Below are positions 1-64,000 of a DNA stretch of 64,000 nt, piece by piece. A model generated the notes under the pieces. It was not told where the DNA came from and made no database searches. It saw nothing but the letters and a program-made list of their open reading frames with translations. Each line of letters begins with the position of its first letter. Positions within the stretch are counted from its first letter, which is position 1. The position numbers were made by a program, and so were the translations under genes. The stretch is from an uncultured Phycisphaerales bacterium (lineage in GTDB: Bacteria; Planctomycetota; Phycisphaerae; Tepidisphaerales; Tepidisphaeraceae), in the NCBI GenBank assembly GCA_963844715.1, contig CAWJPJ010000007.1:1216001-1280000 (forward strand), written 5' to 3'.

Positions 1-435
1 GCCGCCAAGACCGGCGTCCTGGCGAGCTACCCGCTTATCAACTGCAAAGTCACCCTCGTCGACGGCAGCTATCACGCCGTCGACAGCTCGCAGATCGCCT
101 TCGAACTGGCTGGCCAGCTCGCCTTCCGCGAAGCCTGTACCAAGGCCGGCCTCACTCTCCTCGAGCCGATCATGAAGGTCGTCGTCACCACTCCCGAGGA
201 ATTCGTGGGTAACGTCACCGGCGATCTCAATCGCCGCCGCGGGCTCATCGTCAACAGCGATCAGCGCGGCAACACCCGCGTCGTTGAAGCCGAGGTCCCT
301 CTTAGCGAAATGTTCGGTTACACCACCGAATTGCGTTCGATGAGCACCGGCCGGGCCAGCTCGGTCATGGAACCCCTCCGCTACGCCCCGGTCCCCGCCA
401 ACGTCAAGGCGGCGATCCTTCAGGAAGTCGGTTGA
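1..435 (+). CDS. fusA: Elongation factor G, C-terminal part (truncated by window edge)
   Basis: Frame from base 1 reads GVLASYPLINCKVTLVDGSYHAVDSSQIAF...LLEPIMKVVVTTPEEFVGNVTGDLNRRRG...VPLSEMFGYTTELRSMSTGRA, matching EF-G domains IV-V. Confidence 0.95.
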   Translation, partial: AAKTGVLASYPLINCKVTLVDGSYHAVDSSQIAFELAGQLAFREACTKAGLTLLEPIMKVVVTTPEEFVGNVTGDLNRRRGLIVNSDQRGNTRVVEAEVPLSEMFGYTTELRSMSTGRASSVMEPLRYAPVPANVKAAILQEVG

Positions 436-454
436 TCCTCACAGGAAAAACAAG

Positions 455-492
455 AAAGCCCCGGGAGACGCATTCGCTCTCCCGGGGCTTTT
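455..492. terminator. Bidirectional intrinsic terminator
   Basis: AAAGCCCCGGGAGA-9 nt loop-TCTCCCGGGGCTTT perfect stem with A/T tails, between convergent ORFs. Confidence 0.85.
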
Positions 493-510
493 GATTTGCC
501 TCAAGACCGC

Positions 511-1011
511 TTAGGTCGGACTTTCGCACCACCCGTCAACGGCGGCCGGCCCGTATCCGGGCTTCATTGCCTGGCCCTTATATCGAAAGTTGGACAGCAA
601 CTCCCCACCGCGAACATTGATCGGCGAAGAGGCCCCTGTATATGGATGAAGCACATTGTTCGCGATGGTGCCGCGAAGCAACGTGAAGTCCCGCTCGCCC
701 GCCGCCGTTGACACCGCCACAAAACCCACCGCGCCGGACGGCGAAAAATCGACAATCTCAGACCTGCTCAGCGCAGGCCAATGCACGATATTCGCGTCGG
801 TGAATTCGCCCGCCGCGACGGAAGTGCTTTCGATCAGTGCCGCACCGCCGGAATAATCATCCGCCCGGGGCCGCGAAAGTGCGCCGGCCATGAATCGCCC
901 GCCGGCAAGAAGGGGGGTAAGAATTGTCACACCGGGAACGAGAATCGCTCCGGGAATCATTCTCCGTTTATGTCCACCAGGGCCGGTACCAGCAGGATCC
1001 ACAACACACAT
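511..1011 (-). CDS. Hypothetical protein (start uncertain)
   Basis: ORF fills the gap between the GH28 gene and the terminator; no recognised motif. Confidence 0.35.
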   Translation of the reverse strand: MCVVDPAGTGPGGHKRRMIPGAILVPGVTILTPLLAGGRFMAGALSRPRADDYSGGAALIESTSVAAGEFTDANIVHWPALSRSEIVDFSPSGAVGFVAVSTAAGERDFTLLRGTIANNVLHPYTGASSPINVRGGELLSNFRYKGQAMKPGYGPAAVDGWCESPT

Positions 1012-1054
1012 CCTTCTGCTTTCGCATTCATAGGCCCGCCCCTATCATTTCGAT

Positions 1055-2617
1055 TTAGTCGGACTTCTTCTTCGCCCGTCGGCGCCGCATCAGGGCCATC
1101 GCCGAACCGACGAGCGCCAGGGACGCCGTCGACGGCTCGGGCACCACGCCCAGCGAGAGATCGACGATATTCGACGATTCCCAGACCGAGAACGTGCCGC
1201 TGTTGCTGGTGGTTCCGTTCCAATAGACCAATTTGCCCGGATTGCTTCCGCCCGTGTCGCTCCCGCCGATATTCGTGCTGTTTGGCGAGGTGAAAGTCCC
1301 GAATTGCTGGCCGGTGCCAACGTTGATGCTCCAGTTGCCCGTGAACGAGATCGGCGCCGTGCTCGTCCCGGCAAACGCCAGGGACATCCCGTGATACGCC
1401 GACAGGCTCACATTGCTGAACGTCACATTTTGAATGATCGACTTGGGCAGCCCATACAACAATCCCGCGACCGAACTTGTGTAGTTCGTCACCGTCGTGC
1501 TGGTCCAACTGCTGGTGATGTTGTTAAAAGTGATGTTCTGCCAGACCGGAAGCGTGTTCGTGCTGGTCGCGCTATTGGCGTTGGACGGAAATCCGTTCCC
1601 GCTGCCGTTATACCAGCTTGAAATATAAACCGGATAAAACACGTTGGTCATCGTCACGTTGTTGTAACTGAGATTCTGAATCGTGCCGCCAACGCTCTGA
1701 TTGCTCTTCAGCCTGAAGCCGCAAACCGTTCCATTGAACGTGATGTTATTGACGTAAAGATTGTTAACCCCCAGCGAGGTGATGCTGCCGATCGATACGC
1801 CGTGGCCCAATCCGATCGACATGTTCGTGATCGCGATATTCGTATCGGCCGAATTGCTGCTGTCGGCGTTCAACGCAATATCATCGTCACCCGTCGAAAT
1901 CGTCGAGTTGGTGATTAAAAAGTTGTTGCCGTTCGGATCAATGCCCACCGTGTTGGGTGATACCGCCGGCGCGTTGATGTTGATATTGTTGATCGTGACA
2001 TCATTCGTCTGCGTCCCGCCGAACGTGAGAAATTCCTTCGGCGAATTATAGAACGTAACGCCACTGATCAAGAACGTGCGCGCGTTCGAGAATTGGAGCA
2101 GGTCGGGCGCCGCATTGGTGTCCCCCCACCAGTCGTTCGTTCCGATACCTCCCTCACCATCGATGCTCCCAGATCCCGTGATTTCCGAATTCTTCGGATT
2201 GTTCCAATTAATATATTCCGATGACCCGCTCCAGTTGACGTCATTCTGGTTCGTCGGCGCGACGAGTTGGCCGTTGATCTCAAAATCCGCGTTGGAGGCG
2301 CTGATCGTAAGCGGGTTTACATCCCAAGTGCCGCTTGGAATGATGACCGTCCCTCCGGCACTGGGCAAAGATGTAAATGCGTTTTGAATAGCGAGCTGAT
2401 TCGCACCCGCGTTGGATTGCCCGGAACTGAGACTCACAGTAATCGAAGTAGTGCCGGTAATGTTGGGCAGCGGTGGCGATGCAGGATCCCCGGCAAGCGC
2501 GACAGCTGCAGCCATGGATGGCACGAGCAAAAATACCGCACCTGCCACTGCCTTCTGAATTGCCTGCTGTGGGGATACTTTACGACCGCTACCCCGGTCA
2601 GACCGGGAAACGCACAT
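1055..2617 (-). CDS. GH28 polygalacturonase-like beta-helix protein with C-terminal PEP-CTERM sorting signal
   Basis: Motifs NT(V)GID, GDDDIA, GHGVSIGS and FRLKS; Asn/Thr-rich beta-helix repeats; N-terminal hydrophobic signal; C-terminus VPEPSTASLALVGSAMALMRRRR. Confidence 0.88.
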   Translation of the reverse strand: MCVSRSDRGSGRKVSPQQAIQKAVAGAVFLLVPSMAAAVALAGDPASPPLPNITGTTSITVSLSSGQSNAGANQLAIQNAFTSLPSAGGTVIIPSGTWDVNPLTISASNADFEINGQLVAPTNQNDVNWSGSSEYINWNNPKNSEITGSGSIDGEGGIGTNDWWGDTNAAPDLLQFSNARTFLISGVTFYNSPKEFLTFGGTQTNDVTINNININAPAVSPNTVGIDPNGNNFLITNSTISTGDDDIALNADSSNSADTNIAITNMSIGLGHGVSIGSITSLGVNNLYVNNITFNGTVCGFRLKSNQSVGGTIQNLSYNNVTMTNVFYPVYISSWYNGSGNGFPSNANSATSTNTLPVWQNITFNNITSSWTSTTVTNYTSSVAGLLYGLPKSIIQNVTFSNVSLSAYHGMSLAFAGTSTAPISFTGNWSINVGTGQQFGTFTSPNSTNIGGSDTGGSNPGKLVYWNGTTSNSGTFSVWESSNIVDLSLGVVPEPSTASLALVGSAMALMRRRRAKKKSD

Positions 2618-2808
2618 GGGCTTTCTCCTCGCCTCCGCCCTACCAGGTCGGCAGGCCCGGCCTCTCCGCCTAAGCCTGCACGAACCGAATTATGGCGTAC
2701 CTCTTACGAACGGTCAAGAAAATAACCTATGAAATGCAGTGCATTAGCGGATAAGCACTAAAGTGCAATAAGAAGTTATAAAATCTGACCTTAGCGTGAC
2801 AATTATTG

Positions 2809-5385
2809 TTAATTATTGGGGTCCCGCGGCCCCCCCGCGCCGTCCTCTGAGGCAACAGTTTGCCATTGTTCGATTTCCGCGATCGTCTGCTCCTCACGAA
2901 CCGCCCCCGCGGTGTTTCCAGATCGCTCATAAATATCCGCCAACAGCCGATGCGCCTCCTTGTCATACGGCGCAATATAAACCGCCTGTAACGCCCTCGC
3001 CGCCGCCTGGTCCAACTCGTCGTGATCCCGATAGATCCGCGCCGCTCCCTTCGCGTACATATTGTTGTTCAATTCCACCCGCGCAAGAATGTCCAATTGC
3101 TCCGCCGCCTTCAACGGCTCGTTGACCTCCTTCGTGCCATACAGCCCCGCAAGTCGCTGATGCGGCAACACATCCATCGGCCTGATCTTCACGATCTCCT
3201 CAAACACCGGCGCCGCCGCCGCGTATTCGTGCTCATGAATCAGATCTTCCCCCTGTTCCCTCAGCGCTTGATACTTCTTGTCCGTAGCCGGGTCATATCC
3301 CCAGCTCGACACCTGCCCCTCGCACCATGCGCGAAATCCCGAAAAGAATGTCCCCTGGTCCATCTTGAGCGCATTGGTAAAAACTTCATCCTGCGTCCGC
3401 CCGGCCCGAAATTCCGCAATCATCCTCAATATCGCGCCATGCCCGTACGTCTCCTCGATATATTGGCAAATCCAGCTCGACTCCGCGTACGCCAATTGCC
3501 GGTCGATCGGCCGCCGCGGCCGCACAAACGCCCACGTCAACGAATCCAGATCAAACATCTCATTATGCGTCACCGCCCGATACAGCATCGGAACCCATTC
3601 CCATCGCACAGGCGTATGCTCCTCCTGAACCGCGAGCCCTTCCGTAAACCACAGCGGAATCCGATTTTCCGTCGCCCCCAGCGTCACCGTGTGCGTGAAT
3701 TCATGCCGCAAAACCTGCGTAAAATTGAACGTCCCCAGCGTCATCGCCCCCTTGCGCGGCGAAACCAGCGCGATTACCCGTCCCGTGCTGGCACCCACCG
3801 TTGCGATCCACGGCGACCCCGTCGTCCGCACCGAAAATGCATCGTGCGTCGGGAACACCTCGATCATCGTCTTCACCTTCGGCTCGTAGTTAAACGCCCC
3901 GCACACCTGCGGATAAACGCTCTCCAGATAGTCGCTGAAATATTCTGGAATGATCGGGTCCTGCTTCGCGTCATACATCACGATGAAATGCGCCGATTCC
4001 TTCGCGCAAACCCGTCCATCATGTCCAGCAGACGCAAATAGTTCGTTGTCTGCACGTTGAACGGATCCAGCGAATGCGCCGCTTCCAGCACCACCCGCGC
4101 CGAATCCTCATCCCCGCTTTGCGTGTAAAGAAGCCCCAGCCCGTTGCGCGCCGCCGCCCACCACGGCGCGCGATCCACGGCGATTTTGTACATCGCCGCC
4201 GACCGCGGATATTGCCGCATCGCCGCCAGTTGCTCCGCCACTTCGAAATATGCCGTTGCGCTGTTCGGCTGTAGCGCGTCGGCCTCTTTGAGATATTCCG
4301 CCGCCCGATCGTCCTTTAAAAGCAGAGATTGCGCTCCCGCCATCAATCCCAGCGCCTCAATGCTTTTCGGTCGCCGCTTCAGCACATCCTCCAGCAGAGG
4401 CAGCGCCGATTTCGGGGCCCGCTGCGCCAACAAATTCCGCGCCTGGAGCAGTTCCGCATCGATCGAATCCGGGTCGATCTTTCGAATTTCCGCCGCCGCA
4501 TGATCGGCCGCGTCAAAATTGAACTGCATGAGCGCGATCTTTCCCGTCAGCGCCCACGATCGGACGTCCGCCGGGTTCAGCCCCATCGCGCTGTCCAATT
4601 CCTCGATCGCCCCCTTCGGATCGTCGTGCAGCAGCAGGTATTCCGCCGCCGCCTCATGCGCCGGCCAGTAGTCCCGATCGATCAGGTCATACGCCCGCAC
4701 AAACATGCTCATCACCAGATCATGAAGCGATCGCTGCGTCTGGTACGTCATCGTCAGCGTCGCCCACCGATCGATCGCACGCCCGATGATCGTCACCTCC
4801 TCCGCGTCGTCGAACGTTTCCGGATGGCTGATCCATTGCTGCAAATAATTGTGCGGATCGGTCACGAACCACGCATACGCCCCCTTGGCGCCATCAAAAT
4901 CCCCCGCCTTTTCCAGGCAATCACCCAGGTAGTAATGCGGAGCAATCAGATCCGAATCCGTCGAAATCGACCTTTCGCAGCACGCCAATCGCGCCTTCAT
5001 AATCCGCCTCTGCCGCCAGAACTCTCGCCCGAAGCGTCTGCACCCCGGGGTCCGGCAGCGTCAATCCCGCCAGCGCCTCGTCATATCGCCCCAGTTCCAG
5101 CCGAGCTTGCCCACCAATCAGCGCCGCGTCGATCGGCTTGCCATTTCCCGCCAGTTCCAAAGCCACCAGCGCCCGTCGATATTGCCCCGCCTCCACCTGC
5201 AATCGAGCTTTTTCCAGCAGATTATTTTTATCGTAATCAGGATATTCCGGTTCCGGCGCATCCTCCGGCAGCAGGGGGGCAAGCCATTTCCCCGGAATCG
5301 TCTGGTCCTCGATCTCCCCGCCCCGCGCACCCGCGCAGGCCACGGCGACACACAACCCCGCCAGAAGGGTCGTCACTCGTTTCAT
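2809..5385 (-). CDS. Secreted TPR protein with peptidase MA-like zinc metalloprotease domain (split by ~2 frameshifts)
   Basis: Signal peptide MKRVTTLLAGLCVAVACAG; TPR repeats; VLRHEFTH...WFTEGLA (HEXXH plus E); consecutive ORFs 4921-5412, 3978-5000 and 2809-3981. Confidence 0.8.
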
Positions 5386-5437
5386 CGCCGGATTCCCGAA
5401 TGAGAGTTCCACGTTCCGCGGCTATTATAGCCGATAC

Positions 5438-6598
5438 ATGAGCACATTGACCGAACTGATCGGGAATGCCGATGCCTTTCCGATCCTTCGCCATCTGCAA
5501 TTTTTCAATCACGCCGGCGTCGCCCCGCTGCCCCACGCTGCCGCGCGAAGCGTTTCGCGTCTACGCCCGCCAGGCCGAAGCCGCCGCGTATCTCGGCTCC
5601 AACTGGTACCAGGACATCGAAAAACTTCGCCAAAGCTCCGCCGCTCTTCTCAATGCCCATCGCGATGAAATCGCCTTCGTCAAAAATACCAGCGAAGGGA
5701 TCAGCATCGTCGCCAACGGACTCGAATGGCAGTTCGGCGATAAGATCGTCACCACCGCCGTCGAATATCCCGCCAACATCTATCCATGGATGGAGACCGT
5801 CCGCGGCCGCGGCGTCAAACTCATCTTGGTCCCCGAGGAGGATTTCCGAGACGGCGCCCGCCACGTCCCGCTGGAAAAAATACTCGAAGCAGCCTCCGAT
5901 CCCCGCACCCGCCTCGTCGCCCTATCCCACGTCGAATTCGCCAGCGGCCAGCGCCACGACCTGGCCAAAATCGGCCAATTCTGCGGCGAACGCAAAATCC
6001 GCTTCTGCGTTGACGGCATCCAATCGCTCGGCGTCTTCCCCGTCGACGTCAAGGCCATGCAAATCGACTTCCTCTCCGCCGACGGCCACAAATGGCTCCT
6101 CGGCCCCGAAGGCGCCGGCATATTCTATTGCCGCCGCGAACTCCTCGAACACATCCGCCCCCTCATGATCGGCTGGATGAATGTCGTCAACGCCCAGGAA
6201 TTCGGCAACTACGACTACACCCTCCGCCCCGACGCGGCCGATTCGAGTGTGGCAGCTACAACGTCCCCGGACTCCTCGCCCTCAAAGCCTCTCTCGATCT
6301 CTTGCAATCCGTGGGAATCGAGCAAATCTCAAAGCGCCTCAAACTCCTCACCGACATCCTCATCGACGGCCTGCGAAAAAAAGGCTACCGCGTCATCAGC
6401 CCCCGCGACGCCGACCACTGGAGCGGCATCGTCAGCTTCGCCTCCCCCAGCCATAGTCACGACGAAATATTCGTCGATCTGCGCAAGCACCATCAGACCG
6501 AAATCGCCGTCCGCGAAGGCCGCCTCCGCTGCTCACCACATTTCTATAACACCGAAGCGCAGATCGAAAAACTGATCGAGCTCCTCCCGCCTCACTAG
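5438..6598 (+). CDS. PLP-dependent aminotransferase class V / cysteine desulfurase-like enzyme (frameshifted ~5535 and ~6237)
   Basis: FFNHAGVAPLP, NTSEGIS, VDGIQSLG, SADGHKWLLGPEGAG (PLP lysine), LRCSPHFYNT. Confidence 0.88.
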
Positions 6599-6628
6599 TG
6601 GGTTTCAGCGTCGTCCGCTTCCCTCTTT

Positions 6629-6669
6629 CCCCCTCTCCTGTACCCAGGGGGAGGGCTGGGGTGGGGGTT
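6629..6669 (-). repeat. REP-like palindromic repeat, copy A (left flank of DUF559 gene)
   Basis: Reverse complement AACCCCCACCCCAGCCCTCCCCCTGGGTACAGGAGAGGG; matches copies at 7071, 47525, 61841 and 61902. Confidence 0.85.
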
Positions 6670-6705
6670 CTTGACACGACCGGGAAATGCGCAAATCCTA
6701 CCGCC

Positions 6706-7072
6706 ATGCTCGGACGTCACGACGCGTCGCCGCGTCTTAAAACCCTCGCGCAAACCTTCGCGCCCAATCCACAGACGCCGAGCGAAAACTCTGGAGTCTC
6801 CTCCGAGGCGAACAATTACAAGGCCTTCAATTCCGGCGTCAGCACCCGATCGCGGGATATATCGTCGATTTCGTCTGCCTCAAGGGGAATCTGGTCGTCG
6901 AGTTAGATGGCGGGCAGCACACCGATCCGCAAGCTGCGACACACGACGCCGAGCGAACGCGACGATTGGAAGAACTCGGGCCTCGTGCGTCTTGCGGGTT
7001 CCAGACAATGAGATGTCGAAGGATCCAAAGGCGGTTCTGAGAACGATTCTTCGCCAGTTGGAAAGGCAATAA
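6706..7072 (+). CDS. DUF559 / Vsr-like endonuclease domain protein (frameshifted ~6765 and ~6985; not intact in the ORF track)
   Basis: Manual translation across shifts gives STDAERKLWSLLRGEQLQGLQFRRQHPIAGYIVDFVCLKGNLVVELDGGQH...HDAERTRRLEELG...LRVPDNE, the DUF559 FRRQ/VDF/ELDGxxH signature. Confidence 0.85.
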
Positions 7073-7111
7073 CCCCCACCCTAAGCCTCCCCCTGAGTAC
7101 AGGGAGAGGGG
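7071..7111 (+). repeat. REP-like palindromic repeat, copy B (right flank of DUF559 gene, inverted relative to A)
   Basis: AACCCCCACCCTAAGCCTCCCCCTGAGTACAGGGAGAGGGG, starting within the stop codon. Confidence 0.85.
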
Positions 7112-7112
7112 A

Positions 7113-8291
7113 TCAGAGACCCCATCCCATATAGTCACTCAACCCCGCCAGCACCAAATCCACCGATTTCTCCGCGCAATAGTAAACCGGACTCTGCGGA
7201 TTCAGGTATTCATCGATCCGATCGCCATCCAGAGTCACATTGCCCACTGATGCCCAATTCATTTGCGGGGCATCCAGCCCATTCCCCTCCAACAACGGCT
7301 TGCTCGACCTTACGATCCAGACTCGATCCGCCAGATTCTCCGCAAAAAAACTCCGCGCCAGCGACGGCCCCGAATCCACCAGCAGATGCACGATCGATCT
7401 CCCTCCCAAATCATCCAAAAGGTGAGTCAAGGAAAGACTCGCCGGTTTTTGCACAGGCGCATTCTCCCGCAACACCGCGACTTCCACGCCTCGCGCCCCC
7501 AGCGCCGCGACCGCCGCATGCCGCTGCCGGTAAACCGACTCGCCGCAATACACCAGCACCGGCCCTTCGCTCGTCGTCCGCGCCAGGTGGCTGTTCGGAT
7601 CAGCCGCAAATCGTGATCCAGCACAATTCGCAGCGGCTGCTTTTTGCACGGCGACCGACCGCGCCATCAGAAGTGGATCATCCGCCAGCGCCGTCCCGAT
7701 CCCAACCAGAATCGCATCACACCTTGCCCGCAACCCGTGAATCACATTGGTCGATGTTGGATTGCTGATCTGAATGCGTCTTCCCGCCGCCCCCGCGACC
7801 TTCCGATCCGCCGTCTGCGCCCATTTCAACGTCACATACGGCCGCCGATGCTCCATCCGCTTGAAAAACGCGGCGTTCAATTGCCGGCACGCCGCCCCCA
7901 GAACTTCCGCCTGTGCGTGGATCCCCGCTTCGCGAAGCTGATCCATTCCTCGCCCGGCAATCATCGGATTCGGATCCAGACATCCCGCCGCCACGCGTTT
8001 CAGCCGAGCCCGAATCAGCAACGGCACGCAAGGCGGAGTCTTTTTCTCTAAATGACAACAAGGCTCCAGCGTCACATACGCCGTCGCGCCCGCCGCCTCC
8101 ACCAGACAGCCCGCCAGCGCACCGCGGCTCCGCATGCGGCCCCCCAATTCCGCGTGGAATCCTTCCCCCAGAACCTTCCCCTCCTTGACGATCACGCACC
8201 CAACCATCGGATTCGGCTCCACCGCCCCGCGCCCGCGCATCGCCAGCGCGATCGCCCGCCTCATCCATGTCTGGTCATGTTCTCGTTCCAT
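7113..8291 (-). CDS. ribD: Riboflavin biosynthesis bifunctional deaminase/reductase (local compensating frameshifts)
   Basis: MRRAIALA..GRGAVEPNPMVGCVIVK, YVTLEPCCH..KTPPC, PYVTLKWAQTAD, CDAILVGIGTALADDP. Confidence 0.93.
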   Translation of the reverse strand: MEREHDQTWMRRAIALAMRGRGAVEPNPMVGCVIVKEGKVLGEGFHAELGGRMRSRGALAGCLVEAAGATAYVTLEPCCHLEKKTPPCVPLLIRARLKRVAAGCLDPNPMIAGRGMDQLREAGIHAQAEVLGAACRQLNAAFFKRMEHRRPYVTLKWAQTADRKVAGAAGRRIQISNPTSTNVIHGLRARCDAILVGIGTALADDPLLMARSVAVQKAAAANCAGSRFAADPNSHLARTTSEGPVLVYCGESVYRQRHAAVAALGARGVEVAVLRENAPVQKPASLSLTHLLDDLGGRSIVHLLVDSGPSLARSFFAENLADRVWIVRSSKPLLEGNGLDAPQMNWASVGNVTLDGDRIDEYLNPQSPVYYCAEKSVDLVLAGLSDYMGWGL

Positions 8292-8866
8292 CCGGGGCAT
8301 GCCCTTTCGACTCATCCATTTTATCCCCTCCAACGGCGCCGTAGCGGGCACGAGCAAGACTATGCAAAATCATGATCCCCACCCCAATGCACAATAGGCT
8401 GTCCGCCACGTTAAATATCCACGGAAACAGCCCCGGCCATCGCGGCAGGGCATGAATCATGTCCCGCACGTAGCCAAATCGCACCCGGTCATAAAGATTT
8501 CCCAGCACGCCCGCCAATAGCATCCCCAATACGATCTGGTATCCCCACCTTTTTCCGCTTCCTGAAAAAAGAAAGATCAAAAACGCCGCCGCCCCGACCG
8601 ATGCCGTAATAAAAAGATACCGCTGCCCCTGCCCAAGCCCGAATACCGCCCCTTGATTCGCCGTGACTTCAAAATGTATCCATCCCGGAATGAATCGATA
8701 CGGCTCCTCCGCGTACGCACGCACGCGCCCGTTCGGCAAACGTCACCACTTCAATTGCCAATTTCTGAAATGCCAGATGCTTCGTCCAGAGGTCCAACCC
8801 CACGCCCGCCGCCGCGGTCAAGAAAAATCGGCACAGAGCAGCGGGAGAACGCAAGGCGGAATGCAT
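8275..8866 (-). CDS. lspA: Lipoprotein signal peptidase II (frameshift ~8735)
   Basis: LDLWTK, NQGAVFG, GVLGNLYDR, VRDMI, FNVADSLL. Confidence 0.92.
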
Positions 8867-8872
8867 AAGGGC

Positions 8873-9472
8873 CTATCGCAGTCGCCCTTCCAATTTTCGG
8901 GCATGCTCAATCGAAAACCGCGCCCAAGGTTGCGCTTCCAGCCGGGCCTTGCTGATCGGCTTCCCCGTCCCCTCGCAAATCCCGTAAGTTCCGTTCTGAA
9001 TCTTCGCCAGCGCGTCGTTCAAATCGCGCAAAAGCTTCCGGTCCTTTTCCACCAGCCCCAGCGTGAATTCTTGTTCGTAATTGTCCGTCCCCATGTCCGC
9101 CATGTGCAGCGGAAGGTTCGAGAGGTTCGTCCCGCTCGTCCGCAGCGCTTCCCGCTCCATCGAACTCATATCGCCGACGATTTCCCGCCGCTTGGCCAGG
9201 ATCATGTCGCGGTAAAATTCCAGTTCCTTCGACGTCAATCCCGCCTGGTTCTTGCGCGGCTTCCCATCCGTCGGCACCGGAACCGGAACCGGCATCGCCG
9301 GCGCGGGCGGCTCCAAGACGCGCATCGCTTTCTTCGGCGCCGGCAGCGGCGGACGCTTCTCCGCCTTCACCGCTATCACTTCCGATTTACGCGCGATAAC
9401 CGGCGCTTTGGTCTTCGCTTTCTCCACAACCGGCCGCTTTACTGGCGCCTTTTTGCTTGTTGATTTCGCCAC
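8873..9472 (-). CDS. dksA: TraR/DksA family transcription regulator with Lys/Ala/Pro-rich N-terminus
   Basis: HMADMGTD coiled-coil tip; ALAKIQNGTYGICEGTGKPISKARLEAQPWA. Confidence 0.85.
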   Translation of the reverse strand: MAKSTSKKAPVKRPVVEKAKTKAPVIARKSEVIAVKAEKRPPLPAPKKAMRVLEPPAPAMPVPVPVPTDGKPRKNQAGLTSKELEFYRDMILAKRREIVGDMSSMEREALRTSGTNLSNLPLHMADMGTDNYEQEFTLGLVEKDRKLLRDLNDALAKIQNGTYGICEGTGKPISKARLEAQPWARFSIEHARKLEGRLR

Positions 9473-9640
9473 TAATCTTTCCTCTGCCTGGGCCGCTAAT
9501 GTCCCTTCGGTACGCCACTGGCGGGACCTTTTCCCCGTACCGCGACCAAAGGCGGTTCAAAATACGTCACACGCCGCCAACCTGTCAAGCCGCCGGTCGC
9601 GGTCTGGAACCTCGCCCCTCCCGGCGTTATGAATAGCCCC

Positions 9641-11638
9641 ATGAAGATCAGCCTTCAGTGGCTCGGCGACTTCCTCCCCCAGCCCCTCGATCCCAACCAG
9701 GCCGCCGATGCTCTCACCAACGCCGGCCTGCCCGTCGAGTCCACCGAATCTCACGACGGCGACACCATCCTCGACGTCGAAGTCACCAGCAATCGCGGCG
9801 ACTGCCTCTCCCACCTCGGCGTCGCCCGAGAACTCGCCGCACTCCTAAACCGCCCGTTCCACACCAAGAACCCCGAAGCCGCCCGAGACCGATCCCCCGG
9901 CCTCGAGCGCCGTCTCCGTCCGCATCGACGCCCCCCAGCTCTGCCCGCACTACACAGCCCGCCTGATCCGCGGCGTCAAAATCGCTCCCTCCCCAGATTG
10001 GCTCGCCAAACGCCTCCTCGCCGTAGGCATGCGCCCCATCAACAACGTCGTCGACGTCACCAACTACGTGATGTTCGAACTCGGCCAGCCCCTCCACGCC
10101 TTCGACTTTTCCAAAATCGCCGGTGGAAAGATCATCGTCCGCCTCGCCGCGCGCGGCGAAGTCATCACCAGCATCGACGGCCGCGAGCGCCAGTTAACCG
10201 CCGACATGCTCACCATCTCCGACGCCAATAAACCCGTCGCCCTCGCCGGCGTCATGGGCGGCGTCGATTCCGAAGTCTCCGATTCAACCGTCGACGTCCT
10301 CCTCGAATCCGCCAGATTCGATCCCCTCTCCATTCGAAAAACCGCCCGCGCCCTGGCCATGAAAAGCGAAAGCTCCTACCGCTTCGAGCGCGGCATCGAC
10401 CCCACCCTCCCCCTTCGCGCAGCCTCCGCGCCGCCCAACTCATCCTCCAAACCGCCGGCGGCAAGCTCCTAAAGGGCGTCGTAGCCGCCGGCTCTGAGAA
10501 TTTCGAGCCAAAAAAAATCGCCCTGCGCCTGCCCCGCCTAAAGCAAATCCTCGGCATCGAATTACCCAAAGACGAGGTAATCGCCGCCTTCTCCCGCCTC
10601 GGCTTTACACCCGTGGCCGCGGACGATCGCATCGAAGTCACCGTTCCTTCGTTTCGCCTGGATATCACCGCCGAAATCGACCTGATCGAGGAAGCCGCGC
10701 GCGTCCTCGGCTATCACCGAATTCCCACCCGCCCGGAAATTTCCATCCGCCTCGCCCCGCCCCACCCGCAATCGCTCACATCTGAATTAATTTGCCAAAC
10801 TCTGGTCGCCGGCGGTTTTTTTGAAGCCGTTACTTTCGGATTCGTGAGCGATCTTCTCCGCGGCGATTTCGGCGATTCAAATCTCCGCGCCGATCCGCAG
10901 CGCGCAGGGCGGATGCCACGCTTCGCGCCAGCCTTTTGCCGGGATTGCTCGAAGCCGTGAAATTCAACGAAGCGAACGGCACCGCCGGGGCCAAACTCTT
11001 CGAAATCGGGGCGACGTTTTCGGCGGCGCGGCGACTTTTCCGTCGACGAAAAACGAAAAGTCGCCTGCGTCGGGGGCGAAGATTTGCGCGAATTGCGCGG
11101 CGTCGTTGAATCGCTCCTGCGCCGCCTCGACGCGGATCGCGTGCTGCGCGTTATTCCGGATGCCGCGCCGGGGTTTTCCAAAAATGCCTGCGGGCGCGTG
11201 CAATGGGGTGATCAATCGCTCGGATTTATCGGCAAAGTCGATGCCGCCGTCGCGCAAAAGCTTTCGCTGCGGCATATCCCCGTCGCGGCGGAATTGGAAC
11301 TGGCGCCGCTGCTCCTGGCGCATTGGCACGTGCCGCAACTGAAAGAACTCCCCAAATTCCCCGCGGTGCGGCGCGATCTGTCCCTCATCGTCGCGGGCAA
11401 TCTGGCGTTTGAGAAAATCGAATCGCTGGTTCGCGGATTGAATCTGCCGGACCTGGAAGAGCTGGAATTCGTCACGACCTATCGCGGCAAACCCCTCGAT
11501 GCGGGGAAAAAGAGCGTAACTATCACACTGGTTTTCCGCTCCGCGACGGCCACACTCACCAGCGAACACGTCGAAAGTTCCGTCGAATCAGTCGTTAAAA
11601 CGGCGCAGCAGCAGCTAGGCGCGACGCTGCGCACGTAG
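9641..11638 (+). CDS. pheT: Phenylalanine--tRNA ligase beta subunit, short form lacking the B2 OB domain (several frameshifts)
   Basis: [68 protein letters not shown]...[16 protein letters not shown]. Confidence 0.95.
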
Positions 11639-11641
11639 CGG

Positions 11642-12286
11642 CTATTTCGTCCAATCGAATTTATTGACCAGAAAATTACCGTTGGAATCCTTCACCAGTT
11701 CCATCTGGCACTGATGCTGTCCGCCGGCGAAATTGCACACGACGACGACCGCGCAGATGTACGACCCGTTCTTCTGAGTCGGCATGGCGACGATGATCGT
11801 GCTCTGCAACGCGCCCCAGGGCTGCGCCTGCTGTTGAGCGGCCTGAAGGACGTCGGACGTGACGGTCGCCGTCGATCTGGAGACGTCGGCGTCGATATTC
11901 CCGGCCATCAGATCAGTGACATAAGTCTTGGCAAAGGCGCGCTCGGCGGTTGTGTTCCGCAGCCAATTGGCGATTCGCATGCCGCTGGTGGTCCAGACGA
12001 GCAGGCTGAGCAGGCCAAGGATCAACCCCGCGATCGCCATCCCCCGGCCGCGAATGTTCGGGTTCTTGGTCGAGGAGAGGCCGATCAATCCCAGAATGGC
12101 CGCCACCAGGCCGGTGACGAACGGGATGCAGAAGAGGAGTCCGCAGATCAGGCTTGCGATGGCCGCGCCGCTGGTGCGGGATTGCTGGGGCATGGCAAAT
12201 CCGCCCCCGGGGCCGGAGTAGCCGGGCGGAGGAGGATAGCCGGGCGGAGGCATAGGCGGCGGTGATGGGGGCGGTGGGTAGGACAT
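11642..12286 (-). CDS. DUF4190-type membrane protein with proline-rich N-terminus
   Basis: PPPP-rich start; TSGAAIASLICGLL...AILGLIGL...RGRGMAIAGLILG. Confidence 0.8.
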   Translation of the reverse strand: MSYPPPPSPPPMPPPGYPPPPGYSGPGGGFAMPQQSRTSGAAIASLICGLLFCIPFVTGLVAAILGLIGLSSTKNPNIRGRGMAIAGLILGLLSLLVWTTSGMRIANWLRNTTAERAFAKTYVTDLMAGNIDADVSRSTATVTSDVLQAAQQQAQPWGALQSTIIVAMPTQKNGSYICAVVVVCNFAGGQHQCQMELVKDSNGNFLVNKFDWTK

Positions 12287-12360
12287 GGGCGGTATATTAG
12301 CTGCGCTAAAGGGCGGAAAGTAGTGGTGGGACTGAAGCTCTTCGACGGCAACAATCTCAG

Positions 12361-12399
12361 CCGGACGTTTCGGGAAGTGACCCCGTTTTGACCGCCTTT
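12361..12399 (-). repeat. Dispersed ~35-bp site, copy 1 (inverted partner at 44238)
   Basis: Reverse complement AAAGGCGGTCAAAACGGGGTCACTTCCCGAAA matches 44238-44269 at 30 of 32 positions. Confidence 0.75.
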
Positions 12400-12419
12400 T
12401 AGTTTTTGCCTGGAAAAGT

Positions 12420-12626
12420 TCAAACCCTCGTTTTGATCCCGCAGGCGCGAAGTATGCACCAGCCCCGGAGGGCTTCGAAGAGGGAGAACACGCTCCCGGC
12501 GATGAGCAGGGCGGCGAAAAGTTTGGAGTGTTCATAAACAGCGAGCGCCGCGCCGGCGAACGCGACCGCAAAGATCGCTCTTATCCAACGGCCTTTTGGG
12601 GTGATGTTCTTTTGGAAGAGGGGCAT
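12420..12626 (-). CDS. Small membrane protein, DUF2892/YgaP-like
   Basis: KNI..KGRWIR, two hydrophobic helices, EALRGWC..RACGIKT. Confidence 0.7.
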   Translation of the reverse strand: MPLFQKNITPKGRWIRAIFAVAFAGAALAVYEHSKLFAALLIAGSVFSLFEALRGWCILRACGIKTRV

Positions 12627-12644
12627 GGGTGTCGGGGATCAATC

Positions 12645-13385
12645 CTATTTCATTTGGAATTTGGATTTGATTTGCTGCTTAGCGTAGGTGCGGGTGATGT
12701 CTACCAGGCCTTCTTCCTGGATTCGGCCGTGGGTGGTGAGCCATGTTTGGCCTCTCGTGAAGAAGTCGTCGAAATCTTTTTGGGACATTTGAGAGGCGAA
12801 ATAAGTGTCCCGCTTGACGGGAATCACGCGGCAGATGGGCGTTCCCTTTTTGATCATGATCTTCTTTTCGCGGTTGTCTAATTCCAGGATGACGTGCCAG
12901 GGGTAGCTGGCGGGGTACCAATCGGTATCGACGATGGCGGACATGGCTCGCCAGGGGCGGTATTGGTTGGGGAGGTCCGTCATCAGAAGCAATTCGTCGG
13001 GGTCGGTTTGCAGAAATAAGAACGAACTGACTTTGACCTGGTTGCGGAGTTCTTTCCAGACGTGATCGGAAATGACGTGGGGAAGTTTCTGCCCTTTTTC
13101 CCAGAACCAGGCGTATTGCTGAACGAGCGGCTGGCCTGGGGATTGGGTGGTGCGGCTATATTCAAAATCGCTTTGGATGATGTGGTCGGGACGGACCCGC
13201 CAGTTGCCGCGGGTTTGGGTGAAGACGAGGTCAAAGTTGGCGAGGATATCGAAGCCGAAGGAATTGGCGGCGCGGATGGGGGGGCATTGCTCCGGCCAGC
13301 CTCGGCCGGGTTTTCGCTTGATGTAAACTTCCTTTGCGGGCTGCGGATCAAAAAGGTCCTGGCGGAATTTGAAATAGTGGATCAT
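12645..13385 (-). CDS. Conserved hypothetical protein, DUF6065-like
   Basis: CPPIRAANSFGFDIL near the N-terminus; SAIVDTDW and IKKGTPICRVIPVKR resemble the DUF6065/dUTPase-like beta-clip proteins. Confidence 0.6.
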   Translation of the reverse strand: MIHYFKFRQDLFDPQPAKEVYIKRKPGRGWPEQCPPIRAANSFGFDILANFDLVFTQTRGNWRVRPDHIIQSDFEYSRTTQSPGQPLVQQYAWFWEKGQKLPHVISDHVWKELRNQVKVSSFLFLQTDPDELLLMTDLPNQYRPWRAMSAIVDTDWYPASYPWHVILELDNREKKIMIKKGTPICRVIPVKRDTYFASQMSQKDFDDFFTRGQTWLTTHGRIQEEGLVDITRTYAKQQIKSKFQMK

Positions 13386-13447
13386 GGGAATTGATTTGGA
13401 TCATACTTGAAGGGAACGGGCCCACCCAAACCGGTCGTTCTTAACAG

Positions 13448-13556
13448 CATTGGCACAGAGGACACAGAGTGCACGGAGGGCACAGAGAAAAGAGAAATAA
13501 ATTCTATTGGTTTTTTCTCCGTGCACTCTGTGTCCTCTGTGTGCTCTGTGCCAATG
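13448..13556. repeat. Long palindrome built from 9-nt tandem units (CACAGAGNN)
   Basis: CATTGG-CACAGAGGA-CACAGAGTG-CACGGAGGG-CACAGAGAA ... TTCTCCGTG-CACTCTGTG-TCCTCTGTG-TGCTCTGTG-CCAATG. Confidence 0.85.
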
Positions 13557-13632
13557 TTTTTGAACAAGTCACTCGGCGCAGCGGGCGTGCCGTACGGCGG
13601 ATGATACTTGGCGGACGAGGAAACGCGTGGCG

Positions 13633-13660
13633 TTGACCAAATCGCCGGCATCGGCATACT
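13633..13660 (+). promoter_or_regulatory. Putative sigma70 promoter for tRNA-Glu
   Basis: TTGACC-16 nt-CATACT about 40 nt upstream of the tRNA. Confidence 0.45.
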
Positions 13661-13701
13661 GTGCCGCTTCCCTGGCGTGGGCTTTTGGAGGCTTGCGTCA
13701 C

Positions 13702-13774
13702 GGCCCCGTCGTCTAGAGGCCTAGGACACGGCCCTTTCAAGGCCGCGACACGGGTTCGAATCCCGTCGGGGTCA
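13702..13774 (+). tRNA. tRNA-Glu (anticodon TTC), CCA not encoded
   Basis: Acceptor GGCCCCG/CGGGGTC; anticodon arm CGGCC-CTTTCAA-GGCCG; T-loop GGTTCGAATCC. Confidence 0.96.
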
Positions 13775-13960
13775 ATAGTTCTGGCGATAAAGTGGGGGAG
13801 ACAATGGGGTTCTGCGGGGGGCCGCGGTCGGGCGGATTGTTGGTTGGCGAAAGTCCGGGCGCGTTTATTATTGATTGCAGATCTGTTGAAAAAGGGCGCC
13901 GTTATTGGCGCGGTGTATTTGACGAGCACCGGTGGTTTGGGCTTTTTTTAGGGCGGGGCC

Positions 13961-15758
13961 CTGGTCGGCGAAGCTGGTTCATTTCGAGAAAAGACGGCGG
14001 TTGGCAATTTAGCTCGGTATCGTTGGTTGGGCTGGGTTGCCGCGGCTGCGCCGGCGGTTTTGCCGCTGTGGATGATTCTCGCGATGGGGTGGATTTCCAT
14101 TTCTGGGATGAGTGGGACGCGGATTGGGCGGGGGTTTACGTCAAGGCGTTTCATGGGCAACTCACCTTCGCGGACCTGGTCGCGCAACACAACGAGCATC
14201 GCCTGGTGATGCTGCATCTTCTGGGCATCATCATGAATCGATTTACGCATTGGAATAATTACGACGTGCTGCTGCTGGGTTGGGGGCTCGCGTGCATGGC
14301 TTCGATGGGGGTGCTATGGCTTTGCCGAAACTCGGCGCGGCACGGGGCGTTGTGGCGATGGTTTTTGTGCAACGTGCTGATTTTTACGCCGGTGCAAAGG
14401 CAGAGTTGGTTGTGGGGGATTGGGACGGTGCATTTTCTGGTGGCGGCGTGCACGATCGGGATGATCGCGATGCTGACGTCGGATATTAGAAGTTGGATCA
14501 AGGGGACAGCCGCCGTGGTGCTGGCGGCGGGAGCGACTTATTCGAGCGCGAACGGGGTGATCGCCTGGCCCCTGGCGGCGTTGCTCATACTTGGGCAAGA
14601 GAATCGAGATAGGAAAACGAAGTTGAGGATGATGATTGCGCTGGGGATCTGCTGCGTGATCGTTAGCGGCACGTATCTCATTGACTACAGGTTTCCGCAA
14701 AGCGGGGTCGGGGAGTATCACAGCTCGATGGGGGAAAAGTTGATTTATCTGGTGACGTTTTTGGGGAATCCGTTTGCGGGAGCCGGGAGCGGGGCGTCGC
14801 AGTATGGGATGGCGGGAGTTTGCGGGTCGATCTTGCTGGCGCTATTTTGGGGGCGCTGGGATATTTTGCGATGGCGTGGGAGCGCGGGCGGGAGGACATG
14901 GGACGGAAGATGCTGCCTTGGATTGCCGTGGGGATTTTTGCGATTGCCAACGCGGTTTTGGGGGCGGGGGGACGCGGTGGGTATGTGTTTCTCGGGCAGC
15001 CATTGGAGACGCGGTATACGACGATCGCGATTTATTTGCCGGTGGCGCTGGTGAATTTGATTCCGATGATCTGCGGGGATTTGAAGCTGCGGCTTTCGGA
15101 GGGGGCGAGCTATATCTGGAAACAGGCGCCGGCGGTGGCGGGGGCGGGGTTGATCATGCTTCAGTTGAATTGCGTTTCGCCGGCGCTGGCGGCTTCGGAC
15201 GATTGGCGGAATTTTCAGCGCGAGGCGAAGGCGGCGGTTTTGCTGATCGACGTGCTGCCTCATAATCCGGAGCTGGTGAATGTTTTTCCGACGCCGGTTG
15301 CGCTGCACCGGATGGCGGATGCGGCCAGCGCGTGCGGGTATATGCATCCGCGCGTGGTGAAGAGCGCGGATGCCGATTTGATTCAGGCGAATAATTTGCG
15401 CGATGTCGGCGGCGCCGAAGGGAGGATGGAGCGGTACGTGATCGGGAAGGACGCGGTCCAGCTATTCGGTTGGGCGATATTTCGACGGTTCGGCGAGCCC
15501 GCGGACGCGGTGTTTCTTACCTATGAGGACGGGGAAGGGCGCCATGTGATCTGCAAACTGGCGGATATGGGATTGCAGCGCGATGATATCGCCAGGGAGA
15601 TGGGTCAGCGGAACTATGAGAAATGCGGCTGGCAGGCGACGCTGCGATTGGCGGTGCTCCCGAGCAGCGTGAACACGACACGAATCAACGCGTGGGCATT
15701 TGACACGGATACGGGGAAGGCGGTTCCATTGGAGGGGAGTATTGTGATTCAGAGATAA
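13961..15758 (+). CDS. Polytopic membrane protein with DEWD/QHNEHR motifs and C-terminal soluble domain (frameshifted; start approximate)
   Basis: Many TM helices across ORFs 14027, 13792-15054 and 14820-15758; clear paralogue at 45509-47294. Confidence 0.7.
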
Positions 15759-15759
15759 G

Positions 15760-16737
15760 ATGCGCCTACCACGCACACGCCGTCGTCGGATTGCCTGGGC
15801 TTTATCGGGGATCGCTTTCGCGGGGATTTTATTTCTGAACGCGGTGGCGTATCTCCAGGCGAGGGCGATGACGCATTTTACGGATGGAGGCGTGCGGACG
15901 AGTCCGCCGGAGGCGCTAACGCGGCTCCAGAAGGTGCGGGTGCTTTTGATGGGGGTGAAGGTTCCGCGGCCGGAGGATTCGGCGACGCCGGCGGATGTGG
16001 GGTTGGAATACCAGACGGTGCGCTTCGGCGGTTTGTCGGGCAAGGATTGCGAAGGTTGGTTCATCGGTGCCCGGAAACCGAAGGGGGTGTGCATTGAATT
16101 TCACGGGTATAGCTCGAGCAAATCTTCGCTGCTGCATTCGGCGCAGGCGTTTCATGGCTTGGGGTATGACGTGCTGCTGGTCGATTTTCGCGGGAGCGGC
16201 GGGTCGATTGGGGACAACACTTCGCTCGGATATTTCGAGGCGGATGATGTGGCCGGCGCGATGAAATTCGCGGCGGGGGAATGGCCGGGGGAGCCGATCG
16301 TTTTGTATGGGGAATCGATGGGCGGGGCGGCGGTGTTGCGCGCTGCAGGAGAACTGGGCGTTCAACCGCGCGCGATTGTTATTGAATCGGTTTTTGATCG
16401 CCTGCTTTCCACCGTGGAAAATCGGTTCGACGCGATGCGCGTTCCGGAATTTCCGGCGGCTAGATTGCTCGTGTTCTGGGGCGGAGTTCAACAGGGGTAC
16501 GACGCATTCGATCTGAATCCGGCCGATTATGCGACGCGCGTGACTTGCCCGGTTTTGCTGATGCAGGGCGGGCGCGATCCGCGCGTGACCGACGCGCAGG
16601 CTCGGAATCTATTCGATCATTTGGCCGGGCCGAAACGGCTGGAAATATTCGAGACCAGCGGGCACTGCGGGATGCTGTCGGATGATCGCGGGCGATGGAT
16701 TTCGAGCATAAGCGGTTTCCTTGCCAAGAACCGATAG
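15760..16737 (+). CDS. Alpha/beta hydrolase
   Basis: FHGY, DFRGSGGS, GESMGG nucleophile elbow, GGRDPRV, GH. Confidence 0.9.
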   Translation: MRLPRTRRRRIAWALSGIAFAGILFLNAVAYLQARAMTHFTDGGVRTSPPEALTRLQKVRVLLMGVKVPRPEDSATPADVGLEYQTVRFGGLSGKDCEGWFIGARKPKGVCIEFHGYSSSKSSLLHSAQAFHGLGYDVLLVDFRGSGGSIGDNTSLGYFEADDVAGAMKFAAGEWPGEPIVLYGESMGGAAVLRAAGELGVQPRAIVIESVFDRLLSTVENRFDAMRVPEFPAARLLVFWGGVQQGYDAFDLNPADYATRVTCPVLLMQGGRDPRVTDAQARNLFDHLAGPKRLEIFETSGHCGMLSDDRGRWISSISGFLAKNR

Positions 16738-16832
16738 TCCGCTGAATCAGAACTCGAGCGTCGTTCACAACGCTGCTACAATAGAGTGGTTTTGCAAAGA
16801 TCGAGCGGCCGGTTGCAGCGAAGTGATCCGCC

Positions 16833-18009
16833 ATGCAGAACGAAGAATTCCACTCGCCAGAGGGCCTAATTCCAGATGGGTTGCCGGTAATAGACTACGC
16901 TTCGCCGACCCTGAAATCGCCGCTCTCGGTAGCGGACTGGGGGGCGATCGCGCTACTCGCGATCTGCACGGTCATTTATGGTATCGCTTGCATTCCGTCT
17001 TATTCCCGAAGTTCCTGGCCGCCGATTGAGCGCTTTCTGGAAGCGCCGCCGTGGCTATGGGTGTTTGCGGTTCCGATGTTCACCGTGATCGTTCCTGGTG
17101 GACCGCTCTCGAGAAAAGCTCTTCTCATCTACGCTTTGGTGACCAGCGGAATTGACGCCGGGACCTTGCCATTCGCAAACATGAATCCGCACCATATGGG
17201 GCTGGATTTATGGTTCGCAAATCTCATATTCGCGGTACCAGTTCATCTCGGGCTCACCGCGATCGTTGCGCTGCTGAGTCGGTTGGCATACCAGATGTTC
17301 GGCGTTGCGCCGTCTTTGGAAATGCGCGGGCAATTCGGCGCAGTCCGGTGGTGCGCATCGGGATTTTGGGCGGCGTTACCCTGATCGCCACCTTATTTCC
17401 GTTCACTTACGAGAGGTTTACCGTTGCCATGGACGATGCCGCGGCGCTCGGCTCGCGGATGCGGATTGGGCAAACCGCAACGCCGTTGTTATCGGCAGCA
17501 ACATGGCTACATATCGCGAGGAAAAGGGCATAGGTTTTCAGTCGTTCATTGACGCGGCATCTGGCTTTCCCCTTAGGCATAGTTGGATGCGGCGATGGGA
17601 GCCTGGTTACAACGCGGAGATATGTAGCTTGTTAAAAAGCAGAGGAATTCCGACCTGGTCATATTACAGTCGGGTCGTCGCGGATTCGGATATGGTCAGC
17701 ATGCTGACAGCACCGGACATGAGGGAAATCACTTCATACCCATGTGTTCTCTCCCCCAACATTGTTCTGTTTCGCGGGGGCGGAACGACACCGTGGGGAA
17801 GCGTCGTCTACAGCAATTCTCGGTATCTCGATATCGAATGCCGGAATCAAGACTTCATTCCGCTCGGTACCCTCGGCGATGAGAAGGACCCGGCGTTTGT
17901 CGCCCAACTGTCCAAGTACCCCAAGACGTTCTTCATCCGGTGCGGCAAATCCGTGGTCGCCTGTACTTCCGAGGGCCGCATAATCCAAGGCGTGTACGAG
18001 GACCCATAA
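16833..18009 (+). CDS. Hypothetical membrane protein (probably one gene split by frameshifts)
   Basis: VIDYASP start and TM helices in ORF 16833-17384, continuing into ORF 17305-18009; lower GC than neighbours. Confidence 0.45.
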
Positions 18010-18149
18010 AGGCATTTTTGTTCGGTCATTGCAATTCGCTACAGCCGCTGCGGATCGATTCGGGCTTGGGGCGCTGTTAGAAGTGCGGCGAACCTCTATA
18101 ATGCGCACCATTGCAAGGCACATCGCGTTCATCTCCAGAGGAAAAGTCT

Positions 18150-19490
18150 ATGAATAAGGCCAAAATGCGGCAGTTGGGTTTTTGGGGGATCAGCGTTTTG
18201 ACGCCGCTCGGATTGGCGTTGACGGCGGGTTGTCCGCCGGTCGTGGTGGAAGAGGACAATGGTCCGCCACCGCCGCCGCAGCCGGTGTATGTGCAGGCGC
18301 CGGCTCCGCGCCCGTGGTGGTTCCGGCGGACGCGGCGTTGCAGCAACTGGTGGCGCCGATCGCGCTCTATCCCGATCCGCTGCTGGCGGTGCTCCTGCCG
18401 GCGTCGACTTATCCGGATCAGATTCAGCAGGCGGCGTATTGGGCGCAGATGAATCAAGGTGCGCCGGACGCCGTGATCGCGCAGCAGCCGTGGGATCCGT
18501 CGGTGCAGGCGCTGGTGCATTATCCCTCCGTGCTTCAGTACATGAATGGAGATATGCAGTGGACGACTTCGCTGGGTTCGGCGTTTGCGTCGGACCAGGG
18601 ATCGGTGATGAACGCGATTCAGGAATTGCGCCAGCAGGCGTATGCGTGCGGGACTTTGCAGAGTTCGCCGCAGATGGACGTGATCGTGGACGGGCCGGTG
18701 ATTTATTTGCAGCCGGCGAACCCGGACGTGATTTGTGTTCCGAGCTACGACGCGGTGTATTGTTATCAGCGTCCGGAGCCGCTGACGTTTGGCGTGCAAT
18801 ATGGGGTGGGCGTATGGCTGGGATTCGCGTTTGATTGGAGCGACCGGTCGGTTTATCGCGGGGATTGGCACGAGGGTTGGCAGCCGGAATCGGGCGGCTG
18901 GCATCGCGCCCCGGATTGGCGGCCGCCGCAGGCGCAGCCTTGGGTGAGGGACGCGAGCCATGGACCGCCGCCTGCGCGTTGAGCCCGCGCATTATGTCGC
19001 TCCGCAGCAGATTCGCGGTCATGAGCAGGAATTCCGAGCCGCGCCGCCGGTGAGAGCGACGCCGGCCAAGCCGATGCCGAAGGAAGTTCCCGATGCGGCG
19101 CATCGGACGGATTTGCCGCCGCAGTCACAGGGGCAGGTTCGGCCGGACGATCAGCGTCAGCCGGTGGTTCAGGCAGCGCCCGCGCAGCATCCACAGCAGC
19201 AGCCGGACCAGCAGCACTCGACGGCGGATCGGACCTACCAAGGCCAGCCGATGGAGAATCCGCAGCGGCCCACCGAGGCCAACGGGCCCGGGCCGAAGGG
19301 GCCGGGGACCCCGGCAGCGGCGGATAAAGGACCCGCGCCGAAGGGGCCGGCTCAGGACAAGTCGAAGCAACCCGCGAAACCGGCCCAGAAGCCGCAGCCG
19401 ACCGATAAGCAAGCTCCGCAGGACAAAGATCACGATCAGGATCAAAACCAGAATCAGAATCAGGATCAGTCGAAGATGCCGCAGCGATGA
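18150..19490 (+). CDS. DUF3300 domain protein with Gln/Pro-rich tail, possible lipoprotein (frameshifted)
   Basis: LQQLVAPIALYPDPLLAVLLPASTYP, WDPSVQALVHYPSVL, VMNAIQELRQQA; LTAGC lipobox-like motif. Confidence 0.85.
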
Positions 19491-19574
19491 GTTGGAGAAA
19501 TCCGACACCCGAAACCAGAATGACGAATCAAACCCGAATGCCTAAATGAACGAAATGGCTGTTTCGATCATTTA

Positions 19575-20468
19575 GAGCCTCTAACAAAAATGCGAATGAA
19601 GCCTGTTCCAACAGATCATTGCCTCACCCACGGTCATGAACGCGGCGTGGATGTCGGGCCGTTTTTCGTAACGGACTCGCAGTCGGCGATTCTGATGCAA
19701 CCAACTCAGCGTACGCTCCACCGGCCAGCGGGTTTTGCCAAGACCACTTCCGTGCGGGCGGTTGCGTCGGGCCAGCAACGGGCGGCTGCCACGCTGACGC
19801 AACGCCTTTCGGTGCGGTTCGGAGTGATACGCCCGGTCTCCCTGCACCACCTCGAACCGCCAGCGCGGCCGGCCCGGTTTGCCCGAGACCTTTGGAATCG
19901 CATCGATCAGCGGCAGCAGTTGCGTGATGTCGTGGCGGTTGGCCGCCGTCAGGAGGGCAACCATCGGCGTGCCGTTGCCATCGGTCAATACATGGTGCTT
20001 GGAACCGTTTTTCCTGCGATCTACCGGGCTCGGACCCGTTTTTTTCCCCCGTGCACGGCCCGCACGGAAGCAGAATCCACCAAGGCCCGCGACCAGTCGA
20101 TGGCATTCGACCGCCGCAATCGATTCAGCAATAGTCCGTGCAGCTTCGTCCAAACCCCACGATGGTTCCAATCGCGCAGTCGACGCCAGCAACTCATGCC
20201 GCTGCCGCATCCCATCTCCTGGGGAAGGTATTCCCACGGAATGCCGGTTTTGAGCACGAACAGAATACCCGACAACGCCGCGCGATCGTCCAGCGGCGGC
20301 CGGCCGCGCTTTCCTGGACCACTGCGGTGCTTGGGAAGCAGGGGTCGGATCAACTCCCAAAGCTCGTCGGTCACCAACGGCTTGGTCATAAAGCCCTCCA
20401 TGGCTAAGACCAAGCCGTATTGTCCGATCAACCATAAACATGGGGAAGTGCATTTTTGTTAGAGGCTC
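19575..20468 (-). mobile_element. IS5-family insertion sequence (IS402/IS427-group-like), 894 bp
   Basis: Perfect 19-bp terminal inverted repeats GAGCCTCTAACAAAAATGC; TTA target duplication at 19572-19574 and 20469-20471. Confidence 0.95.
19581..20389 (-). CDS. IS5-family DDE transposase, two overlapping ORFs joined at a G5A7 slippery site (~20039-20050)
   Basis: OrfA LVTDELWELIRPLLP...GRPPLDDRAALSGILFVLKTGIPW...VDS; OrfB GPSPVDRRKNGSKHH...GDRAY...RWPVERTLSWL...RRL.VRYE. Confidence 0.93.
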
Positions 20469-20547
20469 TTAGTCATTTGGTCATTGATTCTGATTTCGGG
20501 TTTCGGGTTTTAGCGGTGATGGGTGCACTGCGAGTACAATTCCCCGC

Positions 20548-21414
20548 ATGAACCTGAATCATGAAGTGGGCAAGCATCTGGAGCTGGTCGATCCGGCGCG
20601 CGGCCATGTGCTTTGGCGATACGTTTATTCGGGGAAGCCCAAGCCGTTTTTTCATCCTTTGGCTACGCCGGCGGGCCGGGTGATTTCTTTGCTCGAGCCC
20701 TGGGATCATTGGTGGCAGCGCGGGCTTTGGTTCGCGATCAAGTTCGTCAACGGGTACAATTTTTGGGAAGAAAAGGAGGGGACGGTTTGGGGCGTGCAGC
20801 GCACACTGGCGCCGCCGACGGTGGCGCACCGCGAGGATGGGCATCTGTCGATGTTTTCGCGGCTTCAGTGGGTCGGGCCGGGGGACGTGGGCGTGGTTTT
20901 TGACGAGCAGAGGAAGATTGAATATCGGCCGATCGACGAGCGGAGTTACGCGCTGGATTTTTTGCTCAATCTGACGCCGACGGCGGATTCGAAATTAGAT
21001 CGGACGCCCTATACGACTTGGGGCGGGTATGGCGGGTTGTCGTTTCGCGGGACGCGGGACTGGCACGAGCCGCGGCTGCTTTTTTCGGATGGATCGACCG
21101 CGACCCGCCCGGTGGGGAACAAGGCGCTGTGGTGCGATCTTTCGGGGTATCTCGACGGCGGGGTGCGCCCGACCGGCGGGATCGCGATGTTCGATCATCC
21201 CTCGAATCCGCGCCATCCGACGCCCTGGTACGGCGGCACCGAGGTGAGCATTTTCTTCAACGCGGCGTTTTTATTTAATGAGCCGATGGAGATCGCCGGC
21301 GGGGAGCCGCTGAATTTCAGGTATCGCGTGCTGGTGCATGACGGGATGGGGGAGAGGGAATATTTGCAGAAGGAATACGACCATTATCTGGCCGGGGACA
21401 AATCGGCGACCTAA
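20548..21414 (+). CDS. DUF6807 family protein (often labelled PmoA family; not a methane monooxygenase)
   Basis: KPFFHPLATPAG, DHWWQRGLWF, YNFWEE, GYGGLSFR, MFDHPSNPRHPTPW. Confidence 0.8.
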   Translation: MNLNHEVGKHLELVDPARGHVLWRYVYSGKPKPFFHPLATPAGRVISLLEPWDHWWQRGLWFAIKFVNGYNFWEEKEGTVWGVQRTLAPPTVAHREDGHLSMFSRLQWVGPGDVGVVFDEQRKIEYRPIDERSYALDFLLNLTPTADSKLDRTPYTTWGGYGGLSFRGTRDWHEPRLLFSDGSTATRPVGNKALWCDLSGYLDGGVRPTGGIAMFDHPSNPRHPTPWYGGTEVSIFFNAAFLFNEPMEIAGGEPLNFRYRVLVHDGMGEREYLQKEYDHYLAGDKSAT

Positions 21415-21438
21415 AATCCGTTTTAAGGGGGTTCAGCG

Positions 21439-22572
21439 ATGGCTGAACTGAACATCCTGGAAGGCAAAGAGCGACTCAAATCGCTGAAGGGGATGCTCCA
21501 TCAATTCAGCGCGCCGGCGGCGGAGGCGCTGATCAAGCGGGAAGGCGATGGCATTCGCTGTTTCGCCTGCGGGCATCGGTGTCTGGTCCAGCCGGGGCGG
21601 GACGGGGTTTGCCGGGTGCGGTTCAACGATGGCGGCACGCTGCGGGTGCCGTTTGGGTACGTGGGGGTATTGGCTTGCGACCCGATTGAGAAGAAGCCAT
21701 TCTTTCATTGTCTGCCGGGGAGCGATGCGCTGACGTTTGGGATGCTGGGGTGCGATTTTCATTGCGGGTATTGCCAGAACTGGGTGACGAGCCAGATGCT
21801 GCGCGATCCGGACGCCGCGGCGGCGCCTCGCCAGACGCGGCCGGAGCAACTCGTGGATTATGCGATTGAGCATCGATCCCCCGTGATCGCCTCGAGCTAT
21901 AACGAGCCGCTGATCACCAGCGAATGGGCGGTGGCGGTGTTCAAGGAGGGGAAGAGGCGGGGGCTGAAGTGTGCGTATATTTCCAACGGCAATGGGACGC
22001 CGCAAGTGCTGGATTTTATCAGGCCCTGGGTGGATGCGTACAAAGTCGATCTGAAGACGTTCAATTCCAAAAACTACCGGCAGCTTGGCGGGGTGATGGA
22101 GAATGTCGTCGAGACGATTCGGATGCTGAAGGAACGGAAATTCTGGGTGGAGATCGTGACGCTCGTCGTTCCCGGGTTCAGCGACGATCCCGACGATCTG
22201 AAACGCATGGCGGAATTCCTGGCATCCGTCGATCCGCTGATGCCCTGGCATGTGACGGCGTTTCATCCGGATTACAAAATGACCGACGGTTATCGCCAGA
22301 CAACGGCGGAAGATCTCATGAAGATCGTCGACTACGGCGTGCAGGCGGGGCTCAAATATATCTATCCCGGTAATCTGCCGGGGCAGGTGGGGGAGTGGGA
22401 GAACACGCGATGCCATCATTGCGGGGCGACGGTGATCAAGCGATGGGGATTTTTGGTGAAGGAAAATCGAGTGAAACCAGACGGGTCCTGCCCGGCGTGC
22501 GGGAAGGGGATTCCCGGGATTTGGGGGAAATCGAGCGGGCACGGGGACGGGCGGGTGCGGGCGATTGTGTGA
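21439..22572 (+). CDS. amrS: AmmeMemoRadiSam system radical SAM enzyme
   Basis: N-terminal CFACGHRC...CRVR, DPIEKKPFFH, GCDFHCGYCQNW, SYNEP, C-terminal NTRCHHC...CPAC. Confidence 0.9.
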   Translation: MAELNILEGKERLKSLKGMLHQFSAPAAEALIKREGDGIRCFACGHRCLVQPGRDGVCRVRFNDGGTLRVPFGYVGVLACDPIEKKPFFHCLPGSDALTFGMLGCDFHCGYCQNWVTSQMLRDPDAAAAPRQTRPEQLVDYAIEHRSPVIASSYNEPLITSEWAVAVFKEGKRRGLKCAYISNGNGTPQVLDFIRPWVDAYKVDLKTFNSKNYRQLGGVMENVVETIRMLKERKFWVEIVTLVVPGFSDDPDDLKRMAEFLASVDPLMPWHVTAFHPDYKMTDGYRQTTAEDLMKIVDYGVQAGLKYIYPGNLPGQVGEWENTRCHHCGATVIKRWGFLVKENRVKPDGSCPACGKGIPGIWGKSSGHGDGRVRAIV

Positions 22573-22576
22573 CGGA

Positions 22577-23119
22577 CTATTTGCGGCTGCGCAGGCGGTC
22601 GATGGTGACGCCGATGCCTGTGAGCAGGACGAACAGGAGGAAGAGGGCGACAAGTGAGAAGAAGACCAGGATGAGGATCGACCAGCCGAAGCCGGCTTTG
22701 GCGGATTTGATCAGAAGGACGAAGACTCCGCAGTTCAACGCAACGGCGACGCCGGCGGCAAGGAGGGCGGCGATCCAGCCGGTGAATTGGCGAGGGATAG
22801 TCACGTAGCCGGAGATGTTGACGAGGGTCAATGGGGAATCGGTTCGCAGCAGACGTTGGATAAAGCGGCATCCGATGAAGGCGACTGTGCCGGATACGAT
22901 GGCTCCGACGAGGGCCGAGAAGTCAGGGGATTGCCAGGCGCGGGAAATGGCCAGATAGGCGACGGCCAGCCAGGCGAGCGTCCAGATGGCAAGTGTGCCC
23001 AGACAGCCGTGGCTTCCGGCGGAATATTGATTGGGCAGATCGGTGGGGAAATCGACATTGTCACGCCGGGTGACGGTGACGTGCTGGGGATCGGGCGGCG
23101 GTTCGGGGTCCGGGGGCAT
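22577..23119 (-). CDS. Hypothetical membrane protein (about 4 TM)
   Basis: Four hydrophobic segments; fills the intergenic space. Confidence 0.6.
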   Translation of the reverse strand: MPPDPEPPPDPQHVTVTRRDNVDFPTDLPNQYSAGSHGCLGTLAIWTLAWLAVAYLAISRAWQSPDFSALVGAIVSGTVAFIGCRFIQRLLRTDSPLTLVNISGYVTIPRQFTGWIAALLAAGVAVALNCGVFVLLIKSAKAGFGWSILILVFFSLVALFLLFVLLTGIGVTIDRLRSRK

Positions 23120-23337
23120 GGGGGGACCGTCTAACTTCGCTTGCGCGATAATTTTGCCGCGGAATGTTTTGAGCCTGATGGCGGCTTTCGCGGCGCTCGA
23201 CAGTTTTTCCTCGGTGTTTCGTTCGTCAGCGAAATGTTCAACGCTCGTTCGAGCTGCGCAAGCTGCGAGTAATAATCGCGGTTGTCGATTTCATTGATCC
23301 ACCATTCTGCCGCCGGCGGATTGGATACTTTATCATT

Positions 23338-23562
23338 CTACGCGGCATCGACGACGTCCGCCGTGGATTGCGCGGGCGGGACGGGTTCGTTGTGTTCGCG
23401 GAGGGAATCGATGTATGAAGCGACGGCGTCCCTGATATTGACGCGGATTTCGTCGGGGGTGTCGCCGCTGGTCGTGCAGCCGGGGAGGTCGGGCACGTAG
23501 GCAGAATAACTGCCGTCGTCAGCGCATTCGACGATATAGACATATTCCGTGGCGGACTTCAT
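23338..23562 (-). CDS. HicB-family antitoxin (short UPF0150 type)
   Basis: Y.YIVE..DDGSYSAYVPDLPGCTTSGDT.DE...NIRDAV..YI..L......VP. Confidence 0.88.
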   Translation of the reverse strand: MKSATEYVYIVECADDGSYSAYVPDLPGCTTSGDTPDEIRVNIRDAVASYIDSLREHNEPVPPAQSTADVVDAA

Positions 23563-23572
23563 CGGATCACTA

Positions 23573-23809
23573 CTACTTCTTCCGTCCGTTCTTGGCTGGT
23601 TTTATTCCACGCTGAACTCCCGTGACCAGGAGCAGATCGAGAGTGACGAACGAATCATCCGCCATTCCAATAGAAATGAGCCGTCCGGAGGCCGACTGGC
23701 CTAACACTTCAGGGTGAAACACGTCATATTTCCGCCCGTCAGCGGTCAGGATCCTAAAAGGTTTGAAGGGTTTTTCTTCCCTTAGGCGTTGAATCTCCTG
23801 GATCGTCAT
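23573..23809 (-). CDS. Small conserved hypothetical protein (PFKPF...DGRKY.V.HPE type)
   Basis: MTIQEIQRLREEKPFKPFRILTADGRKYDVFHPE; ends 10 nt before the HicB start. Confidence 0.7.
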   Translation of the reverse strand: MTIQEIQRLREEKPFKPFRILTADGRKYDVFHPEVLGQSASGRLISIGMADDSFVTLDLLLVTGVQRGIKPAKNGRKK

Positions 23810-23891
23810 ACAGGTCAAGTATACCAAAATCCGTGCGATAGGAGTGGGAGGTCCGTGTCGTCGGATCTTGACGCACCGGGGGGGAAATCTG

Positions 23892-23948
23892 CCCCTCACC
23901 CTGTCCCATCCTGCGGAAACTAGCGGAGGCATGGGGAGAGGGGATAAA
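23892..23948 (+). repeat. Degenerate REP-like copy C
   Basis: CCCCTCACCC...GGGGAGAGGGGATAAA; shares its ends with copy F at 61902-61975. Confidence 0.55.
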
Positions 23949-23953
23949 AGCGG

Positions 23954-26900
23954 TTAGCTGCACCCCATCGAATTCCCGCAATTCAGGCATTTGTAGCAAG
24001 TCCCGCTGCGGACGGTGATGCTGCCGCACACATCGCACGCCGGGGCATCCGCCTGCAATTCCGAACTCTGCCTGGCTGAGCGGATCGACCACGATCGCCA
24101 GCCGCAAGATTCGGTCGCGATCGAAGGCTCCGCCGGCGCCGGTTGTTTTCGCGGCTTGGATTTCCTCATCGCGTGTACGCGAACGGTCTCGGCCGTGTCC
24201 GGGTCGATGCGGGTCCATGCCCGTTGCCGCCTTTTTTCTTCGGGGCGGCTTCGGTCGTCGCTTCGGCGGAATGCGGATTTGTCCTCGATCTCCGCGGCGG
24301 CGGGGCGAGCGGATTCGCGTTTGGGGGCGTTGGCGGCTTTGTAGCCGTGGACGAATTCCATGGCGAGCCAGCGGAAGATGTAATCGACCAGGCTCTTGGC
24401 AAAGGGGATTTCGGGGTTTCGCGTCAGGCCGGCTGGGCTCGAAGCGGACGTGCTCGAATTTTCTCACCAGGGATTCGACGGGGACGCCGTATTGGAGGCT
24501 GACTGAGACGAGCGTGGCGATGGTGTCCATCAGGCCGCCGATGGTGCTGCCTTCCTTGGCGATGCGGATGAAGATTTCGCCAGGGCTGCCGTCGTCGTAG
24601 AGGCCGACGGTGATGTACCCTTCGTGGCCGCCGACGTCGAACTTGTGGGTCATGGCGTTGCGCGTGTCGGGGAGGCGCCGGCGCAGGGGCGCTCGACGAT
24701 TCGCTCGACGATTTTTTCGACGACATGGGTGTGGGCCGGGGCGAGGTTGTCGCTCGTCGCCGACTTGGCAGCAAAGAGAGCCTTGGCGGCGCTGACCACT
24801 TCCTTGGCTACTTCCTGTCGCGCGGCTTCAACATTTTCCTCGTCGTCATCCTCGGTTTTGTCGAGTTCCTCATCGCTCTTGACGTTCAGCGGCTGGCTGA
24901 GCTTCGAGCCGTCGCGATAGAGGGCGTTGGCCTTCAGGCCCAATTTCCAGCTGAGGTAATAACTGCTCTTGATGTCCTCGACGTTGGCCTCGTTGGGGAG
25001 GTTGATGGTTTTGGAGATGGCGCCGGTGATGAAGGGCTGGGCAGCGGCCATCATGCGGATGTGGCCTTCGACCGGGATGAAGCGTTCGCCGTGGCGGCCG
25101 CACTTGTTGGCGCAATCGAAGACGGGGTAATCGTCCTTGCGGAGATGCGGAGCGCCTTCGACGGTGCCGCGGCCGCAGATGACGTCGTTGGCTTCGTTGA
25201 TCTGCTGCGCGCGAGAATCCGAGGTGCTGAAGCAGATTGAAACCCGGCGCTTTCCAAGCCGATTCGGGGATGTTCAGGCGCTTGAGGGTTTCTGCGCCGA
25301 TGGACCAGGGGCTGAAGGCGAATGAAATCTCGAATTGGCCGGGGAGGGATTCCTCGATTTTGTCCAGTTCCTTCGACGTAAAGCCGAGCTGGCGGAGCGA
25401 TTCGTAATTGATGTGCGGGGCATCGTGGAGGCTCAGGGTGCCCATGACGTAACGGAGAATGTCGTGGACCTGCTCGGCGGCGTAGCCGAGATTCACCAGG
25501 GCCGGGCGGAGGGACTGGTTGGCGATTTTGAAATAACCCCCGCCCGCGAGTTTCTTGAATTTGACGAGGGCAAAATCGGGCTCGACGCCGGTGGTATCGC
25601 AATCCATCAACAGGCCGATGGTTCCTGTCGGAGCGATGACGGTGGTCTGTGCGTTGCGGAAGCCGTGCTTTTCGCCCAGGAGCAGGGCGCGGTCCCAGCA
25701 TTCCTGCGCGGCGCGGAGGAGATGCGAGGAGGCAAGGGGATGATTGTCGGAGAACTGGGAGGCGTCCATGCCGACGGGCTTGATGTCGAGCTGCTCGTAT
25801 TCGCTGAGGCCTTTTTTGGCGGCAGCGTTGTTGGCAACGTCGTAGGCGGCGCGGCGGTGATTGCGGATGACGCGCAGCATGTCGTTCCGGTTTTCCTCGT
25901 AGCCGGCGAAAGCGCCGAGTTCGCGGGCCATTTCGGCGCTGGTGGCGTAGCTTTCGCCCGTCAGAATCGCCGTGAGCGAGGCGCAGATGGCGCGGCCTTT
26001 TTCGCTGTCGTAGGGGATGCCGGCCTGCATGAGCATGGCGCCGAGGTTGGCGTAGCCCAGGCCGAGCGTGCGGTAGCGGTAGCTCTTTTTGGCGATTTCC
26101 TCGGAGGGGAAGCTGGCCATGAGGACGCTGATCTCCAGGACGATGGTCCACAGGCGGATGCCGTGGCGATACCCTTCGACGTCGAAACGGCGAGTTTCGG
26201 GGTCGAAGAAGGTCATCACGTTGAGCGACGCCAGGTTGCACGCCGTGTCGTCGAGGAACATGTATTCGGAGCAGTTGTGGACGGTCAGTCCGTTGGCGAC
26301 GAAGGACTGGGTAACGGGCTCGGAGAGGTCGAAGACCTGCTGACGGCCCAGGGCGGTGAGGGATTCGACGCGGTCAAAATTCTCGGAGGATTGCGGCGCC
26401 GGCGGATTCGACGGCGGCGGATAGATCCTGGAGCTTCTTGCCGGGCATGAGGCTGATGTGCTTCGCGAAGGCGGCGAGATTGCGCGGGTCGACGCGGAGG
26501 GTGAGCCCGTCGCCGGCGAGGATGGCGCTTTGGACGCCGAAGCCGAGCAGGAGCAGTTGCACGTCCTGGAGTAGGCCGGGGCTGTCGAGGCGCAGTTCGA
26601 GATTGCCGTCGATGATGAGGCCGTCGGCGGTGAAGAGAGCGGCCAGAACGTGGCGCTGGGCGGCCAGGCCGGCGGTGAAGGCGTCGTCGCTGAGGCGGCG
26701 CTGGCTGTTGTCATGACGGACATAAGCGCGGAGGCGGCTGAGGAGCCGATGATTGCCGAGAACGGCGGTGGCGGTCCCGCCTTCGCCGGTGGTCTCGGAT
26801 GTGTCCTCGACGTCCTCGTCGCAGAGCATGAGCTGGTTGACGTAGTCGTCGTCGTACCCGGCGCGGTCGCACCAGGTGAGGCGGACGTATTTCCCCAGGG

Positions 26901-28557
26901 GGGCGACCAGTTCGGCGTCGTCGAGGCAGGTATCGAGACGCATGGCGCAGCGCCCCGCGGCCGCAGGGGCGTTGGCGGCTGTAATGAATAGCCCGAGGAG
27001 CTGGAAGAATTGCTCGTCGCGGGGTTGACCGATTTCCAGCACGGCGGCGGTGGCGCCGGGGAGTTTGATCTCGTCCTGATTATTCAATTCGCTTGCCGCG
27101 ACAAAGCCACGATTCCGGGTCCAGACTTTGTGGTCGGCGGTCAGCTTGAGGGTGTAACCTCCGGCGGTGCGGAGTTCGAATACCTCCCGATTTCCGGTCG
27201 GGAATGCGCCTTCGGTGGCGCTGATGAGCTGTTCGTGGAGATTGGTGACCAGACGGCTGGGGAGGTGGATCATCTGGTCGATGCGCCGCCAGATGCCGCC
27301 GGGCGTGAGGACGCGGGTGTCGCCGGTGACGCAGGGATTCGAGGCGTTGATCTTGCCGCTCTTGGGGCAGGTGTGCCACTGATTGATGGTGTCGTCGTAT
27401 TGCACTCCGGGATCGGCGCAGCGCCAGGCGGCGAAGGCGATCTGATCCCACAGATCGCGAGCCTTGACGCTCTTGATGGTTTTCTTGCTGGTGCGGCCGA
27501 CGAGGTTCCAGACGCCGTCTTCCTCGACGGCTTTGAAGAAGCGGTTGGGGATGCGCACGGAGTTGTTGGAGTTCTGTCCGCTGACCGTGATGTAGGCTTC
27601 TCCGTTGAAATCGTAGTCGAGCTTGAGGCCCAGGCGGGCGGCGAGTTCCTTGTTGTCCTTGGGGAGTCGTTTGATTCCCTCGGCCATGGCGGCGACTTTC
27701 AGTTCCTCGCGCACTTTCCAATTGATGAACTGCTCGACATCCGGGTGATCGAGATCAAGGCAGACCATTTTCGCGGCGCGGCGGGTGGTGCCGCCGGACT
27801 TGATCGCGCCGGCGGCGCGATCGCCGATCTTGAGGAAGCTCATCAGCCCGGAGGATTTTCCGCCGCCGGAGAGGGGTTCGTTTTCCCCGCGGAGGCCGCT
27901 GAAGTTGGACCCGGTGCCGCTGCCGTACTTGAAGAGGCGGGCTTCGCGGGTCCAGAGGTCCATGATTCCGCCGGGGTTCACCAGATCGTCATTGACTGAC
28001 TGGATGAAGCACGCATGCGGCTGGGGATGCGTGTAGGCGTCCTTCCCGCGGAGCAGTTCGCCGGTGCGCGGGTCGCAATAGTAATGGCCCTGGGCCGGCC
28101 CGGTGATTCCGTAGGCCCAGTTCAGGCCGGTGTTGAACCATTGCGGGCTGTTGGGGGCGCACATCTGGTGCACGAGCATGTGCGAGAGTTCTTCGTAGAA
28201 GTTCTGGGCGTCCTCGGCCGTGTCAAAATACCCGTATTTTTCGCCCCAATACCGCCAGCAGCCGGCCAGGCGATGGATGACTTCCTTGGCCGAGCGTTCC
28301 GGGCCAGTGACGACGTTGCCCTCGCCATCGCGGATGGGGTTGCCCTGCTCGTCTTTCTGCGGGACTCCCGCCTTGCGGAAATATTTGCTGACCATGATGT
28401 CCGTGGCCAGCTGCGACCAGCTCTTGGGAATCTCGGCGTCGTTCATTTCAAAAACGACGGAGCCGTCCGGATTGGTGATCCGGCTGGTGCGTTTTTCATA
28501 GTCAACGCTGCTGAGGGCGTCCTGGCCCGGCTTGGTAAATCGTCGCGCGATTTTCAT
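23954..28557 (-). CDS. nrdJ: Vitamin B12-dependent (class II) ribonucleotide reductase with intein, TSCPD domain and C-terminal zinc ribbon (several frameshifts)
   Basis: [80 protein letters not shown]...CYKCLNCG. Confidence 0.96.
26274..27333 (-). mobile_element. Intein with degenerate LAGLIDADG domain, inserted in the NrdJ NP|CSE active-site loop
   Basis: Starts [10 protein letters not shown]; block [10 protein letters not shown]; block [10 protein letters not shown]; block [15 protein letters not shown]; ends VFDLSEP...[10 protein letters not shown] followed by Cys. Confidence 0.93.
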
Positions 28558-28641
28558 GGCTAAGAATCCTTCCCAAAACGCAACGGACATCCATCACCGC
28601 ATCGCGACGGCGATGCGATCACGCATACTCTCACGCCGCCC

Positions 28642-29204
28642 TCAGTCCACTTTGGGCAGCGTCAAACCTTTTTGATCCTGATATTTGCCCGCCTTATCGG
28701 CGTAACTTTTTGAACAGACTCGCTCGCCCTTGAGGAAAAACAATTGGGCGATTCCCTCATTGGCATAGATTTTCGCAGGGAGCGGGGTCGTATTGCTGAT
28801 TTCCAGCGTGATCCGGCCGCGCCATTCCGGCTCGATCGGCGTCACGTTGACGATTATTCCGCAGCGGGCGTAGGTGCTCTTGCCGACGCAGATGGCAAGA
28901 TACTCGCGCGGCATGGTAATCGACTCTCGACGGTCTCACAGAGGGCAAAACTGTTGGGCGGGATGAGGACGTGGTCCTGGCGGGTCTCATCGGTGTCGAT
29001 GGTGACGAAACTGCGCTCCGAGAATTTTTTCGGGTCAACGATCTCGGAATTGACGTTGGTGAAAATCTTGAAGACCGAGCCGACCCGGAGGTCGTAGCCG
29101 TAGCTGGAGACTCCGTAACTGATCTTGCCCTGCCGCTTGATGTTTTCCTCAAAGGGTTCGATGCCGATGAGTTCGCGGATTTGAGAGTCGCAGAGTATTC
29201 CCAT
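28642..29204 (-). CDS. dcd: dCTP deaminase (frameshift ~28925)
   Basis: [69 protein letters not shown]. Confidence 0.95.
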
Positions 29205-29466
29205 GAGTGAAAAACCGATCCTCTCCGGCCAATCGTTATCTCGCCGACCGCACCGGCCGGGCTAACCAAGGAGGGGTTGACCCGGCGCGGCGGACTTCCT
29301 GCTGCACTCCGGCATACGGAGGCACGGCGGCTACTACGTCATCATCCTAACGACGCCCTTGAATCCCGCGCGACGTGATCTTCGCGGCACGCCGCCGCCC
29401 AATTCTATGGCCCTTAGGCCGTGGGAGGCAGCTTGACGCCCCGCGCTTGGGGGATTTCGCCAATAT

Positions 29467-29513
29467 ACACAACATCTGGTATTCTTCAACGAAAACTTTA
29501 CTAAATGTAGGGT
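29467..29513. promoter_or_regulatory. Tandem NrdR boxes upstream of dcd-nrdJ
   Basis: ACACAACATCTGGTAT (29467-29482) and TTACTAAATGTAGGGT (29498-29513) fit acaCwAtATaTwGtgt; starts are 31 bp apart. Confidence 0.8.
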
Positions 29514-29651
29514 CTCAGAACCTAAACCAGACTTTAACAATCGCATCATTCTGCGGTTAGAGTAGTGAAGAAATTTTTGATCGCGAGAAGAGATTTTCCT
29601 TGCCTCAATTTATCCACCGAGGCGTGTCGCGGACGGTGCAAAACTTGCGCA

Positions 29652-31030
29652 TTATTTTCTCCCGGAAATCTCGCGAATAACTGCGTCGGCCATCGCGCGG
29701 GCCGGGGTTTGCCAGTCATTCGGCGCGGTTTGGCGGAATAATTTCATGGCCGGATACCACGGCGAATCGTCACGATCCAATAACCATTGAAAACTATTCC
29801 GCCACGGAATAAGGGCAAAGGCTGGTTTGTTCATCGCGCCGGCGAGATGAAGGACGGAAGTGTCGATGCTCACCACCAGATCCAACTGTTCAATCAGCGC
29901 CGCCGTGTCCGCAAAATCGCGCAATTGATCGGTGAAATCAATCAGCGCCATTTCGTCCGACGGCGATTCCTTCGCCCTCGGACCTTTTTGCAAGCTGAAA
30001 AAGCGAGCGGGTTTGACCCTCGCCAGGGCGCTGAAGATTTGAATCGAGTGAGAGCGGAAGCGGGAGCGATCTCCTTCGCTGCCGGCCCAAACCAGTCCGA
30101 TATTCGGTACGCCGTCCCGGGGCACGCGCCCCTTCCATGCAGCGCGCCGGTCGGGAGGTGGGGCAAGATAAGGACAACCACTCGGCTGAGGGGGCGCGGT
30201 GAAACCGAGAGCCAGGGGCAGTCCAGCCAGCGCGGCGTAATAGTCGAAATCGGGTTGGTCCGCGCCGACTGGAATCACTTCATCAGCCAAATGCCCAATG
30301 AGGGGGAGCAAAGGGGATTGGCATTGAAGAATAACCTGCGCACCGCGCCCGCGCAAAATCGGGATGAATCGCGCAAGCCAAAGCGTATCCCCGAATGGCC
30401 CGTCGGCGGAGACGAGGATGCGCTTTCCCGAAGGGTCTGAACCATCCCATTGTCTTGCCGAAAACTTGCTACGAAGCGGATCAATGAGCGGCATCGCAGT
30501 GAAAAATTCCCGCCAGGCTTCATCCGCGCGATCAGTTTTGAGCAGGAGAATAGGGAAATTGACGCGTGCGGCGAAGTTATCGGGGTTCAGGTCGATCGCC
30601 TGGCGGTACTGAGTCTCGGATTCTTCCAATTTCCCGGCGATTTCGAGGCAGAAGGCGAGATGATAGTGCATCTGCGATAAAGCGAGGCGCGCGTTGCCGG
30701 CCATGTTGTGCCGGGCGGCGTTCGCCTGCGCCATGGCGAGCACTTTGCGATGGTAATCCTCCGCCTCGGCAAATTGTGCGGCCATTTCCAGAGCCAGGGC
30801 AAGATAGTGCGAAAATCGGGCCGACCCGGCGCCGATTGCGCAGCTTCCCGCAAGGGGCCGAGGGCGGCGTCCACCTGGTCCTGGCGAACCAGAACCGTGC
30901 CCAGTTCATATTGCCCGACGGAGTCGCCAGGGTTTTCGGCCAGAAGCTCGCGATAGGCCGCTTCGGCTTGGCGCAGATCCCCCGAATCACGGGCGTGGCG
31001 GGCGCGGCTAAGTTGCTCTTGAGGGTCCAT
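29652..31030 (-). CDS. TPR protein with C-terminal GT9-like glycosyltransferase domain (frameshift ~30790)
   Basis: TPRs, then WDG....GKRILV..DGPFGDTL, IGLVWAGS, FFSLQKG, DFADTAALIEQLDLVVSIDTSVLHLAGA, DDSPWYP. Confidence 0.85.
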
Positions 31031-31081
31031 CGCGGATGAGTCGCCTGATCAAGCGAAATGGAAATACTAACGCCTCAAACG

Positions 31082-32963
31082 CTATTCGTCAGGCAACAGC
31101 AGCGCGTAATCGGGGACCGAGCCGTTGGACATGCAGCAGTCGATGATTTGACGGCCGAGGGGCAGGAGATCGGATTCGAGAAATTTCGGGAGTTGTTTGT
31201 GGAAGAAATCCTGGAGGATGCCGGCGCCTTTGTCGTAGGCGTCTTCGCCGATCTCGGGTTGCAGTTCGGTGCGGAGGAAGGAATTTCCGATGGCCTGGCC
31301 TTCGACCATGATGTTTTTCAAAGCCCAACCCAGGAGCGGACAGCGGGAGGCTTCGATCTGCTCGGGCTTAAAGGTGGCGCTGCCCCGGCGGGCGAGGTAT
31401 TCGCGGGTGATCCACTGCGGCATGAAGCCGACTTTCCACGCGCCGACGTGCTGATTGGGAGTGAGGATATAACGCGTGCGCGGCGTGCGGGCGATTTGCT
31501 GGAGCAGGAGATTGGCTTGATCGACGCGCCGGCCGGTGGCGAAGGGCCAATAGCTGCCGACGCCTTCAGAGCCCATCTGTTCGTTGTCCATGATGCTCGG
31601 ATTGTCATGCCCGCGCGGGGCGACGAGTCGCCAGAGCCAGGCAAGTGCCGGCGGAAGGACGTGAAAGAAACCGATGATGCCGTAGTTGGGGGTTTCAGCG
31701 GTGCACGGCGGGCAGCGGACGCCGAAGCTGCGGATGTCGACCGTGACCGGGCCATCGACCACGTCGGGGACGGCATCGCGCGGAATCACGACGCGCGGAT
31801 TGGGGCACGGCTTCCCCGGCGCGTCCATCGTGTGCTCCCAGATCAAAGCGCGGCTTCCAGGCACGGCGTCGATATTCAAAAAGAGCAGCGGGCGTGGGGG
31901 CGCGATCGTCAGGGCCTCGAGATGCGGATCGATTCCGTATCGAGAAATATGATTGATGCGGACGAACCAGGCGTCCTCGGCGTCCATGAGCGTAAGTTTT
32001 CCATCCGTGCCCTGCAGGGATGGATGGCAGAGGGCCATGTCATCGGTAACGGGGTGCAGCTCGCAGGTGCGCGGGAGTGTGATGAGGCGTTCTTCCTGAG
32101 TGATGAGATTCGTGCCGAGGAGGAGCCGCCCATCCGGCTGGCGGTGAACGTGCTCGAGCATTTCGCTTTTGCCGCTGCCGCTGGCGCCTTCGTGCATGAA
32201 CGTGGTTTCACGATCATAGGGGGTGACGACCTGGACGGTGGAGCAGTGTGCGGTGACCCACCCTTCGGTTTCGCCGAGGGTGAGGAGCACGCCGTAGATT
32301 CCCTTTTTGGCGCTGGGCCCGGGATAGAGGTTGTAGCTGAACAGTTCGTGAAGATGGTCGCGTCGGTTGTGAACGACGACCTGCTTGCCTTCAAAATGGG
32401 TATGCCTGAATGGCGGCGCGACATAGACGACGGCCTTGGGGGCGAAATTATCGGGGACCTGATCGGCGGCAAGAATTCCCTGCAGCATCGCCAGTCCCAT
32501 GGCGAAGAATCCCGCGTTGGCGGGACAGATCGCAATGGCGTGGATCGCCTTGTAGCGTCCGCCGGCGACGAAAGGGAAGACGCAGAGTTCCTGGGTCTTG
32601 AGCCAGTCGAAAGTTTTCTGGCGAACGGACTCAAAGTCGGCGCCGAAGCGGTCTCGATAGCGGCGTTTGTTGGTGGGGTTGTTGTCGCCGATGACCATGC
32701 AGTCGGGGTCCCGGCGGCGACATGTAGGGGTCGGGATAGTTGGCGGCGACGCCGTTGCGGACCCGGCAGACCGTCGCCTCGAGAACTCGCCCCTGCCCCG
32801 GCACGTCGTACGAAACTTCGTGAAAGCCGGAGGGCTTGGCGTCGCGCAAGGCGAGCTCGATGAGTTCCTCAACGGTTCCCGCCATGGTGACGCGCGAAGC
32901 CGCGGAAAGTATGACCGCAGCTTCTTGGGGCAGGCGGATGGTCTGCCAGGGCACGCCAGGCAT
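31082..32963 (-). CDS. DUF4914 family protein (PEPCK-like P-loop fold; frameshift ~32715)
   Basis: RVRNGVAANYPDPYM, YVAPPFRHTHF.GKQVVVHNR, FSYNLYPGPSAKKG, HEGASGSGKSEM. Confidence 0.85.
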
Positions 32964-33031
32964 CGGGAAACTCCAATGGAAAACGGTTGCGGATTGGTCA
33001 AATTGGATTATGCCGGACGCACGGGGAAAGG

Positions 33032-33276
33032 TCAAAGAGGAAATGGATTGGGAACCCGGCTCTTGAGCCGCTCAATCACGGATTCAATGGGTTTCGCCGT
33101 GGCGTTGCCTTTTTGAAACGCCGCGTCGCGGCGCTTGGCTTCGGCGAGCCAGGCGGCATCAATTGCCTCCCGCCCTTCTTCATCGATGCTCAGGAGGAGT
33201 TCTTCCGCCAGCACTCGCGCTCGGCGGGATCGAGCTTTAACGCCTCAACCCTAATTTGTTCTTTTTTCAAAGGCAT
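33032..33276 (-). CDS. Addiction module component (TIGR02574-like antitoxin; frameshift ~33215)
   Basis: EALKLDPAER..LAEELLLSI.....IDAAWLAEAKRR. Confidence 0.75.
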
Positions 33277-33392
33277 TTGGCTCAGAATTATACGGGTTCA
33301 CGGGGGGGGAACGATAGAAAATAGATCGCATTTGGCGCACGAACGCCGGGGTGAGAATTTGGGAGGTTTTGGAGTGGGGCGAGTTGCCACCA

Positions 33393-33995
33393 CTATGCGG
33401 GGCGTTTGGCAGCGCACAGGCCGTTCATGAGGAGCTTCCAGACGTCGTCGAATGCGGCGTCGATAGTGGGGTGGGCCCATTCTTGGGCGTGAGTGGGGTG
33501 ATGGAACCAGGTCGTGGCGAGGAGCACGGCTCGGGCAGCGGCAACGGGGTCGACGGCGCGGAAGGCGCCGTCCTTTACGCCGGAGCGGATGATCGTGGCG
33601 GCCAAATTGACCAGTTCATCGACGTGGGCGGCGCCGATGGACTTGCGCACTTGGGCGAGCTTGAGATAGGCGGCGAAAAGTTCGGGGTCGTCGGCGGCAC
33701 GCTGGCGCTTGATGCCGATGAGTGTCTCGAAAAGTTGGCGCAGGCGATTTGGGGCGGGGCCGGACTTGTCGGCGATGGCGCGGAGCTTGGGGAGAGTTTG
33801 GTCGACCCATTTGCTGACGACGAGGTTGCGCAGTTCGGCTTTGGTCGAGACGTGGCGGTAGAGAGCCGCGTGGCTGACGCCGAGCGCGCGGGCTACGTCG
33901 ACGACGGTTGCCTTCTCCGGGCCGAAGCGCCGGATGACATCCTCGGCGGCGGCGAGGATGCGATCGCGAGTGAGCGGTGCGTCGGCGGCGGGCAT
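33393..33995 (-). CDS. TetR family transcriptional regulator
   Basis: RILAAAEDVIRRFGPEKATVVDVARALGVSHAALYRH..TKAEL. Confidence 0.92.
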   Translation of the reverse strand: MPAADAPLTRDRILAAAEDVIRRFGPEKATVVDVARALGVSHAALYRHVSTKAELRNLVVSKWVDQTLPKLRAIADKSGPAPNRLRQLFETLIGIKRQRAADDPELFAAYLKLAQVRKSIGAAHVDELVNLAATIIRSGVKDGAFRAVDPVAAARAVLLATTWFHHPTHAQEWAHPTIDAAFDDVWKLLMNGLCAAKRPA

Positions 33996-34057
33996 GGGGT
34001 TCACTCTACCCGCCGGGCGTCTCTGTCGGTACTGGAGCATGCCGATGGGTTCTCGAA

Positions 34058-34950
34058 TTACGTTTTGAAATACGGTTCACTATCAACGTCGGCAAGCAGT
34101 CCGGGTTGCGTCGGGCGCCATCCCAGCCATTCTTGCGTGAGCACGCTGGAGGCTGGGCTGTCGATCCCGGCGAACGGCGCGAACCAACCAAAGTGGGCGG
34201 CCGCTTCCTCGCGGGTTTTGCTGACGACCGGGATGTTGAGGCGGCGGCCGATGACGGCGGCGATGTCTCGGAATGGGACGCCCTGCTCGGCGATGCCATG
34301 ATAGCGGGGCCGGGCGGAACCTTCTCGAGGACGAGGCGGTAGAGATGAGCGGCATCGAGACGGTGGACTGCCGGCCAGCGATTGAGGCCTTCGCCGACGT
34401 ACCCCGAAACGCGCTTCTCGCGCACGATGGCGATGAGTGTTGGCACGAAGCCGTGATCGCCCGCGCCGTGGACGGACGGCGGAAGGCGCACGACCGATGC
34501 GCGCACGCCATGTGCCGCCGCGGAAGCGGCTGCTTCCTCCGAAACTCTCGGAAACGAGTTGGTGCGGGGATCGCCACATCTTCTTCGATCGCGACGCGCC
34601 CGGGAGTGAGCAGAGCCGTCCCGGAGGTGACGATCAAGGGCCGGTCCGAGCCGGCGAGCGCGGATGCGAGCGCTTCGATGGCGCGGCGGTCGATTTCGCA
34701 GTTGGCCTGGAATTTGGAAAAGTCGTGGATGAAGGCGGTGTGAATCACGCCGTCCGATGCGGCGGCGCCGCTGCGCAGGGCGGCCAGGTCTTCGAGATCG
34801 CCGCGATGCACCTTGGCGCCGGCGGCCATAAGCGACTTGTGCGCCCGCCTCCGAGCGAGCCAGGCCGAGCACCTGATGGCCGGCTTTGATGAGTTCCTGA
34901 ACGATGGCAGAGCCGATGAAGCCTGTGGCTCCGGTAAGAAAGACTCGCAT
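34058..34950 (-). CDS. NAD-dependent epimerase/dehydratase (extended SDR; frameshifted)
   Basis: [51 protein letters not shown]. Confidence 0.88.
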
Positions 34951-34977
34951 GATTGAACTCCTTTCGTTGCTACTTTT

Positions 34978-35871
34978 TTAATGCTTTGCAGTTTCTGTCG
35001 CGGCGGCAATTCCGTCCAACTCCGCCAGAATTTGCGGCGAAAGTGTCAACTTCCCGGCTGCGAGATTCTCGCGCAGATGCGCCAGCGACGACGTGCCGGG
35101 GATGAGCAGGATGTTCGGCGCGCGGTGCAGAAGCCACGCCAGAGCGACTTGCATGGGCGTCGAGCCGAGTTGAGCGGCGACGGCCGAGAGAGTGGACGAC
35201 TGGAGCGGGGTGAAGCCGCCGAGAGGGAAGAAAGGGACGTACGGGATTCCCTGGCGGGATAAGTCGTCAATGAGGGCGTCATCCTCGCGTTGGGCGAGGT
35301 TAAAATTGTTCTGGACGCAAACGACGTCGGTGAGGGCCTGCGCCTCGGCGATCTGCGCGGCAGTGACGTTGCTTAGGCCGATGTGGCGGATCAAGCCCTT
35401 TCGCTTGAGGTCGGCCAGGACCGCCACTTGCTGGGCAACGGAACCCTCGGCGGGGCCATGGATTTTACCCATCGCGCGGTAGTTGACGATGTGGAGGGCG
35501 TCGAGGCCCAGATTGCGGAGATTATCGTGTACGCCGTCGGTGAGGTCCTGGGGCGAGATGGCCGGCTGCCAGGACTTGTCGGGCGGGCGGCGGGCGCCGA
35601 GTTTGGTGACGATGACCAGGTCCGCGGGGTAAGGATGCAGGGCCTGTTTGATGATCTGGTTGGTGACGTGGGGGCCGTAGAAGTCGCTGGTGTCGATGTG
35701 GTTGACGCCGGCGGCGACCGCCTCGCGCAGGACGGCGACCGCGGCTTCAGGGTCCTTGGGAGGCCCCCAGACGCCGGGCCCGGCGAGTTGCATGGCGCCG
35801 TAGCCCATGCGATGGACGGTCAGGGATGTCGCGGGGAAGGTGAATCGGCCGCCGAGAGTGGTATCACGCAT
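34978..35871 (-). CDS. Aldo/keto reductase
   Basis: [47 protein letters not shown]. Confidence 0.93.
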
Positions 35872-35960
35872 GGTTGCTCCTTTGGGATGCTGACATGCGG
35901 GAGAATACGCCGGGCAAGTTACAAAAGTCAAATAATGAAATCTGTAATTTTTCGCGGGAG

Positions 35961-38204
35961 TCAGGACCCGCTCAGGGCGTCGAGTTCCATATTGATGCGG
36001 CTTACTTCATCCTCGGGAAGCCGCTTGGGCTCGGCGCGATCCAATTGACTGTTATAAAATAGAGCAAGTTGGAATTGTTCCGCGGCTTGTTTGGGGAGGC
36101 GGAGTTTTTCCAGAGCCGCGGCGTATTGCAAACGGATATCGACATCATTGGGATCGAGGTAAACGACGCGGTTGAAATCGGAGACGACCTGATCGGCGTC
36201 CAGAACCTGGAGCGAGAGGGCGGCGCGCTGAAGATAGGCGGAAATATTGGACGGGTCGTGGGAGATGGCGGCGGTATAGAAGGAGCGAATCTGCACGCGA
36301 AGGGCGGCGGGGACTTGCGATTCCTTGCCGGCGGCAAGAAGGGAATCCAACTCGATCTGCAGCGCGCGGCCGGCGCGGAAGGCGTAGTCAGCGTTCCACT
36401 TCCATCGCGCGAAGGCCTGCTGATAGTCGGCGGCGGCTTCGTCGAAATGGGCGGCGCGCAGAGCGTCGTCGCCGGATTGGGCCAGGTCCTCGGCTTGTGT
36501 GACGGGAATCCAAACGAAGACGGCCGCGGCGAACAAAGTAGCGGTGATGAGCGCGAGGGCGACCGCCGAGCCGGAGCGCGCGAGCGACGGGCCGCGACGT
36601 CGGGCTGCCTTGCCCCCAGGGCCGTCCCGCACAAAAAACCGAAAAGGCACGTAGCCCCCTGCTCGAACAGGGAGAACTCGATTAAATTGTGGATGAGAAA
36701 GAGGCCGAGGGCGACGAGGATTCCGTAGAGAATCCACGGGGCCGGGCGGTCATCGAGGCGCGGGTCCTGAAGCGAGCGCAAGGCGACGAGCATCGAACCG
36801 ATGGCCAGTGCGCACAGATAGAGGCAGCGCTTCATGATTTCGATGACGATGAAACTGAGGTCCTGTGTGAAATCGAGCGAAGCGCATGTGGCGATGGCCA
36901 TGGATAGGACGGCGGTGGCGAAAAGAATTCCGATGGCCGCGCGGGATTGAGAGGGGACGGCGCGCTGGGTCGGCGGGGCCGGAGTGATGGGGACGGTCAT
37001 TTCGCGCGAGAGGCGGATCATCCAGACGACAAGCAGGACGCCGCCGACGGCGCCGAGTTCCACGAAAAATCGGACCATGAAGTCGTGGGGATCGCGGATT
37101 TCCTCGGAGGCGGCGGGGAGGCGGTCGCGCAGATAGTGGGGCCCGAAATTCGCCCAGCCGATCCCGCGAATGGGATGGCGGAGAAACATCCGCCAGGAAG
37201 CCGTCCAGTATCGCCACCGGAAATTGAGGCTGGCGGTGGGCAAGCCGCCGTGGAAGAGGCCGTGGGCGATGACGGCGAGCATGGCGAGGATGACGATGGC
37301 TAAGGCAACATGGAAAGATTTGGCCGGGCGAGTGGCGAGCACGCCGCGCCAGCGCCGGATGGCCCAGAACATAATTAGGCCCAGGATCGCCGTGGCGGCG
37401 CCAGCTTTGGATTCAGTGCAGACCAGAAGCCACGCGGCGACCGGCAGCGGAACCAGCAACGCCGCGATCCACCCCGGGGTGTCGCGGTCGGCCCGCCGTT
37501 GGATGATGGCGCCGATCCCGATCATCGTGGTCAGCACGATCATGGCGGCAAAGGTGTTCGCCGACGCGTTGAATCCGATCAGCTCGCCCGCGGTGATTTT
37601 GTTTTCCAATTGCCTGGCCGCGAAGCTGCCAGGGGCGAAGCCGCGATCACGGAGAATCTGCGCTTTGCTCTGCTCGAAATTCTGAATGAGGTCGGGAAGC
37701 TCGACGAATTTGTAGTAGATGCCGTGCACGAGAAGCACGATAAGCAGCCCGAAGACGATCGCGGCCACGACGCGGCATGCGCAGCCAGCTGCGGACCAGT
37801 TGCATCGCCGTCCACAGCAGGACGATCGCCGCGGCGAAATCCGCGGCGGAGATCATCGCGGCGAATTTATCGTTGGCCCATTTGATGCTGAAGATGAGCC
37901 ACGCCGTCAGAATCACGGCCAGAAAAATGCTCGCGCTATGGCGAATGGCATAGCCGCGATCGATCGCGGCACGCAGAATGACGAGCATCGCGGGAACGCA
38001 ACTAAGGAGATCGAGAGCGAGGGACGTGGAAGCACCAGGTCCGCGCGGATAGGGGGCGACGCCGGGCGAAACCTGGAACGGCTCGCGCACCGCTTCGAGA
38101 ATCGTGCAGCGAGCAGCCAGCAGCGCCAGCGCCACAAAAAAAGCAATTTGCGTGATCGCCCCCAATCGACCTTTGGCTTTGGCTATGGGGACGTGGAGCG
38201 TCAT
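35961..38204 (-). CDS. O-antigen ligase (Wzy_C)-like membrane protein with C-terminal TPRs (frameshifted)
   Basis: Many TM helices; SANTFAA, TESKAG, FRWRYW....MF..HP..GIG..NF, DPHD; TPR tail. Confidence 0.8.
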
Positions 38205-39348
38205 GGGTTATTTTTCCGATCCGCGCTGCCGGGGCTTTGATTCTCATTTGGCATGGGATGCTGTTCCAGGAGAGCCACGACGCCAAGGATGAGAATCGTT
38301 TGCAGGAAGATCAGCAGGGCGAAATCGCCGCGGATTCTGGGCAGGAGAATCGCGGCGCTGCTGGTGGCGGCGGAGACGAGATAGAGACAGAGTACGGCCG
38401 TGCGGCGCGACATCCCGCGGGCGACAAGCCGATGGCTGAAATGATTGGTGTCGCCGACGAAGGGGCTTTTGCCTTTCATCATGCGAATGAAGCTGACGAC
38501 GATCAGATCGTAAAGCGGAAGAGCAAGAACGACGACCGGCGCGAAAATGGCGTACCAACGATTGGCCAAAGTCGTCCCCGGGGCAAGATAAGTCGTTCTC
38601 ACCGTCAAGATGCCCAAAATCAATCCGGTCGTGAGACTCCCGCCGTCCCCCATGAAAATCGTCGCGGGCGGAAAGTTAAACCAAAGGAATCCAAGCAAAG
38701 CGCCAGGAGAAGCGCCAGGGCGGCGGCGACGAACCACTGGCCGATAGTCAGCGTTGTGACGAGAAATGCGGCGGTGCAGACGCACGCCACTCCGGCGGAA
38801 AGGCCGTCCATGTTGTCCAGGAAATTAAACGCGTTGGTGACCGCGACGATCCAGAGAACGGTCAAGGCGACGGAAATCCATCGTCCGTCGGGGACCGCGT
38901 GATCGAGAAACGTAAGAGCCCGCAAATCGGCCGACACGACCAGAGCGCTTACAGCGGCGAGTTGCGCCACGAGTTTGAAATAGGGCCCCAGCGCCCTGCG
39001 GTCATCCCACAAACCAAGAAGATGAACGAAAAACGCCGCCCCAAGAATCTTCAAAGCCATGGGCGTTTGCTGCCGCGCCCCGGACCAATAAGCGGTCATG
39101 AGGGGCGAGTGAGCAAAACGGCCGGGAGGAGGGAATTGATTGACGTAAACCAACCCTGCCAGGACCGGCAGGGCGAACCCCCAGAATATTCCGATGCCGC
39201 CGCCCAGGGGCTTGGGATTGGAGTGAATCTTCCTGCCGCCAGGTTTGTCGGTAAATCCTACCCGAAGGGCGGCGGTTCGGATCAGGCGCGTCAGAAACCA
39301 GGAGATCGCGAAGCTGATCGGAATCAGGCAGAGGATGACCCGAATCAT
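38201..39348 (-). CDS. WecA/MraY-family undecaprenyl-phosphate sugar-1-phosphate transferase (frameshift ~38715)
   Basis: [58 protein letters not shown]. Confidence 0.9.
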
Positions 39349-39400
39349 GGAGCGAAAGCCACGATAACCGGGAACCAGGGGTAACGAAAGCGAGGGGCGT

Positions 39401-39583
39401 TTACGGAAGGCGCTGGCGAAGGAACCCGATCTGGTCCTTGTATTCCTGAAGCTGGCGATTCAATACACGCCGATCCTCGGCGTTGCGGACATGCTCGACC
39501 GTGCGGCGGATCTCCCGCGCCCGCAGCTCGAGCCGCTCAATTTCGGCGATGATGTCCGCCTCAGGGTTGTAGACAACACTCAT
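39401..39583 (-). CDS. Small coiled-coil hypothetical protein
   Basis: 60-aa heptad-rich ORF preceded by a GGAGG-like RBS. Confidence 0.6.
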   Translation of the reverse strand: MSVVYNPEADIIAEIERLELRAREIRRTVEHVRNAEDRRVLNRQLQEYKDQIGFLRQRLP

Positions 39584-39653
39584 CAGGAACCTCCGTCCTT
39601 GGAATATATGATACTAATCGACCGATATCCGCCGATCAATTCGTGCAATTATA

Positions 39654-40314
39654 CTACGCTCCCGAGGCGGCGAGAGTTTCATTCACGGACTTAATTATGC
39701 GAGCCGGCACCCCAACGACCGTAGCCCCCTCGGGCACGTCCTCAATGACCACTGCTCCCGCCCCCACAACTGCTTGTGCGCCCGATGGTAAGGCACTGAA
39801 TGATCCGGCACCCCAGGCCAATAAACGCCTCTTCGCCCACCCGAACCCGACCGGCCAGCGCCGCGCCAGGGCAAACATGCACAGCTTGCCCAATTTCACA
39901 TTCGTGATCGATGATTGCCGAGGTGTTGATGATCGCGTGGTCCGCGACGATGGCGTCTGTCCCAATGACGGCCCCGGCGGCGACCACCACATTTTTCCCG
40001 ATTCGAGCAGTTGGGGAGACCACGCTGCTGGGGTGAACTGCATTGATGAGTTCGAACCCCTGCTCGAGAAGCTTCTTGGCATAGGTCCGGCGAGCGCGAT
40101 TGTCCCCGACGGCGACGATGGCGCCTTTCACCTTCTGCGCTTTGAGTTTGGGAAGATAATTGGCTTGGCCTAAGACGGAAAGGCCGCCGATCTGCGTTCC
40201 CGCCAGTTGCGGGTCGGCGTCGATGAAGCCGATTGGCTTGTGCTGCCCGGCGGCGCGGAGGATGTCCAACACCACTCGCCCATGCCCGCCTGCCCCGATG
40301 ATGATGACGTCCAT
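39654..40314 (-). CDS. Sugar acetyltransferase, NeuD/PglD family (frameshift ~39780)
   Basis: IIGAGGHGRVV, VAVGDNRAR, VHPSSVVS, hexapeptide repeats, DHEC, VVGVPAR. Confidence 0.9.
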
Positions 40315-40360
40315 ACCCCAATCCTATCGGACAAAAGAGCAATTTGCGGCCAGAAATCGC

Positions 40361-41011
40361 CTATTTCCAGCGGGCAGCCCGGATGATTTCCACGAATGCC
40401 CGCGCATTGGCCGTCACGCTGGCCCAGTCGTTCCTGGCCAGGGCCTCTTTGGAGATCAACGACGACCCGGCCCCCACGAAGACGGCTCCAGCTTTGATCC
40501 AGTCGGCGGCGTTTTTAAGGTCCACGCCCCCGGTTGGCGTCAGTTTTAGTTGGGGGAGGGGGGCCAAAATATCCTTGAAATAGCAGGGTCCGAGCCCGGT
40601 GGATGGGAATACCTTCACCACATCAGCGCCGGCGGTCCAGGCGGTGTAAATTTCAGTCGGGCTGAAAGCACCGGGGATGACTATTTTCCCAAGGCCTTTG
40701 ACGGTTTCGATGATTTCAAGATTCAAAATAGGCGAGACGACATATTCCGCTCCTGCGGCGATGGCCTCGCGCGCGGTTTTGGCGTCGGTGACGGTTCCGA
40801 CGCCCACGGCCGCGGAATCACCAAATCGCTCAGATAACACGCGAATTCCGGCGATGGCGTCCGGCGTGGTCATGGTGACTTCAATGCTCGGCACGCCCCC
40901 GGCCAGCAGCGCCTCGGTGAGGCCGACGAGCTGATCCTTGGATTTGGCGCGGATGACGGCGACCACGCCGGCGTCAGAGATTTGTTTTAAAATCTGGTCT
41001 TTGGTTCGCAT
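40361..41011 (-). CDS. eda: KDPG/KHG aldolase
   Basis: VVAVIRA, IEVTMTTP, VGVGTV, VVSP, PGAFSPTEI, VKVFPS, PTGGV. Confidence 0.92.
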   Translation of the reverse strand: MRTKDQILKQISDAGVVAVIRAKSKDQLVGLTEALLAGGVPSIEVTMTTPDAIAGIRVLSERFGDSAAVGVGTVTDAKTAREAIAAGAEYVVSPILNLEIIETVKGLGKIVIPGAFSPTEIYTAWTAGADVVKVFPSTGLGPCYFKDILAPLPQLKLTPTGGVDLKNAADWIKAGAVFVGAGSSLISKEALARNDWASVTANARAFVEIIRAARWK

Positions 41012-41115
41012 AAATTTTTGTGGAAATGTTGTAACACCAGGAAAGTTTACTGGCTAGCGCACGAGCCGTCGCTATAATCCAGCCCAAAAGGATTTTTTCA
41101 CCCAGGAGGCGATTC

Positions 41116-41553
41116 ATGGCGGATTCATCCCCGCAAGACTTTGCGACGATTCTTGGTCCCGACGCCAATTTCAAAGGCGAACTTTCCTTCGACAAAGGCA
41201 TGCGCGTGCACGGCCGGGTTGAAGGAAAGATAATGACCCCCGGGCGGCTGCATGTCGCCAAGGAAGCGAAGGTTTCGGCTGATGTGGAAGCCGGCTCCAT
41301 CGTCATCGAAGGGGAAGTCAAAGGGAATCTCACGGCGACGGACCGGGTCGAATTGAAGAACTCCGCGCGATTCGAGGGGGACCTCCGGGCGGGGCGATTG
41401 GTGGTCGAGGAAGGCGCCGCCTTCAGCGGGCACGTGAGCGTGGGCCCGGAAGCCGTCAAGGCTGGAACGCCGCGACCGCAGGTGCAGGTGAGCGTTTCGC
41501 GTCCGGGAGTAGCCGCCGCGCAGGGAACGCCGCAACCGGCCCGCGCCGGCTGA
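41116..41553 (+). CDS. Bactofilin (polymer-forming cytoskeletal protein)
   Basis: TILGPDANFKGEL.F...MRVHG.VEG.I, VIEGEVKGNL, LVVEEGAAFSG. Confidence 0.9.
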   Translation: MADSSPQDFATILGPDANFKGELSFDKGMRVHGRVEGKIMTPGRLHVAKEAKVSADVEAGSIVIEGEVKGNLTATDRVELKNSARFEGDLRAGRLVVEEGAAFSGHVSVGPEAVKAGTPRPQVQVSVSRPGVAAAQGTPQPARAG

Positions 41554-41606
41554 TTTTGCAAAATTCGCCACCGTTGCAGAGCGGTGCGCGCCGATAAACC
41601 GAAGAT

Positions 41607-42033
41607 ATGGCCATCCCCCTGGAGCCAATCGCTTCTCCGCAGGGCAATGACGACCAGATCGCCATTGTCTGTCTCCATTGCAAGAAGCCGCAGCAAATTG
41701 CCCGGCGAGCGCTGAGCGTGACTTGCCGGTTCTGCAACAAATCCCTGCGCCTGGAGGATATGGCGATCAAGGACTACCACGCCGCGCCGCGCGATCGAAA
41801 CCTGCGGCGTGGTCACGGTCGAGAAAAAGGGGAATGTGGTTGTCGACCGCATTATGTGCGGGGGATTGATCGTGCGGGGGAAGGTCAAGGGCAAAATCAC
41901 CAGCCAGGGGCCGGTGCTGGTCGGGCCGGAGGCGGAAGTAAACGGCGATATTTCCGCTCCAAGCCTGGCGGTGGGGGCAGGGGCAATTCTTGAAGGCGAC
42001 TACTTGATCGGCCCGGGCGACAAGCTTGCTTAA
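41607..42033 (+). CDS. Bactofilin with N-terminal zinc ribbon (frameshift ~41785)
   Basis: CLHC...CRFC, then VTVEKKGNV...LIVRGKVKGKI...AEVNGDI.APSLAVGAGAILEG. Confidence 0.8.
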
Positions 42034-42111
42034 CCGACCGGGGTCACCAGCCATTTTTCCCCCTTCCAGAGGCGGGACTATAATTCCCCCGACATTGAAG
42101 GGAAGCTATTC

Positions 42112-43590
42112 ATGCGTTTAATCAAGCGTGGTGTGTTGATCTGTGCGGTTCTGGCCGGTTGCACGGTTGGGCCGGATTACAAACAGCCGAAGATGACCCT
42201 GCCGGCGCAATTCAGCGAGGCGGCATCGGCGACGCGCCCGACCACCGAGGCGTCGGCGGCCGTCGCGCCGGGCCAGCAGGATTTCCAAAAGTGGTGGCAG
42301 ACGTTCGACGATCCGCAGCTTAATTCGCTCATCGACCGGGCCGTGAAGGGGAATCCGAACTTGATCGCGGCCGAAGCGCGCGTGCGCGAGGCAAGGGCGA
42401 ATCGCGGAATCGCGGCGTCGGCGTACTATCCGCAGATCAATGCGGATGGACAGTTTTCCCACTCGCGGGAAAGCTCGAATCTCCCGGGGCTGAGCGGCTT
42501 CGAATCCGGGGGCGGTTTTCCGGGGCAGGAGAGCGATCTGTTCGATGTCGGGTTCGACGCGTCGTGGGAAGTGGACATTTTCGGCGGAACCCGCCGCGGC
42601 GTCGAGGCGGCGGATGCTTCCATTCAAGCGGCCATCGAGGATCGCCGCGATGTCCTCGTCAGCCTGCTGGCGGAAGTCGCGTCCAATTACGTCCAGCTTC
42701 GCGGCGCTCAGCGGCAATTGGATGTGGCGCAAGCGAATTTGCACAGCCAGGAGCAGACGTTGACTCTGACGCGCAATCGGGCGGAAGGGGGGCTGTCTCC
42801 CTATTTGGATGTGGCGCAGCAGGAGGCCCAGGTCGCGGCTACCGCGGCGCAAATTCCGGGCCTCGAGACCCAGATTCGTATGAATATCCACCACCTGGGG
42901 ATTTTGCTGGGCCAGGACCCCGGCGCCCTCTCGCAGGAGCTAGGCCCGGCCGGCCCGATCCCCGTCGGACCCGGGGCGATTCCGCCGGGATTGCCGGGCG
43001 ATTTGCTGCTCCGGCGGCCGGATATTCGCCGCGCCGAAAGGCAGCTGGCCGCCCAGACCGCGGAGATCGGAGTCGCCACCGCGGATCTCTATCCGAAATT
43101 CTCCATCACCGGCACGCTGGGAGATGAGGCGAATCAGTTTCGAAAGCTCTTCGAATATTCGAGCCGCACCTATGAGATCGCCCCCGGCGTGACCTGGGAC
43201 ATTTTCGACGCCGGGAAAGTGAAGTCCAACATCGAAGTGCAAAATGCCCTACAGGCGCAGGCGCTGGAGGTTTACGTGCAGGCGGTGTTGCAAAGCCTCC
43301 AGGATGTGGACGATTCCCTGGTGGCCTTCAACCGCGAGCAGGTAAAACTCCAGTCCATCCGCCAGGAGGTCACGGCCGACCAGCGGGCCCTGAATCTCTC
43401 AACGGATTTGTTCGAGAAAGGCTCAACGGATTTCCTAAGCGTCCTCGATGCCCAGCGCACCCTCTTCGCCGCCCAAACCGATCAGGCGGTCAGCGAGCAA
43501 CAAGTTTCCCTGGATCTAGTGTCCCTATACAAGGCGCTGGGCGGCGGGTGGACGCAGGGGAACCAGGGAGACCACGCGAGTTCGCGGTAG
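42112..43590 (+). CDS. Outer membrane efflux lipoprotein, NodT/OprM family
   Basis: LAGCTVGPDY, WWQTFDDPQL, SWEVDIFG, LLLRRPDIRRAERQL, LYKALGGGW. Confidence 0.95.
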   Translation: MRLIKRGVLICAVLAGCTVGPDYKQPKMTLPAQFSEAASATRPTTEASAAVAPGQQDFQKWWQTFDDPQLNSLIDRAVKGNPNLIAAEARVREARANRGIAASAYYPQINADGQFSHSRESSNLPGLSGFESGGGFPGQESDLFDVGFDASWEVDIFGGTRRGVEAADASIQAAIEDRRDVLVSLLAEVASNYVQLRGAQRQLDVAQANLHSQEQTLTLTRNRAEGGLSPYLDVAQQEAQVAATAAQIPGLETQIRMNIHHLGILLGQDPGALSQELGPAGPIPVGPGAIPPGLPGDLLLRRPDIRRAERQLAAQTAEIGVATADLYPKFSITGTLGDEANQFRKLFEYSSRTYEIAPGVTWDIFDAGKVKSNIEVQNALQAQALEVYVQAVLQSLQDVDDSLVAFNREQVKLQSIRQEVTADQRALNLSTDLFEKGSTDFLSVLDAQRTLFAAQTDQAVSEQQVSLDLVSLYKALGGGWTQGNQGDHASSR

Positions 43591-43812
43591 TGAGAGGTCC
43601 CTTCGAGGTTGCGCGAGTTAGAAAAGAGCTGCGCCGCTTTTTTTTCAGATGTAGCAATCGGATGGCTATTCGAAGCATTTCGACTACAAATTTGCCTTCC
43701 ATCGAATATGTGGCATATTTGAATTCCGACTCTCAACCTTCGGCGCAAGTCTTCGCGCACTGGCGCGGCGTCTACGTACTTATCGCAGAACATCTAATGA
43801 CGGAGGGGTTTA

Positions 43813-44193
43813 ATGGGGATGATGAAGTGGACTTCGCTTTCGCTTATTGGAATGCTGTTACTCCAAGGCTGTTCTGCATTCCAGCCATCAGACCAGATGG
43901 TAACGATTATTGCATCAGAACAGGATGCAACTGTTTACGTTGACAATAACCCGGTGGGAACCAGTCCCGTATCGATCTCGCTGGAACGCGACAGATCGTA
44001 TGCCGTCAGCGCCAAGTATGGCGGACGTGTGGGAACAGCCGTGGTTGGCAGGAAAATCTCCGGCACCGGTGTCTTAGACATCGTTGGTACCTGCCTGTTC
44101 ATTGTTCCAGTTATCGGCTTATTCTCGCCGGGTTTCTGGGATTTGGACCCGACGACCGTTCACGTGCAACTTCCGCCAAGAACCGCGGATTAA
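43813..44193 (+). CDS. Small PEGA-like lipoprotein
   Basis: LLQGC lipobox; ATVYVD...VGTSPVSISL; C-terminal hydrophobic segment. Confidence 0.65.
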   Translation: MGMMKWTSLSLIGMLLLQGCSAFQPSDQMVTIIASEQDATVYVDNNPVGTSPVSISLERDRSYAVSAKYGGRVGTAVVGRKISGTGVLDIVGTCLFIVPVIGLFSPGFWDLDPTTVHVQLPPRTAD

Positions 44194-44237
44194 CAGAAGG
44201 TTCCCGAACCAATCGATTCACGCCGCGGCCACCGATC

Positions 44238-44276
44238 AAAGGCGGTCATAAAGGGGTCACTTCCCGAAATGACCGA
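44238..44276 (+). repeat. Dispersed ~35-bp site, copy 2
   Basis: AAAGGCGGTCATAAAGGGGTCACTTCCCGAAATGACCGA; inverted match to 12361-12399. Confidence 0.75.
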
Positions 44277-44345
44277 AATGCGCTGGAGAATAGGGCAAAT
44301 AGCGGGAAATCAGCGACCCCCCCTATTTACAAACCGCCCGCCCCC

Positions 44346-45150
44346 TCACCCCACCTTAGGCGGAAACTGCGGCTGCGGAATCAGGCACGCCCCCTGCGGT
44401 TCAATCGACGCCATAATCGCCGCCCGATCCTTCTCCATTGCCAGACGCGTCAGCATCTGCCGCAGAAGGATTCGACGCCGAGCCCGGTTGCGCGCGATGT
44501 ACGGATGAAGAACCGCCATCTCCTCCGCCGTCATCGCGTACGCGACGATCATCTCGTCGTCCGCCGCGCCCATCGACGCCGCGTTGAGGATCGTCTCCAA
44601 TCGTTTGTCCCATTGCTCCGTAGTACATCCCGACGGCCGGATCGAGCTCCATCCGGGCGGCTGCGAATTCGTCGTTCCATTTTCCGATGTCGTCCATGGC
44701 TTCTCGGGCGAGATCGGTTCGCGCTGCTTCCTCACTGGTCCTGGCATGAATTCTGTCACGATGCACCTCCTTTTCCGTTGGACCCACCGGCGGCGGGGCC
44801 AGCACTCCCAGCTTTTCCAGCAACTTCACCGCGGTACGCGTGTCCCCGCGCCGCAGCGCCAGCGCAACATTGCTGGTCGCAAGGTCCGTCATCATCACCA
44901 GCCGTGTCCGCGCGCATTGCGCCAGATCGCGCTTCCACAGATCCAGTGCGACCCGGAAGGGATGGGCTCCGTCCAGCCATTGGTAAATGGTTTTTCTCGA
45001 AACGTCCGCCGCCGCCGCCGCAGCGGTGATCGTCCCCCCTCTCATGAGCACCTGCAGCGCAATGGATTGGTCCACATCCAGCCCCTCCATCAAGCGACTC
45101 AGTTCCTTGCCTTCCTCATCGTCATCCTGCGTGGCAATTCGCCGATCCAT
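44346..45150 (-). CDS. Helix-turn-helix protein resembling phage-type (small-terminase-like) HTH proteins; 3' end uncertain
   Basis: QSIALQVL..GGTITAAAAAADVSRKTIYQWL...F..AL; stop at 44401, or 44346 if frameshifted. Confidence 0.6.
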
Positions 45151-45508
45151 AACTTGTCTCCTTGGGACGGCATAGAAGCCGCCGCCATAATCCGGAAAAA
45201 AACGTCGTTCCCTACATAAGGGTGCGCAACCTGAAGGTTTTCGCGCCCTTTCCAGCCCGCGAAATCCCGGCAAGCCGCCTATGCCCGCGTAATGGCTCGA
45301 CTTAGACGAACTTCAAATTTATTTATTTTTATTTGCCCGCTGTCTGCGACCGCCATTCCGCTACGCAAATCACCCAGACCCCCTAATACGCCAAACGCAG
45401 CCAAAGTGTAACCTTTTGGCGAAAACCAAATCGTTCCATCAAAAAAATCGGATGCGCGGCGCAAATAAAATCCTCGACATCGACCGTTCGTTGAACTCGC
45501 CAAACATT

Positions 45509-47294
45509 TCATCGCCGAAACGCGCAGCCGCCTTTTAGGCGGTAAGTGAGACCGGTGTCCGCATCAAGAACCCAGGCGTTAATGGTCGTGTTCTTAATTT
45601 GCGGCGGAATTTCGGCCGGGACGAATCTGGCTTGCCAGCCGGACCATTCGTAAATGGGTTTCCCGTAGCGCTGAAGGATATCCTTGCGAAGGGCGTTGGT
45701 TCTCGCCGGGGCGAAAATGATCGGGCGTCCGCTGGAATCCTGGTAGGTGAGAACGACGCCGTCGGCAAATTGCATCGTGTCTCGATTGATCGCCCAGCCG
45801 CTTACGTCAATAAATCCGCGCGGGTCGGCCGCGCAACCGTCCAATTGCCCGACGACGGGCGCATTCTCGCCGTCATCGCGGGCCTCGAGTTGGCTCGCGT
45901 CGTCGGTTTGAGTCAGGGGAGGATGCAAATACCCCATCTCATTCAAAACGTGCGCCTCGGGAATTACGTTCTGGGGGATGCCAACCAAATAAGGAATTAA
46001 AGGATTATTCGGCAGCTCATCCACCAAAAGCAGTGCGGCCTTCCCCTGCCGTTGGGTCAGGCGGGTTGTCCAGCAGGCGTCCAAAACTTTTGGAACGGCC
46101 AGTCCCTCCAGGACAACAAGAGCCAGAACCAGGCCGCAAAGCGTTACGTTCGCCACCGCGTGGCGGGGAAACGACGCGCCCGCGACCCAATCCGCCGCGA
46201 CGATAGGGATCAGAACCACCAGCGCCAACGGCAAGTAGACGGCAAAGGCGATATACCGGGAAGTGATCGCCTGTTCCGCTCCATATTCGGCGCGAAAAAG
46301 ACGCCATCAAGCCGCTAAGCAGCGCATAAGCGGCGACGATGAACCAGACGATCATTCGATCGCATAACTGCTTTCGCCCGGTCGTCCAGGCCCGCGCGAA
46401 GTATGCTGCGAGGGATAGAAGCATCGCAAACATCACAGCGCCCAGCACGGCACACGCGACGGTCGCGGAGTAGTGAATCGCGTGGGCAAATGGGCTGCCC
46501 ATGAAGACCAGGTTGTAGAGCAGCCGATCGAGAATGCCGATGCCGCCGGAATATTTAGCCGAACTCGGCGGCGCGATGTAATGATGGAAATAGAATCCAA
46601 CGCACAGAAGACAGGCGGCGATCCACGCGAAAACTGCCGCCGATTTTTTGGGCCTATCCAAATCAGCACGCACGGACCAGAGCAGCAGAATGCCCGTAAG
46701 CGGCCAGGCGAGCAGGCCGTTGCCGAAGCAATAGGTGGATGCGGCGGCGAGCACGATGCACAACGCGAGTTTCGACGGCAAAGGCAGACGAGATATCGCG
46801 ATCAGAAAAGACAGAAACAGGATCGCGGTCAGCATCCACTGGTCCAGCCCGATGCCCCAAAGCCAAATCTCGAATTGCAGCGGGGAGAAGATGAGCAGAT
46901 TACAACAGAACCAAATGGGAAGAATTCTTGCGTGTGTCGCCAGTGATTTGCGGATCAACGCCAGGACCACCAGCGAGGTCACGCATGCGCAAGCCCACCC
47001 CATCAGAAGAACGGCGAAGTTGTTCCAGTGCGTCAGAGGATTGGTCAGCAGCAGCAAGAGCCTGGGCACGACGATCCGATGCTCGTTATTTTGGACGAAC
47101 AAATCGGCCAGCGTGGCTTGATGATTGTGGAATTTAACGAACAGCCCCGCGATGCCCGGATCCCATTCGTCATAACGGTGGAAATCGACGCCGTAACGGT
47201 GGATAAGAAGCAGGGGCCCGGCGGCCGGCAGAACTGCGAGCAAGATGCGTATTGATCGCCAAAACCTGGACGTAGAAATTGAGTTGCTCGGCAA
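45509..47294 (-). CDS. Polytopic membrane protein, paralogue of 13961-15758 (frameshift ~46290)
   Basis: GVDFHRYDEWD, ADLFVQNNEHR, THWNN, CNLLIFSP.Q..WLWGIG, GNGLLAWP; shared C-terminal GWA...INAW..D.DTG domain. Confidence 0.75.
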
Positions 47295-47456
47295 GGGGAG
47301 TGCCCCGAGGAATTTTAGGACTAGCTAAAAGAACAAATGATACTCGCAATCAGAAGATCGGTATAAATCCAGCCGCCACCCATCCGGCAGAAACGCTTGG
47401 AAGACCGGGAGGAAGAGATAAGTGCGCGAGCGTTATATGACAAGGGGATCGGCGCG

Positions 47457-47488
47457 AAAAAAGCCCCGGGCGGTTTGTCCCGGGGCTT
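47457..47488 (-). terminator. Intrinsic terminator downstream of the protease Do gene
   Basis: On the minus strand AAGCCCCGGG-loop-CCCGGGGCTT followed by a T tail. Confidence 0.8.
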
Positions 47489-47524
47489 GCCGAAAAAGTT
47501 AGAGCATTTCGGAATGTCGGGAAG

Positions 47525-47566
47525 AACCCTCACCCCGGCCCTCTCCCTGGGTACAGGGAGAGGGGG
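47525..47566 (+). repeat. REP-like palindromic repeat, solo copy D
   Basis: AACCCTCACCCCGGCCCTCTCCCTGGGTACAGGGAGAGGGGG. Confidence 0.85.
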
Positions 47567-47575
47567 AAGAGCGAG

Positions 47576-49143
47576 TTACTGATCGCCATCTCCATTCTGT
47601 AGGAACACAAACCGCGAGACGACGTGGCCGGATTGTTCGTCGCGGCTCACAACATACAGCCGCACGCCTTTGTTGAGGTCGGCCGTTCCCAGGGCGGTTG
47701 CGGCATCCTGGGCGTTGTGGATGGCGGTTCGGAAGACCATGGTAATGACGTCGCCCGGTACCAAGCCGGCTTTTTCCGCGGCGGAGCCGTGGGCGACATC
47801 GGTGATGATCGCGCCGGAGTCGATGCCAAGTTTGTCGGCGGTCGGTTTATCGAGCGTGCCTAGCGTGAGGCCCATTACCTGGGTGGGCTGGGCGACGGCG
47901 GAATTATCCTGACCGGGGGCTGCACCACCCTGCTCCATGGCGGCTTCCAGGTCCTTGGGCTGGTTGCCGATGACGATATCCACGTCCTGATCCTTGCCGT
48001 CGCGGAAGACTTTCAAGGTCGCCTTGGTCCCAGGGGCGGTGCCGGCGACCAGGAATCGCAGTTGCTGGGAGTTGGCGACGGCCTGGCCGGCGAAAGCTTC
48101 GACGATGTCGCCGGGGAAGAGTTTTCCGGTCGCCGGGCTGTCCGGGCCAACTTCTTCGATGAGGACGCCTTCATTGCCGGTGTAACCGAAGCTCTTGGCC
48201 TCTGCCGAGAAATCGGCGACGTCGTGCAGGCTGACGCCGAGCCAGCCGCGGACGACGGTGCCGTTGGTCTTCAGGGAGTTGTAAACGGTACGGGCGTCGT
48301 TGGAGGGGATGGCAAAGCCGATACCCTGGAACCCGCCGCTGCGCGTGGCGATGGCGGTGTTGATGCCGACGACTTCACCGCGGATGTTAACAAGGGGTCC
48401 GCCGCTGTTGCCGGGGTTGATGGGGGCGTCAACCTGAATGAAATCTTCATAGCCCTGTCCGCCCATGATAATGTCGACATGGTCGCGTTTGAGGGCGGAG
48501 ACGATTCCGTGAGTCATAGAGCCGACGTAGCCGAACGGGCTGCCGAAGGCCATGACCCAATCGCCGACTTCGAGTTCATCGCTGTTGCCCCAGCGTGCTG
48601 GAATGAGCCGATCAGCCTTGATTTTGAGGACGGCCAGATCGCTCTTGGGATCGGTGCCGAGGACGGTCACGTCTTTATTAGAGATTTTGCGACCGTCGGA
48701 GAGGAGCACATCGATGGTGCTGGCGTCACCGGCGACGTGATTGTTGGTGAGGATGTATCCAAAGCCGTCGGCGGTGTCCATGATGACGCCGCTGCCGGTG
48801 CCGATTTCTTCCTCGGGCGCGCCGTTATCGGGATTGCCGGGGAAGGGGAAACCATGTTGCTCGAAGAAATGGCGCAGGTCTTCATCGGGTTGTGGGGCGC
48901 CCGCGGTTTGAATGGTCTTCTTCACGTCGATCTGCACGACGGAGGGTTCGACCACTTTATCGACGTGACGGAATACGGTGGAAAGGTCTTCGACGGTGTT
49001 GAGTTCCTGGCGGGTGTTCTCGACGGTAGCCTCGGCGCGAGCAAACTCGACGCGTTCGAGGAGGGGTCGGCCGCCGAAGTAACCGGCGGCGAGACGCCCA
49101 TCGCAAACAGACCTACCACGGCCCTGGATCGAACTGGATTCAT
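47576..49143 (-). CDS. Do/DegP (HtrA) serine protease with two PDZ domains (5' frameshifts)
   Basis: GTGSGVI, LTNNHV, SDLAVLK, IQVDAPINPGNSGGPL, VVRGWLGV. Confidence 0.93.
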
Positions 49144-49162
49144 AAGCGTTGCTCCTGATTGA

Positions 49163-50035
49163 TCAAAATGGTTTCTCGTTTTTTTCGGCGCGAATAAAGG
49201 CCGATTTCTCCTCACGCGGCATTTCGTACAGATGTTCTACGGAAGGATATTTGCCATCGTTCACCATCCGCACATATTTCGCAAAGCACTCGACGAGCGG
49301 CGCCGCGATGTCACCAAGTTCGGGGACAAATCGCGGCTTGTTTCCGGCGGTTAAGCCGAGGGCATCATGCGTCACGAAAACGTGACTGTGGCACGCCGGC
49401 CCTGCCCCGCAGCCGATGACCGGAATCTGGACCGCGTTCACGACGGCCTGGGACGTTTCCGGCGGCACGGCCTCAAGCAGGATCGCGGCCGCGCCCGCAC
49501 GTTCCATTTGTGCGGCGGCGGAGACGATCTGCTCGGCGTCGTCCGCGGTTTTGCCGCGGGCCTGATAACCGCCCGATAAACCGATCGTCTGCGGCCGGAG
49601 GCCCAGGTGTGCAATCATCGCGACACCGGCGTCCGAAAGGCGCGAAATAAGCCGCGCATGGCGGACAGCCGCCTCTATTTTTACACAGTCGCACCCTGAA
49701 AGTTGCACCATACGAACTATGTTTCGGAAGCCCTGGGAGAGGGAAGCCTGGTAGGAACCGAACGGCATGTCCGCTATTACCAAGCAGTTGGGCGCACCCA
49801 GGCGTACGGCTTTGGTGATTTCGATTAGAAAATTGAGGGAAACGGATAATGTGTTGGGGAGGCCGAGGATGACGTTGGCGGCGGAATCCCCAACGAGGAG
49901 GGTTGGGACGCCCGCCTGCTGCATCAGGCGGGCCATTTGAAAGTCGTAGCAGGTGAGCATGGGGATTTTTCGCCCCGATTTGCGGGCTGCCCGCAGGTCG
50001 TTGATGGTGAATTTTCTGGCCGGGAATTCGGACAT
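49163..50035 (-). CDS. panB: 3-methyl-2-oxobutanoate hydroxymethyltransferase
   Basis: MLTCYD, LLVGDS, ADMPFGSY, VKIE, AHLGLRPQ, IPVIGCGAG. Confidence 0.93.
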   Translation of the reverse strand: MSEFPARKFTINDLRAARKSGRKIPMLTCYDFQMARLMQQAGVPTLLVGDSAANVILGLPNTLSVSLNFLIEITKAVRLGAPNCLVIADMPFGSYQASLSQGFRNIVRMVQLSGCDCVKIEAAVRHARLISRLSDAGVAMIAHLGLRPQTIGLSGGYQARGKTADDAEQIVSAAAQMERAGAAAILLEAVPPETSQAVVNAVQIPVIGCGAGPACHSHVFVTHDALGLTAGNKPRFVPELGDIAAPLVECFAKYVRMVNDGKYPSVEHLYEMPREEKSAFIRAEKNEKPF

Positions 50036-50072
50036 ATGGGGAATTGTAGCATCGGCAGAGGGAGATTGAATT

Positions 50073-51269
50073 ATGCAGTCAGAGGGCGAGAATCCGCGTG
50101 CAATGCGGCAATTGGCGACGAACTTACCGATTAATGCGTATACGGGGTGGGGGGTATACGGGCTGAATCTGGCGATGCAGGCCCTCTGTCAGGGGGTGAT
50201 GCCGGTCATCGTCGAGACGCCGAAGTGGACGACCGTGCATCCGTTTGATCGGGCATTGCTGGCCCTGGCGGAGCCGACGCGGCTGGATTTCCAGAAGTGC
50301 GCGGCCGCCGATCCGGAGGCGGTGCTTCAGGTGGACGGGCCGGTGCTGCTGGCGCTGGGGAATCAGCTTGGACCGGATTCGGTGGGGTGGAAACTTCGCG
50401 GGGAGGAGTTGTACGCGACGGTCTTCATGGAGGATCCCGTGCTGAATCCGGGCGCGATTGAGAAAGCGAAAGCCTTTCGAAAGATTCTGTGCGGATCGAG
50501 GTGGAACCAGAAGATTTTGGAGTCATACGGGATTCGAAATTGCGCGACTGTGATTCAGGGGATCGACCCGTCGCTCTTTCATGTGCGGCCGAAGTCGGGA
50601 TTGTGGGAAAATTATTTCGTGATCTTCTCGGGCGGGAAATTGGAATATCGGAAGGGGCAGGACATTGTGATCGCGGCCGTGCGGGAGTTTCAGCGGCGGC
50701 ATCCGGACGCGTTTCTGGCGTTCGCGTGGCAGAATGCCAATCCGGACACCATGCGGGAAATTGACACGGCGGGATTGGTGACGGGATCGCCGGAGGCGCT
50801 GGCCAGCGGGCTTGCGGATTTGGGTCCCTGGTTGAGCCGGCAGGGAGTGGCGCGATTTGTCGATCTGGGTCCGCAAATGAATTGGCAGATCGGGGCGATG
50901 CTGCGGGATGTGGACGTGGCGATTTTTCCAAATCGCGCGGAGGGGGGGACAAATCTGGTGGCGATGGAATGCATGGCGTGCGGGATTCCGACCATTTTGT
51001 CTGCGAACACGGGGCACTTGGATTTGATCTCGGACGAGGTGTGTTACGCGTTAAAAGAACAAACGACGCCGCGCGCGACGGGGACATTTAAGAATGTCGC
51101 GGGATGGGGAGAGTCGAGCGTGGAGGAGTTGATCGAATTGCTGGAGCAGGTTTATCGGGATCGGGACGAAGCGCGGCGGCGCGGAGCGGCGGCAGCGGCT
51201 TTGATGCAACGATTGACGTGGGAAAAGCAGATCGAGCTGCTTCTCGGTGAGCTTAATCTACTGACTTGA
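50073..51269 (+). CDS. Glycosyltransferase, GT4 family
   Basis: TGWG.YG, QGIDPSLF, SGGKLEYRKGQD, FPNRAEGGTNLVAMECMACG.PTI. Confidence 0.85.
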   Translation: MQSEGENPRAMRQLATNLPINAYTGWGVYGLNLAMQALCQGVMPVIVETPKWTTVHPFDRALLALAEPTRLDFQKCAAADPEAVLQVDGPVLLALGNQLGPDSVGWKLRGEELYATVFMEDPVLNPGAIEKAKAFRKILCGSRWNQKILESYGIRNCATVIQGIDPSLFHVRPKSGLWENYFVIFSGGKLEYRKGQDIVIAAVREFQRRHPDAFLAFAWQNANPDTMREIDTAGLVTGSPEALASGLADLGPWLSRQGVARFVDLGPQMNWQIGAMLRDVDVAIFPNRAEGGTNLVAMECMACGIPTILSANTGHLDLISDEVCYALKEQTTPRATGTFKNVAGWGESSVEELIELLEQVYRDRDEARRRGAAAAALMQRLTWEKQIELLLGELNLLT

Positions 51270-52491
51270 CGGGCTTGGGGCCTAGCGTCGCGATGGTCAT
51301 CGGGTCGAAGGGAAACTCTCGGGTAAGTTCGCGCAGCGATTCCGGGGAGACGGCCAGGAGGGTTTCCATGTCTTGTTCGAGGGAGCGGTATTCTTTCGTG
51401 TAGACCCAATTACCGGCCATGGAGCGCATGCGGCCCATGGGGAGTTCACCTTCCAGGACGATGGCGCTGGCGATTTTGTTCTTGGCGCGCTCGACTTCTT
51501 CGTCAGTGAGATCTTTTTTCACGCGCTGGAGTTCGTCGCGGGCGATTTTGAGGGCTTTGGCGGTGCGTTTGGGTTCGGTGGTGAGGGACAAATAAAAGCT
51601 GCCGCAGCCGTCGTGGGGATAGAAGCCGAAATCGGCGTCTTCTGCGATGGCGTTGTCGACCAGGGCCCAATAGAAGCGGCTGCCCTCGGATTCGCCGATG
51701 ACGTCGCCGAGGACTTTGGCGGCGAAGCGACGCTCGTCTTGGGCGGAGGGGCCGGGGGTGAGGGCCATGGTGTATTGGCGATTCAGTTTTTCGTCGAGAA
51801 TGATTTTGCGATTGGGTGAATAGACGGGGACAGAGTGATCGCGTTTGATCCCGCAGGGTTTCCAGGAGCCGCAGAATTCTTCGGCCATGGCGACGAGTTG
51901 GGAAAAGTCGAGTTTCCCAGCGGCGGCCAGGACCATGTTGTCGGGGCCGTAATGGTGCTGGAAATAATCGACCATCTGTTCGCGCGTCAGCGCGCGGATG
52001 GAATCGGCCGAACCGATGACGCTCATTCCCAGGGGATGATCGGCGAAATGCTCGCGCATGACGGCGTCGTAGATTCGGTAGCCCGGGTCGTCCTGGTGCA
52101 TGGCGATTTCTTCGAGGATGACCTTTTTCTCGGTGTCGAAATCCTCCTGGCGGATGGCGGGGCGGAGGAGGTGGGACAGATGCTCGACGACGCGGGCGGT
52201 GAATTCGGGCAGGACGTTCGCGTAATAGGCGGTGTTTTCCTGAGTGGTAAAGGCGTTATAGCGGGCGCCGATTTCGTCGAAGATGCGATTGACGTCTTCC
52301 CAGGTATATCGCTTTGATCCTTTGAACATCATGTGCTCGAGGAAATGGGAAACGCCGTTGATTTTGGGCGGCTCATCGCGGCTGCCGGTGTTGACATAGA
52401 GCCCGGCGGCGAAGGAATGGGCGTCGGCGTCGGATTCGGCGATGACGTCCAGGCCGTTGGGGAGGCGATGATGATGGAATTTCAGGGGCAT
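51253..52491 (-). CDS. M16 (pitrilysin-like) zinc peptidase, catalytic subunit
   Basis: GSRDE....GVSHFLEHMMFKGS (HXXEH); NAFTT.E.T.YY; EKKVILEEI. Confidence 0.93.
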   Translation of the reverse strand: MPLKFHHHRLPNGLDVIAESDADAHSFAAGLYVNTGSRDEPPKINGVSHFLEHMMFKGSKRYTWEDVNRIFDEIGARYNAFTTQENTAYYANVLPEFTARVVEHLSHLLRPAIRQEDFDTEKKVILEEIAMHQDDPGYRIYDAVMREHFADHPLGMSVIGSADSIRALTREQMVDYFQHHYGPDNMVLAAAGKLDFSQLVAMAEEFCGSWKPCGIKRDHSVPVYSPNRKIILDEKLNRQYTMALTPGPSAQDERRFAAKVLGDVIGESEGSRFYWALVDNAIAEDADFGFYPHDGCGSFYLSLTTEPKRTAKALKIARDELQRVKKDLTDEEVERAKNKIASAIVLEGELPMGRMRSMAGNWVYTKEYRSLEQDMETLLAVSPESLRELTREFPFDPMTIATLGPKPVKSVD

Positions 52492-52499
52492 GAGGGATT

Positions 52500-53735
52500 T
52501 TATGAGGGCGTTTTGAGTTCGGTGGGCCCGACGGTGACGATGGTGAAATCCTTGGGTTCGGTGCGGCGGAGATAGTCATTGATGCGGTCGGGGGTGACTT
52601 CATCGATGGCGGATTTGATTTCGTCGAGCGGGCGCATGCGGCCGCGCATGAAGAAATCGTGGGCGATCGCGCCGGCGCGGGCGGAGGTGGATTCGCCGTC
52701 CATGATGAGGCTGGCTTTGAGGCCGATTTTGCGCGATCGAGTTCCTGTTGGGTGACACCTTTGGCGAGTCGGCGGATTTCCGCCAGGAGGCAATCGAGTG
52801 TGGCCTGGGCGCGTTCGTTGCTGGTTCCCGCGTAGGCGAGGACGCCGGCGAAATTCTTCAGGCTGCTATACCCGGCCCAGACGCTGTAGCAGAGGGCGCG
52901 TTTTTCGCGGATTTCGGTGAAGAGGCGGCCGCTCATTCCGCCGCCGAGAACTTCGATGGCGAGGCGGACGACGTAGTAATCGGGGTCGGTCTCGAGAACG
53001 GACGGGTAGGCGACGCCGATGTGGGTCTGTTCGCTCTTTTGCAATTCGTGGTGTTTTTTTTGCTTCGAGGGAACGGATTCGATCGCCTTGCGGCGCGGCA
53101 GAGGGCAGGTCGGCGAAATATTTTTCGATCTCGGATTTGAGGGGATCGAAATCAACATTTCCGGCCACCGCGAGAATGGCGCCGGAGGCCTGATAGCGGC
53201 GCTGCCATTCGGTTTTGGCGTCCTTGAGGGTCAGGGATTTCAGGTCTTTGACTTCGCCGACGGGGTTTCGGCCGAAGGGAGCGGGCAAGAAAAATTGGCG
53301 AAGTTTGACAAGCAACATTTGCCGCGGATCGTCGGCAAGACTTTCGAGGGCCTGAAGGGCGAGATCGCGCGCGGCTTCGAAGCCGGTTTTGGGGAGTTGC
53401 GGGCGGCGGATGATGTCGGCGTAAGCCGGGATGCTCTCCATGACGCGGCCGGCGACGGCTTCGCAGGCGAAGCGGGCGTGATGAACGCCTACGCCGCTGG
53501 AGCGGTGCAGGCCAAGGCGGTCGAGATGATCGCTAAGTTGGCGCGTATCGCGGTCGCCGGCGCCGCGGATAACGAGATCGGCCAGGACGGTGGCGCAGCC
53601 GGATTTTCCGGGCGGATCGCCGGCGGCGCCGGCGACGAGTTGGATCGCCATGGCGGCGGATTGCACGCCCGGCATCTTTTCGCAGAGGAGTGTGAGTCCG
53701 TTGGAAAAGGTGTGCTGAAAATAGCGTTCGGGCAA
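52500..53735 (-). CDS. M16 peptidase family, non-catalytic subunit (frameshifted)
   Basis: NGLTLL, no HXXEH; LGGGMSGRLFTEIREKRALCYSV. Confidence 0.85.
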
Positions 53736-53745
53736 TGGTGCTCCC

Positions 53746-55051
53746 TCATTCCAGCGGATTCAGAACCATGCCCGTGGCCAGCTTGGGATAGAAATAGGTG
53801 CTCTTCTGGGGCATTACCTCATTGGTCTTGCCTAGTTCTTCCAGGGCGTGCAGGGGGGTGCTCTTGAGGAGCAGGGCGATCTGGTATTTGGAGCCATCGC
53901 ACATTTTTGTGACGGCGTGGCTGTCGGCGGTGTAGCCGCGAGTGGGGTCCTGCCCGGCGGCGAATTTGGGCTTGAGAATCTCGTCGAGGAGATAACGCTG
54001 CAGAATGGCGACGTCGAGCTTTCGCCAGGCGGGAGAATGATCGGGTTCGAGCTTGGCGAGCACGTCGGGATTCTTGAAGGTGATCTGCCAGCTCTTGCGG
54101 GTGCGGCCGTCGAAGAGGCCGAACGTCGCGGCGGGCTGCTTGGGGAGGACGGAGTCGATGTAATCGGGTAACTGTGATTCTGAAATGGGCAGTAGCTTGA
54201 CGTCGGCGACGGGGGCGAGGGCTTGTTCAAATGCGGCTTCGTCGAAAGACGGGATGTTTCCGATGAGGCGATGGGTCGGGAGAATCAACAGGCCGTCATC
54301 CTGCATGGGGACGAGATCGAAAAGACAGAAATTGGCGGGATGGTTGGGGGCCAGCGGCCGCCGGATTTTCGGTCATCTCTTTTTGATATTGAAGGGCCAT
54401 GGTGTAGCGGTGGTGGCCGTCGGCAATATAAATCGGGCGTGTGGCGAAGAAGTCGATGACGGTATTTTCGGCCTCGCTGTCGTTGACGGACCAGAGATCG
54501 TTCTGGACGTCGCCGAGGGTGGCGGAGATTTCGGGTCTGGCGAGATTGCGATAGAGAGCGCTGGTCACTTGTCCGCGCGGATCGGAGAAAAGACCGAAGA
54601 TGGGAGACAACTGCATACGGGTGGCGCGGCAGAGTTTGAGGCGGTCGTGGATGGCGTCGGGATAGGTTTTTTCGTGGGGGACAACCTGGCCCTGGCCGAA
54701 GGGGCTGAGGCGGACGAGGGCCAGAAAGCCGCGGCGGTGGAAGGAGCGGCCGCCGTATTGATAGGTCTGGGCGTAGGGATAGAAGGCGGCTTTGGCGTCC
54801 TTTTGAAGAATGCCGGCGGCGACCCAGGCCTGGAGGGTGACGGCGGCGCCGGCGTAGGCTTCATCCGGGCCGACGGTTTTTGCGGGTAGGTGGGGGAGAT
54901 CGACCGTGACGATATTATTGGGGTGCTTCGCTTGCAGGGCGGCTTTGGCGGAGTCTTCCAGGACGTCGTACGGGGGGGCGACCAGGTTTGAGAAATCAAA
55001 CCCCTTGTTACGGGCGTATCGAACTGCTGCAAACGGCCGAACCTGCGACAC
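53746..55051 (-). CDS. DUF1015 family protein (frameshift ~54330)
   Basis: VRPF.AVRY, APPYDV, PHEKT, YIADGHHRY, PTHRL, MPQKSTYFYPKL.TG. Confidence 0.9.
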
Positions 55052-55160
55052 TTCTTACTCCAATCCAATCCGCGCCAAGAATAAGAGTGCACCGGGAAAG
55101 ATCAAGCCGACGCGCGTTGGACGTGCCCAGCGTCTTCCGATAGGATCATAGGCGAAAATT

Positions 55161-56101
55161 ATGATCCGAATTATTCTTGCCAATCCCCGCGGATTCTGTG
55201 CCGGCGTCAACATGGCAATCGAGACGGTGAACCAGGTCCTTTCCCTCAAAGGGCCGCCGGTTTTCGTCTACCATGAGATCGTGCATAACCGGCACGTTGT
55301 GGATGGGTTCCGGACGCGCGGCGTGACATTTGTGGACGATATACGCGAAGTGCCGGAGGGGGGCCTGGTCGTTTATAGCGCCACGGGATTTCTCCGGAAG
55401 TTCGAGCCCAGGCGAAGCTGCGGCGGCTGGTGGAAGTGGACGCCACATGTCCGCTGGTGACGAAAGTTCACATGGAAGTGCTTCGCTACGTGCGCGATGG
55501 ATATACGGTGATTTTCATCGGACATCGGCAGCACGATGAGGCGGTGGGGACAGTTGGGGAAGCGCCGAATTCGATTATTGTGGTCGAGACGCCGGAGGAA
55601 GTGCAGAGGCTTCAGGTGTCGAACCCGAGCCGGTTGGCTTACGTGACGCAAACGACGCTGAGCGTTTCGGATGCGCAGCGAGTCATCGATGCGCTGAAGA
55701 AGCGGTTCCCGAATATTCGATATCCGGCCAAGGACGATATTTGTTACGCAACGACGAACAGGCAGAACGCCGTGACGTTCATGAGTCCGGAAGTGGATTT
55801 AGTGCTCGTGATCGGGAGCAAGAACAGTTCGAACAGCCAGCGATTGGTGGAGCGGGCCGTGGAAGTGGGAAAACCGGCTTATTTGATCGACGATGCGTCG
55901 GAACTCAAGACGGAATGGTTTGACGGGATCGGAGCAGTTCTGGTGACGGCGGGGGCGTCGGCGCCGGAGCATTTGGTGGAAGATCTGGTCGGCCGGCTGA
56001 AGCGGGATTTCGGGGGCGTGGTGGAGACGAAGACGCTTTTGGAAGAGGGAATTTCGTTCGAGTTGCCGAAGTCGGTGCGCAGCCTGGCGGTAGTCGGCTG
56101 A
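55161..56101 (+). CDS. ispH: 4-hydroxy-3-methylbut-2-enyl diphosphate reductase (frameshift ~55380)
   Basis: PRGFCAGV, HEIVHN, DATCPLV.KVH, TQTTLS, DICYAT.NRQ, NSSNS, TAGASAPE. Confidence 0.96.
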
Positions 56102-56105
56102 GAGG

Positions 56106-56179
56106 AAATGCGGAATGCTGAATGATGAATGCTGAGTGCTGAATTAAATTCATCATTCAGTGTTCATCATTCAGCATTT
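56106..56179. repeat. Palindrome built from 7-nt tandem units (AATGCTG/AATGATG)
   Basis: AATGCGG-AATGCTG-AATGATG-AATGCTG-AGTGCTG-AATTAAATT-CATCATT-CAGTGTT-CATCATT-CAGCATT. Confidence 0.85.
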
Positions 56180-56196
56180 TTTGTTCGTGAGGTTTT

Positions 56197-56943
56197 ATGA
56201 AGGGCGTAATTCTTGCCGGCGGGACGGGGTCTCGGCTGCTGCCTCTGACGAAAGTCACTAATAAGCATCTGCTTCCGGTCTATAACAAGCCGATGATTTT
56301 TTATCCCCTGGAGTGCATGGCCAAGGCGGGGATTGATGAAGTGTTGCTGGTCACCGGCGGGAACAACAGCGGGGATTTCATCCGGCTGCTGGGGAACGGG
56401 CGGGATTTTGGGCTGAAGAATTTGAATTACACTTATCAGGATGGGGCGGGGGGGATCGCCCAGGCGCTGAGTCTGGCGGAGCATTTTGTGGGGGGGGATA
56501 GTATTTGCCTGATCCTGGGTGACAACATTCTGGAATATACGATCAAGGAGCCTTGCCGGAAGTTTCGGCATCAGGGGCAGGGGGCGAAGATTCTTTTGTC
56601 GCAGGTGGAGAATCCGAAAGCGTACGGCGTCGCGGAATTGGACGGGACGCGGGTGCTTCGGATTGTCGAGAAGCCGAAGGAGCCCAAGAGCAACTGGGCG
56701 GTGATCGGGATTTATTTTTACGACAACAAGGTATTCGACATCGTCCGGACGCTAAAGCCATCGGCTCGAAACGAATTGGAAATCACCGATGTGAATAACG
56801 CGTATATCGATCGCGGGGAGATGACGGCCGACAAGGTCGACGGGTTTTGGGCCGACGCGGGGGAAAACATCGACTTCTATCTGAAGGCATGCAATATGAT
56901 TTCGCAGTGCGGGGGAGCGAACAAGGAAGAGGCGCATAAGTGA
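56197..56943 (+). CDS. rmlA: Glucose-1-phosphate thymidylyltransferase (short RmlA/SpsI type)
   Basis: GVILAGGTGSRL.PLT...NKHLLPVYNKPMI, LGDNI, EKP, PSARNELEITD. Confidence 0.9.
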   Translation: MKGVILAGGTGSRLLPLTKVTNKHLLPVYNKPMIFYPLECMAKAGIDEVLLVTGGNNSGDFIRLLGNGRDFGLKNLNYTYQDGAGGIAQALSLAEHFVGGDSICLILGDNILEYTIKEPCRKFRHQGQGAKILLSQVENPKAYGVAELDGTRVLRIVEKPKEPKSNWAVIGIYFYDNKVFDIVRTLKPSARNELEITDVNNAYIDRGEMTADKVDGFWADAGENIDFYLKACNMISQCGGANKEEAHK

Positions 56944-56967
56944 CGGTCCTTTTGTAGAATCGGATTC

Positions 56968-57990
56968 ATGGCAAGTATTCTGGTCACGGGCGCCGCGGGG
57001 TTCATCGGATCGAATTTTGTTCGGTATCTGGTGGAGCGAAAAACCGGCGACACCATCGTGGCGTTCGACAAGCTGACCTATGCGGGGAATCTGGCGAATA
57101 TTCAGGATTTGCTCGGCGAGAAGGTGATTTTCATCCGGGGGGACATCTGTGAGCCGTTGCAAGTCACGGAGGCGTGGGAGCGACACAAGGTTACCCACGT
57201 GGTGAATTTCGCGGCTGAGAGCCATGTGGACCGGTCGATTTTGTCGTCGGGGCCGTTCGTGCAGACAAATGTCGTCGGGACGCAAATTCTTTTGGACATC
57301 GCGCGGGCGAAGGGGGTCGAGAAGTTTCTCCAGGTGAGCACGGATGAGGTTTACGGGTCGCTGCCGGAGGATAAGCCGGAGGTGAAGTTCACCGAGGAGA
57401 CGCCGCTTCAGCCGAACAGCCCATATAGCGCGACCAAGGCGGCGGCGGATTGTTTGGCGCGGGCTTATTTTCACACGTTCAATATGCCGGTGCTGATCAC
57501 GCGATGCAGCAACAATTACGGGCCGTATCAGTTTCCGGAAAAGCTGATCCCGCTCTTTGTGACCAATCTGATCGAGGGGAAGAAAGTTCCGTTGTACGGC
57601 GACGGAATGAACATCCGCGATTGGCTTTATGTGGAAGACCATTGCGATGCGCTCTGGACCGTTCTGACGAAAGGGGCCGCGGGCGAAGTGTTTAACATCG
57701 GGGGGAATAACGAGATTCCGAATCGGAAGATCACGGAGACGATTTTGAGGGAGATGGGGAAGCCCTGGGATCAGTTTGTGCAATATGTGAAGGACCGGCC
57801 CGGGCATGATCGGCGGTATGCGATCGATGCCCAGAAGATTCGGCGCGAGCTGGGGTGGTCGCCGAAGCATCGGTTTGAGGAGGCGATTCGGACCACGATC
57901 GAGTGGTTCAAGCGGAATGAATCGTGGTGGCGGAGCATTAAAAGCGGTGAATATCTGAAATACTACGAAACGCAGTATTCGGGGAGATAG
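56968..57990 (+). CDS. rfbB: dTDP-glucose 4,6-dehydratase
   Basis: TGAAGFIGSN, DKLTYAGN, FAAESHVDRS, STDEVYG, PYSATKA, NNYGPYQFPEKLIP, DRPGHDRRY. Confidence 0.96.
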   Translation: MASILVTGAAGFIGSNFVRYLVERKTGDTIVAFDKLTYAGNLANIQDLLGEKVIFIRGDICEPLQVTEAWERHKVTHVVNFAAESHVDRSILSSGPFVQTNVVGTQILLDIARAKGVEKFLQVSTDEVYGSLPEDKPEVKFTEETPLQPNSPYSATKAAADCLARAYFHTFNMPVLITRCSNNYGPYQFPEKLIPLFVTNLIEGKKVPLYGDGMNIRDWLYVEDHCDALWTVLTKGAAGEVFNIGGNNEIPNRKITETILREMGKPWDQFVQYVKDRPGHDRRYAIDAQKIRRELGWSPKHRFEEAIRTTIEWFKRNESWWRSIKSGEYLKYYETQYSGR

Positions 57991-58491
57991 ATGTCGCAGG
58001 GATCGGAAATATCCATCCTGCCCGCGGCTGAAGCCGATGTCCCGGTCATTTTAGATTTCATCCGGCGCTTGGCGGAGTACGAGAAGCTTGCGCACGAGGT
58101 CCAGGCTTCGGAGGACCTGCTTCGCAAAAATATTTTTGGCCCTCATCCGGCTGCCGAAGCGATCATCGCCAGGCTCGGCGGCAAGCCCGCCGGGTTTGCG
58201 CTTTGGTTTGGGACGTTTTCGACGTTTGTGGGGAAGCCGGGGATTTGGCTCGAGGATTTGTTTGTGCTTCCCGAATTCAGGCGCAATGGGATTGGGTTGG
58301 CGCTGCTTCGGCGGGTGGCGCAGATTGCGATCGATCGGGATTGCGGACGGATTGAATGGTCGGTGCTGGATTGGAACGAGCCGGCGTTGAAACTCTATCG
58401 CAAGCTGGGGACGGTTCCGATGTCCGATTGGACGACGCAGCGGCTGAGATTGACAGGCGAGCCGCTTCGCTGGCTGGCGGAGAAGCCATGA
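57991..58491 (+). CDS. GNAT acetyltransferase (spermidine/diamine N-acetyltransferase-like)
   Basis: I..LAEYEK, FSTF.GKPGIWLEDLFV.PEFR.NGIG, IEWSVLDWNEPA..LY. Confidence 0.9.
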   Translation: MSQGSEISILPAAEADVPVILDFIRRLAEYEKLAHEVQASEDLLRKNIFGPHPAAEAIIARLGGKPAGFALWFGTFSTFVGKPGIWLEDLFVLPEFRRNGIGLALLRRVAQIAIDRDCGRIEWSVLDWNEPALKLYRKLGTVPMSDWTTQRLRLTGEPLRWLAEKP

Positions 58492-59369
58492 GCCTTTACG
58501 ATTCGATTTTGATTACCGGGGCGGGGGGGATGCTCGGGCATGCGTTTGCCGATGCACTGGCTGCGCGGGGGCGGAGGGCGATTGGGTTGTCGCGGTCGGA
58601 ATTGGATATCGCGGATGAGGGCAAATTAGCCGAAGTATTTAAAAAACATCGTCCTTCGCTGGTGCTGAATTGTGCGGCCCATACGAAGGTTGATCTTTGC
58701 GAACAGGAAAGGGAGAGGGCGGATGCGATTAACGGATATGCGGTTGGACGGGTGGCGCGGCTTTGCCGGGAGCAGAACGCGTGTCTGGTTCATCTTAGCA
58801 CGGATTTTGTTTTTGACGGGTCTGGTCGTCGGCCGTATCTGCCGGATGACGAGGTCGATCCTCTGAGCGCGTACGGGCGGTCGAAATTGCTTGGGGAGAC
58901 GGAATTGCAGAAGCACGCGCCGGCGCGGTGGTTGCTGGTTCGGACGGCTTGGGTTTATGGGCGGCATGGGGCGAATTTTCCGCGGACGATGGTTCAAGCG
59001 GCGCAGGCGGGGAAGCCGCTGACGGTAGTGAACGATCAGTTCGGCTCGCCGACGTATACGCCGGACTTGGCGGAGGGGATTCTGGACCTATTAGACGCCG
59101 GAGCTTCGGGCATCTGGCATTTGACGAATTCGGGGACGACGAATTGGTTCGAATTTGCAACGGCGACACTCGGGCAATTTGGCGTGAAGGCGCAGATTTC
59201 GCCGGCGAGCAGCGGGGAGTGGAAGAAGATGAGGCCGGAGTCGGCGATCCGGCCGGGATATAGCGTGCTGGACATCGAGCCATTCGCGCGGCGGGTCGGG
59301 CGGCCGATGCGGCCTTGGCAGGAAGCCCTGGCGGATTACCGCGCGGAAGTGCAGAGGCAAGGGTTCTGA
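58488..59369 (+). CDS. rfbD: dTDP-4-dehydrorhamnose reductase
   Basis: ITGAGGMLG, NCAAHTKVD..E, STDFVFDG, YGRSKL.GE, RTAWVY, DQFGSPTY. Confidence 0.94.
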   Translation: MSLYDSILITGAGGMLGHAFADALAARGRRAIGLSRSELDIADEGKLAEVFKKHRPSLVLNCAAHTKVDLCEQERERADAINGYAVGRVARLCREQNACLVHLSTDFVFDGSGRRPYLPDDEVDPLSAYGRSKLLGETELQKHAPARWLLVRTAWVYGRHGANFPRTMVQAAQAGKPLTVVNDQFGSPTYTPDLAEGILDLLDAGASGIWHLTNSGTTNWFEFATATLGQFGVKAQISPASSGEWKKMRPESAIRPGYSVLDIEPFARRVGRPMRPWQEALADYRAEVQRQGF

Positions 59370-59399
59370 GTATAATTGTGAAGCATTAGGAGTCTGTTA

Positions 59400-59804
59400 A
59401 TGCGACCGCATCTCTTTTTGTTGCTTGCCGCTACATTGCTGTGGGGTTGCGGGACGGACCACTCGAGCGAAGGTCATGCCGGGGCGGGCCCGCAATATTT
59501 AATTAGCGGGAACGTGCCGGCCGCGGGACGCCATGATTTGCATCCGGGCGATACGGTCTCGGTCGTGCTGGACCGCGATCTGGCGGATGCCAACGTCGGG
59601 GCGATTACACTGGTGCTGGTCCGGCAAGGCCCTGAGGGAAAGTCGCGGCAACTGATTCAATTGAACGCGTCGGGAAAGTTGATGGATGAAAAGCAGAACT
59701 ATGTTCTGCGGGACGGGGACGAGCTGATCTTCCCGAGCGGGGCGTCGAGTCCGGAATCGTCGTCGAATCGCCCGGACCTTCCACCGGCGCGCGGCGGTCC
59801 GTGA
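59400..59804 (+). CDS. Putative lipoprotein, possibly SLBB/beta-grasp-like
   Basis: LWGC lipobox; ISGNV...G; LVRQ; LRDGDELIF. Confidence 0.55.
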   Translation: MRPHLFLLLAATLLWGCGTDHSSEGHAGAGPQYLISGNVPAAGRHDLHPGDTVSVVLDRDLADANVGAITLVLVRQGPEGKSRQLIQLNASGKLMDEKQNYVLRDGDELIFPSGASSPESSSNRPDLPPARGGP

Positions 59805-59822
59805 GTTTCGAGAGCCGCGCCG

Positions 59823-61765
59823 ATGGTTCATTTATTCCTTAAAACGTACCGCGACGCGGCGCCGCAGCGCAATGCCGAGATGGCCGAGGCGGTCCGTCGC
59901 AGTAAAGCTTGCCGTTTTATCGACCAGGTGGTCGAGGTCGCCGAGCCGGCGCAGATGTCGATGCGGGAGATGATGTCGCTGGCGCGATCTCGCGTGGGGT
60001 GGGCGGACGTGGTGGTGATCGCCAACGGGGATATTTATTTCGACGATACGGCGAGTTTGCTGAATCATGTCGGGTACGAGGAGTGTTTCGCGCTGTCGAG
60101 ATATGAAGATGAGCGGGGGGAACAGCTTTGCGAGAATCCGCAGGGGAGCCAGTCATCGTGGGTATTTCGCGGGCCGCCGCCGGATGTGGCGGCGGAATTT
60201 GCGACGTGCGTGCCGGGGTGCGACCACCGGTTTAACTGGCTTTTGAAGGAGGCGGGGTACTCGGTTTACAACCCGTCGTTATCGATCAAGTCGCACCATC
60301 TGCACACCAGCGGGATTCGATACTTCGATGCCCAGCGTGACAAGGTGCCGGGTGAGGGACTGCTGGTGGCGCCCTGCCGCATCGAGAATATTCGGCATCG
60401 GGCGTCGGATCCGGTGCTGAAGCCGGGGAGGGTGGCGATCATTCAGCTTCAGGCGTTCGGGGATATCGTGATCGCGCTGCCGATCGCGTACGACCTGGCG
60501 CGGCAAGGTCACCAGGTCTCCTGGTATGTGCGTCCGGAGTGTGCTCCTTTGCTGGAGGGAGTCAGCTATGTGACGCCGGTGATTTGGGAGGGGGACTACA
60601 AGAAGCCGGCGGAGGCGGCCGAGCACGCCAAGGCGCACGGGTTTGATCTGGTGCTGGGGACGCAGGCCGATCATTTCCCGGAGGCGAGTCCGCAAAAGTT
60701 GAGAAGCTTTGCGGCGGAGATGTGGGCCCGCGCGGGTATTTGGATAAATTCCATATTCTTCCGTGCGCCTTTGATCGCGCACACGCGCCCGTCGAGGGAT
60801 GGAAGCCCGCGGGAGGGAAGCCGATCCTCGCCTATTGTCTGGACGCCCGCACCTCGCCCTATCCGAAGGACTCGAAGCAGCGCCTGGTGGACTGGCTAGA
60901 GAAGAATTTCGGCGGCGATTTTAACCTTCTGCAGATCGATGCATCGCTGGGAAAGCCGGATGCCTTATCGCTGATCCTGCGCGAGGTTAAGGTCCTTATC
61001 TCGGTTGACACATTTCCGCTGCACATGGCATATGCGGCGGGTACGCCGACCATCGCCATCACCGCGAAGGGTCGAAGGGCCAGCGAGCCGCGGCGAAACT
61101 GGATCGAGCAGATCGACTACGGGCAAAGCGCGATGGGGGACGGGTTTGAGAGGATTTCGGCCGCGCTGCGCGCCGTGCTCGCGGGCAAAATCGAACCGGG
61201 GCGCCTCATTGTGCGGCCGGAAGAGATGCCGGCGCAGCCTCCTTCGCAGCTTCGCGTGCTATCCATCTTGATCCCGGCGGTTAACCGGAATCAGCCCGGT
61301 TTGCGCCAGCTCCTCGACGGATTGGTCACGCAATTGGTCGGTCATCACGAAATCGAAGTCACGGTCGATGATACGGACGACGGCAAAACTCCGCTATGGG
61401 AAAAGAGAAACAATCTTCTGCGCGGGGCCAATGGCGAGTATTGTTGCTTCATTGACGTGGGGGATAATGTGGGGAGCGATTATATCGGGCTGATTGTTCG
61501 GGCATTGGGGGATCGGCCCGACTGCGTCGGTTTTAAGGTGGGGCGCGTCGCCGATGGAAAGGTGCAGTCCGAGGAGATTCATTCGTTGGAAGAGGGCGGC
61601 GGGTCGTTGGGCATCAGTCATCTGTGCCCGGTGCGAACCGAAATCGCCAGAAAGATCGGCTTTGGCCCCGGGGGAGATGGCGACTATGCCCGGAAACTGG
61701 CGGCGAGCGGGCTTCTTGAATTCGAGAACTTCATCGACGCCGTGATCTATGCCAAGTCAGTTTAG
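59823..61765 (+). CDS. Multidomain glycosyltransferase-like protein, copy 1 (frameshift ~60735)
   Basis: N-terminal IANGDIYFD domain; central GT9-like FGDIVIALP...ISVDTFPLHMAYA.GTPTI; C-terminal GT2-like LSILIP...KRN.LL..A.GEYCCFID. Confidence 0.75.
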
Positions 61766-61840
61766 AGTAAGGCTCTCGAATCGCCGACAATTCCCCTGCA
61801 ATCGGCGGAGGAACGACGCGGCGGACGCCTTCTTTTTTCT

Positions 61841-61975
61841 CCCTCTCCCTGTACGCAGGGAGAGGGCAGGGGTGAGGGTTCTTTCGGTCCGCGCGGATCG
61901 TCCCTCACCCCTCGCGCAGAACCTGGCGGAAGACGAAAGAGAGTGCTCTCCCCGAGTACAGGGAGAGGGGATAAA
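61841..61975. repeat. Inverted doublet of REP-like repeats (copies E and F)
   Basis: E: CCCTCTCCCTGTACGCAGGGAGAGGGCAGGGGTGAGGGTT; F: CCCTCACCCC[insert]CTCTCCCCGAGTACAGGGAGAGGGGATAAA. Confidence 0.8.
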
Positions 61976-62001
61976 TGCGGTGCGGACGGCGGACGAGCGT
62001 C

Positions 62002-63943
62002 ATGACGCATTTGATCATCAATTCGTACCCGGCCACGAATTCACAGAGGCGCGCCGAAAACGCCGAGGCGCTGCGGCGGAATCGGGCGTGCAAATTTATC
62101 GATCGAATTCACGAGATCACCAATCCGGAGCGCCCGACGTTTCGGCAGCTCTTGGCGGAAGCGCGCGGGCGCGTTGGGTGGGCGGATATTGTGATCGTCG
62201 CGAACAGCGATATTTATTTTGACGATACCGCCACGCTGCTCGACTACATCGGACACTCAGAGTGCTTCGCGCTCGCTAGATATGAGGAGGGCGGGGAGTT
62301 TTCCGTCAATCCCGCGGCAAGCCAGGACGCGTGGGTTTTTCGCGGGTGGCCGCCGGATGTGGCGGCGGATTTTCCGCTGGGGGTTGCGGGGGTGGACCAA
62401 TTATTCGGGCAGCTTTTGCGCGACGCGGGGTATTCGGTTTATAACCGTTGCCGATCGATCAAGTGCCATCATCTGCACGTCGGCGGGGCGCGGGTGCGGA
62501 AATCAGAGGATGCGATTCCGCGGGAGTATGCGTATTTGCCGCCTTGCGGGATTGAACATATTCGGCATCGGTCTAGCGATGCGATTGAGACGCCGGGGAA
62601 AATCGCGATCGTTCTGCTGGGGGGATTTGGGGATATCGTCAATGCGCTGCCGATCGCGATGGATTTGCATCGGAAGGGGCATGAGGTTTCGTGGTATGTG
62701 CATCGGGATTTTGCGGCGCTGTTGGAGGGAGCGAGTTATGTGAAGCCGGCGATCTGGGAGGGGGAGATTGAGCCCCCGGATGCGGCGGTGGCGCATGCGC
62801 GATCGCGGGGATTTGATCGAGTGCTGTGCTTGCAGGTTAACGCGGACAATCCGGCGTCGCCGCACTCTTCGCGGAATTTGTTGACGGAGTCTTGGGCGGC
62901 GGCGGGGTATTTGGATAAGTATCACATTCTTCCTTGTGTGTTCGATCGAGCGCAGGCGCCGCCGGAGGATTGGAAGCCGGCGGGGGGCAAGGCGATTCTT
63001 GCTTATTGCCTGGAGGGGCAGACGTCTCCCTATGCGGCGGATTTGAAGGCCGATCTGGTTCGGTGGTTGGGGGAGAAATACGGGGCGCAATTTGAACTGG
63101 TGGAGATTGGCGGGGGGGACTGCCGATCGGATTCGCTGCTGGAGATTCTGCGGGAATCGGCGGTTTTGGTCAGCGTGGACGCATTTCCGTTGCACATGGG
63201 ATACGCGGCGGGGACGCCGACGATTGCAATCACGGCGCGAGGGTGGATTGGATCGGAGCCGCGGCGGAATTGGATCGAGCATTTGAGCTACGCCGAAGCC
63301 GCGGGGATGGAGGGTCGCGAGAAAATTGCGGCGGCGTTGGGGGCGCTACTGGCAGGGAAGATCGAGCCGGGGAAACTGATTTGCCAGCCGGGGAATATGC
63401 CGGCGCCGAAGTTTGCGCAGATCAGGAGTTTGTCGATCCTGATCGCGGCGAAGACGGCGCATCAGGCTCAGCTCAAGGCGTTGCTGGACCGGCTTGTGCC
63501 GCAATTGAAAGGGCATGAAGAGATCGAGTTATTGTGCGACCTGGATCCGGGTCCAGCGGCGATGTGGGAGCGGAGGAAGAAGCTGCTGGACTCAGCGCAT
63601 GGGGAGTATTGCTGTTTCGTGGATGTGGAGGACATGGTGGCGGATAATTTCGTCGCGGTGCTGTTGCCGGCGCATGCGGGGCCGGCCGGATTTTGTGGGA
63701 TTCAAAGTTGGAGAGGTGGCGGCGGGCGAATTTAAGTCGGTGATGCCGATCAGCGCCTTGGAGGAGTCGAGCGGGGAGCCGGCGCATCTTTGCCCGATCA
63801 AGACGCATTTGGCCAGGAAGATCGGTTTCGGTCCGGGAGGGGATGCGGACTATGCGAGGTGGCTGGCGCAATCGGAGATCGTTGAGAGCGAGAATTTTGT
63901 GGATGCGGTGATCTACTTCAAAACGTGTCGGACGGAAAAATAA
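62002..63943 (+). CDS. Multidomain glycosyltransferase-like protein, copy 2 (tandem paralogue; frameshift ~63670)
   Basis: IVANSDIYFDD, SQDAWVFRG, FGDIVNALP, VSVDAFPLHMGYA, LSILI, GEYCCFVD; collinear with copy 1. Confidence 0.75.
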
Positions 63944-63973
63944 AAAAAGAGCCGACCCGGGCAAGGTCGGCCC
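63942..63973 (-). terminator. Probable terminator for a convergent gene beyond the window
   Basis: A-run followed by GCCGACC-loop-GGTCGGC. Confidence 0.55.
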
Positions 63974-64000
63974 TGAATGGGGCTGATGAAGAGTGTTTCA

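Follow-up and report, generated by a model that had tools for sequence, protein, structure and literature searches.

Our analysis of a 64-kb window, the whole stretch of DNA studied here, identified a cassette of ~0.5 kb in which a small gene encoding a DUF559 protein lies between inverted copies of a repeat that, by its sequence, is a long-loop GTAC variant of the BoxC/PIT/triplex-motif family. The DUF559 protein is a predicted Vsr/EDxHD nuclease under purifying selection, and the cassette likely represents the enzyme-bearing form of a slow, transposase-free selfish element. On balance, we consider it slightly more likely than not that the repeats are spread or maintained by this nuclease. 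BoxC/PIT/TMECO repeats have been known since the 1990s with neither a function nor a mobilizer, and a 2015 survey that counted 3610 copies in 262 genomes mentions, in its accessible text, neither ycjD nor a nuclease and describes the motif as having no mobility genes nearby (PMC4666352). Our own literature search, with most subscription papers and bioRxiv supplements outside its reach, found no report that links DUF559 or ycjD to BoxC.

Anatomy and coding content of the cassette

The cassette is intergenic and lies between two convergent genes, a class-V aminotransferase to its left (5466..6598, plus strand, stop at 6598), which is frameshifted in the assembly, and ribD to its right (7113..8357, minus strand, stop at 7113). 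Its left end (6627..6673, minus strand) and right end (7067..7112, plus strand) have 46-nt arms (6628-6673 and 7067-7112) that are 80% complementary, with 393 nt between them. At both ends the hairpin is outermost and the C/G tracts point inward, so that on the left the G-tract faces the DUF559 gene. The gene itself (6706..7072, plus strand; ~122 codons, two indels) starts with an ATG at 6706 and stops with a TAA at 7070-7072, within the right arm, which also abuts the ribD stop. An earlier note on this DNA had described inverted hairpin repeats around a DUF559 gene, a right copy lying over its stop codon, a TTGACA at the left copy and convergent housekeeping neighbors, and all of these features were recovered here, the TTGACA at 6671..6676 (plus strand). 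This hexamer may serve as a -35 box: TTCTTGAC is kept in three sister cassettes, ~35 nt upstream of the ATG, and TTGACA/TTCTTGAC could represent the -35 box of a leaderless transcript. Consensus scans of the cassette detected neither a sigma-70 promoter nor a terminator, an Rfam scan of the window returned one tRNA and nothing else, and no methylase gene was present among the neighbors of the window cassette that were examined.

DUF559 is the sole domain above the cut-off in the ~122-123 amino acid protein, and its middle segment by itself matches PF04480 in a profile search (E = 2e-27). E27, D56, E67 and H73 are invariant in the alignment, with D69 and D82 nearly so, and the window copy keeps the whole catalytic set within the middle segment. 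A profile search against solved structures retrieved 3HRL (E = 3e-38), the nuclease domain of I-Bth0305I (E = 7e-7) and PvuRts1I (E = 0.015); a single-sequence structure model was poor (pLDDT 52.6). Four of six pairs gave dN/dS values of 0.07-0.15, the other two being saturated. The view expressed earlier that DUF559 has no assigned role is outdated, as there are genetic data for Caulobacter VsrA (CCNA_02930), which contains DUF559: it causes SOS in cells that lack the cytosine methylase, its over-expression gives no SOS induction, and a role in T:G mismatch repair has been proposed for it (PMC12907096). No vsrA orthologue was singled out among the Caulobacteraceae loci included in our analysis.

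When the window gene is aligned with its closest homologue and with the intact paralogue, its two indels fall near 6751 and near 6982. Both are probably assembly errors, the gene being intact, since one short-read contig (156 nt, depth 2.5, otherwise identical) has an extra base at 6751, the neighboring housekeeping genes are likewise split relative to congeners, single indels account for most of the differences between the assembly and near-identical contigs, and the middle DUF559 segment shows a dN/dS of 0.07 against the nearest homologue. The earlier note had asked whether the frameshifts are real; the first is called into question by this one contig, and the second, for which an assembly error is less secure, lies at a site outside coverage, the short reads being from four DNA runs of one study that cover the locus patchily. 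It should be noted that the assembly is indel-prone, with frameshift-split housekeeping genes at positions 2809-5412, 5466-6598 and 9629-11638 of the window.

Inverted ends around DUF559 genes and gene-less copies of the repeat

All three PF04480 matches of the genome sit between inverted BoxC ends, and these three DUF559 cassettes are the only hairpins-out pairs in the genome with a gap of 100-3000 nt; among 200,000 random 350-bp segments, 12 were bracketed in this geometry. The enrichment of flanking repeats that had been anticipated for DUF559 homologues extends well beyond this genome, as inverted flanks were found at 105 of 155 homologous genes and at none of 578 control windows. At an inverted-repeat score of at least 36, they were present at 46 of the 79 best GTDB homologues, 17 of 21 class loci, 12 of 18 phylum loci and 30 of 37 Caulobacteraceae loci, compared with 0/434 shifted control windows for the first three sets and 0/144 for the Caulobacteraceae, whose genomes contain up to 8 DUF559 copies. 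This test was based on local alignment of 200-nt flanks. For the first three sets, loci with short flanks were left out, and lower thresholds of 24 and 30 led to an equivalent result, the controls then giving 33 and 4 matches, respectively.

Co-variation of repeat and protein, also proposed earlier, holds in part: the upstream flank had its own downstream flank as best match in 45 of 121 loci, but flank similarity correlated modestly with protein identity (rho 0.30), and close pairs accounted for the effect. Of 19 genomes of the family, 16 have GTAC loops, compared with 0 of 3 from other families, where the cassettes are without GTAC too. The cognate rule is broken in G171, which carries 121 dispersed copies with GTAC loops and a full cassette without. 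The recognition of a GTAC-loop hairpin put forward in the earlier note is therefore not general, as the cassettes of other families, of Caulobacteraceae and of E. coli carry other loops. A left/right asymmetry in linker type would have accounted for the A+B doublets of E. coli but was weak (5/39 upstream versus 15/44 downstream; p = 0.04 uncorrected, and p = 0.36 for TAA alone) and was set aside. Alignment A3 comprised the paralogue and 48 of the 79 fetched loci. In G151 (G151:C35:14584-14720; L206), a complete doublet lies inside the right end of a cassette, and its left arm is identical to the left end of that cassette.

A profile search (E ≤ 0.01) yielded 172 non-overlapping copies of the repeat in the 4.55 Mb genome and none in a shuffled genome. 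The repeat had been called REP-like; its sequence is instead that of the BoxC/triplex motif, and both cassette ends parse as C9-loop-G9-N3-G9 blocks with one or two mismatches. The strict TMECO pattern, with a first loop of 3-6 nt, has no match in the genome, where loops measure 7-12 nt, which makes these repeats a long-loop variant and not TMECO proper; a TMECO pattern with a relaxed loop finds 81 genomic copies. When applied to MG1655, a near-identical pattern recovered exactly its 23 sites, with 4 of 5 doublets arranged hairpins-out. GTAC is present within 143 of the 172 copies.

The gene-less copies of the window comprise a single copy at 47525..47568 (plus strand), an inverted doublet with its left arm at 61837..61880 (minus strand) and its right arm at 61902..61972 (plus strand; an extra module lies between C-tract and hairpin), and a variant copy at 23893..23945 (plus strand), in which an extra module replaces the GTAC loop. 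Of the gene-less recurrences listed in the earlier note, those at 47525 and 61841 (61837..61880 here) stand as profile matches, and those at 23892 and 61902 turned out to be variants with an internal module, the former missed by the profile. A module of ~30 nt occurs inside many BoxC copies, either in the linker or replacing the loop (23893-23945, 61902-61972 and G000:C4:77717-78330), and may represent either a second element or a variant with a double hairpin.

Close inverted pairs are hairpins-out in 27 of 28 cases, which correspond to 24 short doublets (spacers of 10-66 nt, mode ~20) and the three cassettes; the geometry of the cassettes thus matches that of the gene-less doublets. There are two repeat subfamilies, each with its own cassette, and the arms belong to the same subfamily in 19 of 19 typed doublets (expected 9.9; five of the 24 doublets were untyped and dropped, and the subfamilies were defined after inspection), for which arm-to-arm conversion could be an alternative origin. 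Single copies have a partner C-tract on their inner side in 28 of 94 cases and on their outer side in 3, which suggests that many of them are decayed or variant doublets. We detected no target-site duplication in 27 pairs, where the longest direct match of the outer flanks averages 4.6 compared with 4.3 when permuted, and where old copies could have lost such duplications.

The doublets also bear on whether a RAYT or other HUH transposase spreads the repeats, the link to DUF559 being incidental. Five RAYT-like Y1_Tnp (PF01797) genes are indeed encoded in the genome, and in G165 (L071, L182-L185) a REP-like inverted repeat of ~40 nt additionally encloses both the cassette and the doublets, the latter joining left-type to right-type ends of that same cassette. 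However, none of the five Y1_Tnp genes is flanked by BoxC, in agreement with the earlier description of a system without a RAYT; each has different ends of its own, and the nearest BoxC copies lie 1.3, 8.8, 9.1, 21 and 90 kb away. Moreover, outer palindromes were present around 0 of 27 doublets of this genome, at which shared outer flanks were also not found. This explanation is largely refuted here, and we consider it extremely unlikely. The Y1_Tnp gene at G000:C7:856148 is flanked by a repeat that also occurs in the window, at 12362-12399 and 44238-44275, and that is likely part of a RAYT-like/REP system apart from BoxC.

Based on a crude gene model, 12 of the 172 copies lie mostly within predicted coding segments and the rest are intergenic, with neither a strand bias relative to transcription (60 versus 51) nor an excess in convergent gaps (25/160 versus 442/2830). 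Both null results argue against an action at the RNA level, in which the protein would bind or cut BoxC transcripts, including its own, and the repeats would be processing signals. The same holds for the statement that the purine-motif triplex does not form in RNA (PMC4666352). Features that speak for such an action are the left G-tract, which in 20 of 38 cassettes has an in-frame start codon within 20 nt of it, the complementary ends of the mRNA, and the published case of the Vsr-like RNA-binding protein FASTKD4. Taking both sides into account, we judge this possibility to be very unlikely.

Further short-repeat structures were observed in the window and in other genomes. A long hairpin of short repeats at 13443-13561 (57-nt arms, 5-nt gap) adjoins the tRNA gene at 13702-13774, a hairpin made of 7-nt repeats is perfectly placed between two genes at 56114-56178, and 27-nt inverted arms surround an IS5-type-looking transposase at 19567-20476, within another short-repeat hairpin. 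Nested palindromes occur in G168 (L175-L179), where BoxC doublets lie within hairpins similar to that at 13443-13561. Genome G145, with 330 pattern matches, contains long tandem arrays in which BoxC types alternate (G145:C1:569368-570562 and 798921-804286), similar to REP mosaic arrays.

Probable movement of the cassette and co-occurrence of gene and repeat

The aminotransferase and ribD are adjacent, separated by 11-152 nt without a repeat, in both congeners and in three family members, and a repeat follows the aminotransferase in 0 of 25 relative loci that include an aminotransferase end. A second cassette, on C8 and with the intact paralogue (G000:C8:678010-678330 region), lies between mutM and moxR, a site that is empty in 5/5 relatives examined; a 7-nt direct match around it is compatible with chance. 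Empty sites, which the earlier note had suggested looking for in close genomes, thus exist for both cassettes. The window protein clusters first with a homologue found in another genome, and the C8 paralogue joins next (supports 96/93 and 98/94). Different genes surround the closest homologue, and the closest named homologue comes from a Tepidisphaeraceae (Planctomycetota) genome. In addition, the six long frames examined carry DUF559 in frame inside tRNA synthetases, HsdM, HsdR, a Mur ligase and a DUF1156 protein. Taken together, the empty sites, the homologue at a different locus and the in-frame copies suggest that the cassette moves, slowly. Both congeners have the third cassette, on C4, in one of them interrupted; three family members lack it, with two degenerate hairpins remaining at the site in one. 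Since this cassette has stayed at one site across the genus and 164 of the 172 repeat copies are unique in sequence, any activity is slow.

Three additional observations concern these loci. The DUF559 gene of a C4 cassette orthologue is split by a ~3 kb insertion (G152:C7:3263-6421; L205, L211), and a leucyl-tRNA synthetase (L107) contains two separate in-frame DUF559 domains. An apparent joint skipping the C8 cassette proved to be a doublet from another locus and was discarded.

Gene and repeat also co-occur. At least 15 pattern matches were present in 10 of 14 class relatives with a standalone gene and in 1 of 23 without (n = 37; the unpublished G154 is among the 23 gene-less genomes, supplies one locus each to the aminotransferase-end set and the flank test, and is not the sole basis of any conclusion). 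Across the phylum (n = 150), at least 5 matches were found in 10 of 20 gene-bearing genomes versus 6 of 130 without the gene. Twelve complete E. coli genomes showed 15-28 BoxC copies in the six with ycjD and 1-13 in the six without ycjD at its usual locus. Fisher and rank tests overstate these differences, because the sampled genomes are related. ycjD is present in 3378 of 5426 E. coli genomes, the eef operon filling the site elsewhere, and its presence tracks phylogroup (10.1101/2024.08.01.606150). One E. coli strain has an intact BoxC lying across the ycjD stop; K-12 lacks the upstream end of ycjD and retains the downstream end in partly deleted form.

In several phylum genomes that carry the gene but show no match, the ends are variants missed by the pattern; the number of pattern matches is also low, at 0-1, in the gene-bearing G187, G163 and G137. 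Four genomes that are 90-95% complete (G168, G005, G066 and G144) have 11-64 copies, yet a search relaxed to E ≤ 10 retrieved no standalone DUF559 from any of them; G168 has 64 copies in regular doublets at 95% completeness. The repeat-rich G028 has a DUF559 fragment only. The gene is rare on plasmids (37/72,556 records; the 20 matches listed are 0.2-4.9 Mb in size) and on phages (2/50,697 records).

The existence of repeat-rich genomes without the gene would fit DUF559 being a passenger, that is, a host very-short-patch repair nuclease, with slippage, template switching or another enzyme moving the BoxC ends. VsrA, which has the same catalytic spacing, an SOS phenotype and a proposed role in T:G repair (PMC12907096), points in the same direction, and Holder et al. 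tie the repeat itself to local instability. Nevertheless, DUF559 is the sole gene-sized cargo between inverted ends in the genome, three times over, and the pairing of gene and repeat holds across phyla, whereas two canonical Vsr genes of repeat-rich genomes show no such ends when their sequence is read. As in-frame insertion into essential genes would also be unexpected for a repair gene, we consider a mere passenger unlikely.

It is also conceivable that causation runs in reverse, the nuclease resolving folded, fork-stalling BoxC so that gene-bearing genomes tolerate more copies, which it maintains without copying them. Co-occurrence, purifying selection and rarity on plasmids and phages are all compatible with this idea, as is the reported stop of polymerase at the motif in vitro. 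Since it leaves unexplained why the gene is bracketed, why there are new sites relative to congeners and why doublets mirror the cassette subfamilies, we regard it as decidedly unlikely.

A possible mechanism and its relation to known systems

The simplest account of the bracketing, the new insertions, the matching doublets and the co-occurrence is a nuclease that targets the folded ends of its own cassette. Whenever replication or transcription leaves it single-stranded, the G-rich strand at either end would fold into a hairpin plus a third strand, and the nuclease, probably as a dimer, would nick at the folded ends. PD-(D/E)XK hydrolases are not known to form a covalent intermediate. As a hydrolase without strand-transfer chemistry, the nuclease would leave it to host break repair to paste the unit into new sites, which would explain the missing target-site duplications. 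It would also act in trans on doublets, which would later decay to single copies. We regard this cut-and-host-repair route specifically as rather doubtful. A physical triplex has been demonstrated by CD and NMR, for E. coli motifs only (PMC4666352).

As a wider proposal, which we consider less likely than not, BoxC and DUF559 could constitute a bacteria-wide, transposase-free mobile element, in which the nuclease would recognize and cut triple-stranded ends and seed thousands of doublets as well as in-frame insertions in essential genes, with ycjD as the BoxC mobilizer of E. coli. BoxC has hitherto had no known partner gene, and with a candidate enzyme at hand the question can be tested in E. 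coli K-12, ycjD being naturally present or absent in the species. If true, a large DUF family would gain a role, the REPIN-RAYT design would have been reached convergently with unrelated chemistry, a protein of ~120 residues could be a structure-specific (triplex or hairpin) nuclease, and the VsrA phenotype of Caulobacter would need to be re-read.

Comparison with known systems places the repeats close to BoxC/PIT/TMECO, with which they share the order of a C-rich 9-mer, a loop, a G-rich 9-mer, a 3-nt linker and a second G-rich 9-mer, as well as the intergenic location, the lack of strand bias and the inverted doublets; they differ in their longer, GTAC-centered loops. The protein resembles VsrA, which likewise contains DUF559, matches in catalytic spacing and shows a DNA-damage phenotype in vivo (PMC12907096). 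Flanking repeats, however, are no part of the accessible text of the VsrA paper, and no methylase gene adjoins the window cassette. I-Bth0305I has a homologous nuclease domain, in whose crystal the D196A position aligns with D56 and H213A lies one column from H73 (PMC3239194). Like EDxHD homing endonucleases, which insert selfishly into conserved genes (PMC3239194), DUF559 cassettes are found in conserved genes, but their protein is without N-terminal DNA-binding repeats and is associated with neither an intron nor an intein, and the cassettes have inverted ends that would fold, many unrelated sites and non-autonomous derivatives. The cassette is thus not a homing endonuclease in the strict sense.

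Gene-bearing and gene-less forms with common inverted ends are also typical of MITEs and their parent insertion sequences, from which the present system differs in having no transposase in the cassette, no detected target-site duplication and highly diverged copies. A parallel in design is REPIN-RAYT, where an enzyme gene likewise lies within inverted repeats, gene-less inverted doublets have variable spacers, a diverse, old repeat population forms cognate subfamilies, and the system is chromosomal and rare on plasmids (10.1101/2021.07.10.451892); DUF559 is rare but not absent on plasmids and phages. Here, the flanked gene is PF04480 and not an HUH/tyrosine transposase, and the repeat sequence is unrelated. 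Moreover, RAYTs are single-copy genes that do not move themselves (10.1101/2021.07.10.451892), whereas DUF559 is multi-copy (three in this genome) and occupies new loci, including in-frame positions inside genes, with two sites empty in congeners. The cassette system therefore works like REPIN-RAYT without being a member of it.
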